From a virus (lineage: Duplodnaviria; Caudoviricetes), in the IMG/VR virus record IMGVR_UViG_3300020349_000003: a stretch of 64,000 nucleotides of DNA, one strand, 5' to 3'. Of this stretch, positions 1-64,000 are shown in pieces. A program made the translations under genes and the position numbers. The notes under the pieces were generated by a model. It ran no database searches. It was not told where the DNA came from and was given only the letters and a program-made list of their open reading frames with translations. How positions within the stretch are numbered: the first letter of the stretch is position 1; each line of letters starts with the position of its first letter.

Positions 1-18
1 CGCTTGCTTTTGCCATAA

Positions 19-564
19 TTAAATTCCAATGTATACATTTGCACTACTACCTGCAATTACAGACTTACAGGGATATTCAGTAGTTCCGTTACCCAAAGGG
101 TCACCTACTCTTGCCACGTACTTACCGTTAATTCTAACGGACTTTGATGTGGCATATGCTTTACGTTTGTGTCCTGTAGCTGGTTCACGACCTGCTGCAG
201 TACCTATAACGCAATGATAAGCTGGGGTTTGCTCTGTATTAGTGCAATCCTCATTTGCAGACTTAGTAGTATGCATAGTAGGTGTGGAATGAGGTATTAA
301 CTCATCACCATCTAGTATTGGTATTTTACCATTAATTACTACATTTGTCACCTGGGTAGATGAATCAGGTAACTGTCTTTCTGGTGGCCACCAAGTTGTA
401 GGATCCATCTCATCAACTGTCTTTGCAACAATACTACTATCCGTAGGAGAATGAGGACAATTAGAAAGAGTGCCTCCACCAAACCCAGGATGATGTATTG
501 AAGGTAAAGAAGTACCGTGTCCAGTACAACTTCCATTATATGTTGCTATAGATTGAGTAGTCAT
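19..564 (-). CDS. PAAR-repeat spike tip protein (T4 gp5.4-like), extended
   Basis: GHG, HSTP and GHKR histidines; VRINGKYVARVGDPLG...CKSVIAGSSANVYIG C-terminus typical of PAAR proteins. Confidence 0.8.
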   Translation of the reverse strand: MTTQSIATYNGSCTGHGTSLPSIHHPGFGGGTLSNCPHSPTDSSIVAKTVDEMDPTTWWPPERQLPDSSTQVTNVVINGKIPILDGDELIPHSTPTMHTTKSANEDCTNTEQTPAYHCVIGTAAGREPATGHKRKAYATSKSVRINGKYVARVGDPLGNGTTEYPCKSVIAGSSANVYIGI

Positions 565-2912
565 GGTAGATATTCTCCCGTATTAAATGGATTGCCGTAC
601 TCTGTAATTGCGTCCTTCCAGACATTAGCAGATTTTGTCAAAGAATTGTACATAGGTAGCGTTCCAGTAGCATTCCATGTTTGACATCCAGATCCAAGAA
701 GCGGTGACATAGTGTATGTAGTAACGGTATTTCCGCTAGTATTATCAACATTACCTGTATTAGGAGCACTACATCCTATATGTCCACACCCAGTATTAAC
801 AGGTGTGCATGATAATGCGACATTAATGTCTACTTTCTTGGTTGCATCAGCTCTATATTGACGCATATGGTATTTAGTGTAGTTAGAAGCATGAGGTAAA
901 CCGCTAAAACGCCCTTGTACAGTGGTAACCATGCGTTCACGGTTAACAGCATACGCAGGAACTGACGCTTGTGTTATATCTTCTATGTCTTGTAACCGCA
1001 TTTCTTTGTTACGATCCTTTTCATGCACCAATACATCACCAAACCAGGCGGGATATATGTCACCTACATGCACTAATGAGTAATTAACTGCGAATCTTGC
1101 GTCAAATTCCTCCATAGTTGTACTCTTATAGTGATATTGAGGTACTTTTTGCACTCTATTCAGATCTGGGTCTTGTTTTAGAGTGATTCTTGGTGCATAA
1201 TTGACCTCGGCTTGTTCTCTAGGGTGCCGTAACCAACAATCTGCTACCTTATTAAGCATCTCGGTATCCGTTCCACCAGGTATTGAGTTAAGAATGTTCT
1301 GAAAATCACTAACATCAGTATCTCTATACGCTGCATTCTGTATTCTATCAATCTCTTCCTTATAAATGTTCTGCACATATGGTCGTGGTAGAGGTGTTTG
1401 AGTATATCCAGACCCTCCACGACTAACCTTGACTGCAGTAAGCACTCCATTAGTCCATGCTGGCTTAAGTTCTGCCTGTGTTCCACTAACAGCATAGGGT
1501 GGAGGTACTATAAGATCTGGTTCTCTACCGTATTGGTTCCATCCAGACCCACCATCTACTAATGTAACACCAGTCAAAATACCATTCGTAATGGTCACAT
1601 CAATAACAGGTGGCACAAGTAGATTATATGTGTCTGGAGCGTTTTGATCAACGTCTGCAGGTACATATTGCACTGATTTGTCCAAAAATTCGTAAAATCC
1701 GACTAAAATTGCCCTATCTGGCACCATATAACCAGCTTTTACCGTAATAACGTGCGATCTATTGCTAGTATACTGCGTTTCTTTAGCAAAACTGCTCCCA
1801 TTTCCATCAATATAGGCAATATGGTAAGGAAAATTGTCTAAATCGGTGTGAAATACCCTCTTAACTGTATGTCCATTAATAGTATCACCAGAACGTAAAA
1901 CATCGAATCCTTCTTGCCCTTCTGTTGCTTGGTACGCTTGTACTGTCTTTACTTTTAAATTTAAGTTTAGTACGGAGGTACTATTATCAGGGTGAGTGTG
2001 AGTATACTCTAAGGTAAACGTTTGACCAGCACTATACCCTACTCCTGGTGATAAGATCTCTGAAATAGTCCACGAGGTACCTGAGAATGTTGTGGTTGCC
2101 CCACTATCGTCATATACTGCCTTAATTCTTGCCTTTACACTGAAACCTGTGGACGCTCCCGAATTTAGGGTAAAGATTTTAAAGTCATCAAAGAACTCAT
2201 CCCCTGCCATATAAGGATTATCACCAGAAACGTACTCTGTACCGACTACAGTGTTCTCGTTCCATACGTCAGTCCATGTGGTTCCGTCGTCAGAGACCTC
2301 AAAATCAGAAACTCCATTAGGTAACGTGGTTGAAAGCGAGTTATAACTGAATACAACCTTCTTACTAAGGGTTCCTATTGAAAATAGAGTTGGATGAGGG
2401 CAGTCGGGGTCGGCACACCCACATTCAGCAGCACCAGGTACATCATAAGTTAATGTGGTTGTCGCAGGGGTGCATGAAAACGCCCCACAAGGGTAGCAAG
2501 TGTCTGTAGATGAACTTGCACCTGTTTGAGTGTTTGTGACGTTCTCAGTCTCTATATGGTAGCAAGGAGTGCCTACTACACCTGCATCGTTTGAGGTGTC
2601 ATACAGATAGGAGAACCATGTATCTGAGAAACCGTGGTCATATGATAGACCCTCTGGGTAATAATCGAAATATAACGTCTCACCACATGCTGACTTAGTA
2701 TACTTACCACAATTCGCTACACTACTTCCACTCAATGCGATAGATGGGTACATTACTGTAGACCCATCTCTTCCAGGGATGTTATAAGCACCTCCCCTTA
2801 TCGCATTAGTTGGATATTCTTTAAATTCTACAAGAGTAACTCCTTCTCCTGTTCCAGGTTCAAACCTTTCACAGGAATTGGAACTACAATCATTCTGTGG
2901 GTTGCACCCCAT
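561..2912 (-). CDS. Virion structural protein (baseplate/tail associated)
   Basis: 783 aa, Thr/Gly/Cys-rich, with the xxxGGSGY/W beta-repeats seen in cyanophage structural proteins; overlaps the PAAR gene. Confidence 0.55.
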   Translation of the reverse strand: MGCNPQNDCSSNSCERFEPGTGEGVTLVEFKEYPTNAIRGGAYNIPGRDGSTVMYPSIALSGSSVANCGKYTKSACGETLYFDYYPEGLSYDHGFSDTWFSYLYDTSNDAGVVGTPCYHIETENVTNTQTGASSSTDTCYPCGAFSCTPATTTLTYDVPGAAECGCADPDCPHPTLFSIGTLSKKVVFSYNSLSTTLPNGVSDFEVSDDGTTWTDVWNENTVVGTEYVSGDNPYMAGDEFFDDFKIFTLNSGASTGFSVKARIKAVYDDSGATTTFSGTSWTISEILSPGVGYSAGQTFTLEYTHTHPDNSTSVLNLNLKVKTVQAYQATEGQEGFDVLRSGDTINGHTVKRVFHTDLDNFPYHIAYIDGNGSSFAKETQYTSNRSHVITVKAGYMVPDRAILVGFYEFLDKSVQYVPADVDQNAPDTYNLLVPPVIDVTITNGILTGVTLVDGGSGWNQYGREPDLIVPPPYAVSGTQAELKPAWTNGVLTAVKVSRGGSGYTQTPLPRPYVQNIYKEEIDRIQNAAYRDTDVSDFQNILNSIPGGTDTEMLNKVADCWLRHPREQAEVNYAPRITLKQDPDLNRVQKVPQYHYKSTTMEEFDARFAVNYSLVHVGDIYPAWFGDVLVHEKDRNKEMRLQDIEDITQASVPAYAVNRERMVTTVQGRFSGLPHASNYTKYHMRQYRADATKKVDINVALSCTPVNTGCGHIGCSAPNTGNVDNTSGNTVTTYTMSPLLGSGCQTWNATGTLPMYNSLTKSANVWKDAITEYGNPFNTGEYLP

Positions 2913-3561
2913 CTGTCTTACCTTCTAGTGAATCCAATCTCTTGTTTATTGCTCCTATAAGGAAACTTAAACCTTGAAATTGCTGTTCCATACCAATCAC
3001 CCTTGACTGAATTACTCCATCAAGTCTTGCTTCAAATGAATCCATCTTACTATGTAAAGCATTGAAATTCTCTTCCAATGTCATAAACTGTTTAGTACCT
3101 TCATTACTGATTAAAAACTCTTGTAATATTCTTTCAGGTCTCTCCATTTCACCAAGATACTTCTCCATACCCTCTAGACGTTTATGAAGTACTTCGATAC
3201 ATTGGTTAAGAGCAACGTGTGCTTCTTGGTTGTCATCTAGACAGTACTTAATCCATTCCCAATCTATTTCATCACCTTCTGTACTATTAGGTATAGGAAC
3301 GTCTACTCTAGCAGATCCTTTCATAAGGTCATCCAAGAAATCATCAATTTGTTCTCTCTTATCTAATTCCATTGCTGTGCCTATACCACCCTTCTGTATC
3401 TTATCCAGATCTGGAGGTAGGTCTTCTTCTGTTAATTGACTATCATAAGGAGTTCCCATCTCCTCTTTTGCTGCTTTTAAGTGTGCTTGATATTCTTCAT
3501 CATCTTGTTTGTCAAGTTCTGTAGGATTGTCCCCAGTGAGAAATGGTGATTCTTCAGTCAT
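2890..3561 (-). CDS. Hypothetical acidic coiled-coil protein
   Basis: 223 aa ORF in an operon-like arrangement. Confidence 0.6.
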   Translation of the reverse strand: MTEESPFLTGDNPTELDKQDDEEYQAHLKAAKEEMGTPYDSQLTEEDLPPDLDKIQKGGIGTAMELDKREQIDDFLDDLMKGSARVDVPIPNSTEGDEIDWEWIKYCLDDNQEAHVALNQCIEVLHKRLEGMEKYLGEMERPERILQEFLISNEGTKQFMTLEENFNALHSKMDSFEARLDGVIQSRVIGMEQQFQGLSFLIGAINKRLDSLEGKTDGVQPTE

Positions 3562-3712
3562 CTTTTAATAATTTAAGTGAGTTTTCATCTATACTATAAT
3601 TTAGCACTTCTCCAACCTCCCAATTTAGTTCGGAGTATACCTCTTCTGGGATATACATGAAGAGATCTCCATATTCATCCTCTTCTACGTTTATTGTAAA
3701 TCTCTTGGACAT
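3554..3712 (-). CDS. Small AbrB/MazE-like protein (52 aa, not in ORF track)
   Basis: Manual translation MSKRFTINVEEDEYGDLFMYIPEEVYSELNWEVGEVLNYSIDENSLKLLKDD; the IPxE..xxLxWxxGxxL pattern fits a swapped-hairpin fold. Confidence 0.55.
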   Translation of the reverse strand: MSKRFTINVEEDEYGDLFMYIPEEVYSELNWEVGEVLNYSIDENSLKLLKDD

Positions 3713-3715
3713 ATT

Positions 3716-3931
3716 TCATAAGCGATTAATTTGTGTATTTGGATCAGGTGTACTATTCTTCCATCTTTCCCATAAGGTATATAGTTCCTTCAAATCTTTG
3801 GATATACCTTCTGTTAGGGCATGGTCTGCACAAGCATACATCCGAGTTTCTAAGTGCCCTTCTTTGCGTATCAATTGCTCTAAGCACCATGTTCTGTCAT
3901 CTTGATAATCTTGGAAAAACTCTGGAGTCAT
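3716..3931 (-). CDS. Hypothetical protein
   Basis: 71 aa ORF, tightly packed. Confidence 0.55.
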   Translation of the reverse strand: MTPEFFQDYQDDRTWCLEQLIRKEGHLETRMYACADHALTEGISKDLKELYTLWERWKNSTPDPNTQINRL

Positions 3932-4125
3932 GTTTTTGTACTGGGAAAATTTTTTAAATATTTTTATATATCACTTGCTCTTGGGAACCTTTGTAGGTTA
4001 GGGTAGTTTGCTTTTTAATATAACGGCCCCCATCAAGACCGAGAACCCCCATGAACACTGCGATTTGGGCGGAGTTCTTTACATTTAATAACCTATTAAA
4101 CTGTCCTGAGTGTTACATAGGCATG

Positions 4126-4153
4126 AAAAAGGGAGTGCTTGGTTAACACTCCC
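4126..4153 (-). terminator. Rho-independent terminator
   Basis: GGGAGTGTTAACCAAGCACTCCC followed by TTTTT on the minus strand, just after the 4163-4393 gene. Confidence 0.8.
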
Positions 4154-4162
4154 ATTCTAACA

Positions 4163-4393
4163 TTATGCTGCTAGATTGTCAAGAACTGACTGCTCAATCT
4201 CTGTGACGTTTGTAACACTTCCTAACCACTTATTGATGTGCCTAGATGTTGTTACAGACCAGAATTTAGATGTTCTAACATAACCTTCAGAAGGTAAATA
4301 TGCTGCAACTGGTGTTCTATAACTGAAGAAGATTTGTGTTCCGTCGTTAATAGTAACTTCGTTCTGATTAGCAGCGATAGGTGTTAGTTTCAT
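4163..4393 (-). CDS. Early hypothetical protein
   Basis: 76 aa; FFSYRTPVAA and WSVTTSRHINKW motifs; has its own promoter and terminator. Confidence 0.75.
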   Translation of the reverse strand: MKLTPIAANQNEVTINDGTQIFFSYRTPVAAYLPSEGYVRTSKFWSVTTSRHINKWLGSVTNVTEIEQSVLDNLAA

Positions 4394-4424
4394 TTAGGAT
4401 TAATCCTTTGTTTGTTACTCTCTT

Positions 4425-4482
4425 ATTATAACCCCTCAGAGGGTGCTTACAACAACCTGTGTGCCACTTTGTCTACTGTCAC
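4425..4482 (-). promoter_or_regulatory. Early promoter with upstream palindrome
   Basis: GTGACA-N10-TGGCAC (4461-4482) 30 bp upstream of TATAAT (4425-4430). Confidence 0.75.
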
Positions 4483-4541
4483 ACCCTAAGTGTTACTTAA
4501 GGGCAAAGATCTGTCATGGGTTTCTGTTACCTCTCAAGGTA

Positions 4542-4571
4542 ATTATAGCATGATTTGTTATAATCTGTCAA
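4542..4571 (-). promoter_or_regulatory. Consensus sigma70 promoter
   Basis: TTGACA-18 bp-TATAAT on the minus strand. Confidence 0.7.
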
Positions 4572-4596
4572 GAATATTGTGATATCCTCGTTAACA

Positions 4597-4625
4597 TTGA
4601 CAGTCGGTAGATTACGTGCTAAGAC
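4597..4625 (+). promoter_or_regulatory. Possible sigma70 promoter firing into the DnaA-box cluster
   Basis: TTGACA-17 bp-TAAGAC with an extended TG. Confidence 0.35.
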
Positions 4626-4631
4626 TACATT

Positions 4632-4724
4632 TTCTCCACAGGTTTTCCACAGTTAACTAACACTTAACCTAGTTTATTTAACCATTTAATTGTTTTCCAC
4701 AAAAACACGATTACCTGTGGAAAA
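4632..4724. promoter_or_regulatory. Cluster of four cyanobacterial-type DnaA boxes (oriC-like or datA-like)
   Basis: TTCTCCACA 4632-4640, TTTTCCACA 4643-4651, TTTTCCACA 4693-4701, inverted TGTGGAAAA 4716-4724; AT-rich spacer; non-coding. Confidence 0.65.
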
Positions 4725-4727
4725 GTA

Positions 4728-4868
4728 TCATTTAGTGACCCATAATCTGTTCTCTCTGATATACTCCCACTGTATGATGATTAACTCCTTTAAAGTAATA
4801 AACACATAATGCAATTGTTCTCCGTGAGTAACATCGTAGTGACTGTAATCCTTCTTGTTAATTGTCAT
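4728..4868 (-). CDS. Small hypothetical protein (46 aa, not in ORF track)
   Basis: MTINKKDYSHYDVTHGEQLHYVFITLKELIIIQWEYIRENRLWVTK; ATGA overlap with the upstream gene. Confidence 0.5.
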   Translation of the reverse strand: MTINKKDYSHYDVTHGEQLHYVFITLKELIIIQWEYIRENRLWVTK

Positions 4869-5143
4869 TGTACATCTCCATATCTTCCCTCTTGTGATTT
4901 ATACATAGCGGCACCATCTGTAGGTGCTTCCGTAACATTTAACAGGTGGACATCTTTCCAATACTTGTTATTACATAAGAGGTTAACTTCTCCATATGGG
5001 TTACAACTACCTAATGCTAATTCGGGTGACTTTTTCCACCTTCTCAACGTGATAGTTATATACATTTTGTCAATGAAATTAACCTCTCCTTGTTCATCAT
5101 TCCAGCGTACGATTTGTCCCTTCTTAAACTCATTGAAACGCAT
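4865..5143 (-). CDS. Early hypothetical protein
   Basis: Start moved to MRFNEF to avoid overlap with the upstream ORF. Confidence 0.55.
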   Translation of the reverse strand: MRFNEFKKGQIVRWNDEQGEVNFIDKMYITITLRRWKKSPELALGSCNPYGEVNLLCNNKYWKDVHLLNVTEAPTDGAAMYKSQEGRYGDVQ

Positions 5144-5153
5144 GTAATTACCC

Positions 5154-5342
5154 TCAGTGATTGTCAACAATGTCCCAAAACCATCCGATTGATTTGATAT
5201 AATCAAAGCATGAAAAACGTGGGAGATCTTTATATCTATCTCCCCTAGAGTTTCTAACACCGTCCATGTACAATTCTAGGTCACTAACTGTTTCAAACGT
5301 ACCATGTAATTTGTCTGAGTTGTCATATACTTTATACTGCAT
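5154..5342 (-). CDS. Early hypothetical protein
   Basis: 62 aa, packed in the early operon. Confidence 0.55.
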   Translation of the reverse strand: MQYKVYDNSDKLHGTFETVSDLELYMDGVRNSRGDRYKDLPRFSCFDYIKSIGWFWDIVDNH

Positions 5343-5344
5343 GA

Positions 5345-5617
5345 TTAGATGTGTATGTAATAACGTAGGTCACCAGATATCTCTCCATGAATGTTATTCT
5401 CTGGGTCATCTTTTAACCTACAAAATCTTCTTACTGGCACAACTGCCACACAATCTTCATCCCAACATAGGGCATCTTGTAATAACATATCATCCGAAAA
5501 TGATTGTAATTCTGTTAACAAATCAAGGTAAGTCATGGTGTCGTTTGTGTTAAATTGGTGAGCGTAACTATCCCATCCAGTTGTTAATATGTTCCAAGGG
5601 ATTAGGATGGGGTGCAT
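5345..5617 (-). CDS. Early hypothetical protein
   Basis: ORF track; true start may be 5536. Confidence 0.5.
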   Translation of the reverse strand: MHPILIPWNILTTGWDSYAHQFNTNDTMTYLDLLTELQSFSDDMLLQDALCWDEDCVAVVPVRRFCRLKDDPENNIHGEISGDLRYYIHI

Positions 5618-5935
5618 TTACTTATAGTGCAAATCTGTCGAGTAGTTAGTGTTACTATCATCTGGCAATTCCTCACCACTCTTTTTAACATACTCAGAGA
5701 TAATCTCTCTTGCTTGTTTAAAGATAGGGTCGAAATTAAGACTACCTCGTAAATCATGAGCAACCTCATCTATCTGCTCTGATGTTAAACAATGGTCAGG
5801 ATGTCTGACATCACATAGAGGGATAGTATGCTCTACTAACTCATTTAAATTGATTGTAATCTCGTAGTCTCGATATACTGGCATAGTGTGATTTGCGTAG
5901 AGTTGTTCTAAATCAGGAGTGATGATTACGTCCAT
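5618..5935 (-). CDS. Early hypothetical protein
   Basis: 105 aa acidic ORF. Confidence 0.55.
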   Translation of the reverse strand: MDVIITPDLEQLYANHTMPVYRDYEITINLNELVEHTIPLCDVRHPDHCLTSEQIDEVAHDLRGSLNFDPIFKQAREIISEYVKKSGEELPDDSNTNYSTDLHYK

Positions 5936-6009
5936 TTGATGTTATTTAGAAGGTAAAAAAATCGGGGCGTGTAACCACAACCCTGACATATTGTTGATAG
6001 ATCTATACA

Positions 6010-6138
6010 CTATTGGCATAAATCTTCAAACCTTGCATAAGCAATAGACTCGCATTGTTCTTCATCAAATTGAGGATATTCTTCTAATACTTCCTCATAG
6101 ATTGTTTCTAATAGTGCTTCGTGATGTATAACTGACAT
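6010..6138 (-). CDS. Early small acidic protein
   Basis: MSVIHHEALLETIYEEV...; start trimmed. Confidence 0.55.
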   Translation of the reverse strand: MSVIHHEALLETIYEEVLEEYPQFDEEQCESIAYARFEDLCQ

Positions 6139-6143
6139 AATAA

Positions 6144-6371
6144 TTAAACTCCTACTAATGATACTGAATTTGCATAATCTTGTTTTAGATGTAAACAAGT
6201 CTTATGAATTTGGAAGAGTAAAGACATATCTACTCCCTCCCAATCTGTCCACTCTGATACATAATCCCAAGCGTCAAAATCGCCTGTATTATCAACATTT
6301 AGTGGGCATGATTTGAATTCTAAATCTTCATCAATCCAGAAGATTCTTCCGAAAGCGTCACTACTATACAT
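6144..6371 (-). CDS. Early hypothetical protein
   Basis: MYSSDAFGRIFW...; GGAGG RBS upstream. Confidence 0.55.
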   Translation of the reverse strand: MYSSDAFGRIFWIDEDLEFKSCPLNVDNTGDFDAWDYVSEWTDWEGVDMSLLFQIHKTCLHLKQDYANSVSLVGV

Positions 6372-6624
6372 TGTAAGTAACCTCCGTTGATGATACAAAC
6401 TGCCATGAGTTTGAGTGGTCTACGTTGTTATCAACGTAAGAGAATGTATGAATCTTGTCATACACTTCATTGACATACTGTTCAGTAGTCATAATTCTTT
6501 TGGACATAGTTTGTCCCATAAATGTTAAGATTCTAAGGACTCTATCGTACTGTTTAACACCGTTGCGTGTCTTTACAGGATAGTAGTCACTAACCATAGA
6601 ACCAGTTTTTGAAGAAAGTTGCAT
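6364..6624 (-). CDS. Early hypothetical protein
   Basis: MQLSSKTGSMVSDYYP...; GGAG RBS upstream. Confidence 0.55.
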   Translation of the reverse strand: MQLSSKTGSMVSDYYPVKTRNGVKQYDRVLRILTFMGQTMSKRIMTTEQYVNEVYDKIHTFSYVDNNVDHSNSWQFVSSTEVTYNV

Positions 6625-6656
6625 AATAAACTCCGTAATGTGTGTAATAAATGTGA

Positions 6657-6968
6657 TTAAACTTGGGACATTGCCAAGTCTTTGAGATAATCTTCTGCAC
6701 AATCTTGTGCGTCTTCGATGTTATCAAAAGAACCGAGATTAACTGATGTACCTATAAGGCAACCTTTAGAGTCATCATAGTTCATAGACTCAACCTTGAA
6801 AAGGTCTCCACCGTAGTGATAGATTGAAAGATTAGGGTCTAGAGTATTCTCACGTCTGTAAGAATCAAATGAAGAGGTTCTTACACCCTGAGACCACTCG
6901 AAACCTAGATAGTCGTCACATAGATTGACGCACTGTTGAAAAAGAGTTTTAGAATTTGAATTTGACAT
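6657..6968 (-). CDS. Early hypothetical protein
   Basis: First gene after the early promoter at 7036-7094. Confidence 0.6.
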   Translation of the reverse strand: MSNSNSKTLFQQCVNLCDDYLGFEWSQGVRTSSFDSYRRENTLDPNLSIYHYGGDLFKVESMNYDDSKGCLIGTSVNLGSFDNIEDAQDCAEDYLKDLAMSQV

Positions 6969-7035
6969 AATTTTGAAATTGAATGTTTGTTACCTTGTTA
7001 ATCAAGTGATTTTGCTCTTCCTTGATTATGTACTT

Positions 7036-7094
7036 AATATAGCACAGATTTGAGCAAAAATCAAGCGACCTTGTGCCACTTTGTCTGCTGTCAC
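7036..7094 (-). promoter_or_regulatory. Early promoter with upstream palindrome
   Basis: GTGACA-N10-TGGCAC 7073-7094; TATATT 7036-7041. Confidence 0.7.
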
Positions 7095-7099
7095 TGGGT

Positions 7100-7309
7100 T
7101 TATCTGATGTAACCGTTTTCGGTTACCATGAAAGCATCTAGTCTAGCGATGTCTAGGTCAGCATCATCGAAATCGATTTTAGCACACCCATAAACTCCCC
7201 ACTCTGCTAACTCCTGACAGAACTCCATCCAGTTAGCACATACGCAAGCAACATTCTGGAAGTTCTCAACTTCGAGAATTCTGTTGATGATGGTTTGAGT
7301 TTTTGACAT
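7100..7309 (-). CDS. Early hypothetical protein
   Basis: MSKTQTIINRILEVENFQNVAC..., downstream of an early promoter. Confidence 0.6.
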   Translation of the reverse strand: MSKTQTIINRILEVENFQNVACVCANWMEFCQELAEWGVYGCAKIDFDDADLDIARLDAFMVTENGYIR

Positions 7310-7336
7310 AATAGTTCTTTTCTTTGGTATATACCT

Positions 7337-7395
7337 ATTATACACACGCAACTACCCCAAATGGGAAAAATATGTGCCAGTTTATCCACTGGCAC
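7337..7395 (-). promoter_or_regulatory. Early promoter with upstream palindrome
   Basis: GTGCCA-N10-TGGCAC 7374-7395; TATAAT 7337-7342. Confidence 0.75.
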
Positions 7396-7411
7396 AAGAT
7401 CTGTTGACTGT

Positions 7412-7657
7412 TTATTTAACTACACTTAGTGTTACAGATGGTGCTGTTACGTTATCAACTAACTCATCAAATAGTTCAGGGTCGTAATCATCTATGTTCT
7501 CTTTTAACTCTGTTGATGTAAACTCTCCGTATGTAAATACGAGGTCATCAAGTACATATTGTGCAAGAGTCTTTACGTCCATGTTATCAACTAAGAGTTC
7601 AGCATACTGCTCAATTAGTTCTTTCTTTTGTGCTGGTGTGAATGATACTTTAGTCAT
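7412..7657 (-). CDS. Early hypothetical acidic protein
   Basis: MTKVSFTPAQKKELIEQYAELLVDNMDVKTL... Confidence 0.55.
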   Translation of the reverse strand: MTKVSFTPAQKKELIEQYAELLVDNMDVKTLAQYVLDDLVFTYGEFTSTELKENIDDYDPELFDELVDNVTAPSVTLSVVK

Positions 7658-7955
7658 GGAAACCTGTAATGAATGGTTCGGGGTTAATGTTACATAGGGC
7701 ATCTATCTCTGCCTCGTGAATGTCAACTGCTGTCTCTAACTTCTCAAAGATGTTATCAACATCCTCATTAAATGTCTCATCGTTAGTATCATCACTGTTA
7801 ACAATGTACCCTTCTAAAACATATAGAATGGTGCTAATTTGGTCAACAGTTAGTGATACTGGCAACTCACAATCTTCAATACCACGTTGTAAGTTAGTCT
7901 TAGCATCTAACTCACTATCTGTTGAGTTAGGGTTTGCAGTTTGCTGGTAATTCAT
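7650..7955 (-). CDS. Early hypothetical acidic protein
   Basis: 101 aa, GGAGG RBS. Confidence 0.55.
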   Translation of the reverse strand: MNYQQTANPNSTDSELDAKTNLQRGIEDCELPVSLTVDQISTILYVLEGYIVNSDDTNDETFNEDVDNIFEKLETAVDIHEAEIDALCNINPEPFITGFHD

Positions 7956-8113
7956 GTTAACCTCCAGTCGTATTTGGTAATGGATTCTTTACACTCAGGA
8001 CATGTTAATCCTGAGAAGTTGAAGTGATAAACTGTGCGTACTGATTCACATTTAGGACACGCAATCTGTTTGCCATTCTTACCACTTCGAGTGTAACGAT
8101 TAACATGTTTCAT
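7952..8113 (-). CDS. Small zinc-ribbon protein (53 aa, not in ORF track)
   Basis: MKHVNRYTRSGKNGKQIACPKC...LTCPECKESITKYDWRLT; two CxxC motifs; ATGA overlaps on both sides. Confidence 0.65.
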   Translation of the reverse strand: MKHVNRYTRSGKNGKQIACPKCESVRTVYHFNFSGLTCPECKESITKYDWRLT

Positions 8114-8319
8114 GTTAACCACTTTTCATCAGTTGTTTCTAACATTTTACCCACCTTATATTCATATCCTTCACAATACTCAACCTCTTCATAATGTTTG
8201 CAATGTTCAAAATCAGATGCAATTCTCTTTGCTTCAGTCTTATTTTCTGCACCAACTGTTACTGAATAGTAAACAACTTTCTTTGCTGAAAATGTGTAAC
8301 TGTTTAATAGTTCACTCAT
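8110..8319 (-). CDS. Early hypothetical protein
   Basis: MSELLNSYTF...; GGAGG upstream. Confidence 0.5.
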   Translation of the reverse strand: MSELLNSYTFSAKKVVYYSVTVGAENKTEAKRIASDFEHCKHYEEVEYCEGYEYKVGKMLETTDEKWLT

Positions 8320-8478
8320 TAGAATTGTCCTCCATAGAATCAGGTAAGTGTGCAATCGTTAATACTTTATCAAACAAATTTGTTTGATTTGTTGTAAACT
8401 CAAAGTCCATATCTCTGAGTGTATCGTATAACTTAACGAACTCATATAGTTCGTCATTAGTAACTCGAATCATTCTCA

Positions 8479-8715
8479 TTATGCCTCCCAATAAAGTGAA
8501 TTAAACTCTGCAATGTTTAGGTGTTCATCATCATGTACACGACCTAATTGCTCATCATCACCATCACAATCAAAGATGAATTCTTCACAAAAGTATTCAA
8601 CTGAGCAACCTAATCTCTCTGCTGCTCTTAAGAATTCTCCGATATGTTCATCGGATAAATCTAACTCATCAATGCAAAATGCAATGTCACGTTCTAATTG
8701 AGATTTGCTCATCAT
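8479..8715 (-). CDS. Early hypothetical acidic protein
   Basis: 78 aa, ATGA-coupled. Confidence 0.55.
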   Translation of the reverse strand: MMSKSQLERDIAFCIDELDLSDEHIGEFLRAAERLGCSVEYFCEEFIFDCDGDDEQLGRVHDDEHLNIAEFNSLYWEA

Positions 8716-8951
8716 GCACCTCCAAAGGAAAATTGTGGACTTTGTAGTAAAATATCTCTTACATGTTCTCTATCTAAACTATCACCATCACCCCATGAAT
8801 ATTCGGGCATTGATGGATAACAACACATCTGCAAGTATAACCAACTTGCCTCTAATATGTCTTGCTTTGTTAAACCTTTGATAGGATAAAGGTCGGATTG
8901 TGGGTTATAAAATGACCACACATAATCAATGAATTCTTGTAAATTGTTCAT
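8712..8951 (-). CDS. Early hypothetical protein
   Basis: FIDYVWSFY...WGDGDSLDREHVRD motifs. Confidence 0.6.
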   Translation of the reverse strand: MNNLQEFIDYVWSFYNPQSDLYPIKGLTKQDILEASWLYLQMCCYPSMPEYSWGDGDSLDREHVRDILLQSPQFSFGGA

Positions 8952-9095
8952 TACTTTTTACCTCCCTTAGTTGTAGATTTGGTTGATAGATTTGATAAGA
9001 AGTAATAACGAATTGTTGGAGTTGGATTTAACAACTGTTCATACACTTCTTTTGAAAGACTTGTTTTCATTAGTTGAATTCGTTTGAACATTCTT

Positions 9096-9153
9096 ATTAT
9101 AAGGGATATTCAAGGGTAATGGGGTGAATAGTGGACAGTTTGAGATCTGTCAC
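9096..9153 (-). promoter_or_regulatory. Early promoter with upstream palindrome
   Basis: GTGACA-N10-TGTCCAC 9131-9153; TATAAT 9096-9101. Confidence 0.7.
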
Positions 9154-9347
9154 ACATTAATTGATATCATTACATCAGGTGCTAATGTAAGATATACTAA
9201 AGGTGGAAATGTTGGTTCAATATCAATAACCTCTAGTGAATTAGCAGGGAAATATCTACCATTAGAGTCATCATAAAAGGTGACTTCAGTGTTACTTTGT
9301 TCATCAGTTAACTTGCTTAAATGTTCTGCTAATTCTTTATATGTCAT
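9150..9347 (-). CDS. Early hypothetical protein
   Basis: MTYKELAEHLSKLTDEQ..., same N-terminal style as MTYLDLLTELQSF in 5345-5536. Confidence 0.55.
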   Translation of the reverse strand: MTYKELAEHLSKLTDEQSNTEVTFYDDSNGRYFPANSLEVIDIEPTFPPLVYLTLAPDVMISINV

Positions 9348-9490
9348 AGTTAGTATAATTTAACCTCTGCTCTTATATTTAAATGTTTAAAGTTTTCAAT
9401 ACAATCTAATGCTAATTGATATGTTTTAAATGATAAATGTCTGCACATAGATTCATTTTGGAACCAGTATCTAACAGTTGTGTTCATAAT

Positions 9491-9513
9491 AAAAAGGGGG
9501 GATATTATCCCCC
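9491..9513 (-). terminator. Rho-independent terminator
   Basis: GGGGATAATATCCCCCC plus TTTTT on the minus strand. Confidence 0.7.
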
Positions 9514-9531
9514 ATAAGTGTACATTTAGAA

Positions 9532-9633
9532 TTAAGAGTTTGCTATGAAGTCCTCAATGATTTGAACAACTTCTGCACTTGTTTGTGCATCTTCAAGTAG
9601 ATTGAATAGAGCAACTTCAGGATTAAATGCCAT
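9532..9633 (-). CDS. 33-aa acidic helical peptide (not in ORF track)
   Basis: MAFNPEVALFNLLEDAQTSAEVVQIIEDFIANS, followed by a terminator. Confidence 0.55.
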   Translation of the reverse strand: MAFNPEVALFNLLEDAQTSAEVVQIIEDFIANS

Positions 9634-9661
9634 GATTGTAGTAAAGAAAGGAACATCAAAT

Positions 9662-9687
9662 AGCAGTTTAGAGTCATACTTAGGACT
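9662..9687 (-). ncRNA. Candidate small H-type pseudoknot element
   Basis: AGTC CTAAGTAT GACT CTAAAC TGCT: stem AGTC/GACT, loop AGTA can pair with TGCT. Confidence 0.35.
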
Positions 9688-9696
9688 AAGGATTGA

Positions 9697-10026
9697 TTAT
9701 CTTATGTAAAGATAACCACCCGCCCAATCTGCTCTTGAATAACACTCTTGACGTTGAGAAATGATTCTTAAATCATATCTAACGTGCTTCGCTGGTGCTC
9801 TCCAAGATGCAGGTTTGTAAACTTCTCCAGTTTGCTTATCAATGAAGGCATGAACTCCTCCATCAACTTGATTAATCTTTATGTACTTACGACCAACCGA
9901 TGTCTCGAACTTTACAGGACTTGTAGAATCAGGGTAACGACTTGTGTAGTTTGCTTCAAGAGCATCTACCAAATCCATTGCCCACATTTCAACTCGTGCG
10001 GTTTGTGATAAGTTTGAGACTGTCAT
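9697..10026 (-). CDS. Early hypothetical protein
   Basis: GRKYIKI...VHAFIDKQTGEVYKPASWRAPAKHVRY...DWAGGYLY; start placed after the promoter. Confidence 0.7.
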   Translation of the reverse strand: MTVSNLSQTARVEMWAMDLVDALEANYTSRYPDSTSPVKFETSVGRKYIKINQVDGGVHAFIDKQTGEVYKPASWRAPAKHVRYDLRIISQRQECYSRADWAGGYLYIR

Positions 10027-10053
10027 AGAGGTGTCTTTGTTTGGTACTCTGTT

Positions 10054-10110
10054 ATTATAAGTCATTTTAGAGGCAGTGGGGAGAATAGTGTGCAGTTTGA
10101 GATCTGGCAC
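10054..10110 (-). promoter_or_regulatory. Early promoter with upstream palindrome
   Basis: GTGCCA-N10-TGCACAC 10088-10110; TATAAT 10054-10059. Confidence 0.7.
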
Positions 10111-10111
10111 A

Positions 10112-11359
10112 CTAGACGTATGCTCTTGGTGGAATACCCTCTATAAAGATATATGAAACAATAGATTTCAATCTATCTGCTATTCTCTTACCATACTTAC
10201 CAGTCATAGGTACAACTATTTGACCATGACTTTTATGGTATAAGTTATACTGACCAGCAGGTATCTTACCCTCCTTCATTGATACTCTATCCTTCTCATG
10301 TATCCTAATAACTCTACCTATTGTCTGTGCCATTTCAATGGTAGGTAGATTTCTAAGCATGATTGAATGAGTCAATCCAGGAACATTTATACCCTCTGAT
10401 AGTATAGAATAATGGAAGATTACGAACTTCTTAGTATCATCTTTGCCCCAATCTGTAAGGACTTGGAAGAACTTTTCTCTACCAACTTTCTTACCATTGA
10501 TAACAGCACCATGCTTAGATGTGATGTGCATGATGTTATAATCATGCTCTAATAACCATGACTGAATATCAGTTTGTGAGAGCATATTCCACATGATTCT
10601 TGTTGTTGGAGCACTCACAAGTACCTTTGGATTGTTATCAGTTATGCTAGTAAGTATGTCCTTTAAGTTATCACTATCAACCTCATGTGCGTTCTGTTTA
10701 GTACGCTCTCTATCGGTCTCAAATGGTATAACTTTAGGGTACAAGATAGTGCCACTATCTATTAACTCCTTAGCAGCAGTTTCTTCTAACTTCTCACCAT
10801 ATATCTCCGCATTATTCATACCACGTTCCGCACTAATACTATTCTTAGAACGTGAAATGCGTGGAGTAGCAGTAAAGAAGAAGCGTGGTATTTGAAACTT
10901 AGCAACTCTCTTTACTTGCTGAAAGAATACTTTGCTAGTGCCATTGTGTGCCTCATCAAAGTATATTCTATCGATATTTACACTACTATCTAATACTCTG
11001 TGGAGTGAATGATAGGTAGTAAATATCAACTTATCACTAGCATTATTACATGCCCAGTGTGTTAATTCTTCGTGTTTTGTGGTGCTAAAATGATGTGTTT
11101 CACCACTATGTACATGTGCTATTTGTACATTTGGAATAACAGATTCAAACTCATTAGATAATTGATTAGCAAGCAATATGCGTGGTGCTACTATAACAAT
11201 TGTCTGTGATTTGCGTGTAGTTTGTGATAATATTCTATCGCAATCTGCTATCATAATGAATGTTTTACCACCACCAGTAGGTATAATAATCTGACCACAA
11301 TCTGCTGCGGTCATGTTATCATAAGCACGTCTTTGGTGTGGTCTCAATGTGTCTTTCAA
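10112..11359 (-). CDS. SF2 DEAH helicase/ATPase (ResIII-like)
   Basis: PTGGGKT, DEAH, FTATP, SEGINVP and QTIGRVIR motifs. Confidence 0.9.
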   Translation of the reverse strand: MKDTLRPHQRRAYDNMTAADCGQIIIPTGGGKTFIMIADCDRILSQTTRKSQTIVIVAPRILLANQLSNEFESVIPNVQIAHVHSGETHHFSTTKHEELTHWACNNASDKLIFTTYHSLHRVLDSSVNIDRIYFDEAHNGTSKVFFQQVKRVAKFQIPRFFFTATPRISRSKNSISAERGMNNAEIYGEKLEETAAKELIDSGTILYPKVIPFETDRERTKQNAHEVDSDNLKDILTSITDNNPKVLVSAPTTRIMWNMLSQTDIQSWLLEHDYNIMHITSKHGAVINGKKVGREKFFQVLTDWGKDDTKKFVIFHYSILSEGINVPGLTHSIMLRNLPTIEMAQTIGRVIRIHEKDRVSMKEGKIPAGQYNLYHKSHGQIVVPMTGKYGKRIADRLKSIVSYIFIEGIPPRAYV

Positions 11360-11383
11360 AGATTCATTTTAAAGGACATTATC

Positions 11384-11442
11384 ATTATAAACAAAAAAAC
11401 CACCCTTGTGGGGTGGTTGTGTGCAGGTTTGTTGACTGTCAC
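11384..11442 (-). promoter_or_regulatory. Early promoter with palindrome and embedded terminator hairpin
   Basis: GTGACA...CTGCACAC 11419-11442; ACCACCC/GGGTGGT hairpin plus T-run; TATAAT 11384-11389. Confidence 0.65.
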
Positions 11443-11443
11443 A

Positions 11444-11728
11444 CTAAGCGGTTACTCCTGTCTCTTTTAGAATTAGTTTAACAAATCCCTCAAGATATAC
11501 TAGAGGAAGTATTACTAACTCAAGACCATTTAACTCGGTTAGGTTTCTTCTTTTCACATCAACTTTCACTTCTTGTTTAACAGTTTCAGTCACAATAGGG
11601 TCTCCATTGAGTTTAGTTTCGACTGTTGTATTTAGTGGAGTTGGTGTTACTTTCTTTGCAGTTGCCTTGCGTGTTCTTCTCTTACGTGGTGTTGTAGTTG
11701 AAGACTTACGAGGTGTTGCAGTTGGCAT
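11444..11728 (-). CDS. Hypothetical protein with a basic Thr/Lys/Arg-rich N-terminus
   Basis: TPRKRRTRKATAKK; has its own early promoter. Confidence 0.6.
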   Translation of the reverse strand: MPTATPRKSSTTTPRKRRTRKATAKKVTPTPLNTTVETKLNGDPIVTETVKQEVKVDVKRRNLTELNGLELVILPLVYLEGFVKLILKETGVTA

Positions 11729-11777
11729 AGATTAAGAAATCAAATGAATAATGTGTTGAGGATGTCTCAACAATACT

Positions 11778-11835
11778 ATTATACATCATTCAGCAGTGTT
11801 GTCAGTGGGTTGTGTGCCTCTTTGTCAGTTGGCAC
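11778..11835 (-). promoter_or_regulatory. Early promoter with palindrome (inside the MTase 3' end)
   Basis: GTGCCA-N10-AGGCAC 11814-11835; TATAAT 11778-11783. Confidence 0.65.
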
Positions 11836-12741
11836 ATGGTATTCTCTCACTCTCTCCTCTATTAAATGACCATAATCCTCATGCAATTCACACCCTAAGT
11901 AATACCTACCTAATGATTTTGCCACTGCTGCTGTTGTACCACTACCCATAAATGGGTCGAGTACAATATCATTTAGTGCTGAACCTGCTTTGATACATGG
12001 TTCAATTAATTCAGGTGGGAAAGTAGCAAAATGAGCACCCTTATATGGTTTCTTAGTTATACTCCATACACTACGTTTGTTCTTTGTTGGATATGATTTA
12101 GTGAGACCAGTATGAGGTGATAAACCTGTACCTTCATTGTGATATTTGCCTTTAGATCTATCACGAGTTCCCCAATCTTTAGCAGGTTCTTTAATAGAAT
12201 CATTATCATAATAGTAGTTCTTATTCTTACTTAAGAGGAAGATATACTCATGTGCTTTTGTACATCTATCTCTTACACTTTCGGGCATTGGGTTAGGTTT
12301 ATGCCATATAATATCTTGCCTTAAGTACCATCCATCTGCCCTCAATGCAAATGCCAACATCCAAGGAATACCAATTAAATCTTTCTCTTTATATCCTTTT
12401 AGTTTGTTAGATCTACGAGGTGTAGTTACAGGTAAATCTTGTCTATTATTAGAGAATGTTTGTTTAGGGATACATCCATCTTTCCTATAATTATAATAAC
12501 TATCACCAATATTCAACCACAATGTACCATCATCAGTCAATACATTTCTAACTTCTCTGAACACATTAACCATCTCGTTAACATATTCTTCTGGTGATTG
12601 TTCTTGTCCTATTTGATTGTCTTCTCCTCCATAATCTCTTAGTCCGTAATATGGTGGTGATGTTACACACATCCTCGCACTATTTGGTAAGAACGCTGAT
12701 AACGTCTTACGACAATCTCCAAATAAAATTGTGTCTTTCAT
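11779..12741 (-). CDS. DNA N4-cytosine/N6-adenine methyltransferase (beta class)
   Basis: Catalytic TSPPY precedes the SAM-binding LDPFMGSGTT; HFATFP. Confidence 0.92.
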   Translation of the reverse strand: MKDTILFGDCRKTLSAFLPNSARMCVTSPPYYGLRDYGGEDNQIGQEQSPEEYVNEMVNVFREVRNVLTDDGTLWLNIGDSYYNYRKDGCIPKQTFSNNRQDLPVTTPRRSNKLKGYKEKDLIGIPWMLAFALRADGWYLRQDIIWHKPNPMPESVRDRCTKAHEYIFLLSKNKNYYYDNDSIKEPAKDWGTRDRSKGKYHNEGTGLSPHTGLTKSYPTKNKRSVWSITKKPYKGAHFATFPPELIEPCIKAGSALNDIVLDPFMGSGTTAAVAKSLGRYYLGCELHEDYGHLIEERVREYHVPTDKEAHNPLTTLLNDV

Positions 12742-12805
12742 GTGCCTATTATACATTAAAAAAGAGGGTTTTGCAACCCTCTTTTACGCAATTTGTCATT
12801 TAGTC

Positions 12806-12967
12806 CTATACCATAAGTATTTCCTTACATACCCTCCTACAACTAGATTGACTGTCCTCACAATCTATTAAACATTCAAAATAGTCATCTAATAATTCTT
12901 CTTCTTGTGTAGGAACTACACTATGGTTCCACGATGCCATTTGATTGTGGGATATTGACCTGGACAT
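12806..12967 (-). CDS. 53-aa Cys-containing peptide (not in ORF track)
   Basis: MSRSISHNQMASW...DDYFECLIDCEDSQSSCRRVCKEILMV; GGAGG RBS; TATAAATA late promoter at 13045-13052. Confidence 0.7.
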   Translation of the reverse strand: MSRSISHNQMASWNHSVVPTQEEELLDDYFECLIDCEDSQSSCRRVCKEILMV

Positions 12968-13080
12968 AAATTAACCTCCATCTAACATTGTTTTCATAAT
13001 AAATAACGGTTTTGGTTACATCTTGTGCCTTAATTCTACGTTACTATTTATACTTGTGTTATGATATTCACACGTATTAG

Positions 13081-13719
13081 TTAATACAATTTAACCCAAT
13101 TTCTATCTTCAAAGTAATCATCTGCGTCATAAGTTCTATGATTTGCTAATGGGAAACTTACAGATAATCTAACTGTATTAGATGTTGCTTTATGAGGATA
13201 ATTCTTTGGTATCCATATTGTATCTCCTGGTTTCATATTAACATCTATAATTGGTTCATCTTTAATATCCATTAAGTATCTTTGTTGTCTAGTATCTGTT
13301 ACTTCATCCCACACTTTCCAATTAGTTTCACCTTCACATTGAACTATAACATTATCATTATAGTCAAAATGTGTACCAAAATGATGTTTAATAGATGTAT
13401 TCATACAGATATAAATGTGTGCATCTGCCTGTAATCTATACTCCTTCTCTATCATTTTAGCGAACTCATTTATCTTCTTAGTAGATCTCGACATGTCTGC
13501 AATAAAGACAATATAGTTATCTAACACCTCCCTAATTAATGAAGGTGGTAAACAACTATAGTCTTTAGTCCATTCAGTATTTTGCCATTTAAGACCAGGT
13601 TCGTCACCCAATATATTAACTCTACTGGCAGACATTAATGGTCTTATGTTAATTAAATACTCTAATTCTTTCCAACTAAAAAGACTATCCCAATACGATT
13701 GTTCATAATGTGGTTTCAT
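13081..13719 (-). CDS. JmjC/cupin 2OG-Fe(II) oxygenase
   Basis: HFD...VQCEGETNWKVW...PGDTIWIPKNYPH. Confidence 0.8.
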   Translation of the reverse strand: MKPHYEQSYWDSLFSWKELEYLINIRPLMSASRVNILGDEPGLKWQNTEWTKDYSCLPPSLIREVLDNYIVFIADMSRSTKKINEFAKMIEKEYRLQADAHIYICMNTSIKHHFGTHFDYNDNVIVQCEGETNWKVWDEVTDTRQQRYLMDIKDEPIIDVNMKPGDTIWIPKNYPHKATSNTVRLSVSFPLANHRTYDADDYFEDRNWVKLY

Positions 13720-14125
13720 CTTTCTTCTTATCTTTTGAAGGATAGACTGATTTAACTATACCATAACTAACACTACCACCAAGAGTAAGTATTAATATTG
13801 GTAACCAATATTCAGCAATTAATATTACTCCTACACCAATAGGAAGTAATGCTAAGATACCTAATCCATTACCTTGAGTATTATTAAATGCCCATTCAAA
13901 TGCAGTTGGTCCAGTGTATCTGGTTCTTTCTGCATGACGTTCAAATTGATTGAAGTCATTAGATTGTTGATTCATTGGACCTTTATACAATACTCGAAGT
14001 ACCTCTTGACCGTACATATTCTCAGCAACAGATTGTGCTTCTGATTCATACATACAATCCTCAATGATAACGGTACGATTGTGACCGTTATCCCTTGCTA
14101 GTAATACTTCCCATTTGTTAGTCAT
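13703..14125 (-). CDS. Hypothetical membrane protein
   Basis: Hydrophobic C-terminal segments. Confidence 0.6.
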   Translation of the reverse strand: MTNKWEVLLARDNGHNRTVIIEDCMYESEAQSVAENMYGQEVLRVLYKGPMNQQSNDFNQFERHAERTRYTGPTAFEWAFNNTQGNGLGILALLPIGVGVILIAEYWLPILILTLGGSVSYGIVKSVYPSKDKKKDETTL

Positions 14126-14421
14126 AGGTTTGATAATACATCATAAAGAGCATCCGATTCAGTTCCTATTACTGAAGAAACCCAATCATCTTCTTGCTCT
14201 TGACAATTGTCATAATTCTCATCATATTGAACTGATGGAATGAATAGTTTCTTAGTCATAACCAAAACCTCGGTTGCTAATTTGTCTTGTTTTTTCCCTC
14301 TCATTCAATAGTTTTTGAAGAGAGGTCTTTAGTTTGATGAGTTCTTCATCATTGTAAAGATGTGACTGCTTAAGTGCCTTTCGGATGTACTTAATTTGCA
14401 GTTTGTCGGAGAAGAATTTCC

Positions 14422-14979
14422 TCATGCCTTTAGTATAAGAGATTGAATAGGATTTGTGGTCAGATCTTGTGACACTTTATTGAATGGCACATACAATGTA
14501 CCATACTTACCAAATACTTCATTGAAGTGGGTAATATCATCACCAAGATATATTATAGCAGATTGAAATGGTGATGCACTCTTAGCATCACCAAATCTCA
14601 TGCGTTTGTTAATAGCAATCCAAGGATAATTGCAACATGATTTCCACCATTTAGTAGATACATCTAGTTTAATTAATAACACTAACTCCTTAGCATTTCC
14701 CTGTTCATATTGTGATACAGCGTATGGAATCCATTCCTTACTATTACTATAAGGATGATTAACAAACACTTTACCATGCCATTTATGTAATAAACCATCA
14801 TCACTTTCATCATAATAGTTATTAGCAGGTACATTAGGATTGTCCTTACTATTACAACATGGGTCGAGGTCAATCGTACCAAAGAACTTAACAACATCTC
14901 CTACAAAATCAGTAGGAGTGTTCCATTTATCAGTACGATTACCAGTCGTTTGTGTTAATGCTTGAAGAGCAGTTGTCAT
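14422..14979 (-). CDS. Phage-type DNA N6-adenine methyltransferase (Dam-like, NHPY variant)
   Basis: WNTP, F..IDLDPC, DGL..W.G.VF.NHPYS, ASPFQSAIIY. Confidence 0.8.
   Translation of the reverse strand: MTTALQALTQTTGNRTDKWNTPTDFVGDVVKFFGTIDLDPCCNSKDNPNVPANNYYDESDDGLLHKWHGKVFVNHPYSNSKEWIPYAVSQYEQGNAKELVLLIKLDVSTKWWKSCCNYPWIAINKRMRFGDAKSASPFQSAIIYLGDDITHFNEVFGKYGTLYVPFNKVSQDLTTNPIQSLILKA
14432..14490 (-). promoter_or_regulatory. Early promoter with palindrome
   Basis: GTGCCA-N10-TGTCAC 14469-14490; TATACT 14432-14437. Confidence 0.65.
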
Positions 14980-15984
14980 TTAATCAATAACTAAATTGTA
15001 TTTTTTAAGTAATTCTTCACCTATAGATGTAGAATTAGGGTCATCATTATGTTCTTTAATGATACGCAATGCACCAACAATTCCTGTTGTAGAACCAGAG
15101 ATACCTTCATACCATGTAGTTCTCTTTTTAAGGATTAACTTGTTATCAATGTAATCATTGATAGATACTAACTTCTCTTTAGCACCACCTCCTATCTTAG
15201 CATCTTTAATGAATTTGTAAAGTGTTGATAGAATAATAACCATATCACTACGAATAGCAGTTACTATTTTCTTTTGATTCTTTGGTTGTCTCCAATTCTG
15301 GTGTTCTTGTAGTTGAACTAACTTAGCACATGCCTTAGATACTATGGATACACCAAATTTGTTAATTGCTTGCCTCCATTGATACTCTCCAGTCATGGGA
15401 CATCCTGATTCATCACCAAGATAATCATATCCATCAATGTAAACACCACATTCAACTAGATTATCATTATATTTAACAGCATCAGGCAATCCAAATGCCA
15501 AACCTGCTTTCATTTTATCTACATGAGTTGGGTCTTTACGATTGTTATTTAAAGCATAGAATATTGCTGCTTCTATTTCTATACAATCATCAAGAGATCT
15601 ATGTGGGGGATGTTCAATAAAAAGACATGGAAGAAGTTCGGGATCACCTCCTTCTGTTGCTGCTAGGTCTAATATTGCTGTATGTTGTCCATCAACATCA
15701 ACAAGTTTGCCATTAGGTCTAATTGCAACAATTAAAGGTCTTGCAAAGTGTCTTTGAAAACTTCCATAAATGTTGAGTTGTAGAGTTGAAATTAATCGTT
15801 GTACTCTACGAGATACAAATAATTTTCGAGGGTCTACTTGACCTGCTTTTAACCAATCACCAAAAATTCCTTTTTCAATTTTTAGTTTTGATTTTATGTC
15901 ATTAAAAATCGAGGTCAACGACACTAAGTCATCATCCTCGTCATTAAAATCTTCTGGACCTTCTAGGTACGGTATAGTTGTCAT
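14980..15984 (-). CDS. ParB/Srx-like N-terminal domain protein (DGQH motif)
   Basis: LFVSRRVQRL...PLIVAIRPNG...VDGQHT...EAAIFYALN. Confidence 0.6.
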   Translation of the reverse strand: MTTIPYLEGPEDFNDEDDDLVSLTSIFNDIKSKLKIEKGIFGDWLKAGQVDPRKLFVSRRVQRLISTLQLNIYGSFQRHFARPLIVAIRPNGKLVDVDGQHTAILDLAATEGGDPELLPCLFIEHPPHRSLDDCIEIEAAIFYALNNNRKDPTHVDKMKAGLAFGLPDAVKYNDNLVECGVYIDGYDYLGDESGCPMTGEYQWRQAINKFGVSIVSKACAKLVQLQEHQNWRQPKNQKKIVTAIRSDMVIILSTLYKFIKDAKIGGGAKEKLVSINDYIDNKLILKKRTTWYEGISGSTTGIVGALRIIKEHNDDPNSTSIGEELLKKYNLVID

Positions 15985-16055
15985 ATTCGTGACTATGTAA
16001 ACGGTTGGGTCGTTAGTTTAATGACGTGGAACAATTTCCTTTGCGGTCAGTAGTA

Positions 16056-16084
16056 ATTATATAAGATAAATCAAAAAATGTCAA
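16056..16084 (-). promoter_or_regulatory. Perfect sigma70 promoter
   Basis: TTGACA-17 bp-TATAAT. Confidence 0.8.
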
Positions 16085-16109
16085 TAATATTATAAATCTT
16101 CAACATTTC

Positions 16110-16718
16110 TTAATCAAATAATAACTTCTCAAACTTTGTTGTTAGATAAAATCCCATGTACTTATTCTTTAGTTGCTGACCATTATATACTAATGGAGTG
16201 TACTTACCTGTTTTCTTATTCGGACTTGCTTTAGTTCTAATTTGTAATAGTTTGTTAACTCCATTCTTATCTCTAGGTCCATTAAATGTTCTTAATTGTT
16301 CACCATTATTATATGCTGAACGAACACAATCACTAATGTAATCCCAATCTTCAGATAATTTATCAAATATCAAAGGATGTGTATATCTATTGAAAATAAG
16401 ATCTCTATCAAACTTATCGTCTTTAGTGAATCTAATAAACCAGCAATTACTTAACTTTGTAAATACTTTACTCTGTTTAAATGATACTCCATTAATCAGT
16501 TCATCTAAAACATGTAATAATTGAGTAACAGCAATAGTTTGTCTTGATTTAAATGATTTACCTTCACCATCATCAAAATCAAGTAGACCAGAGCATAAGT
16601 CTTTACCTAATAGTTGTTCAAGTTCTTGTCCTCTCTTGCCTTTGTTTTTACCATCATAGTTAGGTATCAAACTTTTATCAAGAGAGTCAAACTTAGATTT
16701 CGCTTCTCGAAGTAACAT
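16110..16718 (-). CDS. MutH/Sau3AI-family PD-(D/E)xK endonuclease
   Basis: NKGKRGQELEQLLG...LDFDDGEGKS, later EDWDYI and LLQIRTK...GFYLTTKF; start trimmed to MLLREAK. Confidence 0.7.
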   Translation of the reverse strand: MLLREAKSKFDSLDKSLIPNYDGKNKGKRGQELEQLLGKDLCSGLLDFDDGEGKSFKSRQTIAVTQLLHVLDELINGVSFKQSKVFTKLSNCWFIRFTKDDKFDRDLIFNRYTHPLIFDKLSEDWDYISDCVRSAYNNGEQLRTFNGPRDKNGVNKLLQIRTKASPNKKTGKYTPLVYNGQQLKNKYMGFYLTTKFEKLLFD

Positions 16719-16739
16719 GACAATAATAAAATAGCTAGC

Positions 16740-16892
16740 GGATGTTAGTTCTTTCTTCGGTTGCGAACCGAGAGGCACATCCATCTCCTCGTTAATAGGT
16801 GAGCGAAAACAAAACTGAGAGACATTGCATTACCCCAACAGTCATGTGACTGCTTCTAAGTCAGTCTAGTCGGGAACTCGTTTGTTTTCGCT
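16740..16892 (-). ncRNA. Candidate two-domain structured RNA (leader or sRNA)
   Basis: Perfect 12-bp stem AGCGAAAACAAA/TTTGTTTTCGCT with nested stems; second hairpin GGATGT...CGGTT CGC AACCG...ACATCC; begins at the predicted TSS. Confidence 0.6.
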
Positions 16893-16897
16893 TCTCT

Positions 16898-16954
16898 ATT
16901 ATAATAGATCTCGTTGCCTTGTGTCAACTAGGTGGACAGTTTACTCACTGCCAT
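16898..16954 (-). promoter_or_regulatory. Early promoter with palindrome
   Basis: ATGGCA-N10-TGTCCAC 16932-16954; TTGACA 16922-16927; TATAAT 16898-16903. Confidence 0.75.
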
Positions 16955-17147
16955 ATCCTAAATGCAATTTCTGTATCATACCCTCAAGTTGATACCTCAC
17001 CTCCTGATATGCTTCAGCAGTTAGTATCTTCTCTTTCTTTGCTTTAACTTCCAACTCTTTAATATATGATAAGAAAGCATCTTTTAACAGTTGTTTCTCT
17101 CTATCATTTAATAGTATGCACTCAGGCAATTCGATGTCCATCGTCAA
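16941..17147 (-). CDS. Hypothetical protein
   Basis: 68 aa, overlaps the upstream gene by 4 nt. Confidence 0.5.
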   Translation of the reverse strand: MTMDIELPECILLNDREKQLLKDAFLSYIKELEVKAKKEKILTAEAYQEVRYQLEGMIQKLHLGYGSE

Positions 17148-17449
17148 TACTCCCTTTTGTCTGCATAATAATCACCCAATGCACCACTCATTAGAGTTTC
17201 ACTAATATCACCGTTAGGTGTACTAATAGTTGGTTCAATGTGATTATTCTTTTTACCAAATGCTAATGGTGGAGTATGTGGATTAGACATATTCCCCACC
17301 AGTTCAATTACTTGCTCACGTATCTCAAGTAATTCGTGATAACACTTTTGATTGTGGGCACATCCCCTCAATCTATCATCAGGTTTATGTAAAGACTCCA
17401 ACATAAGAGTCTTACCACGTTCCCACTTTTCTTGTTTAGTTTCAGTCAT
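17144..17449 (-). CDS. Hypothetical protein
   Basis: ESLHKPDDRLRGCAHNQKCY motif. Confidence 0.6.
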   Translation of the reverse strand: MTETKQEKWERGKTLMLESLHKPDDRLRGCAHNQKCYHELLEIREQVIELVGNMSNPHTPPLAFGKKNNHIEPTISTPNGDISETLMSGALGDYYADKREY

Positions 17450-17797
17450 TAACTCTGAGTTGTGTATTCTATTTCTACTCCATCAAATGAAGCATCATCA
17501 TACTCTAGGTCTGGGTTGGTGTCTTCATAAAATGTTTCGGGGAATAAACCATGAGATTGATTAGATACATCAACTCCTGGTATTTTACTTACCTTGTCCA
17601 TTTTTCTTCCTCATAATTATTAGGTTTAGGTTTAGAACGATTGTTGTCATCTCTAAATTCAGAACGATTAAGTCCCCTTTGACGCTTATCTCGTAGTGAT
17701 TTACCTGGAGAAGAGTATCCTCTTTCTGAACCACCACGCCTATAAGTTTTGCCCATGTGTCTGAAAATTCACATTTACTGAACTACAAATTATATAT

Positions 17798-18025
17798 CTA
17801 GTTTCTGTCTTCTCCTGCTAAGTGTTCTAATTCGGCAATCACTCTTGGATTTGTGTAATCAGTTCTATCATATGCTTTAATAACTCTTAAATCATTAAAA
17901 CAAAATCCACTACCTTTAAGGAAGTCTTGAACGTGGTCAACTACATCATCAATGTAGTTACCGTTGAAGGATTTGGTAGTTGTTACTCCTTCATCGTCAG
18001 TCGATTGCAAATAAAATGAGGGCAT
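17798..18025 (-). CDS. Hypothetical protein
   Basis: FLKGSGF motif; half-palindrome early promoter at 18047-18087. Confidence 0.6.
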   Translation of the reverse strand: MPSFYLQSTDDEGVTTTKSFNGNYIDDVVDHVQDFLKGSGFCFNDLRVIKAYDRTDYTNPRVIAELEHLAGEDRN

Positions 18026-18089
18026 CTGTCTATTGAATACTTTGCCAGTATAACAGATAGTTGCCCTCTTTGTCTATAGGTGTGACAGT

Positions 18090-19433
18090 TTATGTTTTGG
18101 TTATCTTAATATATCCGTTACCTGAATATCCTCCACCATCTTGTCCACTGTTACCACCTTGAGTATTTTGAGCAGAAGTTCCTGTATTGTATGAACCTCC
18201 TCCACCACCACAGTGACCATAACTACTCCATGAACCACCAGTACATCCTCCAGTCCATCCTCCAGCAGCACCAGGAGATGTTAAATTACCTCCTCCACCA
18301 CCACCAAATCCACCTCTATTACCTTGACCAGAACCTGTATAGCAATGGTCACCTCTTCCTCCTATCATTCCATTATTCCAACTTCTACCACCTTGAACAC
18401 CACCACAATGCCCAGAACCATCTTGACCATTAGTATTATAACCTCCTCCAGCACCACCAACGTGGGGACCACATCTACTACCACCATTTCCTGGTGATGG
18501 TTGACTTGGTTGACAATAGCAACTGGTACGTCCACCATATTCTCCAGATCTACCGTAAGCATGTGATGTTGGTCTTCCACATGACCACCCATAAGAACCA
18601 CCCATTGAACCACCACCACCTCCAGCAGAAATGATTAATTGATTAGCGGTTTTATTCTTAACAAATGAACCACCTCCACCACCTGCTTCATTTCTATGTG
18701 GTGAATAGTATTGATTACCACCCACACCTACAACTAATTCCAATTCTGTTTCTTTTGTTAGTGCAAACGTTCCTTTAATTTTAGCACCCCAGAAGTCATA
18801 CTGACCACCACCTAAATCTCGACCACCTCTAGCACCACCACATTCTATTTCGTAATTACCATCTTCAGGAACAGTCCATTGTTGATACCCTCTCTTAGTC
18901 CCTTGCTTCATGTAAGTACCATCATTCCAAGGTTCACCAGAATATGCGTTCTGTATTTGAGACTCAGTTGGTCCTTCATACTCACCTCTACTTACAATAG
19001 ATTTAAATGTATATGAAGTGAAATCAAATAATGAACCACCTCCACCAGCACCAAATGGTGTTATCCATCCCATTGTGCCAGGATCTTCCTCATTATCACC
19101 TGGTTCTCCAGGATCCCAATATATTTCTATTACACTACTATCAGTATTATATCCTACTCTACCATCAACCAAACCTGTAGTTGGTCTCGTATTATCATCC
19201 CATGTTGGAAGCACATCCATTGCTCTACCAACTGCCACCCATGAACTACCGTTCCAAACTATCAATTGTTCTAATGTCGAATCGTATATACAACAACCAG
19301 CATCCGAACCAGTTAATGATGTAGGTCTTTGAGCAGTAGTAAAAACTGGAAATCCGATTCCACCATCTCCTGTAACCATACTGGTTGCAGTTATGTTTAT
19401 TGAATTTACTCTAGCAGCACTAAATTGAGACAT
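18090..19433 (-). CDS. Glycine-rich tail fibre adhesin (polyglycine-II; ALK/LTK-like Gly-rich domain)
   Basis: TTAQRP-type N-terminal repeats; WTVPEDGNYEIECGGARGG...GAKIKGTFAL...GGGGGSFV; C-terminal GNGYIKIT. Confidence 0.75.
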   Translation of the reverse strand: MSQFSAARVNSINITATSMVTGDGGIGFPVFTTAQRPTSLTGSDAGCCIYDSTLEQLIVWNGSSWVAVGRAMDVLPTWDDNTRPTTGLVDGRVGYNTDSSVIEIYWDPGEPGDNEEDPGTMGWITPFGAGGGGSLFDFTSYTFKSIVSRGEYEGPTESQIQNAYSGEPWNDGTYMKQGTKRGYQQWTVPEDGNYEIECGGARGGRDLGGGQYDFWGAKIKGTFALTKETELELVVGVGGNQYYSPHRNEAGGGGGSFVKNKTANQLIISAGGGGGSMGGSYGWSCGRPTSHAYGRSGEYGGRTSCYCQPSQPSPGNGGSRCGPHVGGAGGGYNTNGQDGSGHCGGVQGGRSWNNGMIGGRGDHCYTGSGQGNRGGFGGGGGGNLTSPGAAGGWTGGCTGGSWSSYGHCGGGGGSYNTGTSAQNTQGGNSGQDGGGYSGNGYIKITKT

Positions 19434-19459
19434 GAGAAACTATTCCTTCTTATATGTAT

Positions 19460-20599
19460 TTATTGATCTGAAGTTAGTGTATTTGGAAATGCTCTACCTT
19501 GACCCCATATGATGCGAACACCACCTACACCACCATAGGAACCATACTGGTCATTAGAACCAGCACCACCACCGTAGTTACCACCTGGAACATCTTGGTC
19601 TTGGTTTACATTACCTTGACCAGAAGAACCCCCAGATCCACCAGTACCAGCACCACCATTACTGGTAGTATTTTGACCATTAGAACCTTGACCGTTGAGA
19701 CCTACGCCTCCTCCACCTCCACCATATCCTTCGGTGGAACCATATCCTCCACCTCCTCCACCACCTGCACCATCAGAACCTCTACCCCAACTTGCATTAT
19801 GGTGACCACCATATCCTCCGTTTCCAGAGTATCCACCAGCACCACCTCCACCACAAGATTGTCCTGTATCATTTAGACCGCTTCTATTACCATCTCCTCC
19901 ATTACCACCGAATCCTCCACCTTGCTGTGTTCCACCCGAACCACCGAATCCTCCACCTTGACCACCGTAACCTGGTCTATTAGCAGAACCATTTCTATCT
20001 CTACCAGTTCCACCTCCACCTCCACCATAAACAGTAGCAACGTCTATAAAATGTGAAGTACCACCATTACCAGCATAATTTCCTGAAGATGCTGGTGTTC
20101 CTTTTGCTCCTACTTGTACTTGATAACTCTGACCTGGTTCTACAGGTATAAGATTTGCCCATCCGAGACCAGCACCACCACCTGCACCTTGTTCATCTCT
20201 GGTAGAACCTCCACCACCACCAACACATACTACTGAAACTTCATATACATTTTCAGGACATGTCCAGTTTGATGTTCCAGCAGATGTATATGCTTGTTGA
20301 CCTACATCAGTTGTTTCACCAGAACCAGCACCTCCAGCACCTCCTACTGGGGGTTGTACTATTAATAACCAATCACTACCATCATATACTTCTACCCCTA
20401 ACTTAGTTTCATTAATTCTTATCATCCCCTTTTGAGGACTACTAGGTCTTTCCGCAGTAGTTCCTGAAGGTATGCAGATTTGTCCACCATCTCCAGTCTC
20501 CAACTTACCTTGAATATTAAGATGCGAAGTAGAATCCATCTGGATCTTCATGTGAGTCTGTTCGGCACCCAATAATTTATTGGCACGTACTATACTCAT
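19460..20599 (-). CDS. Glycine-rich tail fibre adhesin (gp38-like)
   Basis: IPSGTTAERP motif, VVCVGGGGG, polyglycine runs, GGVRIIWG. Confidence 0.75.
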   Translation of the reverse strand: MSIVRANKLLGAEQTHMKIQMDSTSHLNIQGKLETGDGGQICIPSGTTAERPSSPQKGMIRINETKLGVEVYDGSDWLLIVQPPVGGAGGAGSGETTDVGQQAYTSAGTSNWTCPENVYEVSVVCVGGGGGSTRDEQGAGGGAGLGWANLIPVEPGQSYQVQVGAKGTPASSGNYAGNGGTSHFIDVATVYGGGGGGTGRDRNGSANRPGYGGQGGGFGGSGGTQQGGGFGGNGGDGNRSGLNDTGQSCGGGGAGGYSGNGGYGGHHNASWGRGSDGAGGGGGGGYGSTEGYGGGGGGVGLNGQGSNGQNTTSNGGAGTGGSGGSSGQGNVNQDQDVPGGNYGGGAGSNDQYGSYGGVGGVRIIWGQGRAFPNTLTSDQ

Positions 20600-21102
20600 T
20601 ATTCTACCCCTTCAGGTTTTCCAGTCTCTGCATTATTAAGTCCAGTCTCAATTGGACCAGTAGCAGGTTCATTTTCATCAGTATGATCATCTATGGTCTT
20701 TGCTTTCGCCTCTGCTACTTTTGCTGCTTCTGCTTTTGCTACTGCCATAATTGCTTCATCATCCACCTCTCGTATCTCTTCATCATCTCTTTCTAATATT
20801 AAATTACCATCTTCATCTGTCTCTGCATCCCTCAATATATCTTCTTTAGTAGGTTTATCCTTTAAACCATGTCCAGTGAATCCAATTAAAGACTCTGTAT
20901 TAATATCATCTTTACTCTGCTCTACAACTACTCCTGATTCAACATCGGCAGGTGCTATGGTTGACTCCCCAATAACTTCAGTAAATTGCATAAGAAGATT
21001 TAACTTATATTCAACCGCTTTAGCTACTTGTGCCTCCAAATCTATAATCTTCCTATTTGCATCAGAAATAAGAGTTTTCATTTGTTCTACTGATCTTCCC
21101 AT
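20599..21102 (-). CDS. Acidic hypothetical protein in the fibre cluster
   Basis: 167 aa; TATAAATA late promoter upstream. Confidence 0.6.
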   Translation of the reverse strand: MGRSVEQMKTLISDANRKIIDLEAQVAKAVEYKLNLLMQFTEVIGESTIAPADVESGVVVEQSKDDINTESLIGFTGHGLKDKPTKEDILRDAETDEDGNLILERDDEEIREVDDEAIMAVAKAEAAKVAEAKAKTIDDHTDENEPATGPIETGLNNAETGKPEGVE

Positions 21103-21139
21103 TGTCTAATCCAATAACGGTTATCTCAAGTTATTTATA

Positions 21140-21430
21140 TCACCACTTCTTAATGGGACAAGTTGCATCAGGCATTTTACTTTTAGTTTTCATTATACAA
21201 AAACATTTATTGCACATATCATTAGCAATATCATAAGCATCACACTTATTACATATTGATAATCTTTCTGCTTGATGTTCAGGTCTCACAAACATAATGG
21301 GTTTACCAATTTCAGATAGAGTCCCATCTGCCCACTCCAATACTCTATCCGAATACCAAGTGGGCATAAAAGTTGGTGGGTTTGGAGTTGGTGGTGGTAA
21401 CTTAGAAAGATCTATACCGTCAAAATTCAT
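21140..21430 (-). CDS. Small Cys-rich protein (CxxC...CxxCxC...CPxxKW)
   Basis: RLSICNKC...MCNKCFCIMKTK...TCPIKKW. Confidence 0.7.
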   Translation of the reverse strand: MNFDGIDLSKLPPPTPNPPTFMPTWYSDRVLEWADGTLSEIGKPIMFVRPEHQAERLSICNKCDAYDIANDMCNKCFCIMKTKSKMPDATCPIKKW

Positions 21431-22725
21431 TACTTCTTAGTAATCTTAATGTATCCGTTACCTTGATATTGTCCACCAGTTGTTCCTGAATTACCACCTT
21501 GAGTATTATCAGAAGCAGTTCCACCATTATAGGAACCTCCACCACCTCCACAGTGACCATAACTAGACCAGTTACCACCAGTACATCCACCAGTCCAACC
21601 ACCTGCACCACCAGGACTTGTGAGGTTTCCACCTCCTCCTCCACCGAATCCACCAGAGTTACCTTGACCATTATTAGGAGAATAACAATGATCTCCTCTA
21701 CCACCTATCATTCCATTATTCCAACTTCTACCTCCCTGTACACCTCCGCAATGTCCAGAACCATCTTGACCATTCGTATTATATCCACCACCAGCACCAC
21801 CTACATGAGGACCACATCTACTACCACCGTTACCTGGTGATGGTTGACTTGGTTGGCAATAGCAACTATAACGACCACCGTACTCTCCAGATCTACCATA
21901 AGCATGACTTGTTGGTCTACCACAACTCCATCCATAACCACCACCCATTGAACCGCCAGCACCTCCAGCGATAATCATATGCTGGTTTGTAGTAGCGTTC
22001 TTAACAAATGAACCTCCACCTCCACCACATGAATTTCTATGAGGTGAATAGTATTGGTTACCACCAACACCAACAACCATTTCCAATTCTGTTTCTTTGG
22101 TTAATGCAAACGTTCCTTTAATCTTAGCACCCCAGAAGTCATATTGACCTCCACCCAAATCTCTACCACCTCTAGCACCACCACACTCTATCTCATAATT
22201 ACCATCTTCAGGCACAGTCCACTTTTGAAAACCTTGAGCAGCACCTTGCTTGAAAAATGTACCATCATTCCATGCTTCACTTCCATACTCACTCTGCATC
22301 TGAGCAAATGTTGGTCCATCATACTGACCTCTAGGTACAATAGACTTAAAAGTAAAACTATTAAATTCAAATAATGGACCACCAGCACCGTCAGCAGATG
22401 AACCAAATAATAACCAATCAGAACCATTAAAAATTTCTGCCTGTGATGTAGTGGTATTAAAACCAAACTGTGCAACTGAAGGAGATGATGGACGTGTCTC
22501 TGTTGTCCATGTTCGCATATTACCAGCACCCAAACTTAACCAAGACGTACCTTTCCAGACCTCAACATCAGTTCCAGTTGTGTTGTATATAACCGTTCCT
22601 GGTTCGGCACTAGCAGGTTTACCTGAATCCGCATAATTTGGTGCTTTAAGAGCACCGCCAGCAGACACAACTCCTGTTGCGTGTACATCCTGCCCATTAA
22701 TTGTGTCTACGTTTAAGGTACTCAT
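21430..22725 (-). CDS. Glycine-rich tail fibre adhesin, paralogue of 18090-19433
   Basis: C-terminal ~260 aa nearly identical to the 447-aa protein. Confidence 0.75.
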   Translation of the reverse strand: MSTLNVDTINGQDVHATGVVSAGGALKAPNYADSGKPASAEPGTVIYNTTGTDVEVWKGTSWLSLGAGNMRTWTTETRPSSPSVAQFGFNTTTSQAEIFNGSDWLLFGSSADGAGGPLFEFNSFTFKSIVPRGQYDGPTFAQMQSEYGSEAWNDGTFFKQGAAQGFQKWTVPEDGNYEIECGGARGGRDLGGGQYDFWGAKIKGTFALTKETELEMVVGVGGNQYYSPHRNSCGGGGGSFVKNATTNQHMIIAGGAGGSMGGGYGWSCGRPTSHAYGRSGEYGGRYSCYCQPSQPSPGNGGSRCGPHVGGAGGGYNTNGQDGSGHCGGVQGGRSWNNGMIGGRGDHCYSPNNGQGNSGGFGGGGGGNLTSPGGAGGWTGGCTGGNWSSYGHCGGGGGSYNGGTASDNTQGGNSGTTGGQYQGNGYIKITKK

Positions 22726-22760
22726 TCTTCAGTTTGCTCCTTTATATTGTTATTTATACG

Positions 22761-24788
22761 TTAGTACATCTTCTGTGTACCATTAACTTCTACTTCATAA
22801 TTAGAATCATATTCTGTGCTAAGATCTACACCAGTTGAAGGAAATGCTCTATCATTACCATCTATTTGACCATAGACAATCCTCACAACTCCATGTCCAC
22901 CCATACCATAGGAATCACCAGAGTTTCCTCCTCCACCTCCTCCACCAGGAAATCCTCCATCGGGACAAGTGTAATTATTATATGAGTTATATGATGGGTG
23001 GTATCTATTATATCCTGAACCTGTACCTGAGAATGTACTGTTACTAGATCTATTAGAATATCCTCTAAATCCAGTATTGTGTGCTGTAGAACCTCCCTTA
23101 CCACAAAAATCAGTGGTGTTATTAGGATATGAGTTTCCACCAGCACCACCTCTTGCACCATTAGAACCTTGTCCATATATACCAGTTCCACCTCCACCAT
23201 TGGAGTAGTTATTGGATGAACCATTGGCAGAAGAACCTCCTCCACCTCCACCTGCTTGACCTGCTTGTGAAGTACATCCACTATATGAAGGATTTCCTAC
23301 TCTACCTGAACCTCCTTGACCACCACCATTATATCCTCCAGCACCTCCACCTGCTTGACGACATCCACCATAATGTGATGATGCTCCTCCAGCACCTCCA
23401 CCATCTGAATTTGAAAAATTTCCACCAGGAATATTATGACATCCACTACTGTAATTACCTTTACCACCTGTTCCACCACCAGCATACGCATGGTTTGAAC
23501 CAGCAACTTGAACATAACTATTACCACCATTAGTTCCATAAGCACCCCAACCATTTGCCATTCCACCACCACCAACATAAACGTTGATACTATCACCAGC
23601 AGTTACAGATATATTATTTTTATATGCTAATGCACCTCCTCCAGCACCAGCACCATCATGGTTTGCTTCACCACCTCCTCCAGCACCAACAGAAATAACA
23701 TGTATCTTATCAACACCAGAAGGAACTTCCCATGTATATGCCTTAGTTGCATTTGGTCCATCAGCATGAAATATTGCTTCACCAACTGCACTACCAGCAC
23801 CAGCACCAAATGGATTATCCTCACTCGACGCAGTATTACCATAAGTAACAATTGGTCCAGGAGTTCTTACAGCAGTTGCTGGTGTAACAGCATTAAGACT
23901 TAACATCAAGAGTTCAACAGTTGCAGTTGAAGCACCTTGACTGGTTGTTGTTAATGCGGATATTGGTGTTGGTAATGGAGAAGGTTGTAGTGAACTATTT
24001 GTTACACGAAAATTGGAGATATTACCAGTAAATCCAGCACTACCTGATCTATTAGCACCAATTTTTAATTTATCTCCTTTAACCGCTTGATGAACACTAG
24101 TGAAAGTATGTGTTGCTACTGTACTACCATTAAGGTGCATTTTCCAGTAAGTACTGCCACCAGTAGTCCTAGAGTCAATTACAATATAATGCCAAGCACC
24201 ATCATTAATAGCGTTCCAACCACCAGAGTGAGTTAAATATGTTGTTGTACCCTCTTGAAAAATATAACTAGAACCACTTCTTCTAAGTGTATATTTACTA
24301 ACTGATCCACTATGTTGATAGAATTCAAATAGAGTAGTATCATTAAAACTACTACCAGTATCTTTTACAAATAATTCAATTGTCCAATTTTCTGATGATG
24401 CAAAGTTCCAACCACTACTAGGTCCAGGAACCTCTAAATAATCTCCACTACCATCAAAAGCAGCACTATATGATGCTGCTGCAGAACTTGTTGTACCTGC
24501 TCTTTCAGTAAATTCACCATAAGGATACCACTGATAACCATCGTAATACTCTACACCTATCTCATTTCCTTCTGCATTATTATCATTATTCCACCTCAAA
24601 TAACCTGCTTTAGGATTAGAAGGTCTTTGTGAAGTATTACCAACTGGTAACTGAAAAGCACCACTATTCTTACTTAAATCTACTACACCATCAATCTGTA
24701 AAGTATGACCAGCACTGATACTAACTTGACCAAGTGTTGTACCTATACCCGATAGATTCTGAACTGTCAATCTTGCTGCTTCAGTCAT
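22761..24788 (-). CDS. Tail fibre adhesin with LamG/concanavalin-like and Gly-rich domains
   Basis: LPVGNTSQRP; FDGSGDYL...WTIELFV...WHYIV...FTGNISNFRV; polyglycine C-terminus. Confidence 0.75.
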   Translation of the reverse strand: MTEAARLTVQNLSGIGTTLGQVSISAGHTLQIDGVVDLSKNSGAFQLPVGNTSQRPSNPKAGYLRWNNDNNAEGNEIGVEYYDGYQWYPYGEFTERAGTTSSAAASYSAAFDGSGDYLEVPGPSSGWNFASSENWTIELFVKDTGSSFNDTTLFEFYQHSGSVSKYTLRRSGSSYIFQEGTTTYLTHSGGWNAINDGAWHYIVIDSRTTGGSTYWKMHLNGSTVATHTFTSVHQAVKGDKLKIGANRSGSAGFTGNISNFRVTNSSLQPSPLPTPISALTTTSQGASTATVELLMLSLNAVTPATAVRTPGPIVTYGNTASSEDNPFGAGAGSAVGEAIFHADGPNATKAYTWEVPSGVDKIHVISVGAGGGGEANHDGAGAGGGALAYKNNISVTAGDSINVYVGGGGMANGWGAYGTNGGNSYVQVAGSNHAYAGGGTGGKGNYSSGCHNIPGGNFSNSDGGGAGGASSHYGGCRQAGGGAGGYNGGGQGGSGRVGNPSYSGCTSQAGQAGGGGGGSSANGSSNNYSNGGGGTGIYGQGSNGARGGAGGNSYPNNTTDFCGKGGSTAHNTGFRGYSNRSSNSTFSGTGSGYNRYHPSYNSYNNYTCPDGGFPGGGGGGGNSGDSYGMGGHGVVRIVYGQIDGNDRAFPSTGVDLSTEYDSNYEVEVNGTQKMY

Positions 24789-24819
24789 TTGATATTAAGT
24801 AATCTCTTTTATATTTATG

Positions 24820-25002
24820 TTACCACTTACCAAGAGGACATTTCATTCCAGGTATTCTAACCTTGACTTCCATTAGACATCCACACTGATCACATTGATG
24901 AGTATTTTTGAGGTATTTGTGAACTATAGGAAAATCTATAAAGTGTTCACATTCACCACATATCTCTAAACGATGTTTAATTTTATCTTGGAATTTACTC
25001 AT
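24820..25002 (-). CDS. Small Cys-rich protein (CxxC...CxxCxC...CPxxKW)
   Basis: RLEICGEC...QCDQCGCLMEVK...KCPLGKW. Confidence 0.7.
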   Translation of the reverse strand: MSKFQDKIKHRLEICGECEHFIDFPIVHKYLKNTHQCDQCGCLMEVKVRIPGMKCPLGKW

Positions 25003-25004
25003 AA

Positions 25005-25859
25005 TTAAGATTGATCGTACATATATCCACCAGGTGTATGTGTATAGAACCCTTGTCCACCATTAACACTACCATCAGTTGAATAACGTAATACTAAATT
25101 AGAACTAGCACTGGTACTGTTAGAGAAAGTATTCATTGTTATTTCATAAGGTTGGTGTGTACTAGAACTAGCAGCACCCCTAATTTGATCCCAACTACCT
25201 GTATAGGTACTACCAAACATACTTTCATATCTATATGGGTCACAACATGACTCACTTTGACCACTAACACCAGTAATCGCTAATCTTTTTCCAGAAAATA
25301 AATATCCAAACTTTTGAAAGGTCTCTACAAAATTTGTATTTAATGTTCTATTCCATGTTTGGTTAGCATTATTACCAGGAAAACTTGTTCCACTAATACT
25401 TCCCAGAGATCCAAGAGGAAATACTATCTTACTACCATTTTGAGTTGTCTGTTGTTGTGGAGTAATCATCTCTTGTCCTCCTGTTGCTGTTTGCACAAGA
25501 TGGGGAGTATCTGCTTGTGCCATACTATTCCACTCAGCAAGACTGGTAATAATTGGTTGTGATGCTTCTTCTTGACCAGATTCAGTATTAGCAGTAGCAG
25601 AACCTGGATTTATATATTGCCACCCACCTTTACCTGGACCTTTCCAATACTCTAATTGACCTGTCCATGTATTCATCCATAAAGATCCATATGTAGGATT
25701 GGATGGTCTTTCATTATCAGGACCACCTGGAATCGGTGCATATGATTGATTGTTTAATCTTAAGTCACCATGAATTTCTAAAAGAGTATCATCTTCTAAT
25801 TCTACTCTAAAATCGGGGGATTTGCCTTGTATGTCAGCAACATTAAGACGTCCTGGCAT
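25005..25859 (-). CDS. Tail fibre-associated protein
   Basis: IPGGPDNERP...LWMN...LEYW fibre motif; variable C-terminal domain. Confidence 0.6.
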   Translation of the reverse strand: MPGRLNVADIQGKSPDFRVELEDDTLLEIHGDLRLNNQSYAPIPGGPDNERPSNPTYGSLWMNTWTGQLEYWKGPGKGGWQYINPGSATANTESGQEEASQPIITSLAEWNSMAQADTPHLVQTATGGQEMITPQQQTTQNGSKIVFPLGSLGSISGTSFPGNNANQTWNRTLNTNFVETFQKFGYLFSGKRLAITGVSGQSESCCDPYRYESMFGSTYTGSWDQIRGAASSSTHQPYEITMNTFSNSTSASSNLVLRYSTDGSVNGGQGFYTHTPGGYMYDQS

Positions 25860-26282
25860 TTAGATAACACTCCATGCTGCATTACTTTCAATAGTTACTG
25901 TGTAACCAGAGTTAATAGTTACAGGACCACAAGTAAAACCATTAGTGTACTTAGCATCATTATTTGCTACTGGTCCTATTGTTAGGTTCTCTGCTATTGT
26001 TGGTGGGTTGCACCTAATAATACTATCCTCACCTAGAGAAGGACCACCACCAGCAACGGGTGCCCATCCAGCAGTACCATCACCAATATCATTAACATAT
26101 ATTTCTGCGTTATCTATCTCGCTGTTATACCTCATAGTACCAGCAGTAACACCAACAGGTCTCTGTGCTGTAGTACCAACAGGTAATTTGAATACACTAT
26201 TGGTATTCATAAATGATAACGTTGTTAGAATTGCTTCTGTTGTAGTGGAAATCTGATTTCCACTAATTCTTGAAATTGCCAT
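25860..26282 (-). CDS. Short tail fibre/tip protein
   Basis: LPVGTTAQRP...MRYN; C-terminal GPVTINSGYTVTI...WSVI. Confidence 0.65.
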   Translation of the reverse strand: MAISRISGNQISTTTEAILTTLSFMNTNSVFKLPVGTTAQRPVGVTAGTMRYNSEIDNAEIYVNDIGDGTAGWAPVAGGGPSLGEDSIIRCNPPTIAENLTIGPVANNDAKYTNGFTCGPVTINSGYTVTIESNAAWSVI

Positions 26283-26307
26283 AAGTTCCCCCTTATCCTG
26301 TTATTAT

Positions 26308-29300
26308 TTAGATAGGTAGCTCTAAGATATGTATAGTATCAGTTGTTAATGGTGCATCACCAGCATTGAATACTATATTAGCACCGTTAGCATCAACACT
26401 ATAGTTGGTACCTGCTATCTGTGCTACTCCATTTAAGAAGACAGCAACAGAACTGGCAGCATGTTTAATACTACCACCATATACGGTAAGAGCAAACGTT
26501 AATGTAGTACCATCTCCTGTATATGATTTTGTGATGTACTTATCAGCAGCAACACCACCTCTACCAGTAACAACTAAGTCACCATCAATTCTCACAGATC
26601 CAGTACATCTAACTCTATAATCTTGTTGAGGTGTTTCACCAATACCAATGTTCTTAGTACCAGAGAAATCTCTAATTTCGATTTGACCTGTATCAGTTAT
26701 ACCAAATTCTTTCCATGCTTGACTGTGATATATCCAACCAAGAGATTGACCTGGTGACCAGTTGATATTATAAACTAAATCACCATCAGAAGGTGTATCA
26801 TAGTCAGTAATATTACTAAAGTCTGGTAATCCATTAACTAATGCTGGTGCTAGTAGAGTCTGCTTAATAACTGTACCATCTTGGTTGAAGTAAGATAACT
26901 TCTTAGATTGTAAGTTCTTAGTAGAAGTAACTAGACCTTGGAATGTAACAGGACCAGCGAATATAGATTCTAACTGGTTAGATGCTCCACCAATTACAGT
27001 TATTTTATCGGTAAGAACCAACTCGGAGAATGTCTCGATAGTTGTGTTCTCTTCACCAATAACATTCAACTGTGCAATATCTTCATTAGTGATTTGTCCT
27101 GTAACTGGGTTAATAACCTGGTTACCAATGAATAGGTCACCATTAGAGTTAAGACCAGAGTAGAAAGCAACACCTGCTTCTTCCTTAATAGACTGAGAGA
27201 ACTTAACCTGTTCAGCAGATAGTGTCTCAACCTGAGTTTGAGGGAACGCAGTTGAATAGTTACCTGGACCAAAACCAAGATATTCAAACGTATGGTTACC
27301 CGATCTTAGGATAGAGTGTCGTCTAAACTCTACATTGATTGGTGCTACCGTTCCATCATTATTCTGTCTAATCATAATTGCTCTTGTTTCTTCATCACCA
27401 GCACGAGCAGTCAATTCTACATTAGATAATCTCTTATTAACTGAGTCATAGTTTGGTGTACTACCTGGTTGAGTCCATCCAGTATCTGTTAGTAAGAACT
27501 GTGTACATTCCTTAGTAATAGATAACTTAGGATCTAATGCTGGTGTTGGTGTAGCACCATCAGTTGCATTAACTAAACCAATTACTTGGTTATCAGCAAC
27601 AGATACAGAAGCATTAGGGTCAGCAAGAGGATTATCTCTATCAAATGTAGGATATACTTCGTTAACATTTTGAGAGAACTTCCTATCATTGAAGTTAGAA
27701 GTTGAAGGTGCTATAGATGCACACAATAGTGTTAAGTAATAGATACCATCATCAACACCTCGAACAAATGGTTGTACTACTTCAATGTCATACACATAGA
27801 AACACTTAGATAGTGCATATGATGTAGTATCACTATTCAAAGGTTGCATTACATAACCAGATAGAGGATCTCTTGGTAATGGATTACTCTTATCCTTATC
27901 AATTACATAACGGACTCTGTACGTTCTATCCTGTAAATCTCTTGGATCTGGGATTCTCTTGAGGAAAGTAGTAGGAGTGAAGTTAACATTATTATAAACG
28001 TTATTAGTCGAAAGGGTAGTATATATTTCATTTGATGTAGCATCAACCGCTAAGTACCAACCACCTACAGTGTCAGGAACACCATTTATAGTATAAGTTG
28101 CACTATCATATTGTAGTGGTGAACCAGCAGTTCCTGCTGTTTTACCTGATACACTAGGACCATAAGGTGTGATACTCGCTGATTGAACAGTGGGTTCAGT
28201 TGCACCGTTAGCAATTAGTAAGCAATTTAATTTATCTGCTACCGCAGTATTTCCAGTTCCATCTTGTCTAGCACCAACTGTATAACCCTGTACTCTTGTT
28301 GTTGGTGGAGATGCTTCTACAGTATAACCATAGAGATACAATCTAGTTCCTGGAGTACCACCTTGCCCTGCTAATGCAGAGTTAATTGTTTTTGTTCTCT
28401 TAATATCAACGTTTGTCCAGTTAGCAGTAGTTTCTTCACCAAAGATAATATTACCAGCAACACCAGCAGTATTAGCAATACTTAGAGTAACCACTCTAGT
28501 ATTAGTATTGAAACTTCCAACAGTTGAACCAGTAGCAATACCCTCACCATGAACTAACATTCCTTGAATCAGACCATTAACACTACCATCATTAGCAAGT
28601 GTTATTGTAGTTGCACCACTAGCACCAGTACCAGTTGTTGAAATAACACCTAAAGCTTTAGGTGGTATAATATGAGTTAATGCACCTGCTTTATCTTTAG
28701 AGAATGCTTTTTGTTTAAATCCAGCAGATCTTAATGCAGTATTACCAAAGTTACTGTTACTGTTGGTAATTGACATGTCAGCACCACCAATAGCAGAGAA
28801 GTGAGCATAGTATCCAACAGCGAACACCGAGACTGCCTGAATAAATGCATCATTAGATGCAACAATGTGTCTATGACCCCAATCTTTTCTATATTCTGCA
28901 TAACCATCTAAGTGAGCACCATCTCCAGATGTTGCTACATCATAGTTACCAGTTGATTGATTATATCTTACAAATGCTCTATCGTCTTTCTGTAGTGATA
29001 GTCCAGTAAACTGAGCAACAACCATCGATTTGAAACCAGTTGCTTTAAGACCATCTGCCTTCATTCCATTCATACCCCATACAGAACGTAGGGATAGGTT
29101 GAACGCATAAGGTGATGCAGAGTCAACTGTATCAATCTCTGTCTTAACTGTTACGTTTGAACCAACGGCATTACCTGAAGGTTCTGCTGACATTTGGTAA
29201 GTAAATACGTTACCAGATGCAGATGTTACAGTGAATGAACCATTGTATATACCAGAGTCTAATTCTGATTGAGGTCCAGTTGAACCTGTAACTCCAGAGA

Positions 29301-30270
29301 TGTTAATGTTAACACCAACAGAGAATCCATGATCTCTTGGGTTGTCAAACTCATCAACAGTAACAGCAGTTGCTGTCTGACCGTTTCTTGTAATCTGTAG
29401 GACTCTATATTCATCAGAAATAGGACCAACGATTCTATTTTCCTCAACCCTTGCCTGAATCTGGTCAGTTGTTGGATCTCCAGAAGTATCAGGTATAGTA
29501 GCGAATGCTTTAGATATCTTCTGATAATATATGTCTAAATCAGTTCTTGAAAGTATGTTAGGAACAGCAGAATAGTCTGCGTTAGGAACAGTTCCAGCAG
29601 AAATAAGAGATGATAATGTATTTAAACCATCAGCAAACTCAAAACAAGTAAGTCTATGATGAGAATACTTAGGTGGTAATGTCTCTACACTATCAGGTTT
29701 GAAATATACACCTTCTTCTGCACCATCAAAGAATGAGAATTGCCAGAAGTAAGTACCACCAGTTACTTTGAAGATTGCGGTTCTTGCAGGTACTTGCTCT
29801 TCTGTGTTTATACCTTTAGCAGCGTATGTTGTAGGATAAGGAACATACTTTGGAATTATTTTAGTTCTTCTAAGGTCAGTACCAACAACAGAACAACCTC
29901 TAGGTACAATGACACCACCTTCAACGGAGTTGTATTTGTATAGTACATTATTAGGAGATGTTAAGTCTAGGTTGGAATTAGCGTCAATAGGAGCAACGTT
30001 TGTATATAATACATCACCAGGTCTGTTATCAATCTCGTAAGTAGCAGGATATAAGTAAATTGAAAATGCATCAAATTCGTCATTACTCAAACCAACTCTA
30101 TATGAGAACCTTGCTACTTCAAGAAATGCACGTTGCAATGACTTGAAAGGACGCAAAGCAGAGTTACCCCTGTTGTCAATAGCGTCTGACGCATCGAAAT
30201 CGTCAGGGTTGACGTAGATAATCCGTCCCGTACGGGACGTGATAATATTCTTTAACCTAGTTAGTGACAT
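26308..30270 (-). CDS. Large virion structural protein
   Basis: 1320 aa; IYVNPDDFDASDAIDNRGNS.LRPFKSLQRA N-terminus typical of cyanomyophage virion proteins; late promoter upstream. Confidence 0.7.
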   Translation of the reverse strand: MSLTRLKNIITSRTGRIIYVNPDDFDASDAIDNRGNSALRPFKSLQRAFLEVARFSYRVGLSNDEFDAFSIYLYPATYEIDNRPGDVLYTNVAPIDANSNLDLTSPNNVLYKYNSVEGGVIVPRGCSVVGTDLRRTKIIPKYVPYPTTYAAKGINTEEQVPARTAIFKVTGGTYFWQFSFFDGAEEGVYFKPDSVETLPPKYSHHRLTCFEFADGLNTLSSLISAGTVPNADYSAVPNILSRTDLDIYYQKISKAFATIPDTSGDPTTDQIQARVEENRIVGPISDEYRVLQITRNGQTATAVTVDEFDNPRDHGFSVGVNINISGVTGSTGPQSELDSGIYNGSFTVTSASGNVFTYQMSAEPSGNAVGSNVTVKTEIDTVDSASPYAFNLSLRSVWGMNGMKADGLKATGFKSMVVAQFTGLSLQKDDRAFVRYNQSTGNYDVATSGDGAHLDGYAEYRKDWGHRHIVASNDAFIQAVSVFAVGYYAHFSAIGGADMSITNSNSNFGNTALRSAGFKQKAFSKDKAGALTHIIPPKALGVISTTGTGASGATTITLANDGSVNGLIQGMLVHGEGIATGSTVGSFNTNTRVVTLSIANTAGVAGNIIFGEETTANWTNVDIKRTKTINSALAGQGGTPGTRLYLYGYTVEASPPTTRVQGYTVGARQDGTGNTAVADKLNCLLIANGATEPTVQSASITPYGPSVSGKTAGTAGSPLQYDSATYTINGVPDTVGGWYLAVDATSNEIYTTLSTNNVYNNVNFTPTTFLKRIPDPRDLQDRTYRVRYVIDKDKSNPLPRDPLSGYVMQPLNSDTTSYALSKCFYVYDIEVVQPFVRGVDDGIYYLTLLCASIAPSTSNFNDRKFSQNVNEVYPTFDRDNPLADPNASVSVADNQVIGLVNATDGATPTPALDPKLSITKECTQFLLTDTGWTQPGSTPNYDSVNKRLSNVELTARAGDEETRAIMIRQNNDGTVAPINVEFRRHSILRSGNHTFEYLGFGPGNYSTAFPQTQVETLSAEQVKFSQSIKEEAGVAFYSGLNSNGDLFIGNQVINPVTGQITNEDIAQLNVIGEENTTIETFSELVLTDKITVIGGASNQLESIFAGPVTFQGLVTSTKNLQSKKLSYFNQDGTVIKQTLLAPALVNGLPDFSNITDYDTPSDGDLVYNINWSPGQSLGWIYHSQAWKEFGITDTGQIEIRDFSGTKNIGIGETPQQDYRVRCTGSVRIDGDLVVTGRGGVAADKYITKSYTGDGTTLTFALTVYGGSIKHAASSVAVFLNGVAQIAGTNYSVDANGANIVFNAGDAPLTTDTIHILELPI

Positions 30271-30311
30271 TACTTATACGCTATTCCTATATGGTTATTT
30301 ATTAGCCAGCA

Positions 30312-31766
30312 TTAGGCACCGCCAAACACTCTGGTTGGTAATGCTGTTGAAGCATCCTCAAATCCAATAAGACTGAATGAGTTATTAGCAGTAGTACTAT
30401 TAATAACCACTCTCTCACCAGGACCAACAACAATAGAAGTAATTTTATCTACTTCATTAGCACCATTGGCAACACCATTGACAATATAATTTGCATCCTC
30501 AAGAGCAGTGGTCGCAGTACCTACTGAACTTACAGTAACAGTAGATCTATCTCCTGAAAGTAGTAGTGGCACATCTCTAAATGTATCACTACCAGCAAAA
30601 TCACCAGAACCTGGACCTTTAATTACTTTAAGATCTGTTCCACTATAACTACGAACAACTCCATATGGTTGAACATCTTGAGCAGTTACAGTAAATGTTG
30701 TACCTGCTGAAGTAAATGTATCAGCACCATTAGTCCATGTTCCAGTTATATTATAAACATAAGCATCAAGATATGTGAAAGTAGATGATATAGTAAGAGA
30801 ACTATTACTACCACCGTAATTAGCATTACTAGCAGTACCAGTACCTCCATCATAGAAGTAAAGTAATCCTTGTAATGTTGAGTTTGCACTAAAGTCATAC
30901 TGAATATATCCGTTAGCACCATCGCCTTCAGCACCACTAGTAGTTTTACCAGTGGTATATTCTGTACCATCATCAGCGTTACCAGCAATACCGTCTAATC
31001 CCCACTCACCATTAATACCTATTGATAATTTAAAATCTCTACCACTCATAGAAGCATCACCAACATTAAATCTATAAACCCTATCCCCAAATACTGATAA
31101 GTTGTCTGATACATAAGAATTGTAAGTACCACCAGCAGTTGTAGTAGAATAGCACCAAGTTTGAACACCTGTTGCAATACCACCAGTAGATACTGTTGCT
31201 GTAGCACCACCAGAAGCAGTTATAGAATCACCATCAGTAAATTCTGCACCAGAACCATTAATAGTTGATGGTCCTAAACTAATTACTGAAGCATCTACAT
31301 TGTAAACAACTGCTGTTGTTGTATCACCACCAGTTCCTTTAGTTATTGTCTCACCAACTGTGAATGTACCAGTTATTGATTCAACAGTAACTCCTCTAAG
31401 TAAAAAATCTTTAACAAATATTTCTGTATATGCAGGTACTACAAATGATTCAAAGGTAAAACCCTTTTCATTGTCATCACTCGTTATAACATTTCCTGGA
31501 ACTAACCCAGTAGCATCGGACATAGCGTTATTAACTGTTACCTTATATCCAGTAATAACATCACCTTCACGTAACTTATACGCACCAGATCCATCAACAG
31601 TTAATGCTTGGTCGAAATCCTTTATACCAACTTTGTATGCTGAACCTGTTCCATCGTTTGCGATAGTCAATACAGCACTTGCCGATTTATCTACATCAGC
31701 ACCGTACAGAAGCACGTTGGTATTTGCTCCTGGTTTTGATTGTGCTAAGAGTCCTTGGTCTGCCAT
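30312..31766 (-). CDS. Virion structural protein
   Basis: 484 aa, Gly/Thr-rich beta protein in a late operon. Confidence 0.6.
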   Translation of the reverse strand: MADQGLLAQSKPGANTNVLLYGADVDKSASAVLTIANDGTGSAYKVGIKDFDQALTVDGSGAYKLREGDVITGYKVTVNNAMSDATGLVPGNVITSDDNEKGFTFESFVVPAYTEIFVKDFLLRGVTVESITGTFTVGETITKGTGGDTTTAVVYNVDASVISLGPSTINGSGAEFTDGDSITASGGATATVSTGGIATGVQTWCYSTTTAGGTYNSYVSDNLSVFGDRVYRFNVGDASMSGRDFKLSIGINGEWGLDGIAGNADDGTEYTTGKTTSGAEGDGANGYIQYDFSANSTLQGLLYFYDGGTGTASNANYGGSNSSLTISSTFTYLDAYVYNITGTWTNGADTFTSAGTTFTVTAQDVQPYGVVRSYSGTDLKVIKGPGSGDFAGSDTFRDVPLLLSGDRSTVTVSSVGTATTALEDANYIVNGVANGANEVDKITSIVVGPGERVVINSTTANNSFSLIGFEDASTALPTRVFGGA

Positions 31767-31772
31767 TGTTAA

Positions 31773-33098
31773 TTAAAAACCTGCGTAAAAGAATTGTTGT
31801 AGTCGTGTCCGTGAAGTTAAGTTAGCAGCACCAATACCAGCACCGAAGTTAACATCATCAACAGTAACGTTTTCTGTAGAAAGAAGCGTTGCGTCAGCAT
31901 CAGGAAATCTAATTATCCTATTTGCTGTCAAGTTATCCACTTCAATAACAGCAGAACCGTTGTTATTATTTACACTCCTTATACTAGGAGAGAAAATTGT
32001 CTTATTCTTAAGTTCCTGAGTTGCTAACTCAACAACTAAAGTTGAAGTGACGTTACCACCATTATTTAGTAGAGATGTAGCAGGAAACTGATAATTTGTA
32101 TTTGTTAATGCGTTTTGATTAGCAAGACTAAAATTAAGTTTCTTAGTTACATCTGTAGTATCTTGAAGTATCAATCCACCAACACTTTTATTAGTTAAAA
32201 CTTGAGTAGCATCTGTTCCAACTAAAGTTAAACTTAAGTCAGGAATAGTGATTGTTCTATTACCTGATAAACCACCAGTAGAGAATTGGGCATAACTTGT
32301 ACCTACATCTGCATTAGAAACAAACCTTGGATTAACAAGAGTCTTACTTAAGACTGTTTGCTCAGTTTTAGTGTCAAGTAAAGTAGATGAAGTAGCAGTG
32401 GGTTCTGTTGCAGTTGTTACAGCACCAGCATCAGGCAAGAAATAAGATCTCCTAGTACCTGAAGTCGTTGGCCAGTTAATTTGGAAGATTGCTTCCTCTG
32501 TACCATCAACAATAACAAAATTATCCTCATCAATAAGAATAGTTTTATTTGTTAATGTCTGAGTAGTATCATCTCCTACTACAGTAGTTCCACTTCCCTG
32601 AGTAATAGTAGGAAAAGTGAATATCCTAATACTATTACCTGTTCCTACATTACCAACCTCAAATCTCGCTCTCGGACCTTGAGTATCTTCCAATACAAAA
32701 GAACCATCCTCAACCAAGAACTGACCTGTTACTTTAACAGATCCAGTACCTTTTGGAGCAAAAACTATATCCGTATTATTAGCAACATCGTCAACAGCGT
32801 TTACATATAATGATGTACTGCTGTTACCGTTATCAAGACGAGTACAATATAAACCACCATCACCAAAAGCAACACCAATTTGGTCGTATGCATTCTGGTA
32901 TATACCAGTATCTCTATCCAAATCAAAAGTGAGTCCTGGTTCCGCTTTGGTTCCTTGTGATACACCCTTAAATAATTGATTTACTTTCGCTTTCCTGTTA
33001 GGAATCAATGGGTCAGATACAACAACAGGTAGAATTGCTTCACCCGATAGATTGGAGTCTGATATTGTTTCTAACTGCGATATCTTCTTAGTTGCCAC
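31773..33098 (-). CDS. Virion structural/fibre protein
   Basis: Repeated xxTFPD...TLVG..QTLTNKT modules. Confidence 0.6.
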   Translation of the reverse strand: MATKKISQLETISDSNLSGEAILPVVVSDPLIPNRKAKVNQLFKGVSQGTKAEPGLTFDLDRDTGIYQNAYDQIGVAFGDGGLYCTRLDNGNSSTSLYVNAVDDVANNTDIVFAPKGTGSVKVTGQFLVEDGSFVLEDTQGPRARFEVGNVGTGNSIRIFTFPTITQGSGTTVVGDDTTQTLTNKTILIDEDNFVIVDGTEEAIFQINWPTTSGTRRSYFLPDAGAVTTATEPTATSSTLLDTKTEQTVLSKTLVNPRFVSNADVGTSYAQFSTGGLSGNRTITIPDLSLTLVGTDATQVLTNKSVGGLILQDTTDVTKKLNFSLANQNALTNTNYQFPATSLLNNGGNVTSTLVVELATQELKNKTIFSPSIRSVNNNNGSAVIEVDNLTANRIIRFPDADATLLSTENVTVDDVNFGAGIGAANLTSRTRLQQFFYAGF

Positions 33099-33123
33099 GA
33101 ATAATCATACCTTTGCTACAAGT

Positions 33124-33759
33124 CTATTTAGCCATATTGAGACTCATATGTTCTCTATCAGTTGATGTGAAAGAATTAACAAACCGTGGAACAATATCAT
33201 CTAGTTTGAATATGCTTTCTAACGTTATATTAGCATCTTTACATGCAATATCTGCCTCACCATTCTCTTGTCTATCTACAATACAAAGTATTTTTCTAAC
33301 ATAATATCCAGCATCACGACATTTTTCAGCAGCAAATATAGCAGATTTTGCAGTAGTAATAACATCTTCTAAGATTGTTATCGTAGTTGCTTGAGGTGGT
33401 AATGGTCCTTCTAACCATGCTCCAGTCCCATGTCCTTTAGGTTCTTTACGAATTATTAAACCACCAGGAACACCAAATCTACTTGCACTACCATCCCAAA
33501 ATCTATTAGATGCCATAACAACACCACTAACTAAAGGATCTGCACCTAAAGTAAGACCTGCTACACAGTTAGAATAAACGGATATACGACGCAATAACAT
33601 ATTAGAAACTAAATCTAATCCATCACCTCTTAATATAACAGGTTTACAGTTAACATAATGCTCTGTCTTACGACCAGAAGAAAGTGTGAAATCACCCTTT
33701 CTATAAGCATACGATCTCAATAGATTTTTTAATTTTCTTTTTTGTTCTGTATCATTCAT
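33124..33759 (-). CDS. pyrE: Orotate phosphoribosyltransferase
   Basis: GDFTLSSG, GLTLGADP, IRKEPKGHG and ILEDVITT PRPP-binding loop. Confidence 0.93.
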   Translation of the reverse strand: MNDTEQKRKLKNLLRSYAYRKGDFTLSSGRKTEHYVNCKPVILRGDGLDLVSNMLLRRISVYSNCVAGLTLGADPLVSGVVMASNRFWDGSASRFGVPGGLIIRKEPKGHGTGAWLEGPLPPQATTITILEDVITTAKSAIFAAEKCRDAGYYVRKILCIVDRQENGEADIACKDANITLESIFKLDDIVPRFVNSFTSTDREHMSLNMAK

Positions 33760-33911
33760 AGTAAAATAGCACCGATAATAAGTCCTTTAGTAAAAGCGAG
33801 GCAAAGCATTTGATAGTTGGATAGTTTAAACTTACCTTGTATCTTATATGCAAGGTTCTTATCCCACTCTTTGACAGTATGAAATGTTCGTTTTAAGTTA
33901 AGATTCCACAT
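33756..33911 (-). CDS. Small membrane-anchored protein (51 aa, not in ORF track)
   Basis: MWNLNLKRTFHTVKEWDKNLAYKIQGKFKLSNYQMLCLAFTKGLIIGAILL. Confidence 0.55.
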   Translation of the reverse strand: MWNLNLKRTFHTVKEWDKNLAYKIQGKFKLSNYQMLCLAFTKGLIIGAILL

Positions 33912-34058
33912 TATTTTTTTTCTTCTCCTTTATATCATACTCGATAGTAATCTTTTTAGATGTTCTACCAGTACTATCATATGTAGTAGATCTTGATACA
34001 GTTCCACCAAGTAGTACTGTTAATCCTTCAATCTCTGATACTAAGTCAGTTGTGTTAG

Positions 34059-34820
34059 TCATGATTTATCAAAATTAATGTTGAATGCCAAACTTACCCT
34101 ATCTTCTTTTGTTTCATTGGTTGTTACACCATGATCTAAGTAAGCAGGGAATAACACCATTTTACCCACTTCTGCTAACATACTTTGCTTAAACGCATAA
34201 TGAGCATAAACAAATGATGTTACTGAAGAAGGTGCAGGTGAACTAAAGTATATATTTCCTTCTGGTTGAGTACCCCAAGGAGTATTGTAAGTTGATATCT
34301 CTTCACTAGATGGTGCTTGAAAATAATATACTCCAGACACATCACTATTACCATGATTATGTAAATGAGCATAATCTCTATATCCAAATTTAGACCACCA
34401 AGACTGTGCGATTGTATAGTTCACATCCTCTATTTTAGTCTTACTACTCCTCCCAACATCTTGGGGAAATTTTATCCCAGTCATGTAATTACAAAGATGA
34501 AAATGAATTACATCCTCAAAGAGTTTTAAGTTATCTTCAACTATAACATTACCACCAAAAGAAGTATCGGATAATTGATGTGTCATCCCAAATTCTTCTT
34601 TATAGGTAAATGTATTTTTCCTATAAGATCTACCAAGTTCTGCCTGAATTTCATTAAGATTCTCTTTAACCCTAGTTGCATATATCGGTGTCGAAAACGC
34701 ATGAAACAATGTTCCACTAGGGAAATGTGCTACCGTTGAGGCTAGTAAATTATCTGTTTGATATCCTGGATTCTCACTCATCATCTTCAATGCATAATTT
34801 ATCCTTGATACTATCAACAA
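34059..34820 (-). CDS. 2OG-Fe(II) oxygenase
   Basis: HNH...SGVYY...LFPAYLDHGV...RVSLAFN; true start probably MMSEN near 34781. Confidence 0.85.
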   Translation of the reverse strand: MLIVSRINYALKMMSENPGYQTDNLLASTVAHFPSGTLFHAFSTPIYATRVKENLNEIQAELGRSYRKNTFTYKEEFGMTHQLSDTSFGGNVIVEDNLKLFEDVIHFHLCNYMTGIKFPQDVGRSSKTKIEDVNYTIAQSWWSKFGYRDYAHLHNHGNSDVSGVYYFQAPSSEEISTYNTPWGTQPEGNIYFSSPAPSSVTSFVYAHYAFKQSMLAEVGKMVLFPAYLDHGVTTNETKEDRVSLAFNINFDKS

Positions 34821-34965
34821 GAATAAGATTATCTATCTGCATCAACATATCAGCAATATGTTTACTGATATATGATTCTTCATTACGAGCAGAATACGCA
34901 AGTGCATTTTTTAGTTGACTCTGTGCATCTCTAAGAGACTCTTCAACTTGCTGTGTCAGTGCCAT
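34774..34965 (-). CDS. Hypothetical protein
   Basis: MALTQQVEESLRDAQSQLKNALAYSARNE; start trimmed. Confidence 0.6.
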   Translation of the reverse strand: MALTQQVEESLRDAQSQLKNALAYSARNEESYISKHIADMLMQIDNLILVDSIKDKLCIEDDE

Positions 34966-35096
34966 GATGTTTTTTTCGGAGTTTGATGATACGTTTGTTT
35001 TCCTTTTTAAATTGTTTTGCATAAAAAACATCCTTTTTGGAATACCAATCAGGATGTTCTTTTGCTAATTTTATTAATTTCTTTGCTGCTTCGATG

Positions 35097-35327
35097 TTAT
35101 TCATCTAATTGTATTGGGCTTTTCTTATCTCTTAAGTAAGTATTTATTACTTCTATCTGGTCATGATACCTAGAGATCTTGTCTATTTCTACTTGAATTG
35201 CATCTGTTATATCTGAATGTTCACCTATACCAGCAGGATTACTAAGATATACCTCAACATTTGCTCTGTGTCTTTCAATCTCACCTCTAGCATGGGCAGA
35301 TATTGCTTTTAATAATTGATCTCTCAT
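35097..35327 (-). CDS. Hypothetical protein
   Basis: NVEVYLSNPAGIGEHSDI motif. Confidence 0.7.
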   Translation of the reverse strand: MRDQLLKAISAHARGEIERHRANVEVYLSNPAGIGEHSDITDAIQVEIDKISRYHDQIEVINTYLRDKKSPIQLDE

Positions 35328-35396
35328 GGTAACATTTGGTACTGGTGTATATAGGCAGAGGGCGTTCCTTCTAATCGGAAATCTTTTGTACTCCCT

Positions 35397-36029
35397 CTAG
35401 TTGTTTATTGCTCTTCCTATTGTAGCAGAATTAAAATCTATGTCAAGGGTTATATTAAATGAAATAGATATTCTTTCTTCATCTGTAGTATTAAATTCCA
35501 CATTATGATCAAGACATGCTGGAAAAATAACACACTGTCCTATTTTAGGTTCAAATACAAATTGATCCCATAACAAATTTTTACTTTTAAACTCCTCAGT
35601 ATAACAAACGCTCTCTTGAAATCTGGAATAGTTGTTAGCATCGTCAAATACTAAAGAACCTACATCTGGACCAGATCCCTTAACCCAAAATACTCCAGAC
35701 AAATCAGCATTAGGATGATTGTGTTTCATATTATAATTATTCTTACCGTTTATATTAATCCACATTGCAGCACATTCCATTTGAGCTCCTTTCTCAAATA
35801 TATCATTTTCAGACCATTTATTCAATCCTTTCAAAAGAGTTCTGCTTAATATATTATCAAACCTAGAATAATGGTCTTGAGATTGCCATCCTCCTCTATT
35901 AGATTTTTGTTTTCCTTCTGGATCTATCCTACGTTCACCATAACAATACTCTTCTATAGCACCTGCATCAAAATCAGGAATCATAAATTCATGTAGTACC
36001 ATTGGGAAGAGTATTATACTATTAGTCAT
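35397..36029 (-). CDS. 2OG-Fe(II) oxygenase
   Basis: SNRGGWQS, HNHP...LSGVFWV, FPACLDHNV...RISISFN. Confidence 0.88.
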   Translation of the reverse strand: MTNSIILFPMVLHEFMIPDFDAGAIEEYCYGERRIDPEGKQKSNRGGWQSQDHYSRFDNILSRTLLKGLNKWSENDIFEKGAQMECAAMWININGKNNYNMKHNHPNADLSGVFWVKGSGPDVGSLVFDDANNYSRFQESVCYTEEFKSKNLLWDQFVFEPKIGQCVIFPACLDHNVEFNTTDEERISISFNITLDIDFNSATIGRAINN

Positions 36030-36150
36030 TATAGAGTTTCTTCACAAATAATTTTGTACGTTTCTTTAATTGTCGTAAGCGAGCAGACGCTAGACGGGAT
36101 TTGATGTTGCGTCCTCGCTTTCTAGGAGTTTCATGGCTTTTAAGACGCAT
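36022..36150 (-). CDS. Highly basic 42-aa peptide (not in ORF track)
   Basis: MRLKSHETPRKRGRNIKSRLASARLRQLKKRTKLFVKKLYND, directly behind a perfect promoter. Confidence 0.6.
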   Translation of the reverse strand: MRLKSHETPRKRGRNIKSRLASARLRQLKKRTKLFVKKLYND

Positions 36151-36172
36151 TGGTCTGCTCAGTTACTAGATG

Positions 36173-36201
36173 ATTATAAGATATTTAGTTAGGATTGTCA
36201 A
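36173..36201 (-). promoter_or_regulatory. Perfect sigma70 promoter with an embedded late-like CTAAATA
   Basis: TTGACA-17 bp-TATAAT. Confidence 0.75.
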
Positions 36202-36403
36202 CAAAATCCTGTCTAAATTCATCGACCTGTTTTAATACTTCGTCATCAACTGGAGGACCAGACTGAATGACTGGAGATATTAAAGCAACTGCACCCTCTG
36301 GAGATTTGACTCTCCAAACAGTACGATTCCTTTCAGTCATAGTCAAAAGAAATTTGAGGTTTTTACATGCCTCTTCTTCTGTTACATCTTGAATGTCAGT
36401 CAT
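36185..36403 (-). CDS. Hypothetical protein
   Basis: 72 aa ORF. Confidence 0.55.
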   Translation of the reverse strand: MTDIQDVTEEEACKNLKFLLTMTERNRTVWRVKSPEGAVALISPVIQSGPPVDDEVLKQVDEFRQDFVDNPN

Positions 36404-36580
36404 TAGTAAATTCCACGTTTAATTTTGCATCAGATAAAGCACCAACCATTGTCCATGCAGTTTCACCTGATACCAGGTTTTCATCACAAAAATACTGAAT
36501 AGTATCCTCAAGTATTTCCTTGAGTTCTATTAGTTGTTGTTGTCGTAGTTCATCCATAATAATATTATACCACAGGTACT

Positions 36581-39500
36581 TTAATTTAGGAAGATAGAAG
36601 TACCAGTCTGTGAAATGGCACCATCAGCATTTATACCAATGTTACCCTTTGCTTTAATGGTTGCTGGTCCAGTCTTAGACTCCATACGAATGAGTCCATC
36701 ATGTGCCATTACATTATAAGCACCTTCCATTACATTTAAATTAAATCCAGTTGAACCGCACTGCATAGAAACTGGTCCTGAAGGATTAGCGACTGTAAAT
36801 CTAGGTACTGCATCAGTTGTAGACCCACCAGGCATAAGAGCAAGATCTACAGAACCATGACATATGGTACTGATACCTGACTTAGTTGCAGAAGGGTTCT
36901 TATTAATATTAATCTTTTGATACAATGCAGTGGTAACCATTTCAATTGAGTTATCTGCACTAATAATACATTCTACACCAGAATACTTTTGTAGTTTTGA
37001 TGCATTTTCAAATTCTTTACCTGTAATAGATGTCTTAGTTGCAGCCATTCTTAAGTTTGCTGCTTGCATTTCAAATGCAGCACCAGCAACATTCATATCA
37101 ACATCAGATCCAAAACTAATAATATGTTTTTGAATCTCAGTACTTTTAGGTACACCATGCTTACTAACAGATTTTGGAGCACCTTGAGCACTGAAGAAAA
37201 ATCCTCCACCAACTTCAATATGACAATCACCTGTTACTTTTAATCTATAATCACCTTGAACCGTTCTACAGTAATCATTATCAACAACCTTTGCATCATC
37301 CCCATGTACCTCTTCAGTCTTAGTACCAGCCCAACTAATATGATCGGCAAGTAAATTACCTTCATCTCCATTAGCAGCACTACTAGGATGATATCTAACT
37401 GGAAATGCATCAAGAGATGTTTTTATAACTGTTCCTGTAGGATCCTTTAATGTCCATGCAATACCAGCAGGATTTCTTTCCCATCCAGAACCAGCATTTT
37501 CAGTATATACATTGGTTATAGAACCCTTAATAGTATGCGTACCAGCTTGCACATTCTCCACAGTAAATGTAGATGTTACGGCATGTGATTGGAACATTGA
37601 TGTCTGACCCAAAGTTACTCCATCCCATGAAATACTACCTTGATTATCTGCCTGTACTTCAAAAGTATATGTTCCTTGAACAGTAACAACTACTTCCCAT
37701 GTACCAGTATGAGTTCCTAGTAGTGCCGAAGTATTAGATGGATAAACACCATAAGTTTTTAAGAAGTCACTCCATAAACCTTGTACACCATCTGGTAAAT
37801 TGTCAGCAGATCTAACCCAAGGGGTCTGTGAAGATGTTGTTCTAGTTGAAGCTGCAACTGCTTCTGCTGCTGCAATACTAACCTCATCCTCTGATAGATC
37901 TGGAAACTCTTCTTTAATCTTTCTCTTAGCCATCCACTCTTGGTGCATAGCATTATTCAAACTTACTGAAGTGTGTGTAGTACCATTCTCTCTCTTTATA
38001 ATAGTTGCTTGACGACCAGGCGTACCAACATATAATTCAAACAAACCATTAACTTGTGTCTTAGCAGTAGTTAAATAAGGATCTGCTTCAGAGAATACAG
38101 AATCAAATAGTCCACCAGCAATGGTAGTAGATTCTCCACATTTACCTCTAGTTTCACCTCTAAGTACTGCTATAGAAGCAAATTCTTCAGGAGTACAATG
38201 AGTTACACCAAATAAAGGGAACCAACCAACATCATCTTCACCACCTTTAGGTGGTCTAACACAACCAGACTCAGAAAATTCAACAAATAATTTTATCAAC
38301 CCAGTCAATGTATTAACATCTTTAGTGAATAGGTCAGTTTTATCAGAGAATATCTTATTACCAGCCTTCCAAGTATCTAATACTTCCTTTGCATCTTGAT
38401 AATTAGCAACTACTGATTCAGTTTCTGACACTACAGTAGTAAGAGTATTCAATAATTTTTCAACATTACAAATTACAATGCTAATAACACCCTCAACACC
38501 CTGAGTAACAAAAGTTGGTTTATCAATCAAACTAGATAAGTATGAATCTAAATTAGTTGTTACAGTAGTTAATGGTGTGTTAATAAAATCTGTTAGGTTA
38601 TTATCAATAGCACATAGACTAGATAATATCTTACTTACTTCTGCCTGTACAGTAGTTTGCACTACATAAGGTGCTCCAGTTGACTTATTCAATAGAACAG
38701 ATAACTCCAAATCATCTATAAGATTAGAAGTCGATGTACGCATAGCACTAACAACTTGAGTGAATACAGTACCTAAGAAATTTTGTATTTTTGCAGTAAG
38801 TTCTGCATTTGTTACAAGAGTTCCAGTAATAACATTTAAGTATTGGTCACCAGATTTAACTAAAAGTCCAGCTTGGTCTGCTAAGTCTTCTAGCAAATAA
38901 GATAAAGTATAATCTAAACTCTTCCAAGGTCCACCAACACCATTAGCAGCAGGTATTGGTTTAATTGGTTGTCTTGGTTTTTGAGGATTGCCCGAACTAC
39001 CATTAATTCCAGGAGTCATACCTACATTAAGAGGTGATCCCTTACCCCCAATCTCTGTAGTTGTAGTTGCTGCAACTGTTGATACACTATTATTTTGTAA
39101 TCCTGGTCTTCTAAAATTATCCGACCCAATACCATTAGGATCTCCTGGTCTATTTGAAGCAGGGTTTATAGTACCTGTGCTACTTGCTTTCATATCTTCA
39201 CCAGTGAAAGCAAATTCTTTTATCTGTCTTGATGCTGCTGCTTTATTAATACGCATAACACCAATTACAATTGGCATCTGTGCATCATCACCATCCATAA
39301 AGAATCCCATAACAACTGCACCAGGTTGCAATTGTCCCGAAGATTCACCTTGACCATCATTACCAGCTTGAGATGTATGTTGTAATACTGTTGCCCAAGG
39401 AAGATGGTCTGTCTTTAGATCTGCTGTAGTACCACCACGAACATTAGTGTAATATCCAAGCACACGAACTCTAACCCTACCCAACTCCATAGGGTCTTCA

Positions 39501-39595
39501 TTATCTTCTACTTCACCAACCCACCAGAAAAATCCGTCCTTCCCTACAAAGTTAATATTATTCTCATTAATTATACCATCTATTGTCTGGTTCAT
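36581..39595 (-). CDS. gp5: Baseplate hub/central spike protein gp5
   Basis: FFWWVGEVEDNEDPMELGRVRVRVLGY...LPWA...VMGFFMDG OB-fold; C-terminal beta-helix repeats. Confidence 0.92.
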   Translation of the reverse strand: MNQTIDGIINENNINFVGKDGFFWWVGEVEDNEDPMELGRVRVRVLGYYTNVRGGTTADLKTDHLPWATVLQHTSQAGNDGQGESSGQLQPGAVVMGFFMDGDDAQMPIVIGVMRINKAAASRQIKEFAFTGEDMKASSTGTINPASNRPGDPNGIGSDNFRRPGLQNNSVSTVAATTTTEIGGKGSPLNVGMTPGINGSSGNPQKPRQPIKPIPAANGVGGPWKSLDYTLSYLLEDLADQAGLLVKSGDQYLNVITGTLVTNAELTAKIQNFLGTVFTQVVSAMRTSTSNLIDDLELSVLLNKSTGAPYVVQTTVQAEVSKILSSLCAIDNNLTDFINTPLTTVTTNLDSYLSSLIDKPTFVTQGVEGVISIVICNVEKLLNTLTTVVSETESVVANYQDAKEVLDTWKAGNKIFSDKTDLFTKDVNTLTGLIKLFVEFSESGCVRPPKGGEDDVGWFPLFGVTHCTPEEFASIAVLRGETRGKCGESTTIAGGLFDSVFSEADPYLTTAKTQVNGLFELYVGTPGRQATIIKRENGTTHTSVSLNNAMHQEWMAKRKIKEEFPDLSEDEVSIAAAEAVAASTRTTSSQTPWVRSADNLPDGVQGLWSDFLKTYGVYPSNTSALLGTHTGTWEVVVTVQGTYTFEVQADNQGSISWDGVTLGQTSMFQSHAVTSTFTVENVQAGTHTIKGSITNVYTENAGSGWERNPAGIAWTLKDPTGTVIKTSLDAFPVRYHPSSAANGDEGNLLADHISWAGTKTEEVHGDDAKVVDNDYCRTVQGDYRLKVTGDCHIEVGGGFFFSAQGAPKSVSKHGVPKSTEIQKHIISFGSDVDMNVAGAAFEMQAANLRMAATKTSITGKEFENASKLQKYSGVECIISADNSIEMVTTALYQKININKNPSATKSGISTICHGSVDLALMPGGSTTDAVPRFTVANPSGPVSMQCGSTGFNLNVMEGAYNVMAHDGLIRMESKTGPATIKAKGNIGINADGAISQTGTSIFLN

Positions 39596-39621
39596 TTTTA
39601 TTAGGGTCTTATCATGTATAT

Positions 39622-40080
39622 TTATTGAACTCTCAGGTACTTATAAATTTCATCTGCACCCCAGACAATTCTACCTTTAGAATCTAAAAATCTATCTCTC
39701 ATAAAAAGTTTAGTACCATACACACCAAGTTCAGCATGTCCAGTTATAACTTCCCCAGTTTCATCCATACTAGTATCAAACTTACCTAACCATGCTTGCC
39801 CATCATACTTTAATACCATATCACAATCTTCATTGCGAGCCAAACCACTATAGGTTCCACCCCAATGCTCTAAAATAACTTCTTTATCCGATACTTCTAC
39901 TAATTTCTTGTAAGTTTTTAAATACGGTTCATGGGGTGTTCTCCTACCCCAATGAATCGAATTTATAAACTCATCATTTTGCTCCCATCTAACAGATACG
40001 GATTTGTATAAAGTAGGAGCTGATTGTGCTTGATGCTTATTAGACCAAGTTCCAAGTAACCATGATAAAAAGTTTGTCAT
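39622..40080 (-). CDS. cpeT: CpeT/CpcT-like phycobilin lyase
   Basis: GTWSNKHQAQSAP...PY...CDMV...DRFLDSKGRIVWG. Confidence 0.85.
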   Translation of the reverse strand: MTNFLSWLLGTWSNKHQAQSAPTLYKSVSVRWEQNDEFINSIHWGRRTPHEPYLKTYKKLVEVSDKEVILEHWGGTYSGLARNEDCDMVLKYDGQAWLGKFDTSMDETGEVITGHAELGVYGTKLFMRDRFLDSKGRIVWGADEIYKYLRVQ

Positions 40081-40307
40081 TAATCGTCATATACTAGGCA
40101 CTCTGGCTCGTCAGGATGCATTTCACAGAATAGTTCAATAGTGTTAGGATCATGATGGTCTCCAGCATTGATCTCTTCAATATGATGCTCACGATAAACT
40201 TCTAACTCGTGTAGCTCTTCTGCAACATGCCTACGAGATGCAGGACTAGTTGTTGGATTGTCAAGGATATCCCTATCTTTTTGAATGTGTTGTTCGATAG
40301 TTGTCAT
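40080..40307 (-). CDS. cp12: CP12 Calvin-cycle inhibitor
   Basis: C-terminal ELFCEMHPDEPECLVYDD. Confidence 0.93.
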   Translation of the reverse strand: MTTIEQHIQKDRDILDNPTTSPASRRHVAEELHELEVYREHHIEEINAGDHHDPNTIELFCEMHPDEPECLVYDD

Positions 40308-40348
40308 AATTTTTTGTCTCCGTTACTAATAGGTAACAATACTATTTA

Positions 40349-41728
40349 TTATCCTAGTATACTATCTCGACCTAGCAACAGTTCTGTCTTCATTTTAAGA
40401 CCATCTCCTGTATGATGACGTACACCCATAATAACATATCTACCACTATACTTCCTATCATTCTGCACTGTCGTACCAGATCTGAACGTTCCTGGTAATT
40501 TAATCTGTACACCATGTCCAGCATAAAGGTCTAAGTTACCTGGAATAGTAATCATCAATTTAATATTTTTGAGTGTCTCTCTACGCAAATATTCATATGC
40601 TTGAAGTTCAACAATCTCTTCATAGTTTTTCTGAGGGTTATTCTTATATTTTGGATCAAATAATTGATTAGGTATCATCGTATATCTAACTCTCTTTGGT
40701 TGGTCAAGAACTTTTTGTATTTCTTTATCCATCAAAGAAATTGGATTAACGTAGTTTGTACCACCAACATGGGACATCTTTTTCCATACCTTCTTAAGAG
40801 CATAATTATACTCTTTCTCCTTCATATCAGTACTAACACCAAGTCTTGATTGATTGATAGAAACTGGGTCAAACCCAATACTATATCCAGCCCACGCACC
40901 ATGTCTCAATCCCATAAGATAACTCCTCTCTTCTGGGAAAATAACACTATCAATTTTATACTGGTCATCACCAGTTTCAATCTTAGTACCTTTAGGTGAA
41001 TATGTGTAAGTATAGAGTGCTGGTTTACCCTTTATAGCATCTGTCTTGTCTTCCTTTTGTTCATTAACATCATCAATCATCTTATCAATTGATTTAAAAT
41101 GAAATCCTAAAGCAGATTCCCAGAAATTAAATCCATTCTGTAATACTCCACCCTTCTTAGATTTGCGTACAGATCTCTCAGCAACCCAATAAACAACATC
41201 AATAGGTCTCCAGTTAGGGATAACCAATCTCTGCTTATTAATAGTCTGCTCTAAGAAAAGACGTTTCTTACTTCCTAAGTACTTTTTATCTCTCAATAAT
41301 TTCCTAATAATCTGTGATGCCTCTATAGAACCAGCAAATATCTTTTCAGTATGACCAAAGACATTCTTAATTTCATTCTTAATAAACTCATCAGAAACAC
41401 AATTGACTATAAAGACATCTGCTGTTTGTGCTGTTCTAACTCTATCCTCAATATGAGCACACCTCAACCAATAATCTCTATTACCAGTATAATGAAATAC
41501 AGTCAATTTAAATACTTCAGATCCAGTCAATGCTCCCATTAAACCTGATGAATCTTCAATTATAATACGTGCTTCAATAGTAGAAGACTCGACAGCTTCT
41601 ATAATTTCAAAACCCTTAACATATTCAGCAAGTTCATACTTACCTTCAGAGTTCTCCATCCTCTTACCATTACGCCAGAGGCTGATTTTAAAATCTATTT
41701 CTGCTGTGTTAGCTCTTTTACTACTCAT
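40349..41728 (-). CDS. Baseplate hub protein (gp27-like)
   Basis: Position next to gp5; IPNWRP, FWES..GFHFKSID, IPGNLDLYAG, SGRYVIMGVRH motifs. Confidence 0.65.
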   Translation of the reverse strand: MSSKRANTAEIDFKISLWRNGKRMENSEGKYELAEYVKGFEIIEAVESSTIEARIIIEDSSGLMGALTGSEVFKLTVFHYTGNRDYWLRCAHIEDRVRTAQTADVFIVNCVSDEFIKNEIKNVFGHTEKIFAGSIEASQIIRKLLRDKKYLGSKKRLFLEQTINKQRLVIPNWRPIDVVYWVAERSVRKSKKGGVLQNGFNFWESALGFHFKSIDKMIDDVNEQKEDKTDAIKGKPALYTYTYSPKGTKIETGDDQYKIDSVIFPEERSYLMGLRHGAWAGYSIGFDPVSINQSRLGVSTDMKEKEYNYALKKVWKKMSHVGGTNYVNPISLMDKEIQKVLDQPKRVRYTMIPNQLFDPKYKNNPQKNYEEIVELQAYEYLRRETLKNIKLMITIPGNLDLYAGHGVQIKLPGTFRSGTTVQNDRKYSGRYVIMGVRHHTGDGLKMKTELLLGRDSILG

Positions 41729-41730
41729 AA

Positions 41731-44484
41731 TTACTTACTCTTACTAGAACTTAGTTTGGATGCCAACGATTTGAAGATTCCCATAAAGGATGCACCTTGT
41801 TGTTGTTGTGATTGCTGACTTAATCTTGCAACCGCTTCTGCACCCATTCTTGCCTGACTAGCAGCGGCTTTATTGGATGAGTTAACAGCAGAAGTAATCT
41901 CTCTAGCATTTTGACTAGATTGGTCATGCAGTCTGGACATGATATTACGTTTCTGTTGCGATGCTTCATACTTCATTATCTGTCTATGTCTTTCATTCTG
42001 TCTCTTCTTAAATTCCATCCTCTCTTCTTTCTTATCTTTTGCACCTTTACCACCAAATATACCCTGTAATACTTGACCCAACCCACCAGACATTGAACCA
42101 CCTTGTTTAGCAGAACTGCCTTTCTTAGTAGGCATTCCAAATATACCAAATAAACTATCCATTAGTCCACCTTTTTCACCACCTTTACCACCAAGTCCAC
42201 TTTCAGTTAGTAATCTAATTAAACTCGTTCCTATATTATCATCCTTACCGCTTGTTATATTACCAACTACACTCATTAATCCTTTTATCATAGCAGGGTT
42301 CATTCCACCTAACAAACCAGCCATATGATTAGATTGCTTATTACTAAACTGATAATTACCAAATTTAACAGCACCTCCACCAGTAAGCAATGCAGCCAAC
42401 CCACCTTTCTTACCTATACCAGAAGCAGATTTGAATATTGTAGAACCAATCAACTGACTTGCTTTTGCTGGATCTACACCAGTTTCTTGTATACGCTCCT
42501 TAAGTCTACCGCTTTCTTTTGCTAACTTCATTGCTTTACCAGCCATATTCAATTCATTATTAGAGAATTTTCTCTTAACTGCACCATTACCTACATTAGG
42601 ATATTGTCCAGGAGCATTCAATATATCAGTAAGACTTCCACTATTTGCTCCAAATTGCATAGCATTACCAGTCTTATCGATAACTGCTTTCCTATTCATA
42701 ACAGTTCTAGCCAAGAGGGCACTAGTAAGTTCATCACCACGATGAGAAGCAACCAATCTCTGTAATATACCTAATCCACCTGACTGGGGTTCTTGATATG
42801 CTTGAGGGTGTCCAAAAGCTCTTTGACCACCACCCTTTAATATAGAAGAAATACCAGAGAGACCCAATCCACCACTTTCAAATCCTGGTGGACCATTATT
42901 AAATCCAAGTTGCTTAGCTTGTGCCAATCTCATCATAGTGAGCATTGGATTTCTTCTAGTTGCAGCATTGTCAAACGGTACTATAAACCCATCATTACTA
43001 CCAGATTTAGTAAACATTCCTTCCAACCCGTGAGCCACCAATGGTTGTCCATTATGCTCTTCAAGATATCCTCCATGAGAACCATTCATCCATCTACCCA
43101 TTTGCCCACCATTTGCATAAGAACCAATTGGACCACCACCTTCTCTAGATGGTATATCATGACCTGCCCATTTTAAAAAATCACCTATACTAGTCTTATC
43201 ACCATTAGCTACATTTTCAGCACTTTCGACAAGATTTTGAGTACTCATCTGTAGTTTCTGGAACATTTGATTCTTACTACCCAATGCAGATTCAAGTGTA
43301 CCAGCAAGCTTGAGCAGCAGATTTGCTTTACCAGCTCCATCAGCATCATTCATCCTATCGCCAAATTCTTTACTTTCACCTTTGAAGGTTTTAATCAAAC
43401 CCTTCATTTGCTCATTTGCTGTATACATTCCAGCAATAACACCTAATGCATTAGGTGAATCACCATCCTTCTTAGATTCCTTTTCTCCACCCTTGAACCA
43501 ATTCTTCGGGTTCCACTTATTCTCCTTCTTCTCTTCCTTCTTTTTTATTCCGAGTGCCTTAGCAATGTCAGTATCGTACATTGCAGTAGTAAGGTCTTCC
43601 CCAAACTGCTCTATAGAAAATGCTCTATCTGTACCTCTATTTCCACCTGAAGCATTAGGACTACTATCATCACCAGAATCTTCATTCTCCTTCTTACCTA
43701 ATGCCCACTGAGCAAACTGAAAAAGTGAATATGCACCAACAGCACCACCAAGTAACCAAGCACCCTTACCCCATTTACCACCAGTTAAGAATTTTTTCCT
43801 CTTAGTTAATTGTGCCTTTGCTAATTTTGTTTTGATGGCAAGCATCTTGCCAACATTTGCCACAGATCTTAAAAGTTTAACTGGATTAGCTAAGAACTTG
43901 ATGGCCAAAAATCCAGCAGCAAACTTAATCCAAAGTTTAGTAAACGATGTTATCTTTTTCCAAGGACTAGTTTTTTCATCAAACAAATCATGAAGTTCAT
44001 TTACAGCATGAACAAACTGACTACTAAGAAAGTCAGTAATACCTTTTAGGACTTTCCAAGTAGTCTCAAGTATCTTTTCTAATTTCTTTTTATTTGCTGG
44101 ATCTGATAACCAATTCAATATTGGTCTAATAATGAATATCTTAAGTAAACTTCCAAAGAAGGAAAGCATACTTTCTAAAAATCCCTTAACTTTATATGCT
44201 TTTATATTAAGCATTAAAGATTTAAATGGATTCCCTTTCTGCTTTGTATATTTTGGTTTAAATTTTTGTTTTGATGCTTTAATATCTTCATTTAATCGAT
44301 GAAGAGCAATATTCTTTAAAGCAACTACAGTTGAGGCAATACCATTAATGGTACGACCCATATTGTTTTGTGCCTGAGTCTGTACATTAAGACTTTTAGC
44401 GACTGGATCAACATCTCCACCAGAATCTGAGTTCGTATTTACGAACTTGTACATATTAATCTTAGTAGATTTTGATATAGTCAT
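41731..44484 (-). CDS. Tape-measure-like/baseplate hub protein with a degenerate cell-wall-hydrolase-like segment
   Basis: 917 aa, helical and Gly/Lys-rich; ARTVMNR...DILNAPGQY. Confidence 0.55.
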   Translation of the reverse strand: MTISKSTKINMYKFVNTNSDSGGDVDPVAKSLNVQTQAQNNMGRTINGIASTVVALKNIALHRLNEDIKASKQKFKPKYTKQKGNPFKSLMLNIKAYKVKGFLESMLSFFGSLLKIFIIRPILNWLSDPANKKKLEKILETTWKVLKGITDFLSSQFVHAVNELHDLFDEKTSPWKKITSFTKLWIKFAAGFLAIKFLANPVKLLRSVANVGKMLAIKTKLAKAQLTKRKKFLTGGKWGKGAWLLGGAVGAYSLFQFAQWALGKKENEDSGDDSSPNASGGNRGTDRAFSIEQFGEDLTTAMYDTDIAKALGIKKKEEKKENKWNPKNWFKGGEKESKKDGDSPNALGVIAGMYTANEQMKGLIKTFKGESKEFGDRMNDADGAGKANLLLKLAGTLESALGSKNQMFQKLQMSTQNLVESAENVANGDKTSIGDFLKWAGHDIPSREGGGPIGSYANGGQMGRWMNGSHGGYLEEHNGQPLVAHGLEGMFTKSGSNDGFIVPFDNAATRRNPMLTMMRLAQAKQLGFNNGPPGFESGGLGLSGISSILKGGGQRAFGHPQAYQEPQSGGLGILQRLVASHRGDELTSALLARTVMNRKAVIDKTGNAMQFGANSGSLTDILNAPGQYPNVGNGAVKRKFSNNELNMAGKAMKLAKESGRLKERIQETGVDPAKASQLIGSTIFKSASGIGKKGGLAALLTGGGAVKFGNYQFSNKQSNHMAGLLGGMNPAMIKGLMSVVGNITSGKDDNIGTSLIRLLTESGLGGKGGEKGGLMDSLFGIFGMPTKKGSSAKQGGSMSGGLGQVLQGIFGGKGAKDKKEERMEFKKRQNERHRQIMKYEASQQKRNIMSRLHDQSSQNAREITSAVNSSNKAAASQARMGAEAVARLSQQSQQQQGASFMGIFKSLASKLSSSKSK

Positions 44485-44509
44485 TAATACACTATCTCCA
44501 CCATTCTAT

Positions 44510-47500
44510 TTATTTACCAAATCCTAAACGACTTAGGAGTCCACCAGATCCACTGGAACCGCCTCCTCCACCGCCTGACTGAACTCCAACTGGTGTTGGA
44601 AGTGCCATAAGTTTTTGAATGACAACAGGGAAACTAACAACAGATATACTTCCAATCTCCTGCATAATTTTTTGCTTCTCTGATTCACCACCCTCTCTTA
44701 ACATTTGTAGAGTATCAATGACACCAAACATTTCAGGACTCACACCCATTTCACTAGCAAGATCTATCATACCTTGTTCAAAGTTACCTCCGACCATACC
44801 AAGAGCTGCTTTAACAAGTCCACCATAACCATGCTTCTCTGCCATACCAGTAATAAAACCAGCAGCAGAGAAATCACCTGTTAATAGACTTGAAATTCCA
44901 ACAACATCACCGAGACCCATATTCTGTAGGGTTGGTCCTAAGCCTGGTATGGCTCCAAGGACACCTCCGAGTCCCATTTCATCTACACGATTACCAAGGT
45001 TGGCTAAGGTAGCACCTAAAGATGTACCATCAATAGCAGCATTAAATGCGGCACCATAGTTACCAGAGAGTATACCCACACCAATCTTACCCATCTTAGT
45101 ACTCAAGAATCCACCTGGTCCATTCATGTTGGCCATAAAGTTACCAAACTTACTGAACCTCATATTTGTCATCCACTTAGGCATTGATATCGCATTAACA
45201 GTATTAATACTACTAAATGCCCCAGATAGACTCATTATGGCACCCAGTGGGTCACCACTTGCCAATGCCATAACAGCATTAATACCTTTTAATACTGGTC
45301 CTAACCAAGCAACAGCAGGGAACATTACTGGTAATGCCATCATCAAGATTTGTCCTAATGGACCACCCATGACATCTTTCACAGTATTAATAACTCCACC
45401 AACAAAACTACCAATACCTTTAAATACACTACCAATACCTTTACCAATACCTTTAAGAAGACCACCAATAAAGAATGATGGTATTTTTCCACCACGTTCC
45501 CACGGCTTCCACCAAGGTTTACTCTTAGTAACTGGTTGGTCAGCAGAAGAACCAGTACTATGCCTAGATGTTGTATCTTTGTGTGTAGAACCTATACCAA
45601 ATGAACCTTCAGGAACACTATATCCATACTTTTTAACATCCCTCCTGACCATCTTGTCAGTTTGAGACTTATTCCTAAAGAGTTTTAAGAATCCCCAACC
45701 TCTACCACCTGTCTTATCTTTTTGATAGTCAGATTCCTCTTTGGAAATACTAGATCCAGAACCTTCTGCTTCAGTTATATGCTTTGTCTTATCTGCCTCT
45801 TTCTCAGCACCAATCCATTTATTAATACCATCAAATGCTTTACCTATCTCCTGTTTGGCACCTGATACTATATTCTTAGTAGTTCCAAAAGCACTATCGA
45901 ACATATTGGCCATACCTGGAACTGCCTTAGTTCTCTCCCATTCCATTACAGATTCACCTATACCACCAGGAACAATCCTAGAAAGTAGGTATAGATCTAA
46001 TGCCATACCAGCTGGTATTGCCCATTGCATACCTGGTACTAGATAACCAGATAACTCTGCTCCTCCAGCAATAGATTCCAATACACCACCAACATTATCA
46101 CCATTCTTAAACGAATCAACAGCAAAGTAAAAATTGACAAGAGCACCCAAAAGAGGTATATCCTTTAACCTTGAAGCACCTACTTTCTTTGCTCCTGCAC
46201 CTCTAATAAGTTTACCAACAGGAGAATTTTTAACCGCATTATTAAACGGTTTCGTCACATTTTGAACTTGATTCTGAATCGGTTTAACCTTTTTCCATAC
46301 AGGTTCAAGGAACCTCTTGGAAACTGCATCCATACCCTTCTTGGGGATTTTACTTAGATAATCCCAACCATTAGTACCCCACTTTCCTATTTTGTTGACA
46401 CCACCAGTTACCCCATTAACTGTCTTCTTCCACCTAGTATTCATCCACTTACCGAAGGCGTTTTCCTTCATTGGTACAGGAACACGGAAATCTTTAAAAT
46501 CTAATTTCTTTAATAAATTACCAAACTTACTACCCTTTCCAAAAAACTTCTTAAGAGTTTGAGAAACTGTTTTTCCAGCCTCAAATGCCTTACCACCCTT
46601 CTTAGATCCAGATGCTATATGGGGAAATAATGTATTGGTAGTCTTAGCAATATCTGCTGCATTCGTTACACCCTTAAAACCCTTTTTAAAATTATTAAAT
46701 TGCTTCCCAATGAACCTAATCGGTTTCATTATGGGTTTGCCAAACTTCTTGATGGTACTAACCATCTTCTTAAGACGTTTACTCTCCTTAAGGGCATTAA
46801 ATCCCTTCTTAATTCGTTTACCCCAAAGTCTCTTTAATCCCCCTATCCTCAACTTTGGCAATCGCCAATTCATTATAAAGTCAAGTAACCCTACAATATC
46901 AGTTACTGCTGCAAACGGATTGAGCAACCATCGCATCATGGTAAGCCCAAACATGAGCTTACCTAACCCACGTACTCTATCAAAGAATGAATCCTTACCG
47001 TCTTTACCTCCAGCCCCCATGAGATCTGAGAGTCCATCAAGAATATTATCCTTTACAATCCAAGATACAAATGAATATAATTTCTTTACAACAAAGACAA
47101 ACTTCTTTAAAAATGTTTTTAACGCTGTTTTATTCTTCGGATCTTCCAACCAATTAAGAATACTCTTAATGACTGTAAGTTTAATTAACCATCCAAAGAA
47201 TTCTACTATGGGTCTAAGGAACCCATTTAACCAACCAAATTTCTTTTTCGCTAAACCCTTTTGTTTACCATCGGGTTTAACTTTACCACCTTTTTGGAAC
47301 GACTTATCTAATTCTGCTGCTTCCTCTGCTTCAGCATCCCTTTCTCTTTGTTCTGCTCTTCGTTGTGCCTGTTCTGCTAGTATTCTATTTGCTGCACTCT
47401 TGACAGCAATCTGTCTCATATCCCATACAACGTTACCTATACTAGCAACACTATTACCTATTCTATTGGTAGCAGTAATAGATTTTCTTGCAGCAAAAAG

Positions 47501-47563
47501 TGCTGGTGTAATTTTACCCTTTACTCCAGCATTTACAAACTTATGTGTAAACTTATTTGCCAC
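44510..47563 (-). CDS. Tape-measure-like protein (gp29-like)
   Basis: 1017 aa with amphipathic Gly/Lys/Phe repeats; follows gp26/gp51. Confidence 0.6.
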   Translation of the reverse strand: MANKFTHKFVNAGVKGKITPALFAARKSITATNRIGNSVASIGNVVWDMRQIAVKSAANRILAEQAQRRAEQRERDAEAEEAAELDKSFQKGGKVKPDGKQKGLAKKKFGWLNGFLRPIVEFFGWLIKLTVIKSILNWLEDPKNKTALKTFLKKFVFVVKKLYSFVSWIVKDNILDGLSDLMGAGGKDGKDSFFDRVRGLGKLMFGLTMMRWLLNPFAAVTDIVGLLDFIMNWRLPKLRIGGLKRLWGKRIKKGFNALKESKRLKKMVSTIKKFGKPIMKPIRFIGKQFNNFKKGFKGVTNAADIAKTTNTLFPHIASGSKKGGKAFEAGKTVSQTLKKFFGKGSKFGNLLKKLDFKDFRVPVPMKENAFGKWMNTRWKKTVNGVTGGVNKIGKWGTNGWDYLSKIPKKGMDAVSKRFLEPVWKKVKPIQNQVQNVTKPFNNAVKNSPVGKLIRGAGAKKVGASRLKDIPLLGALVNFYFAVDSFKNGDNVGGVLESIAGGAELSGYLVPGMQWAIPAGMALDLYLLSRIVPGGIGESVMEWERTKAVPGMANMFDSAFGTTKNIVSGAKQEIGKAFDGINKWIGAEKEADKTKHITEAEGSGSSISKEESDYQKDKTGGRGWGFLKLFRNKSQTDKMVRRDVKKYGYSVPEGSFGIGSTHKDTTSRHSTGSSADQPVTKSKPWWKPWERGGKIPSFFIGGLLKGIGKGIGSVFKGIGSFVGGVINTVKDVMGGPLGQILMMALPVMFPAVAWLGPVLKGINAVMALASGDPLGAIMSLSGAFSSINTVNAISMPKWMTNMRFSKFGNFMANMNGPGGFLSTKMGKIGVGILSGNYGAAFNAAIDGTSLGATLANLGNRVDEMGLGGVLGAIPGLGPTLQNMGLGDVVGISSLLTGDFSAAGFITGMAEKHGYGGLVKAALGMVGGNFEQGMIDLASEMGVSPEMFGVIDTLQMLREGGESEKQKIMQEIGSISVVSFPVVIQKLMALPTPVGVQSGGGGGGSSGSGGLLSRLGFGK

Positions 47564-47565
47564 TA

Positions 47566-47772
47566 TTATTTACGTTGTTGGTTGACTCGCTCTTCCTCCA
47601 TTCGTTTATTTTCTTCTTTAAGATAGTTCATCAAGAGATTCATATAGATCTCTTTCTCGAATGGTATTAAATTATCAATATAGTCACATGACCACTTATG
47701 GTGGTGCATTAGAGCAAAATTAACCTCGTAGAAGCTTTGTAACGTCTGATGGAGTAGAGCTATCCGAAAAAA
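47566..47772 (-). CDS. gp51: gp51-like baseplate assembly frame (probably reached by -1 frameshift; first ATG at 47709)
   Basis: RIALLHQTLQSFYEVNFALMHHHKWSCDYIDNLIPFEKEIYMNLLMNYLKEEN...; not in ORF track. Confidence 0.75.
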   Translation of the reverse strand, partial: FFRIALLHQTLQSFYEVNFALMHHHKWSCDYIDNLIPFEKEIYMNLLMNYLKEENKRMEEERVNQQRK

Positions 47773-48470
47773 GCTGATAAACCTTCCAGAGTTATATCAC
47801 TTATAACTTTCGTCTTAGGATTAGTCACCTTAACAGTATGAGAGAGTTTAGGCATACTATCAAAGAAATCTTGGACTTCTTGGAACTGCTTACTACTCAA
47901 TTGGTCGAAAAATTCCACCAATTCCTCTTTAGGTGTATCCATAGCATCATATACCTGTTCTTCATCAGCAATCTGCTTTACACAACTTGCTGCCATTTCA
48001 AATACAGAATCTACAGTAGGTTCTTCATCTTGGAAATTCATTTGAACGAATGTATCTAAACTAGGGTAACCCATAGTTAATATGACATCTGGGCCCAATT
48101 TAATTTCTTTTTTGTGCTTCTTATCTTTCTTAACCTTAATTTCATTTAAAGGTATCTTAACAGGAACTTCCGTTACTCCATCATCAGGACATGTTACATT
48201 GACTTCAACAGCCTCACCAACTGATTTGGTACGGATCTGTAGGAAGACAAATTCAATGTCAAAAGTTGGAAGATCGTCGATATCATGAATGTCAGTACAT
48301 TCTACAATAATATTTTTAATTGCACCAACAATATCTTCTTGACTGCCTGTCTCAGTTGCTAGGAGTAGCAATTTCTCTTCTTTTACAAGAAAAGGTCTAA
48401 AGTTCACTGTTCTGCCATCAGACGGCAGTTTCATTTTGTACTTAGGTACATTTAATTTAGGTAATGGCAT
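47760..48470 (-). CDS. gp26: Baseplate hub assembly protein gp26
   Basis: MPLPKLNVPKY...FRPFLVKEEK...IRTKSVGE...FFDSMPKL...LEGLSAFFG. Confidence 0.92.
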   Translation of the reverse strand: MPLPKLNVPKYKMKLPSDGRTVNFRPFLVKEEKLLLLATETGSQEDIVGAIKNIIVECTDIHDIDDLPTFDIEFVFLQIRTKSVGEAVEVNVTCPDDGVTEVPVKIPLNEIKVKKDKKHKKEIKLGPDVILTMGYPSLDTFVQMNFQDEEPTVDSVFEMAASCVKQIADEEQVYDAMDTPKEELVEFFDQLSSKQFQEVQDFFDSMPKLSHTVKVTNPKTKVISDITLEGLSAFFG

Positions 48471-48490
48471 AGTGTTTTCAATTCATAAAA

Positions 48491-48757
48491 TTATTTATGG
48501 AAGTTCTCAGAACCACCACCTTTCCAAGGACTATGTTTTTCAACCGCTAAACGGTATGCCATTTGGTGTGGTGTTTCTGGTTTCTCTTCCTCTTGGGGTT
48601 CTACCGAACATGGTGGATCATAATTATCGGGATTAGGGTCAGGTTTTGCCATAGGCCAGTTATCGTAAGGGTGGGGTACATCATCAAACCACGTATCTAG
48701 TGGTAATCTATGTAGTACTTTCATTTTACCATATTCCGAGTGATTTTTGTGTAGCAT
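48491..48757 (-). CDS. Hypothetical protein
   Basis: ORF track; true start may be MKVLHRL. Confidence 0.5.
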   Translation of the reverse strand: MLHKNHSEYGKMKVLHRLPLDTWFDDVPHPYDNWPMAKPDPNPDNYDPPCSVEPQEEEKPETPHQMAYRLAVEKHSPWKGGGSENFHK

Positions 48758-49643
48758 CTACAGAAGCAAAGATCTGTTGAGCATCGACAAGTGGATCATA
48801 ATAATCATCATCTCTTGAACCTAGTCCAGGAATAGAAATCTGAGTTCTTACTCCTGGTTCATCAAACTCTGCTGCTGTATAGAATCTATAACGTTCAAAG
48901 AAAAATCCTACCGTAAACGTCATAGGACGGTTTGCTTGGTTATTCAACTGAGTTGAACCTAGATTATAAGGAAATGCCTGTTGCATCTCCCAACTTGCAG
49001 TCAATTTATAATTAAATGCTTTTTGTGGATGTCTATCATTAGGATTCCATCCTTCTATCCTCTCATTTGCATTTCTTGTTTCAAATGTTCGGGGTTCTTC
49101 ACGTTGTCCACCTTTCTCCCATTTAAAAATCATCATTCTAGGAGCATTATAATAATCATAATAATCACTATACTGATTAGCATCAGGAGCCATTAGTGAT
49201 ATCCACCTTTCAAAAAAGTTTCTACTATGTTGGGATTTGGGTGTAATAAAAGTTGCAGAGACCTGACTGAAAGCAGATCCAGTAGCATATTTAGTTGCAG
49301 TACCTATATTAACAAGTGAACCAGTTGTAACCTGTTTACTTGGTGTACTAATAGTTTGACAATAGAAATTTAAGCACTTACCCAACATTCCCCCTTTACC
49401 ACCCGAACCAGGCATGAATGTTGAATCTTGATATCCAATAGTATCTGATATTACATGACCGTTGACACCATCACGTGCAGTCCAGTTTTTTAAGATTGCT
49501 GGTGGTACGATATGTATCGAAAATAAATTAGTAGACGCTGGAGAATAATCTTTATCCTTTAAGGCAAAGGACATGAACTCCTGTAAACTTGGGTATGCTG
49601 CCCTAGCTTGTTGTTTATGTGGTATATCTGAACGCCAAGGCAT
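48726..49643 (-). CDS. Tail-tube-fold baseplate protein (gp54-like)
   Basis: FYCQTISTP...FFERW...AFPYNLG...FTVGFFFERY tube-fold pattern. Confidence 0.55.
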   Translation of the reverse strand: MPWRSDIPHKQQARAAYPSLQEFMSFALKDKDYSPASTNLFSIHIVPPAILKNWTARDGVNGHVISDTIGYQDSTFMPGSGGKGGMLGKCLNFYCQTISTPSKQVTTGSLVNIGTATKYATGSAFSQVSATFITPKSQHSRNFFERWISLMAPDANQYSDYYDYYNAPRMMIFKWEKGGQREEPRTFETRNANERIEGWNPNDRHPQKAFNYKLTASWEMQQAFPYNLGSTQLNNQANRPMTFTVGFFFERYRFYTAAEFDEPGVRTQISIPGLGSRDDDYYDPLVDAQQIFASVDATQKSLGIW

Positions 49644-50065
49644 TATACTCTAAGCTCCTTTTCTGTAATGATCATGAACTCCATATTATAATCTTTGCAA
49701 AACTCAGTTGCTGCTTTCCACTTCGCATTATTGACACTCCAAGTGACAACTTCATTAATATATTTTTTAGTAACCCTTTTCTGTGTTTTAGGTTCCTTAG
49801 TCTGTCTAAGTGGTTTAACCTCTACTATAAATTTCTTTCCATTAGATTTAACATAAAAATCTGGAAAGTATCTATGACGTTTACCATCAACAGGTGAAAT
49901 ATAAGGTATAATTACTTCTTCACTACCCCATTCGGTAATAGAAGAATTAGCATCACAGAATTTCATAAACTTAAGTTCCCACCCTGAGCGATAGACTATA
50001 TTATGATAATCACCCTTATACTTATTAGGTTTTTTAGGAAAGTACTTTCCTCGCTTATAACGCAT
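49643..50065 (-). CDS. gp4: Head completion protein gp4
   Basis: KYKGD...YRSGWE...WGSEE...HRYFPDF...EVKP...N.AKWKAA. Confidence 0.92.
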   Translation of the reverse strand: MRYKRGKYFPKKPNKYKGDYHNIVYRSGWELKFMKFCDANSSITEWGSEEVIIPYISPVDGKRHRYFPDFYVKSNGKKFIVEVKPLRQTKEPKTQKRVTKKYINEVVTWSVNNAKWKAATEFCKDYNMEFMIITEKELRV

Positions 50066-50094
50066 AAATAAATACAGGTCACGTTAATATTTAG
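50064..50094. promoter_or_regulatory. Divergent T4-type late promoters
   Basis: CATAAATAAATA on + (towards gp48) and CCTAAATA on - (towards gp4); similar (T/A/C)ATAAATA boxes precede most structural genes. Confidence 0.6.
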
Positions 50095-50103
50095 GTAGTT
50101 AAG

Positions 50104-51192
50104 TTGTCAATTTTCAGATACCCTTACCGAGCTCCTGTAACGCATGGTGAACGCCATAGAGATGCTGATGGTGCAACCTATGCAATTGACTGGGTTAGGT
50201 TTAAAAGTTTCCAAATGTCATTTCAAGATGACAACGCTGCATTCTATGGTGGTAATATAGGTGCAGTTAAAGCAGATAGGGTATACGATAATGATACAGT
50301 ATACCTCAATATACCACCAGCATTATCAACAACATACCAATCAAACTATAGAACCGTAGATCTTGGAGTTGGTGGTATTGCTCTTGCTAATGCAGCAGCA
50401 AACGTAGAAGGCGAGATAAATTTTGATAAATTAGCAGAAACAATCCAAATGGCTGCAAAAGCAGCAAACCCTGAATTTGGTGCAAGTGCAATGACACAAG
50501 CAGCAAACAGTATTAGTGGATTCTTAGGATTACAAGGTAGTGTTGATATTAACAGTCTAGAGCAAATGACAAAGGGGAGAATATTCAACCCATATACGGA
50601 ACAAGTCTTCAATAACATGAGTTTCCGTAATCATAATTTCAGTTTTAAAATGCTTGCTAGAAACCCTACAGAAGCAGAGAATATTCATAATATTTGCACA
50701 TGGTTTAAAATGGGTTCTCACCCAACATTCCAAAGTGGTAAATTAGCAAGAAAGGTACGTCCAAAGAAATCTCAAATAGGTAAAAAAGGAGCAAAATACG
50801 AACCATTCGATGAAACTATCAAATCATTGAAAGATCTATTTGGATGGGGTAACAGCGATGATGACCCTTGGACAGGTGGGGGTCAATTAATGACAACTGC
50901 CGAAAGTCAGCGTTATTTCCAAGTTCCAAGAAAATTTGATATTCAATTCTGTCGTTTTGACTCTCAAGGAACTCTCGTATCTAGTGATGGTGATTTAGAC
51001 CGTAATCTACATTTCAAGATATATCCTTCAGTATGCACAAACGTTACAGTGAACTATACTCCTGATAACCAATACAACGCTTTAAAGAGGGCAGGTGGTA
51101 ATTCACTACTAAATGTACCAGCATTAGTATTGAACATTCAATTCACAGAGACTAAACTACTCACAACCGAAGATATAGAGAAGGGTTACTAA
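50104..51192 (+). CDS. gp48: Baseplate tail tube cap gp48
   Basis: IFNPYTEQVFNNMSFRNHNFSFKMLARN..EA...VNYTPD...QFTE. Confidence 0.88.
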   Translation: MSIFRYPYRAPVTHGERHRDADGATYAIDWVRFKSFQMSFQDDNAAFYGGNIGAVKADRVYDNDTVYLNIPPALSTTYQSNYRTVDLGVGGIALANAAANVEGEINFDKLAETIQMAAKAANPEFGASAMTQAANSISGFLGLQGSVDINSLEQMTKGRIFNPYTEQVFNNMSFRNHNFSFKMLARNPTEAENIHNICTWFKMGSHPTFQSGKLARKVRPKKSQIGKKGAKYEPFDETIKSLKDLFGWGNSDDDPWTGGGQLMTTAESQRYFQVPRKFDIQFCRFDSQGTLVSSDGDLDRNLHFKIYPSVCTNVTVNYTPDNQYNALKRAGGNSLLNVPALVLNIQFTETKLLTTEDIEKGY

Positions 51193-51194
51193 AT

Positions 51195-51938
51195 ATGGCA
51201 TATTTTTCACAATTACCAAATACCTATATTGGGGAAGGTCTTACAGATGACGAATCATTCAAATATCGTCTTGTCAAAAATATCTTCAGAAGATGTAAAA
51301 TCAGAGATGATCTTGAAAAGTACACAACTCTATTTGAAACTACATCTATCCCAGATGGAGTTAGACCTTCAGATCTCGCATTAGCAGTACTTGGAAGTGC
51401 AGGACTTGATTGGGTAATTCTTATCGTAAATAATATTACAGACGTATATGAACAATGGCCAAAATCCGAATTTGACCTTCAAAACTACGTAATGGAGAAA
51501 TACCAAGATCCTGATGATATTCACCATTACGAAACTCTTGAAGTTAAATACAATGATGTAGTTTTCGTCAAAAGAGGTATAGAGGTCAATTCTACTTTTA
51601 GAGCAGTATTACCAGATGGAACAACTAAGACAACAGACGAATCAATATATCCAGTAAGTAATTATGAGCACGAGTCATATGAAAATGACATGAAGAGACT
51701 TATGCGAATACCTACAGGACAATTGACAAATATGATTACTGACGAATTTGCTAATTTGGTTGCATATGAACCACATTCAGAATTAGATGATCAAAACAAT
51801 AAAAAAACTGTGCTAAATGTAGCACAGCGATTTATAGACACTAGAGGTTATATTAGTGCTAGTGTGAGTAATCAAGTAGAGCTAGGCACAGTAACCTCAT
51901 ACGATAACGGACCAGGTTCATCAACAATTCAGGTTTAA
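51195..51938 (+). CDS. gp53: Baseplate wedge subunit gp53
   Basis: YFSQLP...KNIFRR...RP..LA...DWVIL..NNI...WP...IHHYET. Confidence 0.9.
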   Translation: MAYFSQLPNTYIGEGLTDDESFKYRLVKNIFRRCKIRDDLEKYTTLFETTSIPDGVRPSDLALAVLGSAGLDWVILIVNNITDVYEQWPKSEFDLQNYVMEKYQDPDDIHHYETLEVKYNDVVFVKRGIEVNSTFRAVLPDGTTKTTDESIYPVSNYEHESYENDMKRLMRIPTGQLTNMITDEFANLVAYEPHSELDDQNNKKTVLNVAQRFIDTRGYISASVSNQVELGTVTSYDNGPGSSTIQV

Positions 51939-52014
51939 CTGAAAAACCTTTTTGACGAAAAAATATGCCGAGTTTTTTTCAGCGTTTCCTGGGAATCAGA
52001 GATCGAATAATATA

Positions 52015-52182
52015 TCAGTCTTGCATGGGACTTCCAGTCCTGTACCTTGCATTGACCATCATACTTTCTAGCTCAATAATATAGTTTGTATTGTGCCAAC
52101 GTGACTCTTTAATCTCATCCATAGCTTGAGATACTTGACACTCGGTCTGTTGGTCTTCATGGGTGAAATAATCGCCTGACAT
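52015..52182 (-). CDS. Small hypothetical protein (55 aa, not in ORF track)
   Basis: MSGDYFTHEDQQTECQVSQAMDEIKESRWHNTNYIIELESMMVNARYRTGSPMQD. Confidence 0.5.
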   Translation of the reverse strand: MSGDYFTHEDQQTECQVSQAMDEIKESRWHNTNYIIELESMMVNARYRTGSPMQD

Positions 52183-52253
52183 GTGTATTGTGTTGAATCT
52201 TACACACTATTTTATAACGAAACCCTCATAAAAGAGGGTTTTTTTATAATGTT

Positions 52254-52880
52254 TTAAGTTTTCCTTGACAGATGGTAATAATAGCATCCATCACCATGAG
52301 CACCGTACATAGGTGCATAAGTTCTTCTATCAATATGAAATTCATCTTCAATAATCGATTCAAATCTATCAGGAGTGTAACCGTAAACTGGTAACTTACC
52401 TTGTGATACATGGAAGATAGGTTCATCAGAATCCTCTCTTCTAGCGAACACTCTGATAAACATTTTACTATTTGATACACCCAATAGAACTCTGTGATAT
52501 TCTTCTATAATTAAAGTAGTATCTCTTGGATGATTCACATGGAATGCTCCAGCATCAATAAGATAATCAAAACTACCAGTCTTAAAGGGTAAATCTCTTA
52601 TATCACCATGCACAAAGGTAGCTTCTGGAATCGCTTTAGCGGCTCTATCTACTACAGTCTTTGAAAAATCCAATCCCACTACTTCACATTTAGTTGCAAG
52701 GTACTTGGTATTCCTACCATCAGCACAACCAGCATCTAATACTCTTAATGTACTTGGTACATTATACTCCTTAATAAAATTTACTACAGATAGATCTGGA
52801 ACATAATCATTCTGTACATCCCAAGGTCCACCATCAGGACGTTGTTGGAAGTATCCATCCCAATCTTCTTGTAAAGTCAT
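52254..52880 (-). CDS. Class I SAM-dependent methyltransferase
   Basis: VLDAGCADGRN, GLDFS, GDIRDLPF..GSFD. Confidence 0.88.
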   Translation of the reverse strand: MTLQEDWDGYFQQRPDGGPWDVQNDYVPDLSVVNFIKEYNVPSTLRVLDAGCADGRNTKYLATKCEVVGLDFSKTVVDRAAKAIPEATFVHGDIRDLPFKTGSFDYLIDAGAFHVNHPRDTTLIIEEYHRVLLGVSNSKMFIRVFARREDSDEPIFHVSQGKLPVYGYTPDRFESIIEDEFHIDRRTYAPMYGAHGDGCYYYHLSRKT

Positions 52881-53206
52881 AATTGATCCTTCAGATATTT
52901 TAAGAGGTCATTCTGTCTGATATCAGACTCCACAATAACCTTAGTTTTCTCTGCGATAGCATCCAAGACATTAACGTCAAGACCTGCGAATGGTGGAATG
53001 ATACCAAGTATGCGAAGTAATCCATCTACAAATAGTGCGAGTGCAGTGAAACCAAGTATCATTGATATGATAGTTGCATCACGATTATGTTTACGCATTG
53101 ACTCTTCATCTATGCGTCTTGCTTCTGCTAAAGCATCAGCGACCATCTTATCTACTTCTGCTTTAGTATAAAAATCTCCTAGAAATGGTATGTCGTGTTT
53201 GTCCAT
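52877..53206 (-). CDS. Hypothetical membrane protein
   Basis: IISMILGFTALALFVDGLLRILGIIPPF hydrophobic segment. Confidence 0.6.
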   Translation of the reverse strand: MDKHDIPFLGDFYTKAEVDKMVADALAEARRIDEESMRKHNRDATIISMILGFTALALFVDGLLRILGIIPPFAGLDVNVLDAIAEKTKVIVESDIRQNDLLKYLKDQL

Positions 53207-53610
53207 TAGCCACCATCAATATCACATCCAATGTGACTACCAACTACTGCACCTAATGGGATTGCCCACCAACGTCCATCTCCTTGTGAGATAGCAGCAG
53301 CAAGACCACCACCTAATATACCACCAGCAATCTTACCATCACCACATTCATTTCCATCACGTGAAGGTCTTCTAACTGGTCTTGAAGGTGTATGACTTGC
53401 ATACCCTCCATTACAGGGAATCTCTACCCTGTCTTTAAATGTATCAACATAACCTGGATTGTTGTAAGTGCCTGGTACATACTCCTCTCTGTATACATTC
53501 TTGTAACAGATCTCAGACTCTGACCATCCTGGTTGAAAAAAATCTTTCCACCCAGCTTGTGCTGGTGTTGCAGACAAGAAGGGTATCAAAAGTAATGGTG
53601 TGAACTTCAT
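53206..53610 (-). CDS. Secreted glycine-zipper protein
   Basis: Signal peptide; GGILGGGLAAA...GAVVGS. Confidence 0.65.
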   Translation of the reverse strand: MKFTPLLLIPFLSATPAQAGWKDFFQPGWSESEICYKNVYREEYVPGTYNNPGYVDTFKDRVEIPCNGGYASHTPSRPVRRPSRDGNECGDGKIAGGILGGGLAAAISQGDGRWWAIPLGAVVGSHIGCDIDGG

Positions 53611-53631
53611 AAATCTCCTTTTAATATACTA

Positions 53632-53690
53632 ATTATAACAGCAAAAGGAGGATATGAAGTCCTCCTTGTGCCAGTTTATAATCAGTCCTC
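53632..53690 (-). promoter_or_regulatory. gp32 terminator overlapping an early-type promoter
   Basis: AAACTGGCAC half-site, AAGGAGGA/TCCTCCTT hairpin plus T-run, TATAAT 53632-53637. Confidence 0.6.
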
Positions 53691-54593
53691 CTCTGCTAAT
53701 GAAGCAAAGTATGACAATGTGTCTTCTTCACCGCTTGCTGGTGCAGCAGCGACTGCTTTCGCTTTGAAATCAGTTACTTCTTTACCCCAGTTAGCAGGTG
53801 CTACTTCTTCCTCACTCTCATCAACAACAGGTGCTGTACGTTGTGGAGCCTTACCCAAAACAAGACTCAATCTTGCTTTAAGTTGTTCATATGACTTAAA
53901 GTTCTTAGCAGCTTCAAACTCAGCAAGTGAGTAGGACTGTTTCCAAATCTTTTCTAGTTCATCATCATCTAGTTTAGCTAGAGTAGCAGGTGCAGCGAAC
54001 TCTGACTTATCATAGTTCCAGTACCCATCAACCTTTCTAATCTTTACCTTGAAGTCTGCACCTTTCCATAGGTTAAATGGATCCAGTGGAGTCTCGTCAG
54101 CAAATGCAGGTTGCATTGCTTCTACTAGTTTGTCAAATATCTTCTTACCGTAGCGGTATAAGAAGACTCTTCCTTCGTTCTCTGGATGTGCAGGGTCACT
54201 CACAACATAGATGTTAGAATAGTAAGAGAGTTTTCTCTTCTGTGTTCTAGCAGTTGCCTTGTCAGACTCACGACCACTGTTCCATAGTTCCCTGTTCATT
54301 TCACCGACAGGATCATCCTTACCTATAGTGGTAAGAGAGTTCTCGATGTACCACTGACCACCAGGTCCTTTGAAGGAGTGTGACCAGATCTTTGCCCAAG
54401 GCATGTCCTCTCCATCTGGAGCAGGAAGGAATCGGATAACGGCATAACCGTTTCCTGATTTATCCAACTCAGGTTTCCATAGACGCTCATCAGCACCTGA
54501 ACTCTGAGGTTGGTTTAGTTTTTCTATCTCTTGTGTCAGTTTACTAAGACTGCTACCAGCAGAGGCAGCTTTCTTTAGTGAAGCAAATGACAT
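53682..54593 (-). CDS. gp32: ssDNA-binding protein gp32
   Basis: DERLWKP.LDKSGNGYAVIRFLP...WYIENSLTT...NYDKSEF; acidic tail. Confidence 0.96.
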   Translation of the reverse strand: MSFASLKKAASAGSSLSKLTQEIEKLNQPQSSGADERLWKPELDKSGNGYAVIRFLPAPDGEDMPWAKIWSHSFKGPGGQWYIENSLTTIGKDDPVGEMNRELWNSGRESDKATARTQKRKLSYYSNIYVVSDPAHPENEGRVFLYRYGKKIFDKLVEAMQPAFADETPLDPFNLWKGADFKVKIRKVDGYWNYDKSEFAAPATLAKLDDDELEKIWKQSYSLAEFEAAKNFKSYEQLKARLSLVLGKAPQRTAPVVDESEEEVAPANWGKEVTDFKAKAVAAAPASGEEDTLSYFASLAEED

Positions 54594-54651
54594 AATCGTA
54601 TTCTCCGTATTGTGTGTATTGGATTGCTACTGTGTAATCGTAGCATACTAT

Positions 54652-54984
54652 TTAGGTTAGGTCAAGCTGTTGATTTTCTGCTTTCCCTAACGTGTCTACC
54701 ATAGCATCCATGCAGTCTAAAAGACTTTTATACCCGAATGCTTGAGACAAGGCATCAATCCTTGTTCTCATGTCTGCTGCTTCAGCATCTTCTTTAGCAG
54801 CAAGAGACAGTCTGAAATAGAATGTCTTCTGTTTATCAATGAGTACCTTACAACTTTCTATATGCTCTAACCTATCCTCCTTTGACATCATAGGTACTTT
54901 ATTAGTCACCGATGCTATCTCTTGGTATGTGTTAAATATATCTTGTAAGTTTTCCTGTACTTGATCTGAACTAAAAAATGTCAT
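54652..54984 (-). CDS. Cyanobacteria-like helical protein (DUF1825-like)
   Basis: FFSSDQVQENLQDI...LIDKQKTFYFRLSL. Confidence 0.65.
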   Translation of the reverse strand: MTFFSSDQVQENLQDIFNTYQEIASVTNKVPMMSKEDRLEHIESCKVLIDKQKTFYFRLSLAAKEDAEAADMRTRIDALSQAFGYKSLLDCMDAMVDTLGKAENQQLDLT

Positions 54985-55235
54985 AAAGGTAATACTCCTT
55001 TTGATGATTGTTTCATATAATTTAATCGTTGAGCTTCACACTTCAACCTTTCTTTGAGAGGTTTAGCTAACAGTTTTGGTACTGTTTCTAATTCAATCTC
55101 TTTATCTTGGCAGTATGCTACCACCGCTTCAATATAAGTTATCAATCCATTACTTTCATGTACTAGTCTCTCAATTTCTTGAGAGAATTTAGTAGAAGTT
55201 AGGAACTTATCTTCTAAAACGTTTTCTTTAGGCAT
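54981..55235 (-). CDS. gp33: Late transcription coactivator gp33
   Basis: KFSQEIE...YIEAVV.YC...IELETVPKLL.KPLKERL..EA..LN; start trimmed to MPKEN. Confidence 0.88.
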   Translation of the reverse strand: MPKENVLEDKFLTSTKFSQEIERLVHESNGLITYIEAVVAYCQDKEIELETVPKLLAKPLKERLKCEAQRLNYMKQSSKGVLPL

Positions 55236-55911
55236 TAGTTTGTCCCCTAACAAAGTCTTCAATGTAGGATTTGAGTAGTTGTAGATAGTCATCAAGATTG
55301 TACTTCTGAAATACTTGAACAGATCCGTCTTCAACCGCAATGAGTGTGACAATTTTCTTTACCTCAATACCAGTGAGTTCAAGGAACATTGCTGCGTACG
55401 CAGTTTCTTGAACAAAATAATGTTCAACCCAATCTTCCTTCTTTTCTTTAGTGGAGGTTTTAAAATCAATTACTGCTAACTCACCATCAAACTCTGCAAT
55501 ACAGTCTACACGACCAGCAAGTCCAAGATAATGTGAGTAAAGGAAAGTTTCTAAACAGTGTATGTTATCAATGCGATCAAGAGTGGTCTTGGCCGACTGA
55601 AACATTCTAACAGACAAAGGGTTATTTGCCAAGTAGCTATCAAGATTTAAATTATCTTTAATATAATCCTCAGTGATACTATGAAAGGCAGTACCTCTTT
55701 GTGTTGCTCTAGCAGTAATTTGATTAGCCTCATGCTCACCTACTTTCTTTCTCCAACCTGCGAAGAATGCTGCGTTCTTAAACGATGTGATTGAGGTAAC
55801 GCTCGGATAATATTTATCAGCACCAGGAATTGGGTAAAATCTTACCCCATCCTTGTTAACTGGTTCAACATCTATCGGTACGATAGGATCATTAACGAAG
55901 GTAAAACTCAT
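55228..55911 (-). CDS. PD-(D/E)xK exonuclease
   Basis: YPSVT, RGTAFH, AGRVDCIAE...IDFKTS, Q..AYA. Confidence 0.88.
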   Translation of the reverse strand: MSFTFVNDPIVPIDVEPVNKDGVRFYPIPGADKYYPSVTSITSFKNAAFFAGWRKKVGEHEANQITARATQRGTAFHSITEDYIKDNLNLDSYLANNPLSVRMFQSAKTTLDRIDNIHCLETFLYSHYLGLAGRVDCIAEFDGELAVIDFKTSTKEKKEDWVEHYFVQETAYAAMFLELTGIEVKKIVTLIAVEDGSVQVFQKYNLDDYLQLLKSYIEDFVRGQTNA

Positions 55912-56675
55912 TAGAAACCAAGATTGTATTTTGTGATTAAGTATTGCTTGACTAGACCAGACCTTACGATGTCATCTAGTCCAAACTCTATACAGGTAAA
56001 GTCCTTCATCTCCTGAAGGATTTGTATGAAGTCTGATATCTTAGACTTCTCGGATTCTCTGACCAGATCTGTCTGAGTGATGTCACCACAGAACATAATC
56101 TTAGAGTCTTCACCTACTCTTGTTATTATACTATCTAATTCATGAAAATTCAAGTTACTGAATTCATCTACAATAATAATAGCACTGTCAAGAGTAGTAC
56201 CCCTGATAAAAGATGTAGACCAGAAGTCAATTGTTTCTTGCGTTCGTAAGTTATCATAAAGCATATTAAATGAGTTATCATCTGGCATACCAAACATATA
56301 CCTCACCATATTCTTGTAAGGTATTTGATATAGGTATGACTTATCTTCATGATCACCAGGAAGAAATCCTATCTCTCTAGTAGGTACGAGTGACCGTACC
56401 ATGTATATCTTATCATGGGGGGAGGTCTCATCTAATACTTCTTGGAGTGCTAGGTAAAGCATAATGAATGTCTTACCTGTACCAGCAGCACCATGTAATA
56501 AAAGATTCTTACCTCTCTTGTACTCATCAAAAGCAATTTTTTGATTGTCAGTAAGAGGCTTGATGTCAGTCATGTATGACTTATCAATGGGCTTCTTTCT
56601 TTTCATCATCTTCTTTGACATGGGTTGTAGTGGTGCAGTACCATTACCGTTGGATTTCTTTCTGGCTCTTGGCAT
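55911..56675 (-). CDS. phoH: PhoH-family ATPase
   Basis: GAAGTGKT, GFLPG, RGTTLD, GD..QTDL, DIVRSGLV. Confidence 0.95.
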   Translation of the reverse strand: MPRARKKSNGNGTAPLQPMSKKMMKRKKPIDKSYMTDIKPLTDNQKIAFDEYKRGKNLLLHGAAGTGKTFIMLYLALQEVLDETSPHDKIYMVRSLVPTREIGFLPGDHEDKSYLYQIPYKNMVRYMFGMPDDNSFNMLYDNLRTQETIDFWSTSFIRGTTLDSAIIIVDEFSNLNFHELDSIITRVGEDSKIMFCGDITQTDLVRESEKSKISDFIQILQEMKDFTCIEFGLDDIVRSGLVKQYLITKYNLGF

Positions 56676-56905
56676 TATGTAAAGCGGCTCAAGTTTGTTG
56701 TAGGATGTGCTTCTTGTACTCTAGACATAACCTCCTTAAATCCATCGGACTGTTTAGGTGTGCCATAAATGGTACGTGGTGCTTGATTACCAAAGTATCT
56801 TTCCAACTCTGGATGGTCTTCTTTGAATTGATCGAGCTTAGTCATTGACATAGTAAGCTCAGTAATCTCACCTGTCTCCTTATTAATAAAATCGTACGTA
56901 GGCAT
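56675..56905 (-). CDS. FmdB-like small protein (no cysteines)
   Basis: MPTYDFINKETGE...SDGFKEVMSRV. Confidence 0.6.
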   Translation of the reverse strand: MPTYDFINKETGEITELTMSMTKLDQFKEDHPELERYFGNQAPRTIYGTPKQSDGFKEVMSRVQEAHPTTNLSRFT

Positions 56906-56917
56906 TGTTGGTAAGTC

Positions 56918-57565
56918 CTATTGGGTGTGTACATAATTTTGTGCTTCGGCAATGATAGGGAACTGTTCTATAAAGATTTTCCTACATGCCTCTGCAATAT
57001 CCATATGCTCTTTCTGTGTTCCATGTGCAGAACGCAAATCAATATAGTGCATCCATGAACGAACACTACCTGACATATAAATTCTAGTTGGTGTTGCTAA
57101 TGGAAGTACAAATCTTGCACACTCCTTTGCAACTCCTGCATCTAGCAATGAATTATATAGATTCATTGCATCGTTAAAATGATTAGCAATCAGTGCTGAA
57201 TACTCTTCCTTCTTTTCTGAAGGTATGTCATCATTACTGTTCTGCCTGTTCTTTAAGTCCTGACTTCTTAATTCAGGTACATCAATCTTACTGTCAAGTA
57301 GATTGGTGTCAGCATATCTCTGACTAAACTCTTGAAAGGTAAAAGATCTATGTCTTAATACTTGTGCAGCAAGACCTCTAGTAGTTTCAATCTCTAGAGT
57401 CATGAATGCCTGTTCAAAAATAGACCAATGATGATGCTTAATACAATACCTAAGTAGACCTGCTACGTTAGGGTTGTCCTGATTATTGGGGTTGGATACC
57501 CTAGCAACATAACCAATAGTTTTCTCTGCGTCAGGAGTTACAGAGATCAATGATACCTTAGTCAT
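56918..57565 (-). CDS. thyX: Flavin-dependent thymidylate synthase
   Basis: HWSIFE, RHRSFTFQEFSQRY, ECARFVLP. Confidence 0.96.
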   Translation of the reverse strand: MTKVSLISVTPDAEKTIGYVARVSNPNNQDNPNVAGLLRYCIKHHHWSIFEQAFMTLEIETTRGLAAQVLRHRSFTFQEFSQRYADTNLLDSKIDVPELRSQDLKNRQNSNDDIPSEKKEEYSALIANHFNDAMNLYNSLLDAGVAKECARFVLPLATPTRIYMSGSVRSWMHYIDLRSAHGTQKEHMDIAEACRKIFIEQFPIIAEAQNYVHTQ

Positions 57566-57783
57566 AATCTATTTTAACTGGTTTGTGATTGAATAAAATT
57601 CTAGAGATAAAGTACACTCCAAATGCTTGAAGGTATCCTATTGTCACTAGTCCAAACAAACTAGGCATCAACCAGTTCCATAACAACATTAAGATTAATG
57701 GTTTAGTAAAGGTTGCTACCACTTCTGCACCCCTCTCAATATCTTTCTTATCAGCAGGGGTGTTCTTTTTGTAAACACTCATG
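57558..57783 (-). CDS. Hypothetical membrane protein
   Basis: LMLLWNWLMPSLFGL; start trimmed to MSVYKK. Confidence 0.55.
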
Positions 57784-58048
57784 ATTTGGTCTTTGGTTTC
57801 TTTGGTGGATGTGCTTTCTTTTGATTGTTCCATAACTTTGGATTAACTCTTCCAGCAGTTTGCCTTAGAAATTTAAAACCTTTTTTGTACTTGTCGTAGT
57901 ACGTATCAAAAATTTCCACTGCACTGGCTGACATTGTTATGTCGTAAGCAATCCTATCCTCCTTTGTATACTCTACGCAGTAGGTATTATAAGGTAGTTT
58001 TGTATCTTTGGCAAGCGTAGGGTCACAATCTTCATGAAGAATGTTCAA
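57779..58048 (-). CDS. Hypothetical protein
   Basis: 89 aa; ILHEDCDP...IFDTYYD...GRVNPKLW. Confidence 0.65.
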   Translation of the reverse strand: MNILHEDCDPTLAKDTKLPYNTYCVEYTKEDRIAYDITMSASAVEIFDTYYDKYKKGFKFLRQTAGRVNPKLWNNQKKAHPPKKPKTKS

Positions 58049-58512
58049 GATCTATTGCCCCATTCTATTTGTGGGAATGCTTCTTGAACTACTGCCTTGG
58101 TGATGCGTTTATACTTCTTATTCAATTGTCCATCTTTAACTAAAACAAGAAGTTCTGCTTCTTCTGCTGCTAAACCTTCTAGCAGTTGAACAAACATAGA
58201 CTCACGTTTTAAAGACTTCAATGTATCTTGACCACCTTTAACAAAGCGATAGAACCCTTTGGATTCTTGCTCCAGTCGTGTGTGATCTGTTCCTACAGGT
58301 GCATCGTTAGGTGTGTATGGAACCTCTCCTTCAGGGAGCATAGAGACTACGCTCTCATCATAATTCCAAATCAATAACATCCTCAGTGCAGGAGAATTGT
58401 TTCCTTGAAGGATGTTTACTTTCTCCTTCTTAGTTTTAGCATTAGAAACCTTTCGCAAGATTTCTGTAATAAGTAACCGAGAGTTACTATTTTCAAGTCC
58501 TTTAGCTACCAT
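58045..58512 (-). CDS. Conserved T4-like hypothetical protein
   Basis: LPEGEVPY...RESMFVQLLEGL...EAELL. Confidence 0.7.
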   Translation of the reverse strand: MVAKGLENSNSRLLITEILRKVSNAKTKKEKVNILQGNNSPALRMLLIWNYDESVVSMLPEGEVPYTPNDAPVGTDHTRLEQESKGFYRFVKGGQDTLKSLKRESMFVQLLEGLAAEEAELLVLVKDGQLNKKYKRITKAVVQEAFPQIEWGNRS

Positions 58513-58514
58513 AA

Positions 58515-58745
58515 TTAATCATCATCCTCATCGAATTCGGTGTAAAAATCTTTTTCTTTGCGAAGGTAAATTAATTCGTCATGAATTATATTACCGTTGG
58601 CATCCAACATTTCGGGATGTATAACAGCTCTTGCATAGGCAGCGTTTTCAACATAGTCTTCAACGTATCCCTTTGCTAGCCATGATACCGTGACCCCTAA
58701 AAGGAATGCACCGATTACCATTAAGACAGTTAATGCAATTTCCAT
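58515..58745 (-). CDS. Hypothetical membrane protein
   Basis: N-terminal TM helix; HPEMLDANGN. Confidence 0.6.
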   Translation of the reverse strand: MEIALTVLMVIGAFLLGVTVSWLAKGYVEDYVENAAYARAVIHPEMLDANGNIIHDELIYLRKEKDFYTEFDEDDD

Positions 58746-58765
58746 AGGTCTCCTTACTACTGTTT

Positions 58766-59113
58766 TTATTTAGAGAGTTTCTTCCTCCCTGGTTTACGAG
58801 ATAGTTCATACTTCCAAGAATCACTCAGTATACCATGAAGATACTTTCGTAACTTTCTTGCTCTAGGTTTACCTAGATGACCGTATGCTTCTTTAAGTTG
58901 GCAATGTTCATTGTCTGAACCTCCTTTAATATATTGTTCTAGATCATACACTAAGAGAGCTAACTCTTTTGCTGTACTAGAATCAATAAATTCTTTCGCT
59001 TGCTTACGAGTTGCCTTGTTATGCTTCAGATAATCATAACATCTGAAAAGGTATATCTCCTTCTCAAATGCAGCATCAATAGCATGTTCAACAAGATCGT
59101 AAAGTTCTTCCAT
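58766..59113 (-). CDS. Hypothetical protein
   Basis: LKEAYGHLGKPRARK. Confidence 0.65.
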   Translation of the reverse strand: MEELYDLVEHAIDAAFEKEIYLFRCYDYLKHNKATRKQAKEFIDSSTAKELALLVYDLEQYIKGGSDNEHCQLKEAYGHLGKPRARKLRKYLHGILSDSWKYELSRKPGRKKLSK

Positions 59114-59352
59114 TAGATTAGATTTTTTTCTTGGAGATATTTAACAGTGTCGGTGCATCCACCGAGTTTCTCTGAGTTTACTAGAACTTGCGGAAAAGTG
59201 CAACCCCTACCAAATTCTCTTTGAAATGCTTCACGTGTATAATGTACTCCTAGCTTGTATTCTCGGTAGGAAATTGATTTCCCATCAAGAACTTGTTTTA
59301 TCTTTGAGCAGTATGGACAATCAGGTTTTGTATAAACTGCGAAGTTTTGCAT
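59113..59352 (-). CDS. nrdC: Glutaredoxin
   Basis: CPYC, TFPQV, GGCTD. Confidence 0.92.
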   Translation of the reverse strand: MQNFAVYTKPDCPYCSKIKQVLDGKSISYREYKLGVHYTREAFQREFGRGCTFPQVLVNSEKLGGCTDTVKYLQEKNLI

Positions 59353-59367
59353 TTGTGTTTAAAGAAT

Positions 59368-59394
59368 AAAAAAGGGTGACCGAAGTCACCCTTT
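59368..59394 (-). terminator. Rho-independent terminator with a cUUCGg loop
   Basis: AAAGGGTGAC TTCG GTCACCC TTTTTT. Confidence 0.88.
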
Positions 59395-59414
59395 ATTTAG
59401 AAAGTTAGTTCAAC

Positions 59415-59810
59415 TTAGAATGTGAACTTAGCACCGATTTTAGCACCCCAGTTACGGATGGTGTCGCCTTCGCTGTCTTCGCCAGCAGTAGCACCAGAGA
59501 TCTCAGCATAAGCAGCAAGAGAATCAGTAACAGGTACAGAAGCACCAACCTTACCAGAAAGTTCTGTTTCTGTTTCGTCAGCAGACTCAGAATGAGCTAG
59601 TGAAGGACCACCTTGTACATAGTAAGCAATAGTACCGTCAGCACCTACTGTGCCTTCGTATCCGATATGTACATCTGTAGTAGCTGCAGAGTACTCTCCA
59701 TCAGGATATGAAAGGTTGCTTTCTACGTTCACATAAGGACCAGCAAAAGCGGCTCCAGCGAGAAGAAAAGGTGATGCAGCTACAGCTGCGATTGTTGATT
59801 TGATTGACAT
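59415..59810 (-). CDS. Small outer-membrane beta-barrel-like protein
   Basis: Signal peptide ending AFA, alternating beta strands, C-terminal KIGAKFTF. Confidence 0.65.
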   Translation of the reverse strand: MSIKSTIAAVAASPFLLAGAAFAGPYVNVESNLSYPDGEYSAATTDVHIGYEGTVGADGTIAYYVQGGPSLAHSESADETETELSGKVGASVPVTDSLAAYAEISGATAGEDSEGDTIRNWGAKIGAKFTF

Positions 59811-59925
59811 GATTGTTTAAAGTATCTCGCAAGGCATAAAAAAACCTGCGGATGATAGTCTCCCCGACATGGGAAACTGTTTGCATCTACACAGGGTTAC
59901 GATCCTTTCGAGTCCTTTGTATATG
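59811..59925 (-). ncRNA. Candidate structured 5' leader
   Basis: Nested stems CTCGAAAGG/CCTTGCGAG, CCTGTG/CGCAGG, GATG/CATC and AGTTTCCC/GGGGAGACT; T-run after the inner stem; TATAAATA at 59929-59936. Confidence 0.55.
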
Positions 59926-59958
59926 ATTTATTTATAATAACATAACTTTACATAAGTG

Positions 59959-60180
59959 TCAAGGTCTCCGAACCTTTTTTCTTAGTTCCTCTTGTCTCTT
60001 CCTAGATTCTACCAAGCGTTGTGCTGTTGTCAACCTGTCTTGATAGAAATCCTTCATGTGTGGTGGAATGCTAACAACATCAGAAGGATCTACTATAGAT
60101 TCAAACTCTATGTCAGTGTCACCAACAACTTCTCTTAGTTGCTGCGTTAAATTTTCTTTTTTAATTTTTGGTAAGTCCAT
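59959..60180 (-). CDS. Hypothetical protein
   Basis: 73 aa, coupled to the Nfu gene. Confidence 0.55.
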   Translation of the reverse strand: MDLPKIKKENLTQQLREVVGDTDIEFESIVDPSDVVSIPPHMKDFYQDRLTTAQRLVESRKRQEELRKKVRRP

Positions 60181-60461
60181 TATAGTACTTGCACAACACC
60201 AACAACATCAGGAATCTCTTCCATCAGTTTACGTTCAATACCTTGCTTCAATGTCATGGTACTCATAGCACATGTCTCACATGCACCACCTAACTTTACT
60301 TTAACATATCCATCTTCTATATCATAAAGTTGAAGGTATCCACCATCAGCTTCAATATAAGGTACGAGTTCTTCTAGTACCCTTAATACATTCTCTTCAG
60401 TTAATTCCATGTGTGTTGCCAGATAGTGTTGTCTCTTAAGATATTCATAATAATGATCCAT
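60180..60461 (-). CDS. NifU C-terminal/Nfu Fe-S cluster carrier
   Basis: PYIEADGG...VKLGGACETCAMSTMTLKQGIE; start possibly 60410. Confidence 0.9.
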   Translation of the reverse strand: MDHYYEYLKRQHYLATHMELTEENVLRVLEELVPYIEADGGYLQLYDIEDGYVKVKLGGACETCAMSTMTLKQGIERKLMEEIPDVVGVVQVL

Positions 60462-62152
60462 TACATTAAGTTGTTACCACAAACATCAAAGTTACCACTC
60501 AATCCACCACGAGCAGTGTGTAATAATAACTCACCGTTAGTAGCATCATTAGCAGACAAAGAGATTGAGTTGTTTAAGTCAGAGAGATTCCAACTGTTAT
60601 TCTTAAAGGAATTAATCCAATAATCAAAACCATCTGCCTCTGGTCTCCTACTTATAATTGTACCATAAGAGGTGACAAGTTGGTCATACACCTGTTGATA
60701 TGTATAACCCGTCTTAACCGTCCTAGAACTCCATCCAGGTACCAATCCCGTGATGAATCTGTAAGGATTTCTTATAGTAGTACCATCATTGAATGATAAG
60801 TAACCCTGAGTCCACTCCCCATATCCAGCATCACTTATACCTGTACTTGTACAACAAGGTCCACTAAACTTCCAACCAGAAGAGTTCCTAGTAGTCCATA
60901 CCAATCCACTATCAGCAGGTTGTTCTAGATCTAAAGAAGTAACTTCGATGTTGGTCATCTGAGAACGTAAGGTGAATGCAATGCCACCTGGATTCCCTGC
61001 CCAAGTATTGTCTGCCTGACTTGTATTAGTTAAAGTGACACCAATAGTATGTGGACCTGGTGTTACACCAGTAATAGTAATGAATGTGCTACTACTATTA
61101 GAAGTAATTGTTCCTTTAGCAACACCATCCCAAGTAATGTCAGCAGTACTATCTGCCTGTACTTCTAAGATATAATATCCAGTATGTAATGGGGTAACAT
61201 TCCACGTAGCAGTATGAGCAGTGCCTACCATCGAATTAATGTTAGATGGATACACTGCATACTCATTCATAAAGTCTGACCAGTCATGATGAGGTCCAGC
61301 TTTTACCCAACCAATACTATTATTTGCACCACAGACTCCACCGAAACACATCTTTATAAACCACCCACCTGGATTTGAATCCCAAGTATCTCCTGTACCA
61401 TTAGTAGTAGTAACAGTAAGTTTTAATGTACCAACAGATAGAGTTGCAGTACCTGTAACTGGTGAGGTCATACTAGATGCAGTAAGAAGAGGAGTCTCAC
61501 TATCATTTAAGAATATAGATCCACCAGCATCAGAACCAAATGTAAATCCATATGTACCTGCTTCTAGTATCTCAATTTGATATGTAACTGTCTGCAATTC
61601 ATTAGGAAGAGTACACTGTTCTGGATTAACCCACACACCGTACTTCTGTGCATCACCTGACCATGCATCAACTGCATAGGTTATTGGATTTGACTTTGCT
61701 TCTTTTGTTTTCTCAACCGTAGTACCATCCTCTTTGTAACAAGTAATAGGTTTGATATTAACATCAGAATAATATGGTGTGCAACTAGCACTAGTTAAAG
61801 TTGGGACAACAAAGTTGTCACTCTCTCCTAAATTTTCATTAGGTCCACCATCACCAGTAATAATGTTTCCTAGATATACATTCTCACAATCATAATATGT
61901 ACCATCATCTCTAACCTTACATTTAGTTCCTATAAGAATAGCAGGTAAGTCTTCGTAAATATCTCCAGTAGGACCCCAAAAACCACCATCAACTACAGGA
62001 TGTATCCACCCCTCTTCGTCTGGCCACTTATCGGTTTCTACTTCTTCTTGTTCTGGTAAGGCACGACGAGATCTCGATGCAATATCACTATCAGATATTA
62101 ACGCATCACATACTGGACCAAAAATACTACCTTCAGGATAATAGTAACTCAT
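60461..62152 (-). CDS. Virion-associated protein with two PA14-like beta-sandwich modules
   Basis: GTYGFTFGSDAGGSIFLN and GYYILEVQADSTADITWDG repeats, each ending in W..NPGG. Confidence 0.6.
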   Translation of the reverse strand: MSYYYPEGSIFGPVCDALISDSDIASRSRRALPEQEEVETDKWPDEEGWIHPVVDGGFWGPTGDIYEDLPAILIGTKCKVRDDGTYYDCENVYLGNIITGDGGPNENLGESDNFVVPTLTSASCTPYYSDVNIKPITCYKEDGTTVEKTKEAKSNPITYAVDAWSGDAQKYGVWVNPEQCTLPNELQTVTYQIEILEAGTYGFTFGSDAGGSIFLNDSETPLLTASSMTSPVTGTATLSVGTLKLTVTTTNGTGDTWDSNPGGWFIKMCFGGVCGANNSIGWVKAGPHHDWSDFMNEYAVYPSNINSMVGTAHTATWNVTPLHTGYYILEVQADSTADITWDGVAKGTITSNSSSTFITITGVTPGPHTIGVTLTNTSQADNTWAGNPGGIAFTLRSQMTNIEVTSLDLEQPADSGLVWTTRNSSGWKFSGPCCTSTGISDAGYGEWTQGYLSFNDGTTIRNPYRFITGLVPGWSSRTVKTGYTYQQVYDQLVTSYGTIISRRPEADGFDYWINSFKNNSWNLSDLNNSISLSANDATNGELLLHTARGGLSGNFDVCGNNLM

Positions 62153-62169
62153 ATATCCTTTTTAAATAT

Positions 62170-62931
62170 TTAGTTGGTTCGTTGCATTGGCCAACGTCCT
62201 TGCACAGAATTACTAGATTTAATAAATGTACTAGCAGTTGATTTATTAGAAGGTATCATCTGTTTTATATTAGCATTGTTAACAAATGTTCTTACTGAAT
62301 ACCTATCTTCACCACCATAGGTAGTCTGTGCATGCCAGATCTCAGCAGGAAATAGAACCATTCTATTAGCCTTCTGTTGTATCCTTATAGTCTCATTAAA
62401 CTTAGAACGATGCTCTATAATAAGTTGTTCTAATCTTGGGTTGGTTACTCCTGTCCTATGATATTCTTTAGTTGCATTAAGATACTCTGGAGGAACAGTA
62501 GAACCAGTCATGTAAGTGGAATTGAAATCTTTTTTCTTTTCATAGAATGATGTACCAACATTACCTTCAGGTGCATCATTCAAATATATTATAGCAGTAG
62601 CAAGTTGTCCTACATTATTATCTGCATGTATCAATCCATTGTTCAATAGATGCCCTCTATCTGAATGAGGAGTAATCTTTTGAAAGTCTTGTACTACATG
62701 CCATTCTATGTCATGGTCTCTAGGATCCCAGAAAGGAGAAAATATTTGCTGACAACAATACTTGGCAAGGTTTACATCTATCTCAGCAATTGTTTTCTTA
62801 CTTGCCACACCAGGATAGTTTGTTCCAGAAGGTTCTTGATACTCTAGACTCTTTGCTAGTTCTAATACCTCTTCAGGATTACCAAAGATACCATCAATAA
62901 TAGTAAGAGGAAAGTAAAGTGGTCTAGTCAT
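62170..62931 (-). CDS. 2OG-Fe(II) oxygenase-like protein
   Basis: IHAD...IIYLN...GTSFY...NRMVLF...WHA; start trimmed to MTRPL. Confidence 0.75.
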   Translation of the reverse strand: MTRPLYFPLTIIDGIFGNPEEVLELAKSLEYQEPSGTNYPGVASKKTIAEIDVNLAKYCCQQIFSPFWDPRDHDIEWHVVQDFQKITPHSDRGHLLNNGLIHADNNVGQLATAIIYLNDAPEGNVGTSFYEKKKDFNSTYMTGSTVPPEYLNATKEYHRTGVTNPRLEQLIIEHRSKFNETIRIQQKANRMVLFPAEIWHAQTTYGGEDRYSVRTFVNNANIKQMIPSNKSTASTFIKSSNSVQGRWPMQRTN

Positions 62932-63083
62932 CTCTGTTGTCTCTCCCAAATACCTCTAGCATGTGCGTTGTGTTCAATTAATTTCTGAGCCCAAATTCTA
63001 TCCTCAAGACTAACATCTCTACTAAGACGTGTCTTGCATGCAATAATATGGAGTCTCAATCTGTAGTCTCTACTCAATGGCAT
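62928..63083 (-). CDS. Small hypothetical protein (51 aa, not in ORF track)
   Basis: MPLSRDYRLRLHIIACKTRLSRDVSLEDRIWAQKLIEHNAHARGIWERQQR. Confidence 0.5.
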   Translation of the reverse strand: MPLSRDYRLRLHIIACKTRLSRDVSLEDRIWAQKLIEHNAHARGIWERQQR

Positions 63084-63604
63084 AATTCATTAATCACTAG
63101 AGGTAATAATCTATACTCTGCTCTTTGAATACGATGAGTCAAAGTTTCAACAGTATCATCTTTACATATAGGAACTCTTGATTGATCTATTATATCACCA
63201 CCGTCAAGCTCCTCATTAACATAGTGAACAGTACATCCTGTTTCTGTATCACCTGATTCCAATGCTTGTTCTACTGCATGCAATCCCTTATACTTAGGTA
63301 GCAATGATGGGTGTACATTTATAATCTTATTAGGAAATGCTTCAATAAATTCTGGTGGTAACACTCTCATGTATCCTGCCAGTACAATGTAATCTACTTG
63401 CCATGCTTTAAACATGGTAATCATTTTGTCTGAATCTTTATGTGGAATCCTTACATGAGGTATACCAAACTTACCTGCTTTATCTGCAGCACCACATTGT
63501 TTAGTGTTGTGTATCATCACAACAACTTCATGTTTCTGTTGGGGGTAACGGATTATGTTCTCGAAGTTGGTTCCGTTGCCAGAACACATAATTCCTAGTC
63601 TCAT
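63074..63604 (-). CDS. purN: Phosphoribosylglycinamide formyltransferase
   Basis: SGNGTNF, LAGYMR, NVHPSLLP, GCTVHYV..ELDGG. Confidence 0.95.
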   Translation of the reverse strand: MRLGIMCSGNGTNFENIIRYPQQKHEVVVMIHNTKQCGAADKAGKFGIPHVRIPHKDSDKMITMFKAWQVDYIVLAGYMRVLPPEFIEAFPNKIINVHPSLLPKYKGLHAVEQALESGDTETGCTVHYVNEELDGGDIIDQSRVPICKDDTVETLTHRIQRAEYRLLPLVINELCH

Positions 63605-63728
63605 AAGCTTAACCTGATTTTGGATGGGACTGTAACCTCTATCTGAATAGGTCTATCAAATAGATCTTGCATGGCCATTATAATATAGGTTTGTGGAATG
63701 ATAATGATAAGAATTGCTAAAAACCATT

Positions 63729-63995
63729 TCATAATACAGGGTACTCTTCATTGCGTATAAATTTAGTTTTCTTTGTTTTAAAATCATCCATCAATCTACT
63801 AACTTGTAACCTATCAAGACCTGCAAGGTGTTGACAGTTCTCTAGGGCACGATAGATACATTCTCTATCACTTATAGGTGGAGAGATTTCCCACCCATCC
63901 TTATCATAATACTTCTTACCTTCAGTAACTTGTGCCTCAACGTAAGAAGCATCAAACTTATCTTCTGGATTAGTATAGCTATGCTTCTTAGTCAT
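63729..63995 (-). CDS. Hypothetical protein
   Basis: 88 aa ORF. Confidence 0.55.
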   Translation of the reverse strand: MTKKHSYTNPEDKFDASYVEAQVTEGKKYYDKDGWEISPPISDRECIYRALENCQHLAGLDRLQVSRLMDDFKTKKTKFIRNEEYPVL

Positions 63996-64000
63996 TCTTG

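Follow-up and report, generated by a model that had tools for sequence, protein, structure and literature searches.

T4-like cyanophages rank among the most abundant marine viruses, and T4, the model of the group, uses no host initiator. In lambda, a temperate phage whose O and P proteins work with host DnaB, host DnaA binds near promoters whose transcription activates ori-lambda (pR), and a short antisense RNA gene (oop) adjoins; in Escherichia coli, the DnaA-box cluster datA, which is not an origin, lowers initiation potential and works with IHF on the host chromosome. The T4 origins oriF (uvsY) and oriG (gene 34) consist of about 100 bp with a promoter and an AT-rich unwinding element, where an R-loop primes replication, and UvsW is the later off-switch of these R-loop origins (PMC3016281). 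T4 needs no DnaA, a protein not mentioned in that account (PMC3016281). The origin of P1 has two arrays of DnaA boxes, one at each end, and in plasmid R1 DnaA is dispensable but raises efficiency (PMC4980987). The cyanobacterial DnaA box is TTTTCCACA, bound in vitro by domain IV of DnaA (PMC4674748; PMC2275245), and lies next to dnaN in Synechococcus and in the thrC-dnaN gap in Prochlorococcus (PMC2275245; PMC2836286; PMC4674748). Our literature search turned up no paper that connects DnaA boxes with cyanophages or with the origins of T4-like phages. What is new here is a set of host-type DnaA boxes in a large lytic T4-type phage, tied to a predicted antisense promoter; four putative high-affinity sites for host DnaA, kept by selection in a single-copy cassette, are the best explanation of the observations that follow.

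The stretch of DNA analysed (64 kb; hereafter the window) belongs to a T4-like cyanomyophage whose nearest isolate is Prochlorococcus phage P-SSM7, at about 85% identity over pieces. It encodes gp32, PhoH, methylases, 2OG oxygenases and a UvsW-type helicase (10112-11359), together with a PAAR protein (19-564) and a baseplate wedge subunit of 783 aa (561-2912) in which BLASTP detected no similarity to T4 gp6. The cassette described here lies 1.7 kb before the baseplate wedge and PAAR genes, where the surrounding genes are all on the minus strand, in the gap that runs from the TGA stop (4728-4730) of one small ORF to the ATG start of the next. Its features are, by position in the window:

4163-4393, minus strand: small downstream ORF, 76 aa, phrog_5643, predicted to be served by the sense promoters
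4425-4482, minus strand: second, weaker sense promoter, TTGTAA-16-TATAAT, with a palindromic box before it
4542-4571, minus strand: sigma-70 consensus promoter, TTGACA-18-TGcTATAAT, scoring 12/12 with TG
4597-4629, plus strand: antisense promoter-like element, TTGACA, 17 bp, TGcTAAGAC, then TACA, pointing into the boxes
4632-4640, plus strand: DnaA-box variant TTCTCCACA, first of the tandem pair, 11-bp period
4643-4651, plus strand: perfect DnaA box TTTTCCACA, then G, second of the tandem pair
4652-4692, no strand: AT-rich spacer, 41 bp, between the tandem and inverted pairs
4693-4701, plus strand: perfect DnaA box, left arm of the inverted pair
4716-4724, minus strand: perfect DnaA box, right arm of the inverted pair
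4728-4868, minus strand: small upstream ORF, 46 aa, weak phrog_17434, its TGA stop adjoining the inverted pair

Read in the direction of gene transcription, the order is thus upstream stop, inverted pair, 41-bp spacer, tandem pair, TTGACA-17-TGcTAAGAC element, leftward promoter and second sense promoter. Both promoters next to the boxes that had been proposed from the sequence alone are there. The leftward one reaches the full score of 12/12, points away from the boxes toward ORF 4163-4393 and is kept in the metagenomic locus L087, in metaG-MbCM1 and in P-SSM7. The rightward one is read directly from the sequence where it had been claimed (TTGACA 4597-4602, TG 4617-4618, TAAGAC 4620-4625), with a non-canonical -10 that is without the usual final T. 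The two -35 hexamers stand back to back, 25 bp apart. The palindromic box before the second sense promoter, GTGNCA-N10-TGNCAC, is 22-23 nt long and belongs to repeat family D16; box and promoter share the gap and lie outside the DnaA-box array. As for the rightward element, CGTGCTAAG is unique within the window, and the element is strongly conserved as TTGACA-N12-CGTGCTAAGA(C/G)TACA and is single-copy in P-SSM7, metaG-MbCM1 and the large contigs G002 and G004. In 25 loci found by their boxes, in a search that did not require TTGAC, this word stands at a fixed distance from GTGCTAAG. Its -35, TTGACA, is of the sigma-70 type and no MotA box accompanies it; to our knowledge, cyanomyophages lack MotA and AsiA. 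The predicted antisense transcript has no coding potential and is poor in G, and our literature search found no published transcript map of a cyanomyophage.

Perfect copies of TTTTCCACA number exactly three in the whole 64 kb, and all three fall within 82 bp of this gap: 4643-4651 and 4693-4701 on the plus strand and 4716-4724 on the minus strand. A direct site search recovered these and the single-mismatch copy at 4632 just as the sequence-only reading had listed them, and the count over the full window, where that reading had proposed one over the genome, found no other perfect site. Its rough estimate was about one perfect copy per 64 kb by chance; shuffles of the window that preserve dinucleotides contain a mean of 1.12 copies, against the 3 observed. 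At the background rate measured for this window, about 1e-6 clusters of three sites within 82 bp would be expected. One-mismatch sites are not enriched window-wide (21 observed, 29 expected), which indicates a single local cluster and no genome-wide bias for the word. With the variant TTCTCCACA, which lies 11 bp ahead of the 4643 box and approximately at the predicted antisense transcript start, the four boxes span 93 bp. The tandem pair, with its 11-bp period and CCACAG(G) flank, reads CTGTGGAAAAC-CTGTGGAGAAA in the direction of gene transcription, and the inverted pair reads TTTTCCACA-N14-TGTGGAAAA, with 14 nt between the arms and 23 bp from centre to centre. No iterons other than the boxes were found in the gap.

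The identification of TTTTCCACA as the consensus of the cyanobacterial DnaA box holds both in the literature (PMC4674748; PMC2275245) and in a survey of 151 Cyanobacteriia genomes, 124 of which carry tandem perfect boxes (two within 40 nt), compared with approximately zero for the reversed word as control. These tandems are mostly TTTTCCACAGG at periods of 11 or 21 bp, the dominant forms being TTTTCCACAGGTTTTCCACA (11-bp period) and TTTTCCACAG-N10-GTTTTCCACA (21-bp period), and this flank and these periods are those of the window (11 bp) and of P-SSM7 (21 bp). Among Prochlorococcus-type genomes, recognised by a GC content of 0.28-0.32 and a threonine-synthase-like gene upstream of dnaN, the thrC-dnaN gap of G227 holds three perfect boxes, and the others hold the variants ATTTCCACA and TTTTCAACA, then (ACT)3-4. 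The same two variants are the commonest in the phage cassettes, where they account for 14 of the 17 one-mismatch sites. Five genomes considered as small cyanobacteria (G017, G086, G110, G125 and G128) were discarded as non-photosynthetic relatives with TTTTCTACA boxes. Of 301 Cyanobacteriota genomes, roughly one third of them photosynthetic, only 3 have an inverted pair with a gap of 10-18 nt, whereas in IMG/VR more than 120 contigs have the inverted pair and 9 have a scrambled pair of equal composition; the reversed word could not serve as control in the IMG/VR search, being itself a common hairpin that saturated the count. The array therefore consists of host-type sites and is not a copy of oriC. 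A separate scan of genome contigs for the inverted pair was uninformative, with many unrelated phyla among the matches listed. T4 has five scattered TT(A/T)TCCACA sites and no cluster.

The spacer between the two pairs had been described as an AT-rich stretch of 41 bp. Its size, place and composition stand (4652-4692, 76% AT compared with 62.6% for the window), but it is not merely AT-rich, for its right half, TTTATTTAACCATTTAATTG (4673-4692), is conserved in sequence. Seven of the eight window-like sequences in the alignment have TTAACCATTTAATTG of this half unchanged, and the eighth is short of one T; a related motif, TAG(A/T)TTTATTTAA, is found in other cassette families, such that a conserved AT-rich block of one form or the other directly precedes the main box pair. 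The instability of the spacer is moderate: it ranks among the 1.9% least stable 41-mers of the window, where numerous sites are of lower stability still. Two further readings of the spacer were rejected. A Pho box (GTTAAGTG-TTA-GTTAACTG) loses its second repeat in L087 and is hence not conserved; a late promoter (TTAAATAAA, sense strand) is contradicted by TTAAATA, which shows no strand bias (8:11), in contrast to the late-type words (A/C)TAAATA, biased 13:4 and 13:2.

Inspection of the syntenic region in related cyanomyophages, likewise proposed beforehand, showed the array in P-SSM7 and in close metagenomic relatives. In P-SSM7, the stretch 45973-46631 contains four of the genome's six copies of the 9-mer, with tandem boxes at a 21-bp period; it lies between the GC640 and GC389 genes, shortly before the baseplate wedge gene, from which a few small genes separate it; in G002 and G004, four of seven and six of six copies, respectively, are concentrated in less than 1.1 kb. 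Three metagenomic loci that are 88-90% identical to the window (L087, L100 and L328) keep all four boxes, including the TTCTCCACA variant unchanged, while the sequence varies in the spacer, in the loop between the inverted boxes and even in the hexamers of the promoters, and TTTCCACAG, at the 4643 box, is invariant in all eight window-like cassettes. The cultured phages S-RIM2, S-RIM12 and S-H35 have a cassette with 2 to 5 boxes, and an inverted pair with N14-15 is common to the window, P-SSM7, S-RIM2 and S-RIM12. The cassette occurs once per genome, with 2 to 7 sites per genome and arrays of up to 5 to 7 boxes in some relatives.

A sample independent of the boxes was obtained by searching IMG/VR with the antisense element alone, among contigs not previously selected by boxes, which gave 35 non-redundant cyanophage-type cassettes in which boxes were counted within 250 nt downstream and 150 nt upstream. 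At least two perfect boxes lie within the 250 nt downstream in 26 of the 35 (74%), and the distribution is bimodal, cassettes having either perfect boxes or none; the other nine lack even a one-mismatch box. The 57 perfect boxes downstream compare with a mean of 0.185 (maximum 11) over 200 composition-matched scrambles of the 9-mer, an excess of about 300-fold, and the 150 nt upstream of the element are nearly free of boxes. The boxes always lie on the transcribed side of the antisense promoter, at +1 to +20 in the window-like family and, in most cassettes, at +50 to +100, directly past the stop of the upstream ORF. MetaG-MbCM1 has the promoters in a cassette without boxes and a single copy of the 9-mer in 173 kb; boxless cassettes such as this one and the nine in the sample mean that DnaA cannot be essential to cassette function. 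The order of promoter, then AT block, is common to all cassette families, and the boxes are a frequent but optional addition to this conserved core.

Where boxes are present, the 9-mer stays exact as their number, spacing (8, 11, 12 or 21 bp) and orientation turn over. Layouts relative to the promoter element include 58+/81-, 50+/58+/81-, 9+/17+/67+/88+, 44+/56+, 54+/66+/78+ and 76+/99-/111-, and among window-like cassettes the orientation of the fourth box itself differs, some having it inverted and others direct. Exactness amid such turnover fits a cluster of protein-binding sites and speaks against the alternatives of a hairpin, a structured RNA and a sequence constrained by coding. The claim that these are host-type DnaA boxes present beyond chance is upheld on several grounds, namely synteny in P-SSM7 and close relatives, enrichment, a flank, phasing and variants like those of the hosts, and the failure to find a phage binder: a DnaA domain IV or DnaA-like domain was found neither in the proteins of the window nor in those of complete relatives, which removed a phage-encoded DnaA from consideration. 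Binding of host DnaA to the array is, judged from these sites, very likely, and the fixed position of the boxes downstream of a single-copy antisense promoter favours a role in cis over a pure sponge.

As to what that role might be, a DnaA-assisted, transcription-primed, origin-like cassette of T4-like cyanophages is the explanation that we consider best as a whole, although we would put it at somewhat less than an even chance. The antisense promoter (4597-4625) has the AT-rich block (4652-4692) just downstream, as in a layout of the T4 oriF/oriG type. Of the back-to-back promoters, transcription of the early genes downstream would start from the sense one, and the conserved antisense one would yield a non-coding transcript that crosses the tandem pair, the conserved AT-rich block and then the inverted pair. 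Host DnaA would fill the boxes soon after entry of the phage DNA; antisense RNA polymerase, slowed or stopped at the DnaA-bound inverted pair, may leave an RNA-DNA hybrid on the AT-rich block, which oligomers of DnaA, assembled on the boxes to either side, may help to keep open. The resulting R-loop or bubble could admit the phage replisome (gp32, gp41/61, gp43) for a first round of replication, as at T4 oriF and oriG, with DnaA acting as an accessory that ties firing to the replication state of the host and not as a requirement. An origin role is thus the leading hypothesis, while the more specific statement that the cassette is an early replication origin fired with the help of host DnaA is tentative and, taken by itself, rather unlikely.

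Several observations speak against a mechanism like that of oriC: DnaA-trios are missing, in that only three of the eight triplets after the window tandem fit and these are not conserved in L087, L100 and L328; the spacer is only moderately unstable; the -10 is non-canonical; and cumulative GC skew falls monotonically across the 64 kb with no turn at 4.6 kb. The last of these carries little weight, as GC skew is expected to be uninformative in T4-like phages because they replicate mainly by recombination. The G-poor predicted antisense RNA, for its part, does not favour R-loops.

The strongest rival holds that the array is a transcription switch or insulator with no role in replication, DnaA on the tandem boxes repressing the antisense promoter and the inverted pair serving as a two-way roadblock that ends the antisense RNA and stops read-through from upstream, with early gene expression tuned in this way to the level of host DnaA. 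DnaA controls its own promoter, and at asnC and gua of E. coli RNA polymerase can be blocked where DnaA sits on its boxes. The positions just described, close to the antisense start or directly past the upstream stop, suit such a function, as does the prediction of no intrinsic terminator at the array on either strand, and boxless cassettes are expected of a modulator. A purely regulatory role of repressor plus two-way roadblock fits the anatomy nearly as well as an origin does. Against it, only a single locus per genome would be controlled and the genes served are small ORFs without assigned function, the boxes lie at -97 to -189 from the sense promoter, too distant for classical activation, and the sequence conservation of the AT-rich block beside them is left unexplained. 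We regard this switch as a serious possibility that is nonetheless unlikely to be the whole account.

It is improbable, in our estimate, that the 9-mer is the site of some other DNA-binding protein of phage or host and merely coincides with a DnaA box. Most neighbouring phage genes have no assigned function, and overlapping copies such as TTTTCCACATTTCCACA, with an 8-bp offset, are unusual for DnaA arrays. Yet the coincidence would have to cover the exact 9-mer and its G/GG flank, periods of 11 and 21 bp and the two variants most common at host origins, as well as the adjacent ATTTCCACAATTTCCACA, which is also present in one Prochlorococcus origin; the phage genomes, moreover, offer no DnaA-like domain of their own, and DnaA in the cell will bind any perfect box regardless.

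Still less probable is a DnaA sink after the manner of datA, in which multiplying phage genomes soak up host DnaA and shut down host initiation. Three or four presumably high-affinity sites per genome copy, and the larger arrays of some relatives, would serve this end. A sink, however, would work anywhere, and the boxes are tied to a set position on one side of a single promoter, which makes a pure sink a poor fit. The array moreover occurs once per genome, four sites per copy are few, and a quarter of cassettes have none; many cyanomyophages degrade host DNA anyway. The idea that the phage titrates DnaA, put forward in the sequence-only reading beside that of an origin, is in this form the weaker of the two.

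Finally, a hairpin of RNA or DNA formed by the inverted pair, whether as terminator or as processing site, is highly improbable, as is a coding role of the boxes for the C-terminal tail of the upstream protein, and both readings appear already largely refuted, for although TTTTCCACA-N14-TGTGGAAAA can form a 9-bp stem and the annotated upstream ORF does read through the pair in one frame (FST...VEN) in P-SSM7, S-RIM2 and S-RIM12, TTTTCAACA stands opposite TGTGGAAAA with no compensating change in L258 and L307, the second box of the pair is direct in L252 and L319, no U-run follows the stem on either strand, no terminator is predicted and the tandem boxes are in no stem, while a TGA stop precedes the pair in the window, L087, L100 and L328 with the boxes still perfect, and synonymous third codon positions never vary. 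A structured small RNA was rejected as well, there being no Rfam match and, from RNAalifold on 21 leaders, the box stem alone with zero covariation.

An origin-like cassette assisted by DnaA, if real, would be the first demonstrated case of a strictly lytic T4-type phage recruiting DnaA and would provide a direct molecular link between the start of phage replication and the replication, growth or light state of the host. The recruitment of DnaA boxes familiar from plasmids, P1 and lambda probably extends to large lytic phages. The cassette is in any event a concrete, testable candidate for the replication start of T4-like cyanophages, or at least for the point at which the phage reads the replication status of its host, and it is present in cultured phage-host pairs: P-SSM7 with Prochlorococcus NATL1A, S-RIM2 with WH7803 and S-H35 with WH8102.

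Set beside the systems from which we began, the array resembles a cyanobacterial oriC in its boxes, TTTTCCACA with a G/GG flank, in its 11- and 21-bp tandems and in its one-mismatch variants, and it is of similar size, three perfect boxes being found in a low-light-type Prochlorococcus origin and in the oriC of Cyanothece (PMC4674748; PMC2275245; PMC2836286). Unlike oriC, it has no adjacent dnaN and no (ACT/CTA)n run of DnaA-trios after the boxes, shows the phage-typical inverted pair with a gap of 14-15 nt that is rare in cyanobacterial genomes, and is placed within a predicted antisense leader between phage promoters. With P1 oriR and the iteron plasmids (RK2, F, pSC101, R1) it shares the principle of a mobile replicon with host DnaA boxes beside an AT-rich region, and the dispensable DnaA of R1 parallels the optional boxes of the phage cassette; those origins, however, need a replicon-encoded Rep on iterons together with host DnaB and DnaC, whereas the phage gap has no further iterons and the phage brings its own replisome. 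Neither lambda pR/oop nor datA has the arrangement of promoter, then boxes, seen in the cassette. The primer RNA of T4 oriE runs antisense to gene 5, and this origin is found 1.7 kb before the PAAR gene 5.4 and the wedge gene 6; the 1.7-kb spacing between cassette and wedge and PAAR genes may be read as a loose positional parallel. MotA-dependent middle promoters or 12-nt iterons serve the T4 origins, which do without DnaA and have no sequence homology to the cassette. In layout the cassette nevertheless appears closest to the design of T4 oriF and oriG, with some 130 bp comprising a promoter, then an AT-rich block, in a phage that also encodes a UvsW-like helicase.

The spacer between the host-type DnaA boxes, 9-mers at 4632, 4643 and 4693 on the plus strand and 4716 on the minus strand, is joined by a 14-nt inverted repeat (arms 4487-4500 and 4653-4666, 93% complementary) to the 5' leader of ORF 4163-4393, the gene downstream. 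The core common to both arms, TAACAC, is also kept in the leaders of other cassettes, the homologous control regions of related cyanophages. On the other side of the gap, the frame of the small upstream ORF (4728-4868, minus strand) stays open past its TGA across both boxes in 4691-4733, reading YFSTGNRVFVENN before a stop, and an equivalent FST...VEN tail is part of the annotated upstream ORF in the relatives P-SSM7 and S-RIM12. The boxes hold no stop codon in that frame, so the open stretch is probably incidental.

Two further kinds of putative control element occur in the window:

4460-4482, 7072-7094, 7373-7395, 11420-11442 and 11813-11835, early-region gaps: palindromic box TGTGNCA-N9/10-TGNCACA, 22-23 nt
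44513, 40349, 30302, 24818, 22757, 21138 and 19463 (examples), minus strand: late-promoter-like words ATAAATA/CTAAATA

In appearance, the palindromic box resembles a binding site at which a dimeric regulator would act on early promoters; its copy at 4460-4482 has a TTGTAA-16-TATAAT promoter directly downstream, and that at 7373 doubles as a terminator-like hairpin call. Coding-strand bias across the window is strong for ATAAATA (13:4) and CTAAATA (13:2), with none comparable for TTAAATA, and the ORFs that have the two biased words 25-35 nt ahead of their start codons are large and mostly uncharacterised. Many repeat families of the CCTCCTCCACCACC type occur on the plus strand at 18090-24800, where two segments of about 300 nt (18339-18638 and 21682-21981) share 84% identity; repeats and segments together suggest that the minus strand there may encode paralogous glycine-rich proteins.

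Among the IMG/VR matches listed (L359-L438), the reversed-word control for the inverted box pair, ACACCTTTT-N10-AAAAGGTGT, is very common in viral contigs, its gap being mostly 10 nt, and is presumably a conserved hairpin from another phage group.

Host origins were sampled at the thrC-dnaN gap of five Prochlorococcus-type genomes (G181, G259, G261, G191 and G227; loci L349-L353). Perfect TTTTCCACA is absent from this gap in the lower-GC genomes (GC 0.28-0.31), where its place is taken by ATTTCCACA or TTTTCAACA and an (ACT)3-4 run, plausibly a DnaA-trio element, comes next; G227 (GC 0.32) has three perfect boxes. In two small non-photosynthetic Cyanobacteriota without PsaA (G086 and G128; L346 and L347), arrays of TTTTCTACA stand upstream of dnaN, suggesting that this lineage may use a different, lineage-specific DnaA box.
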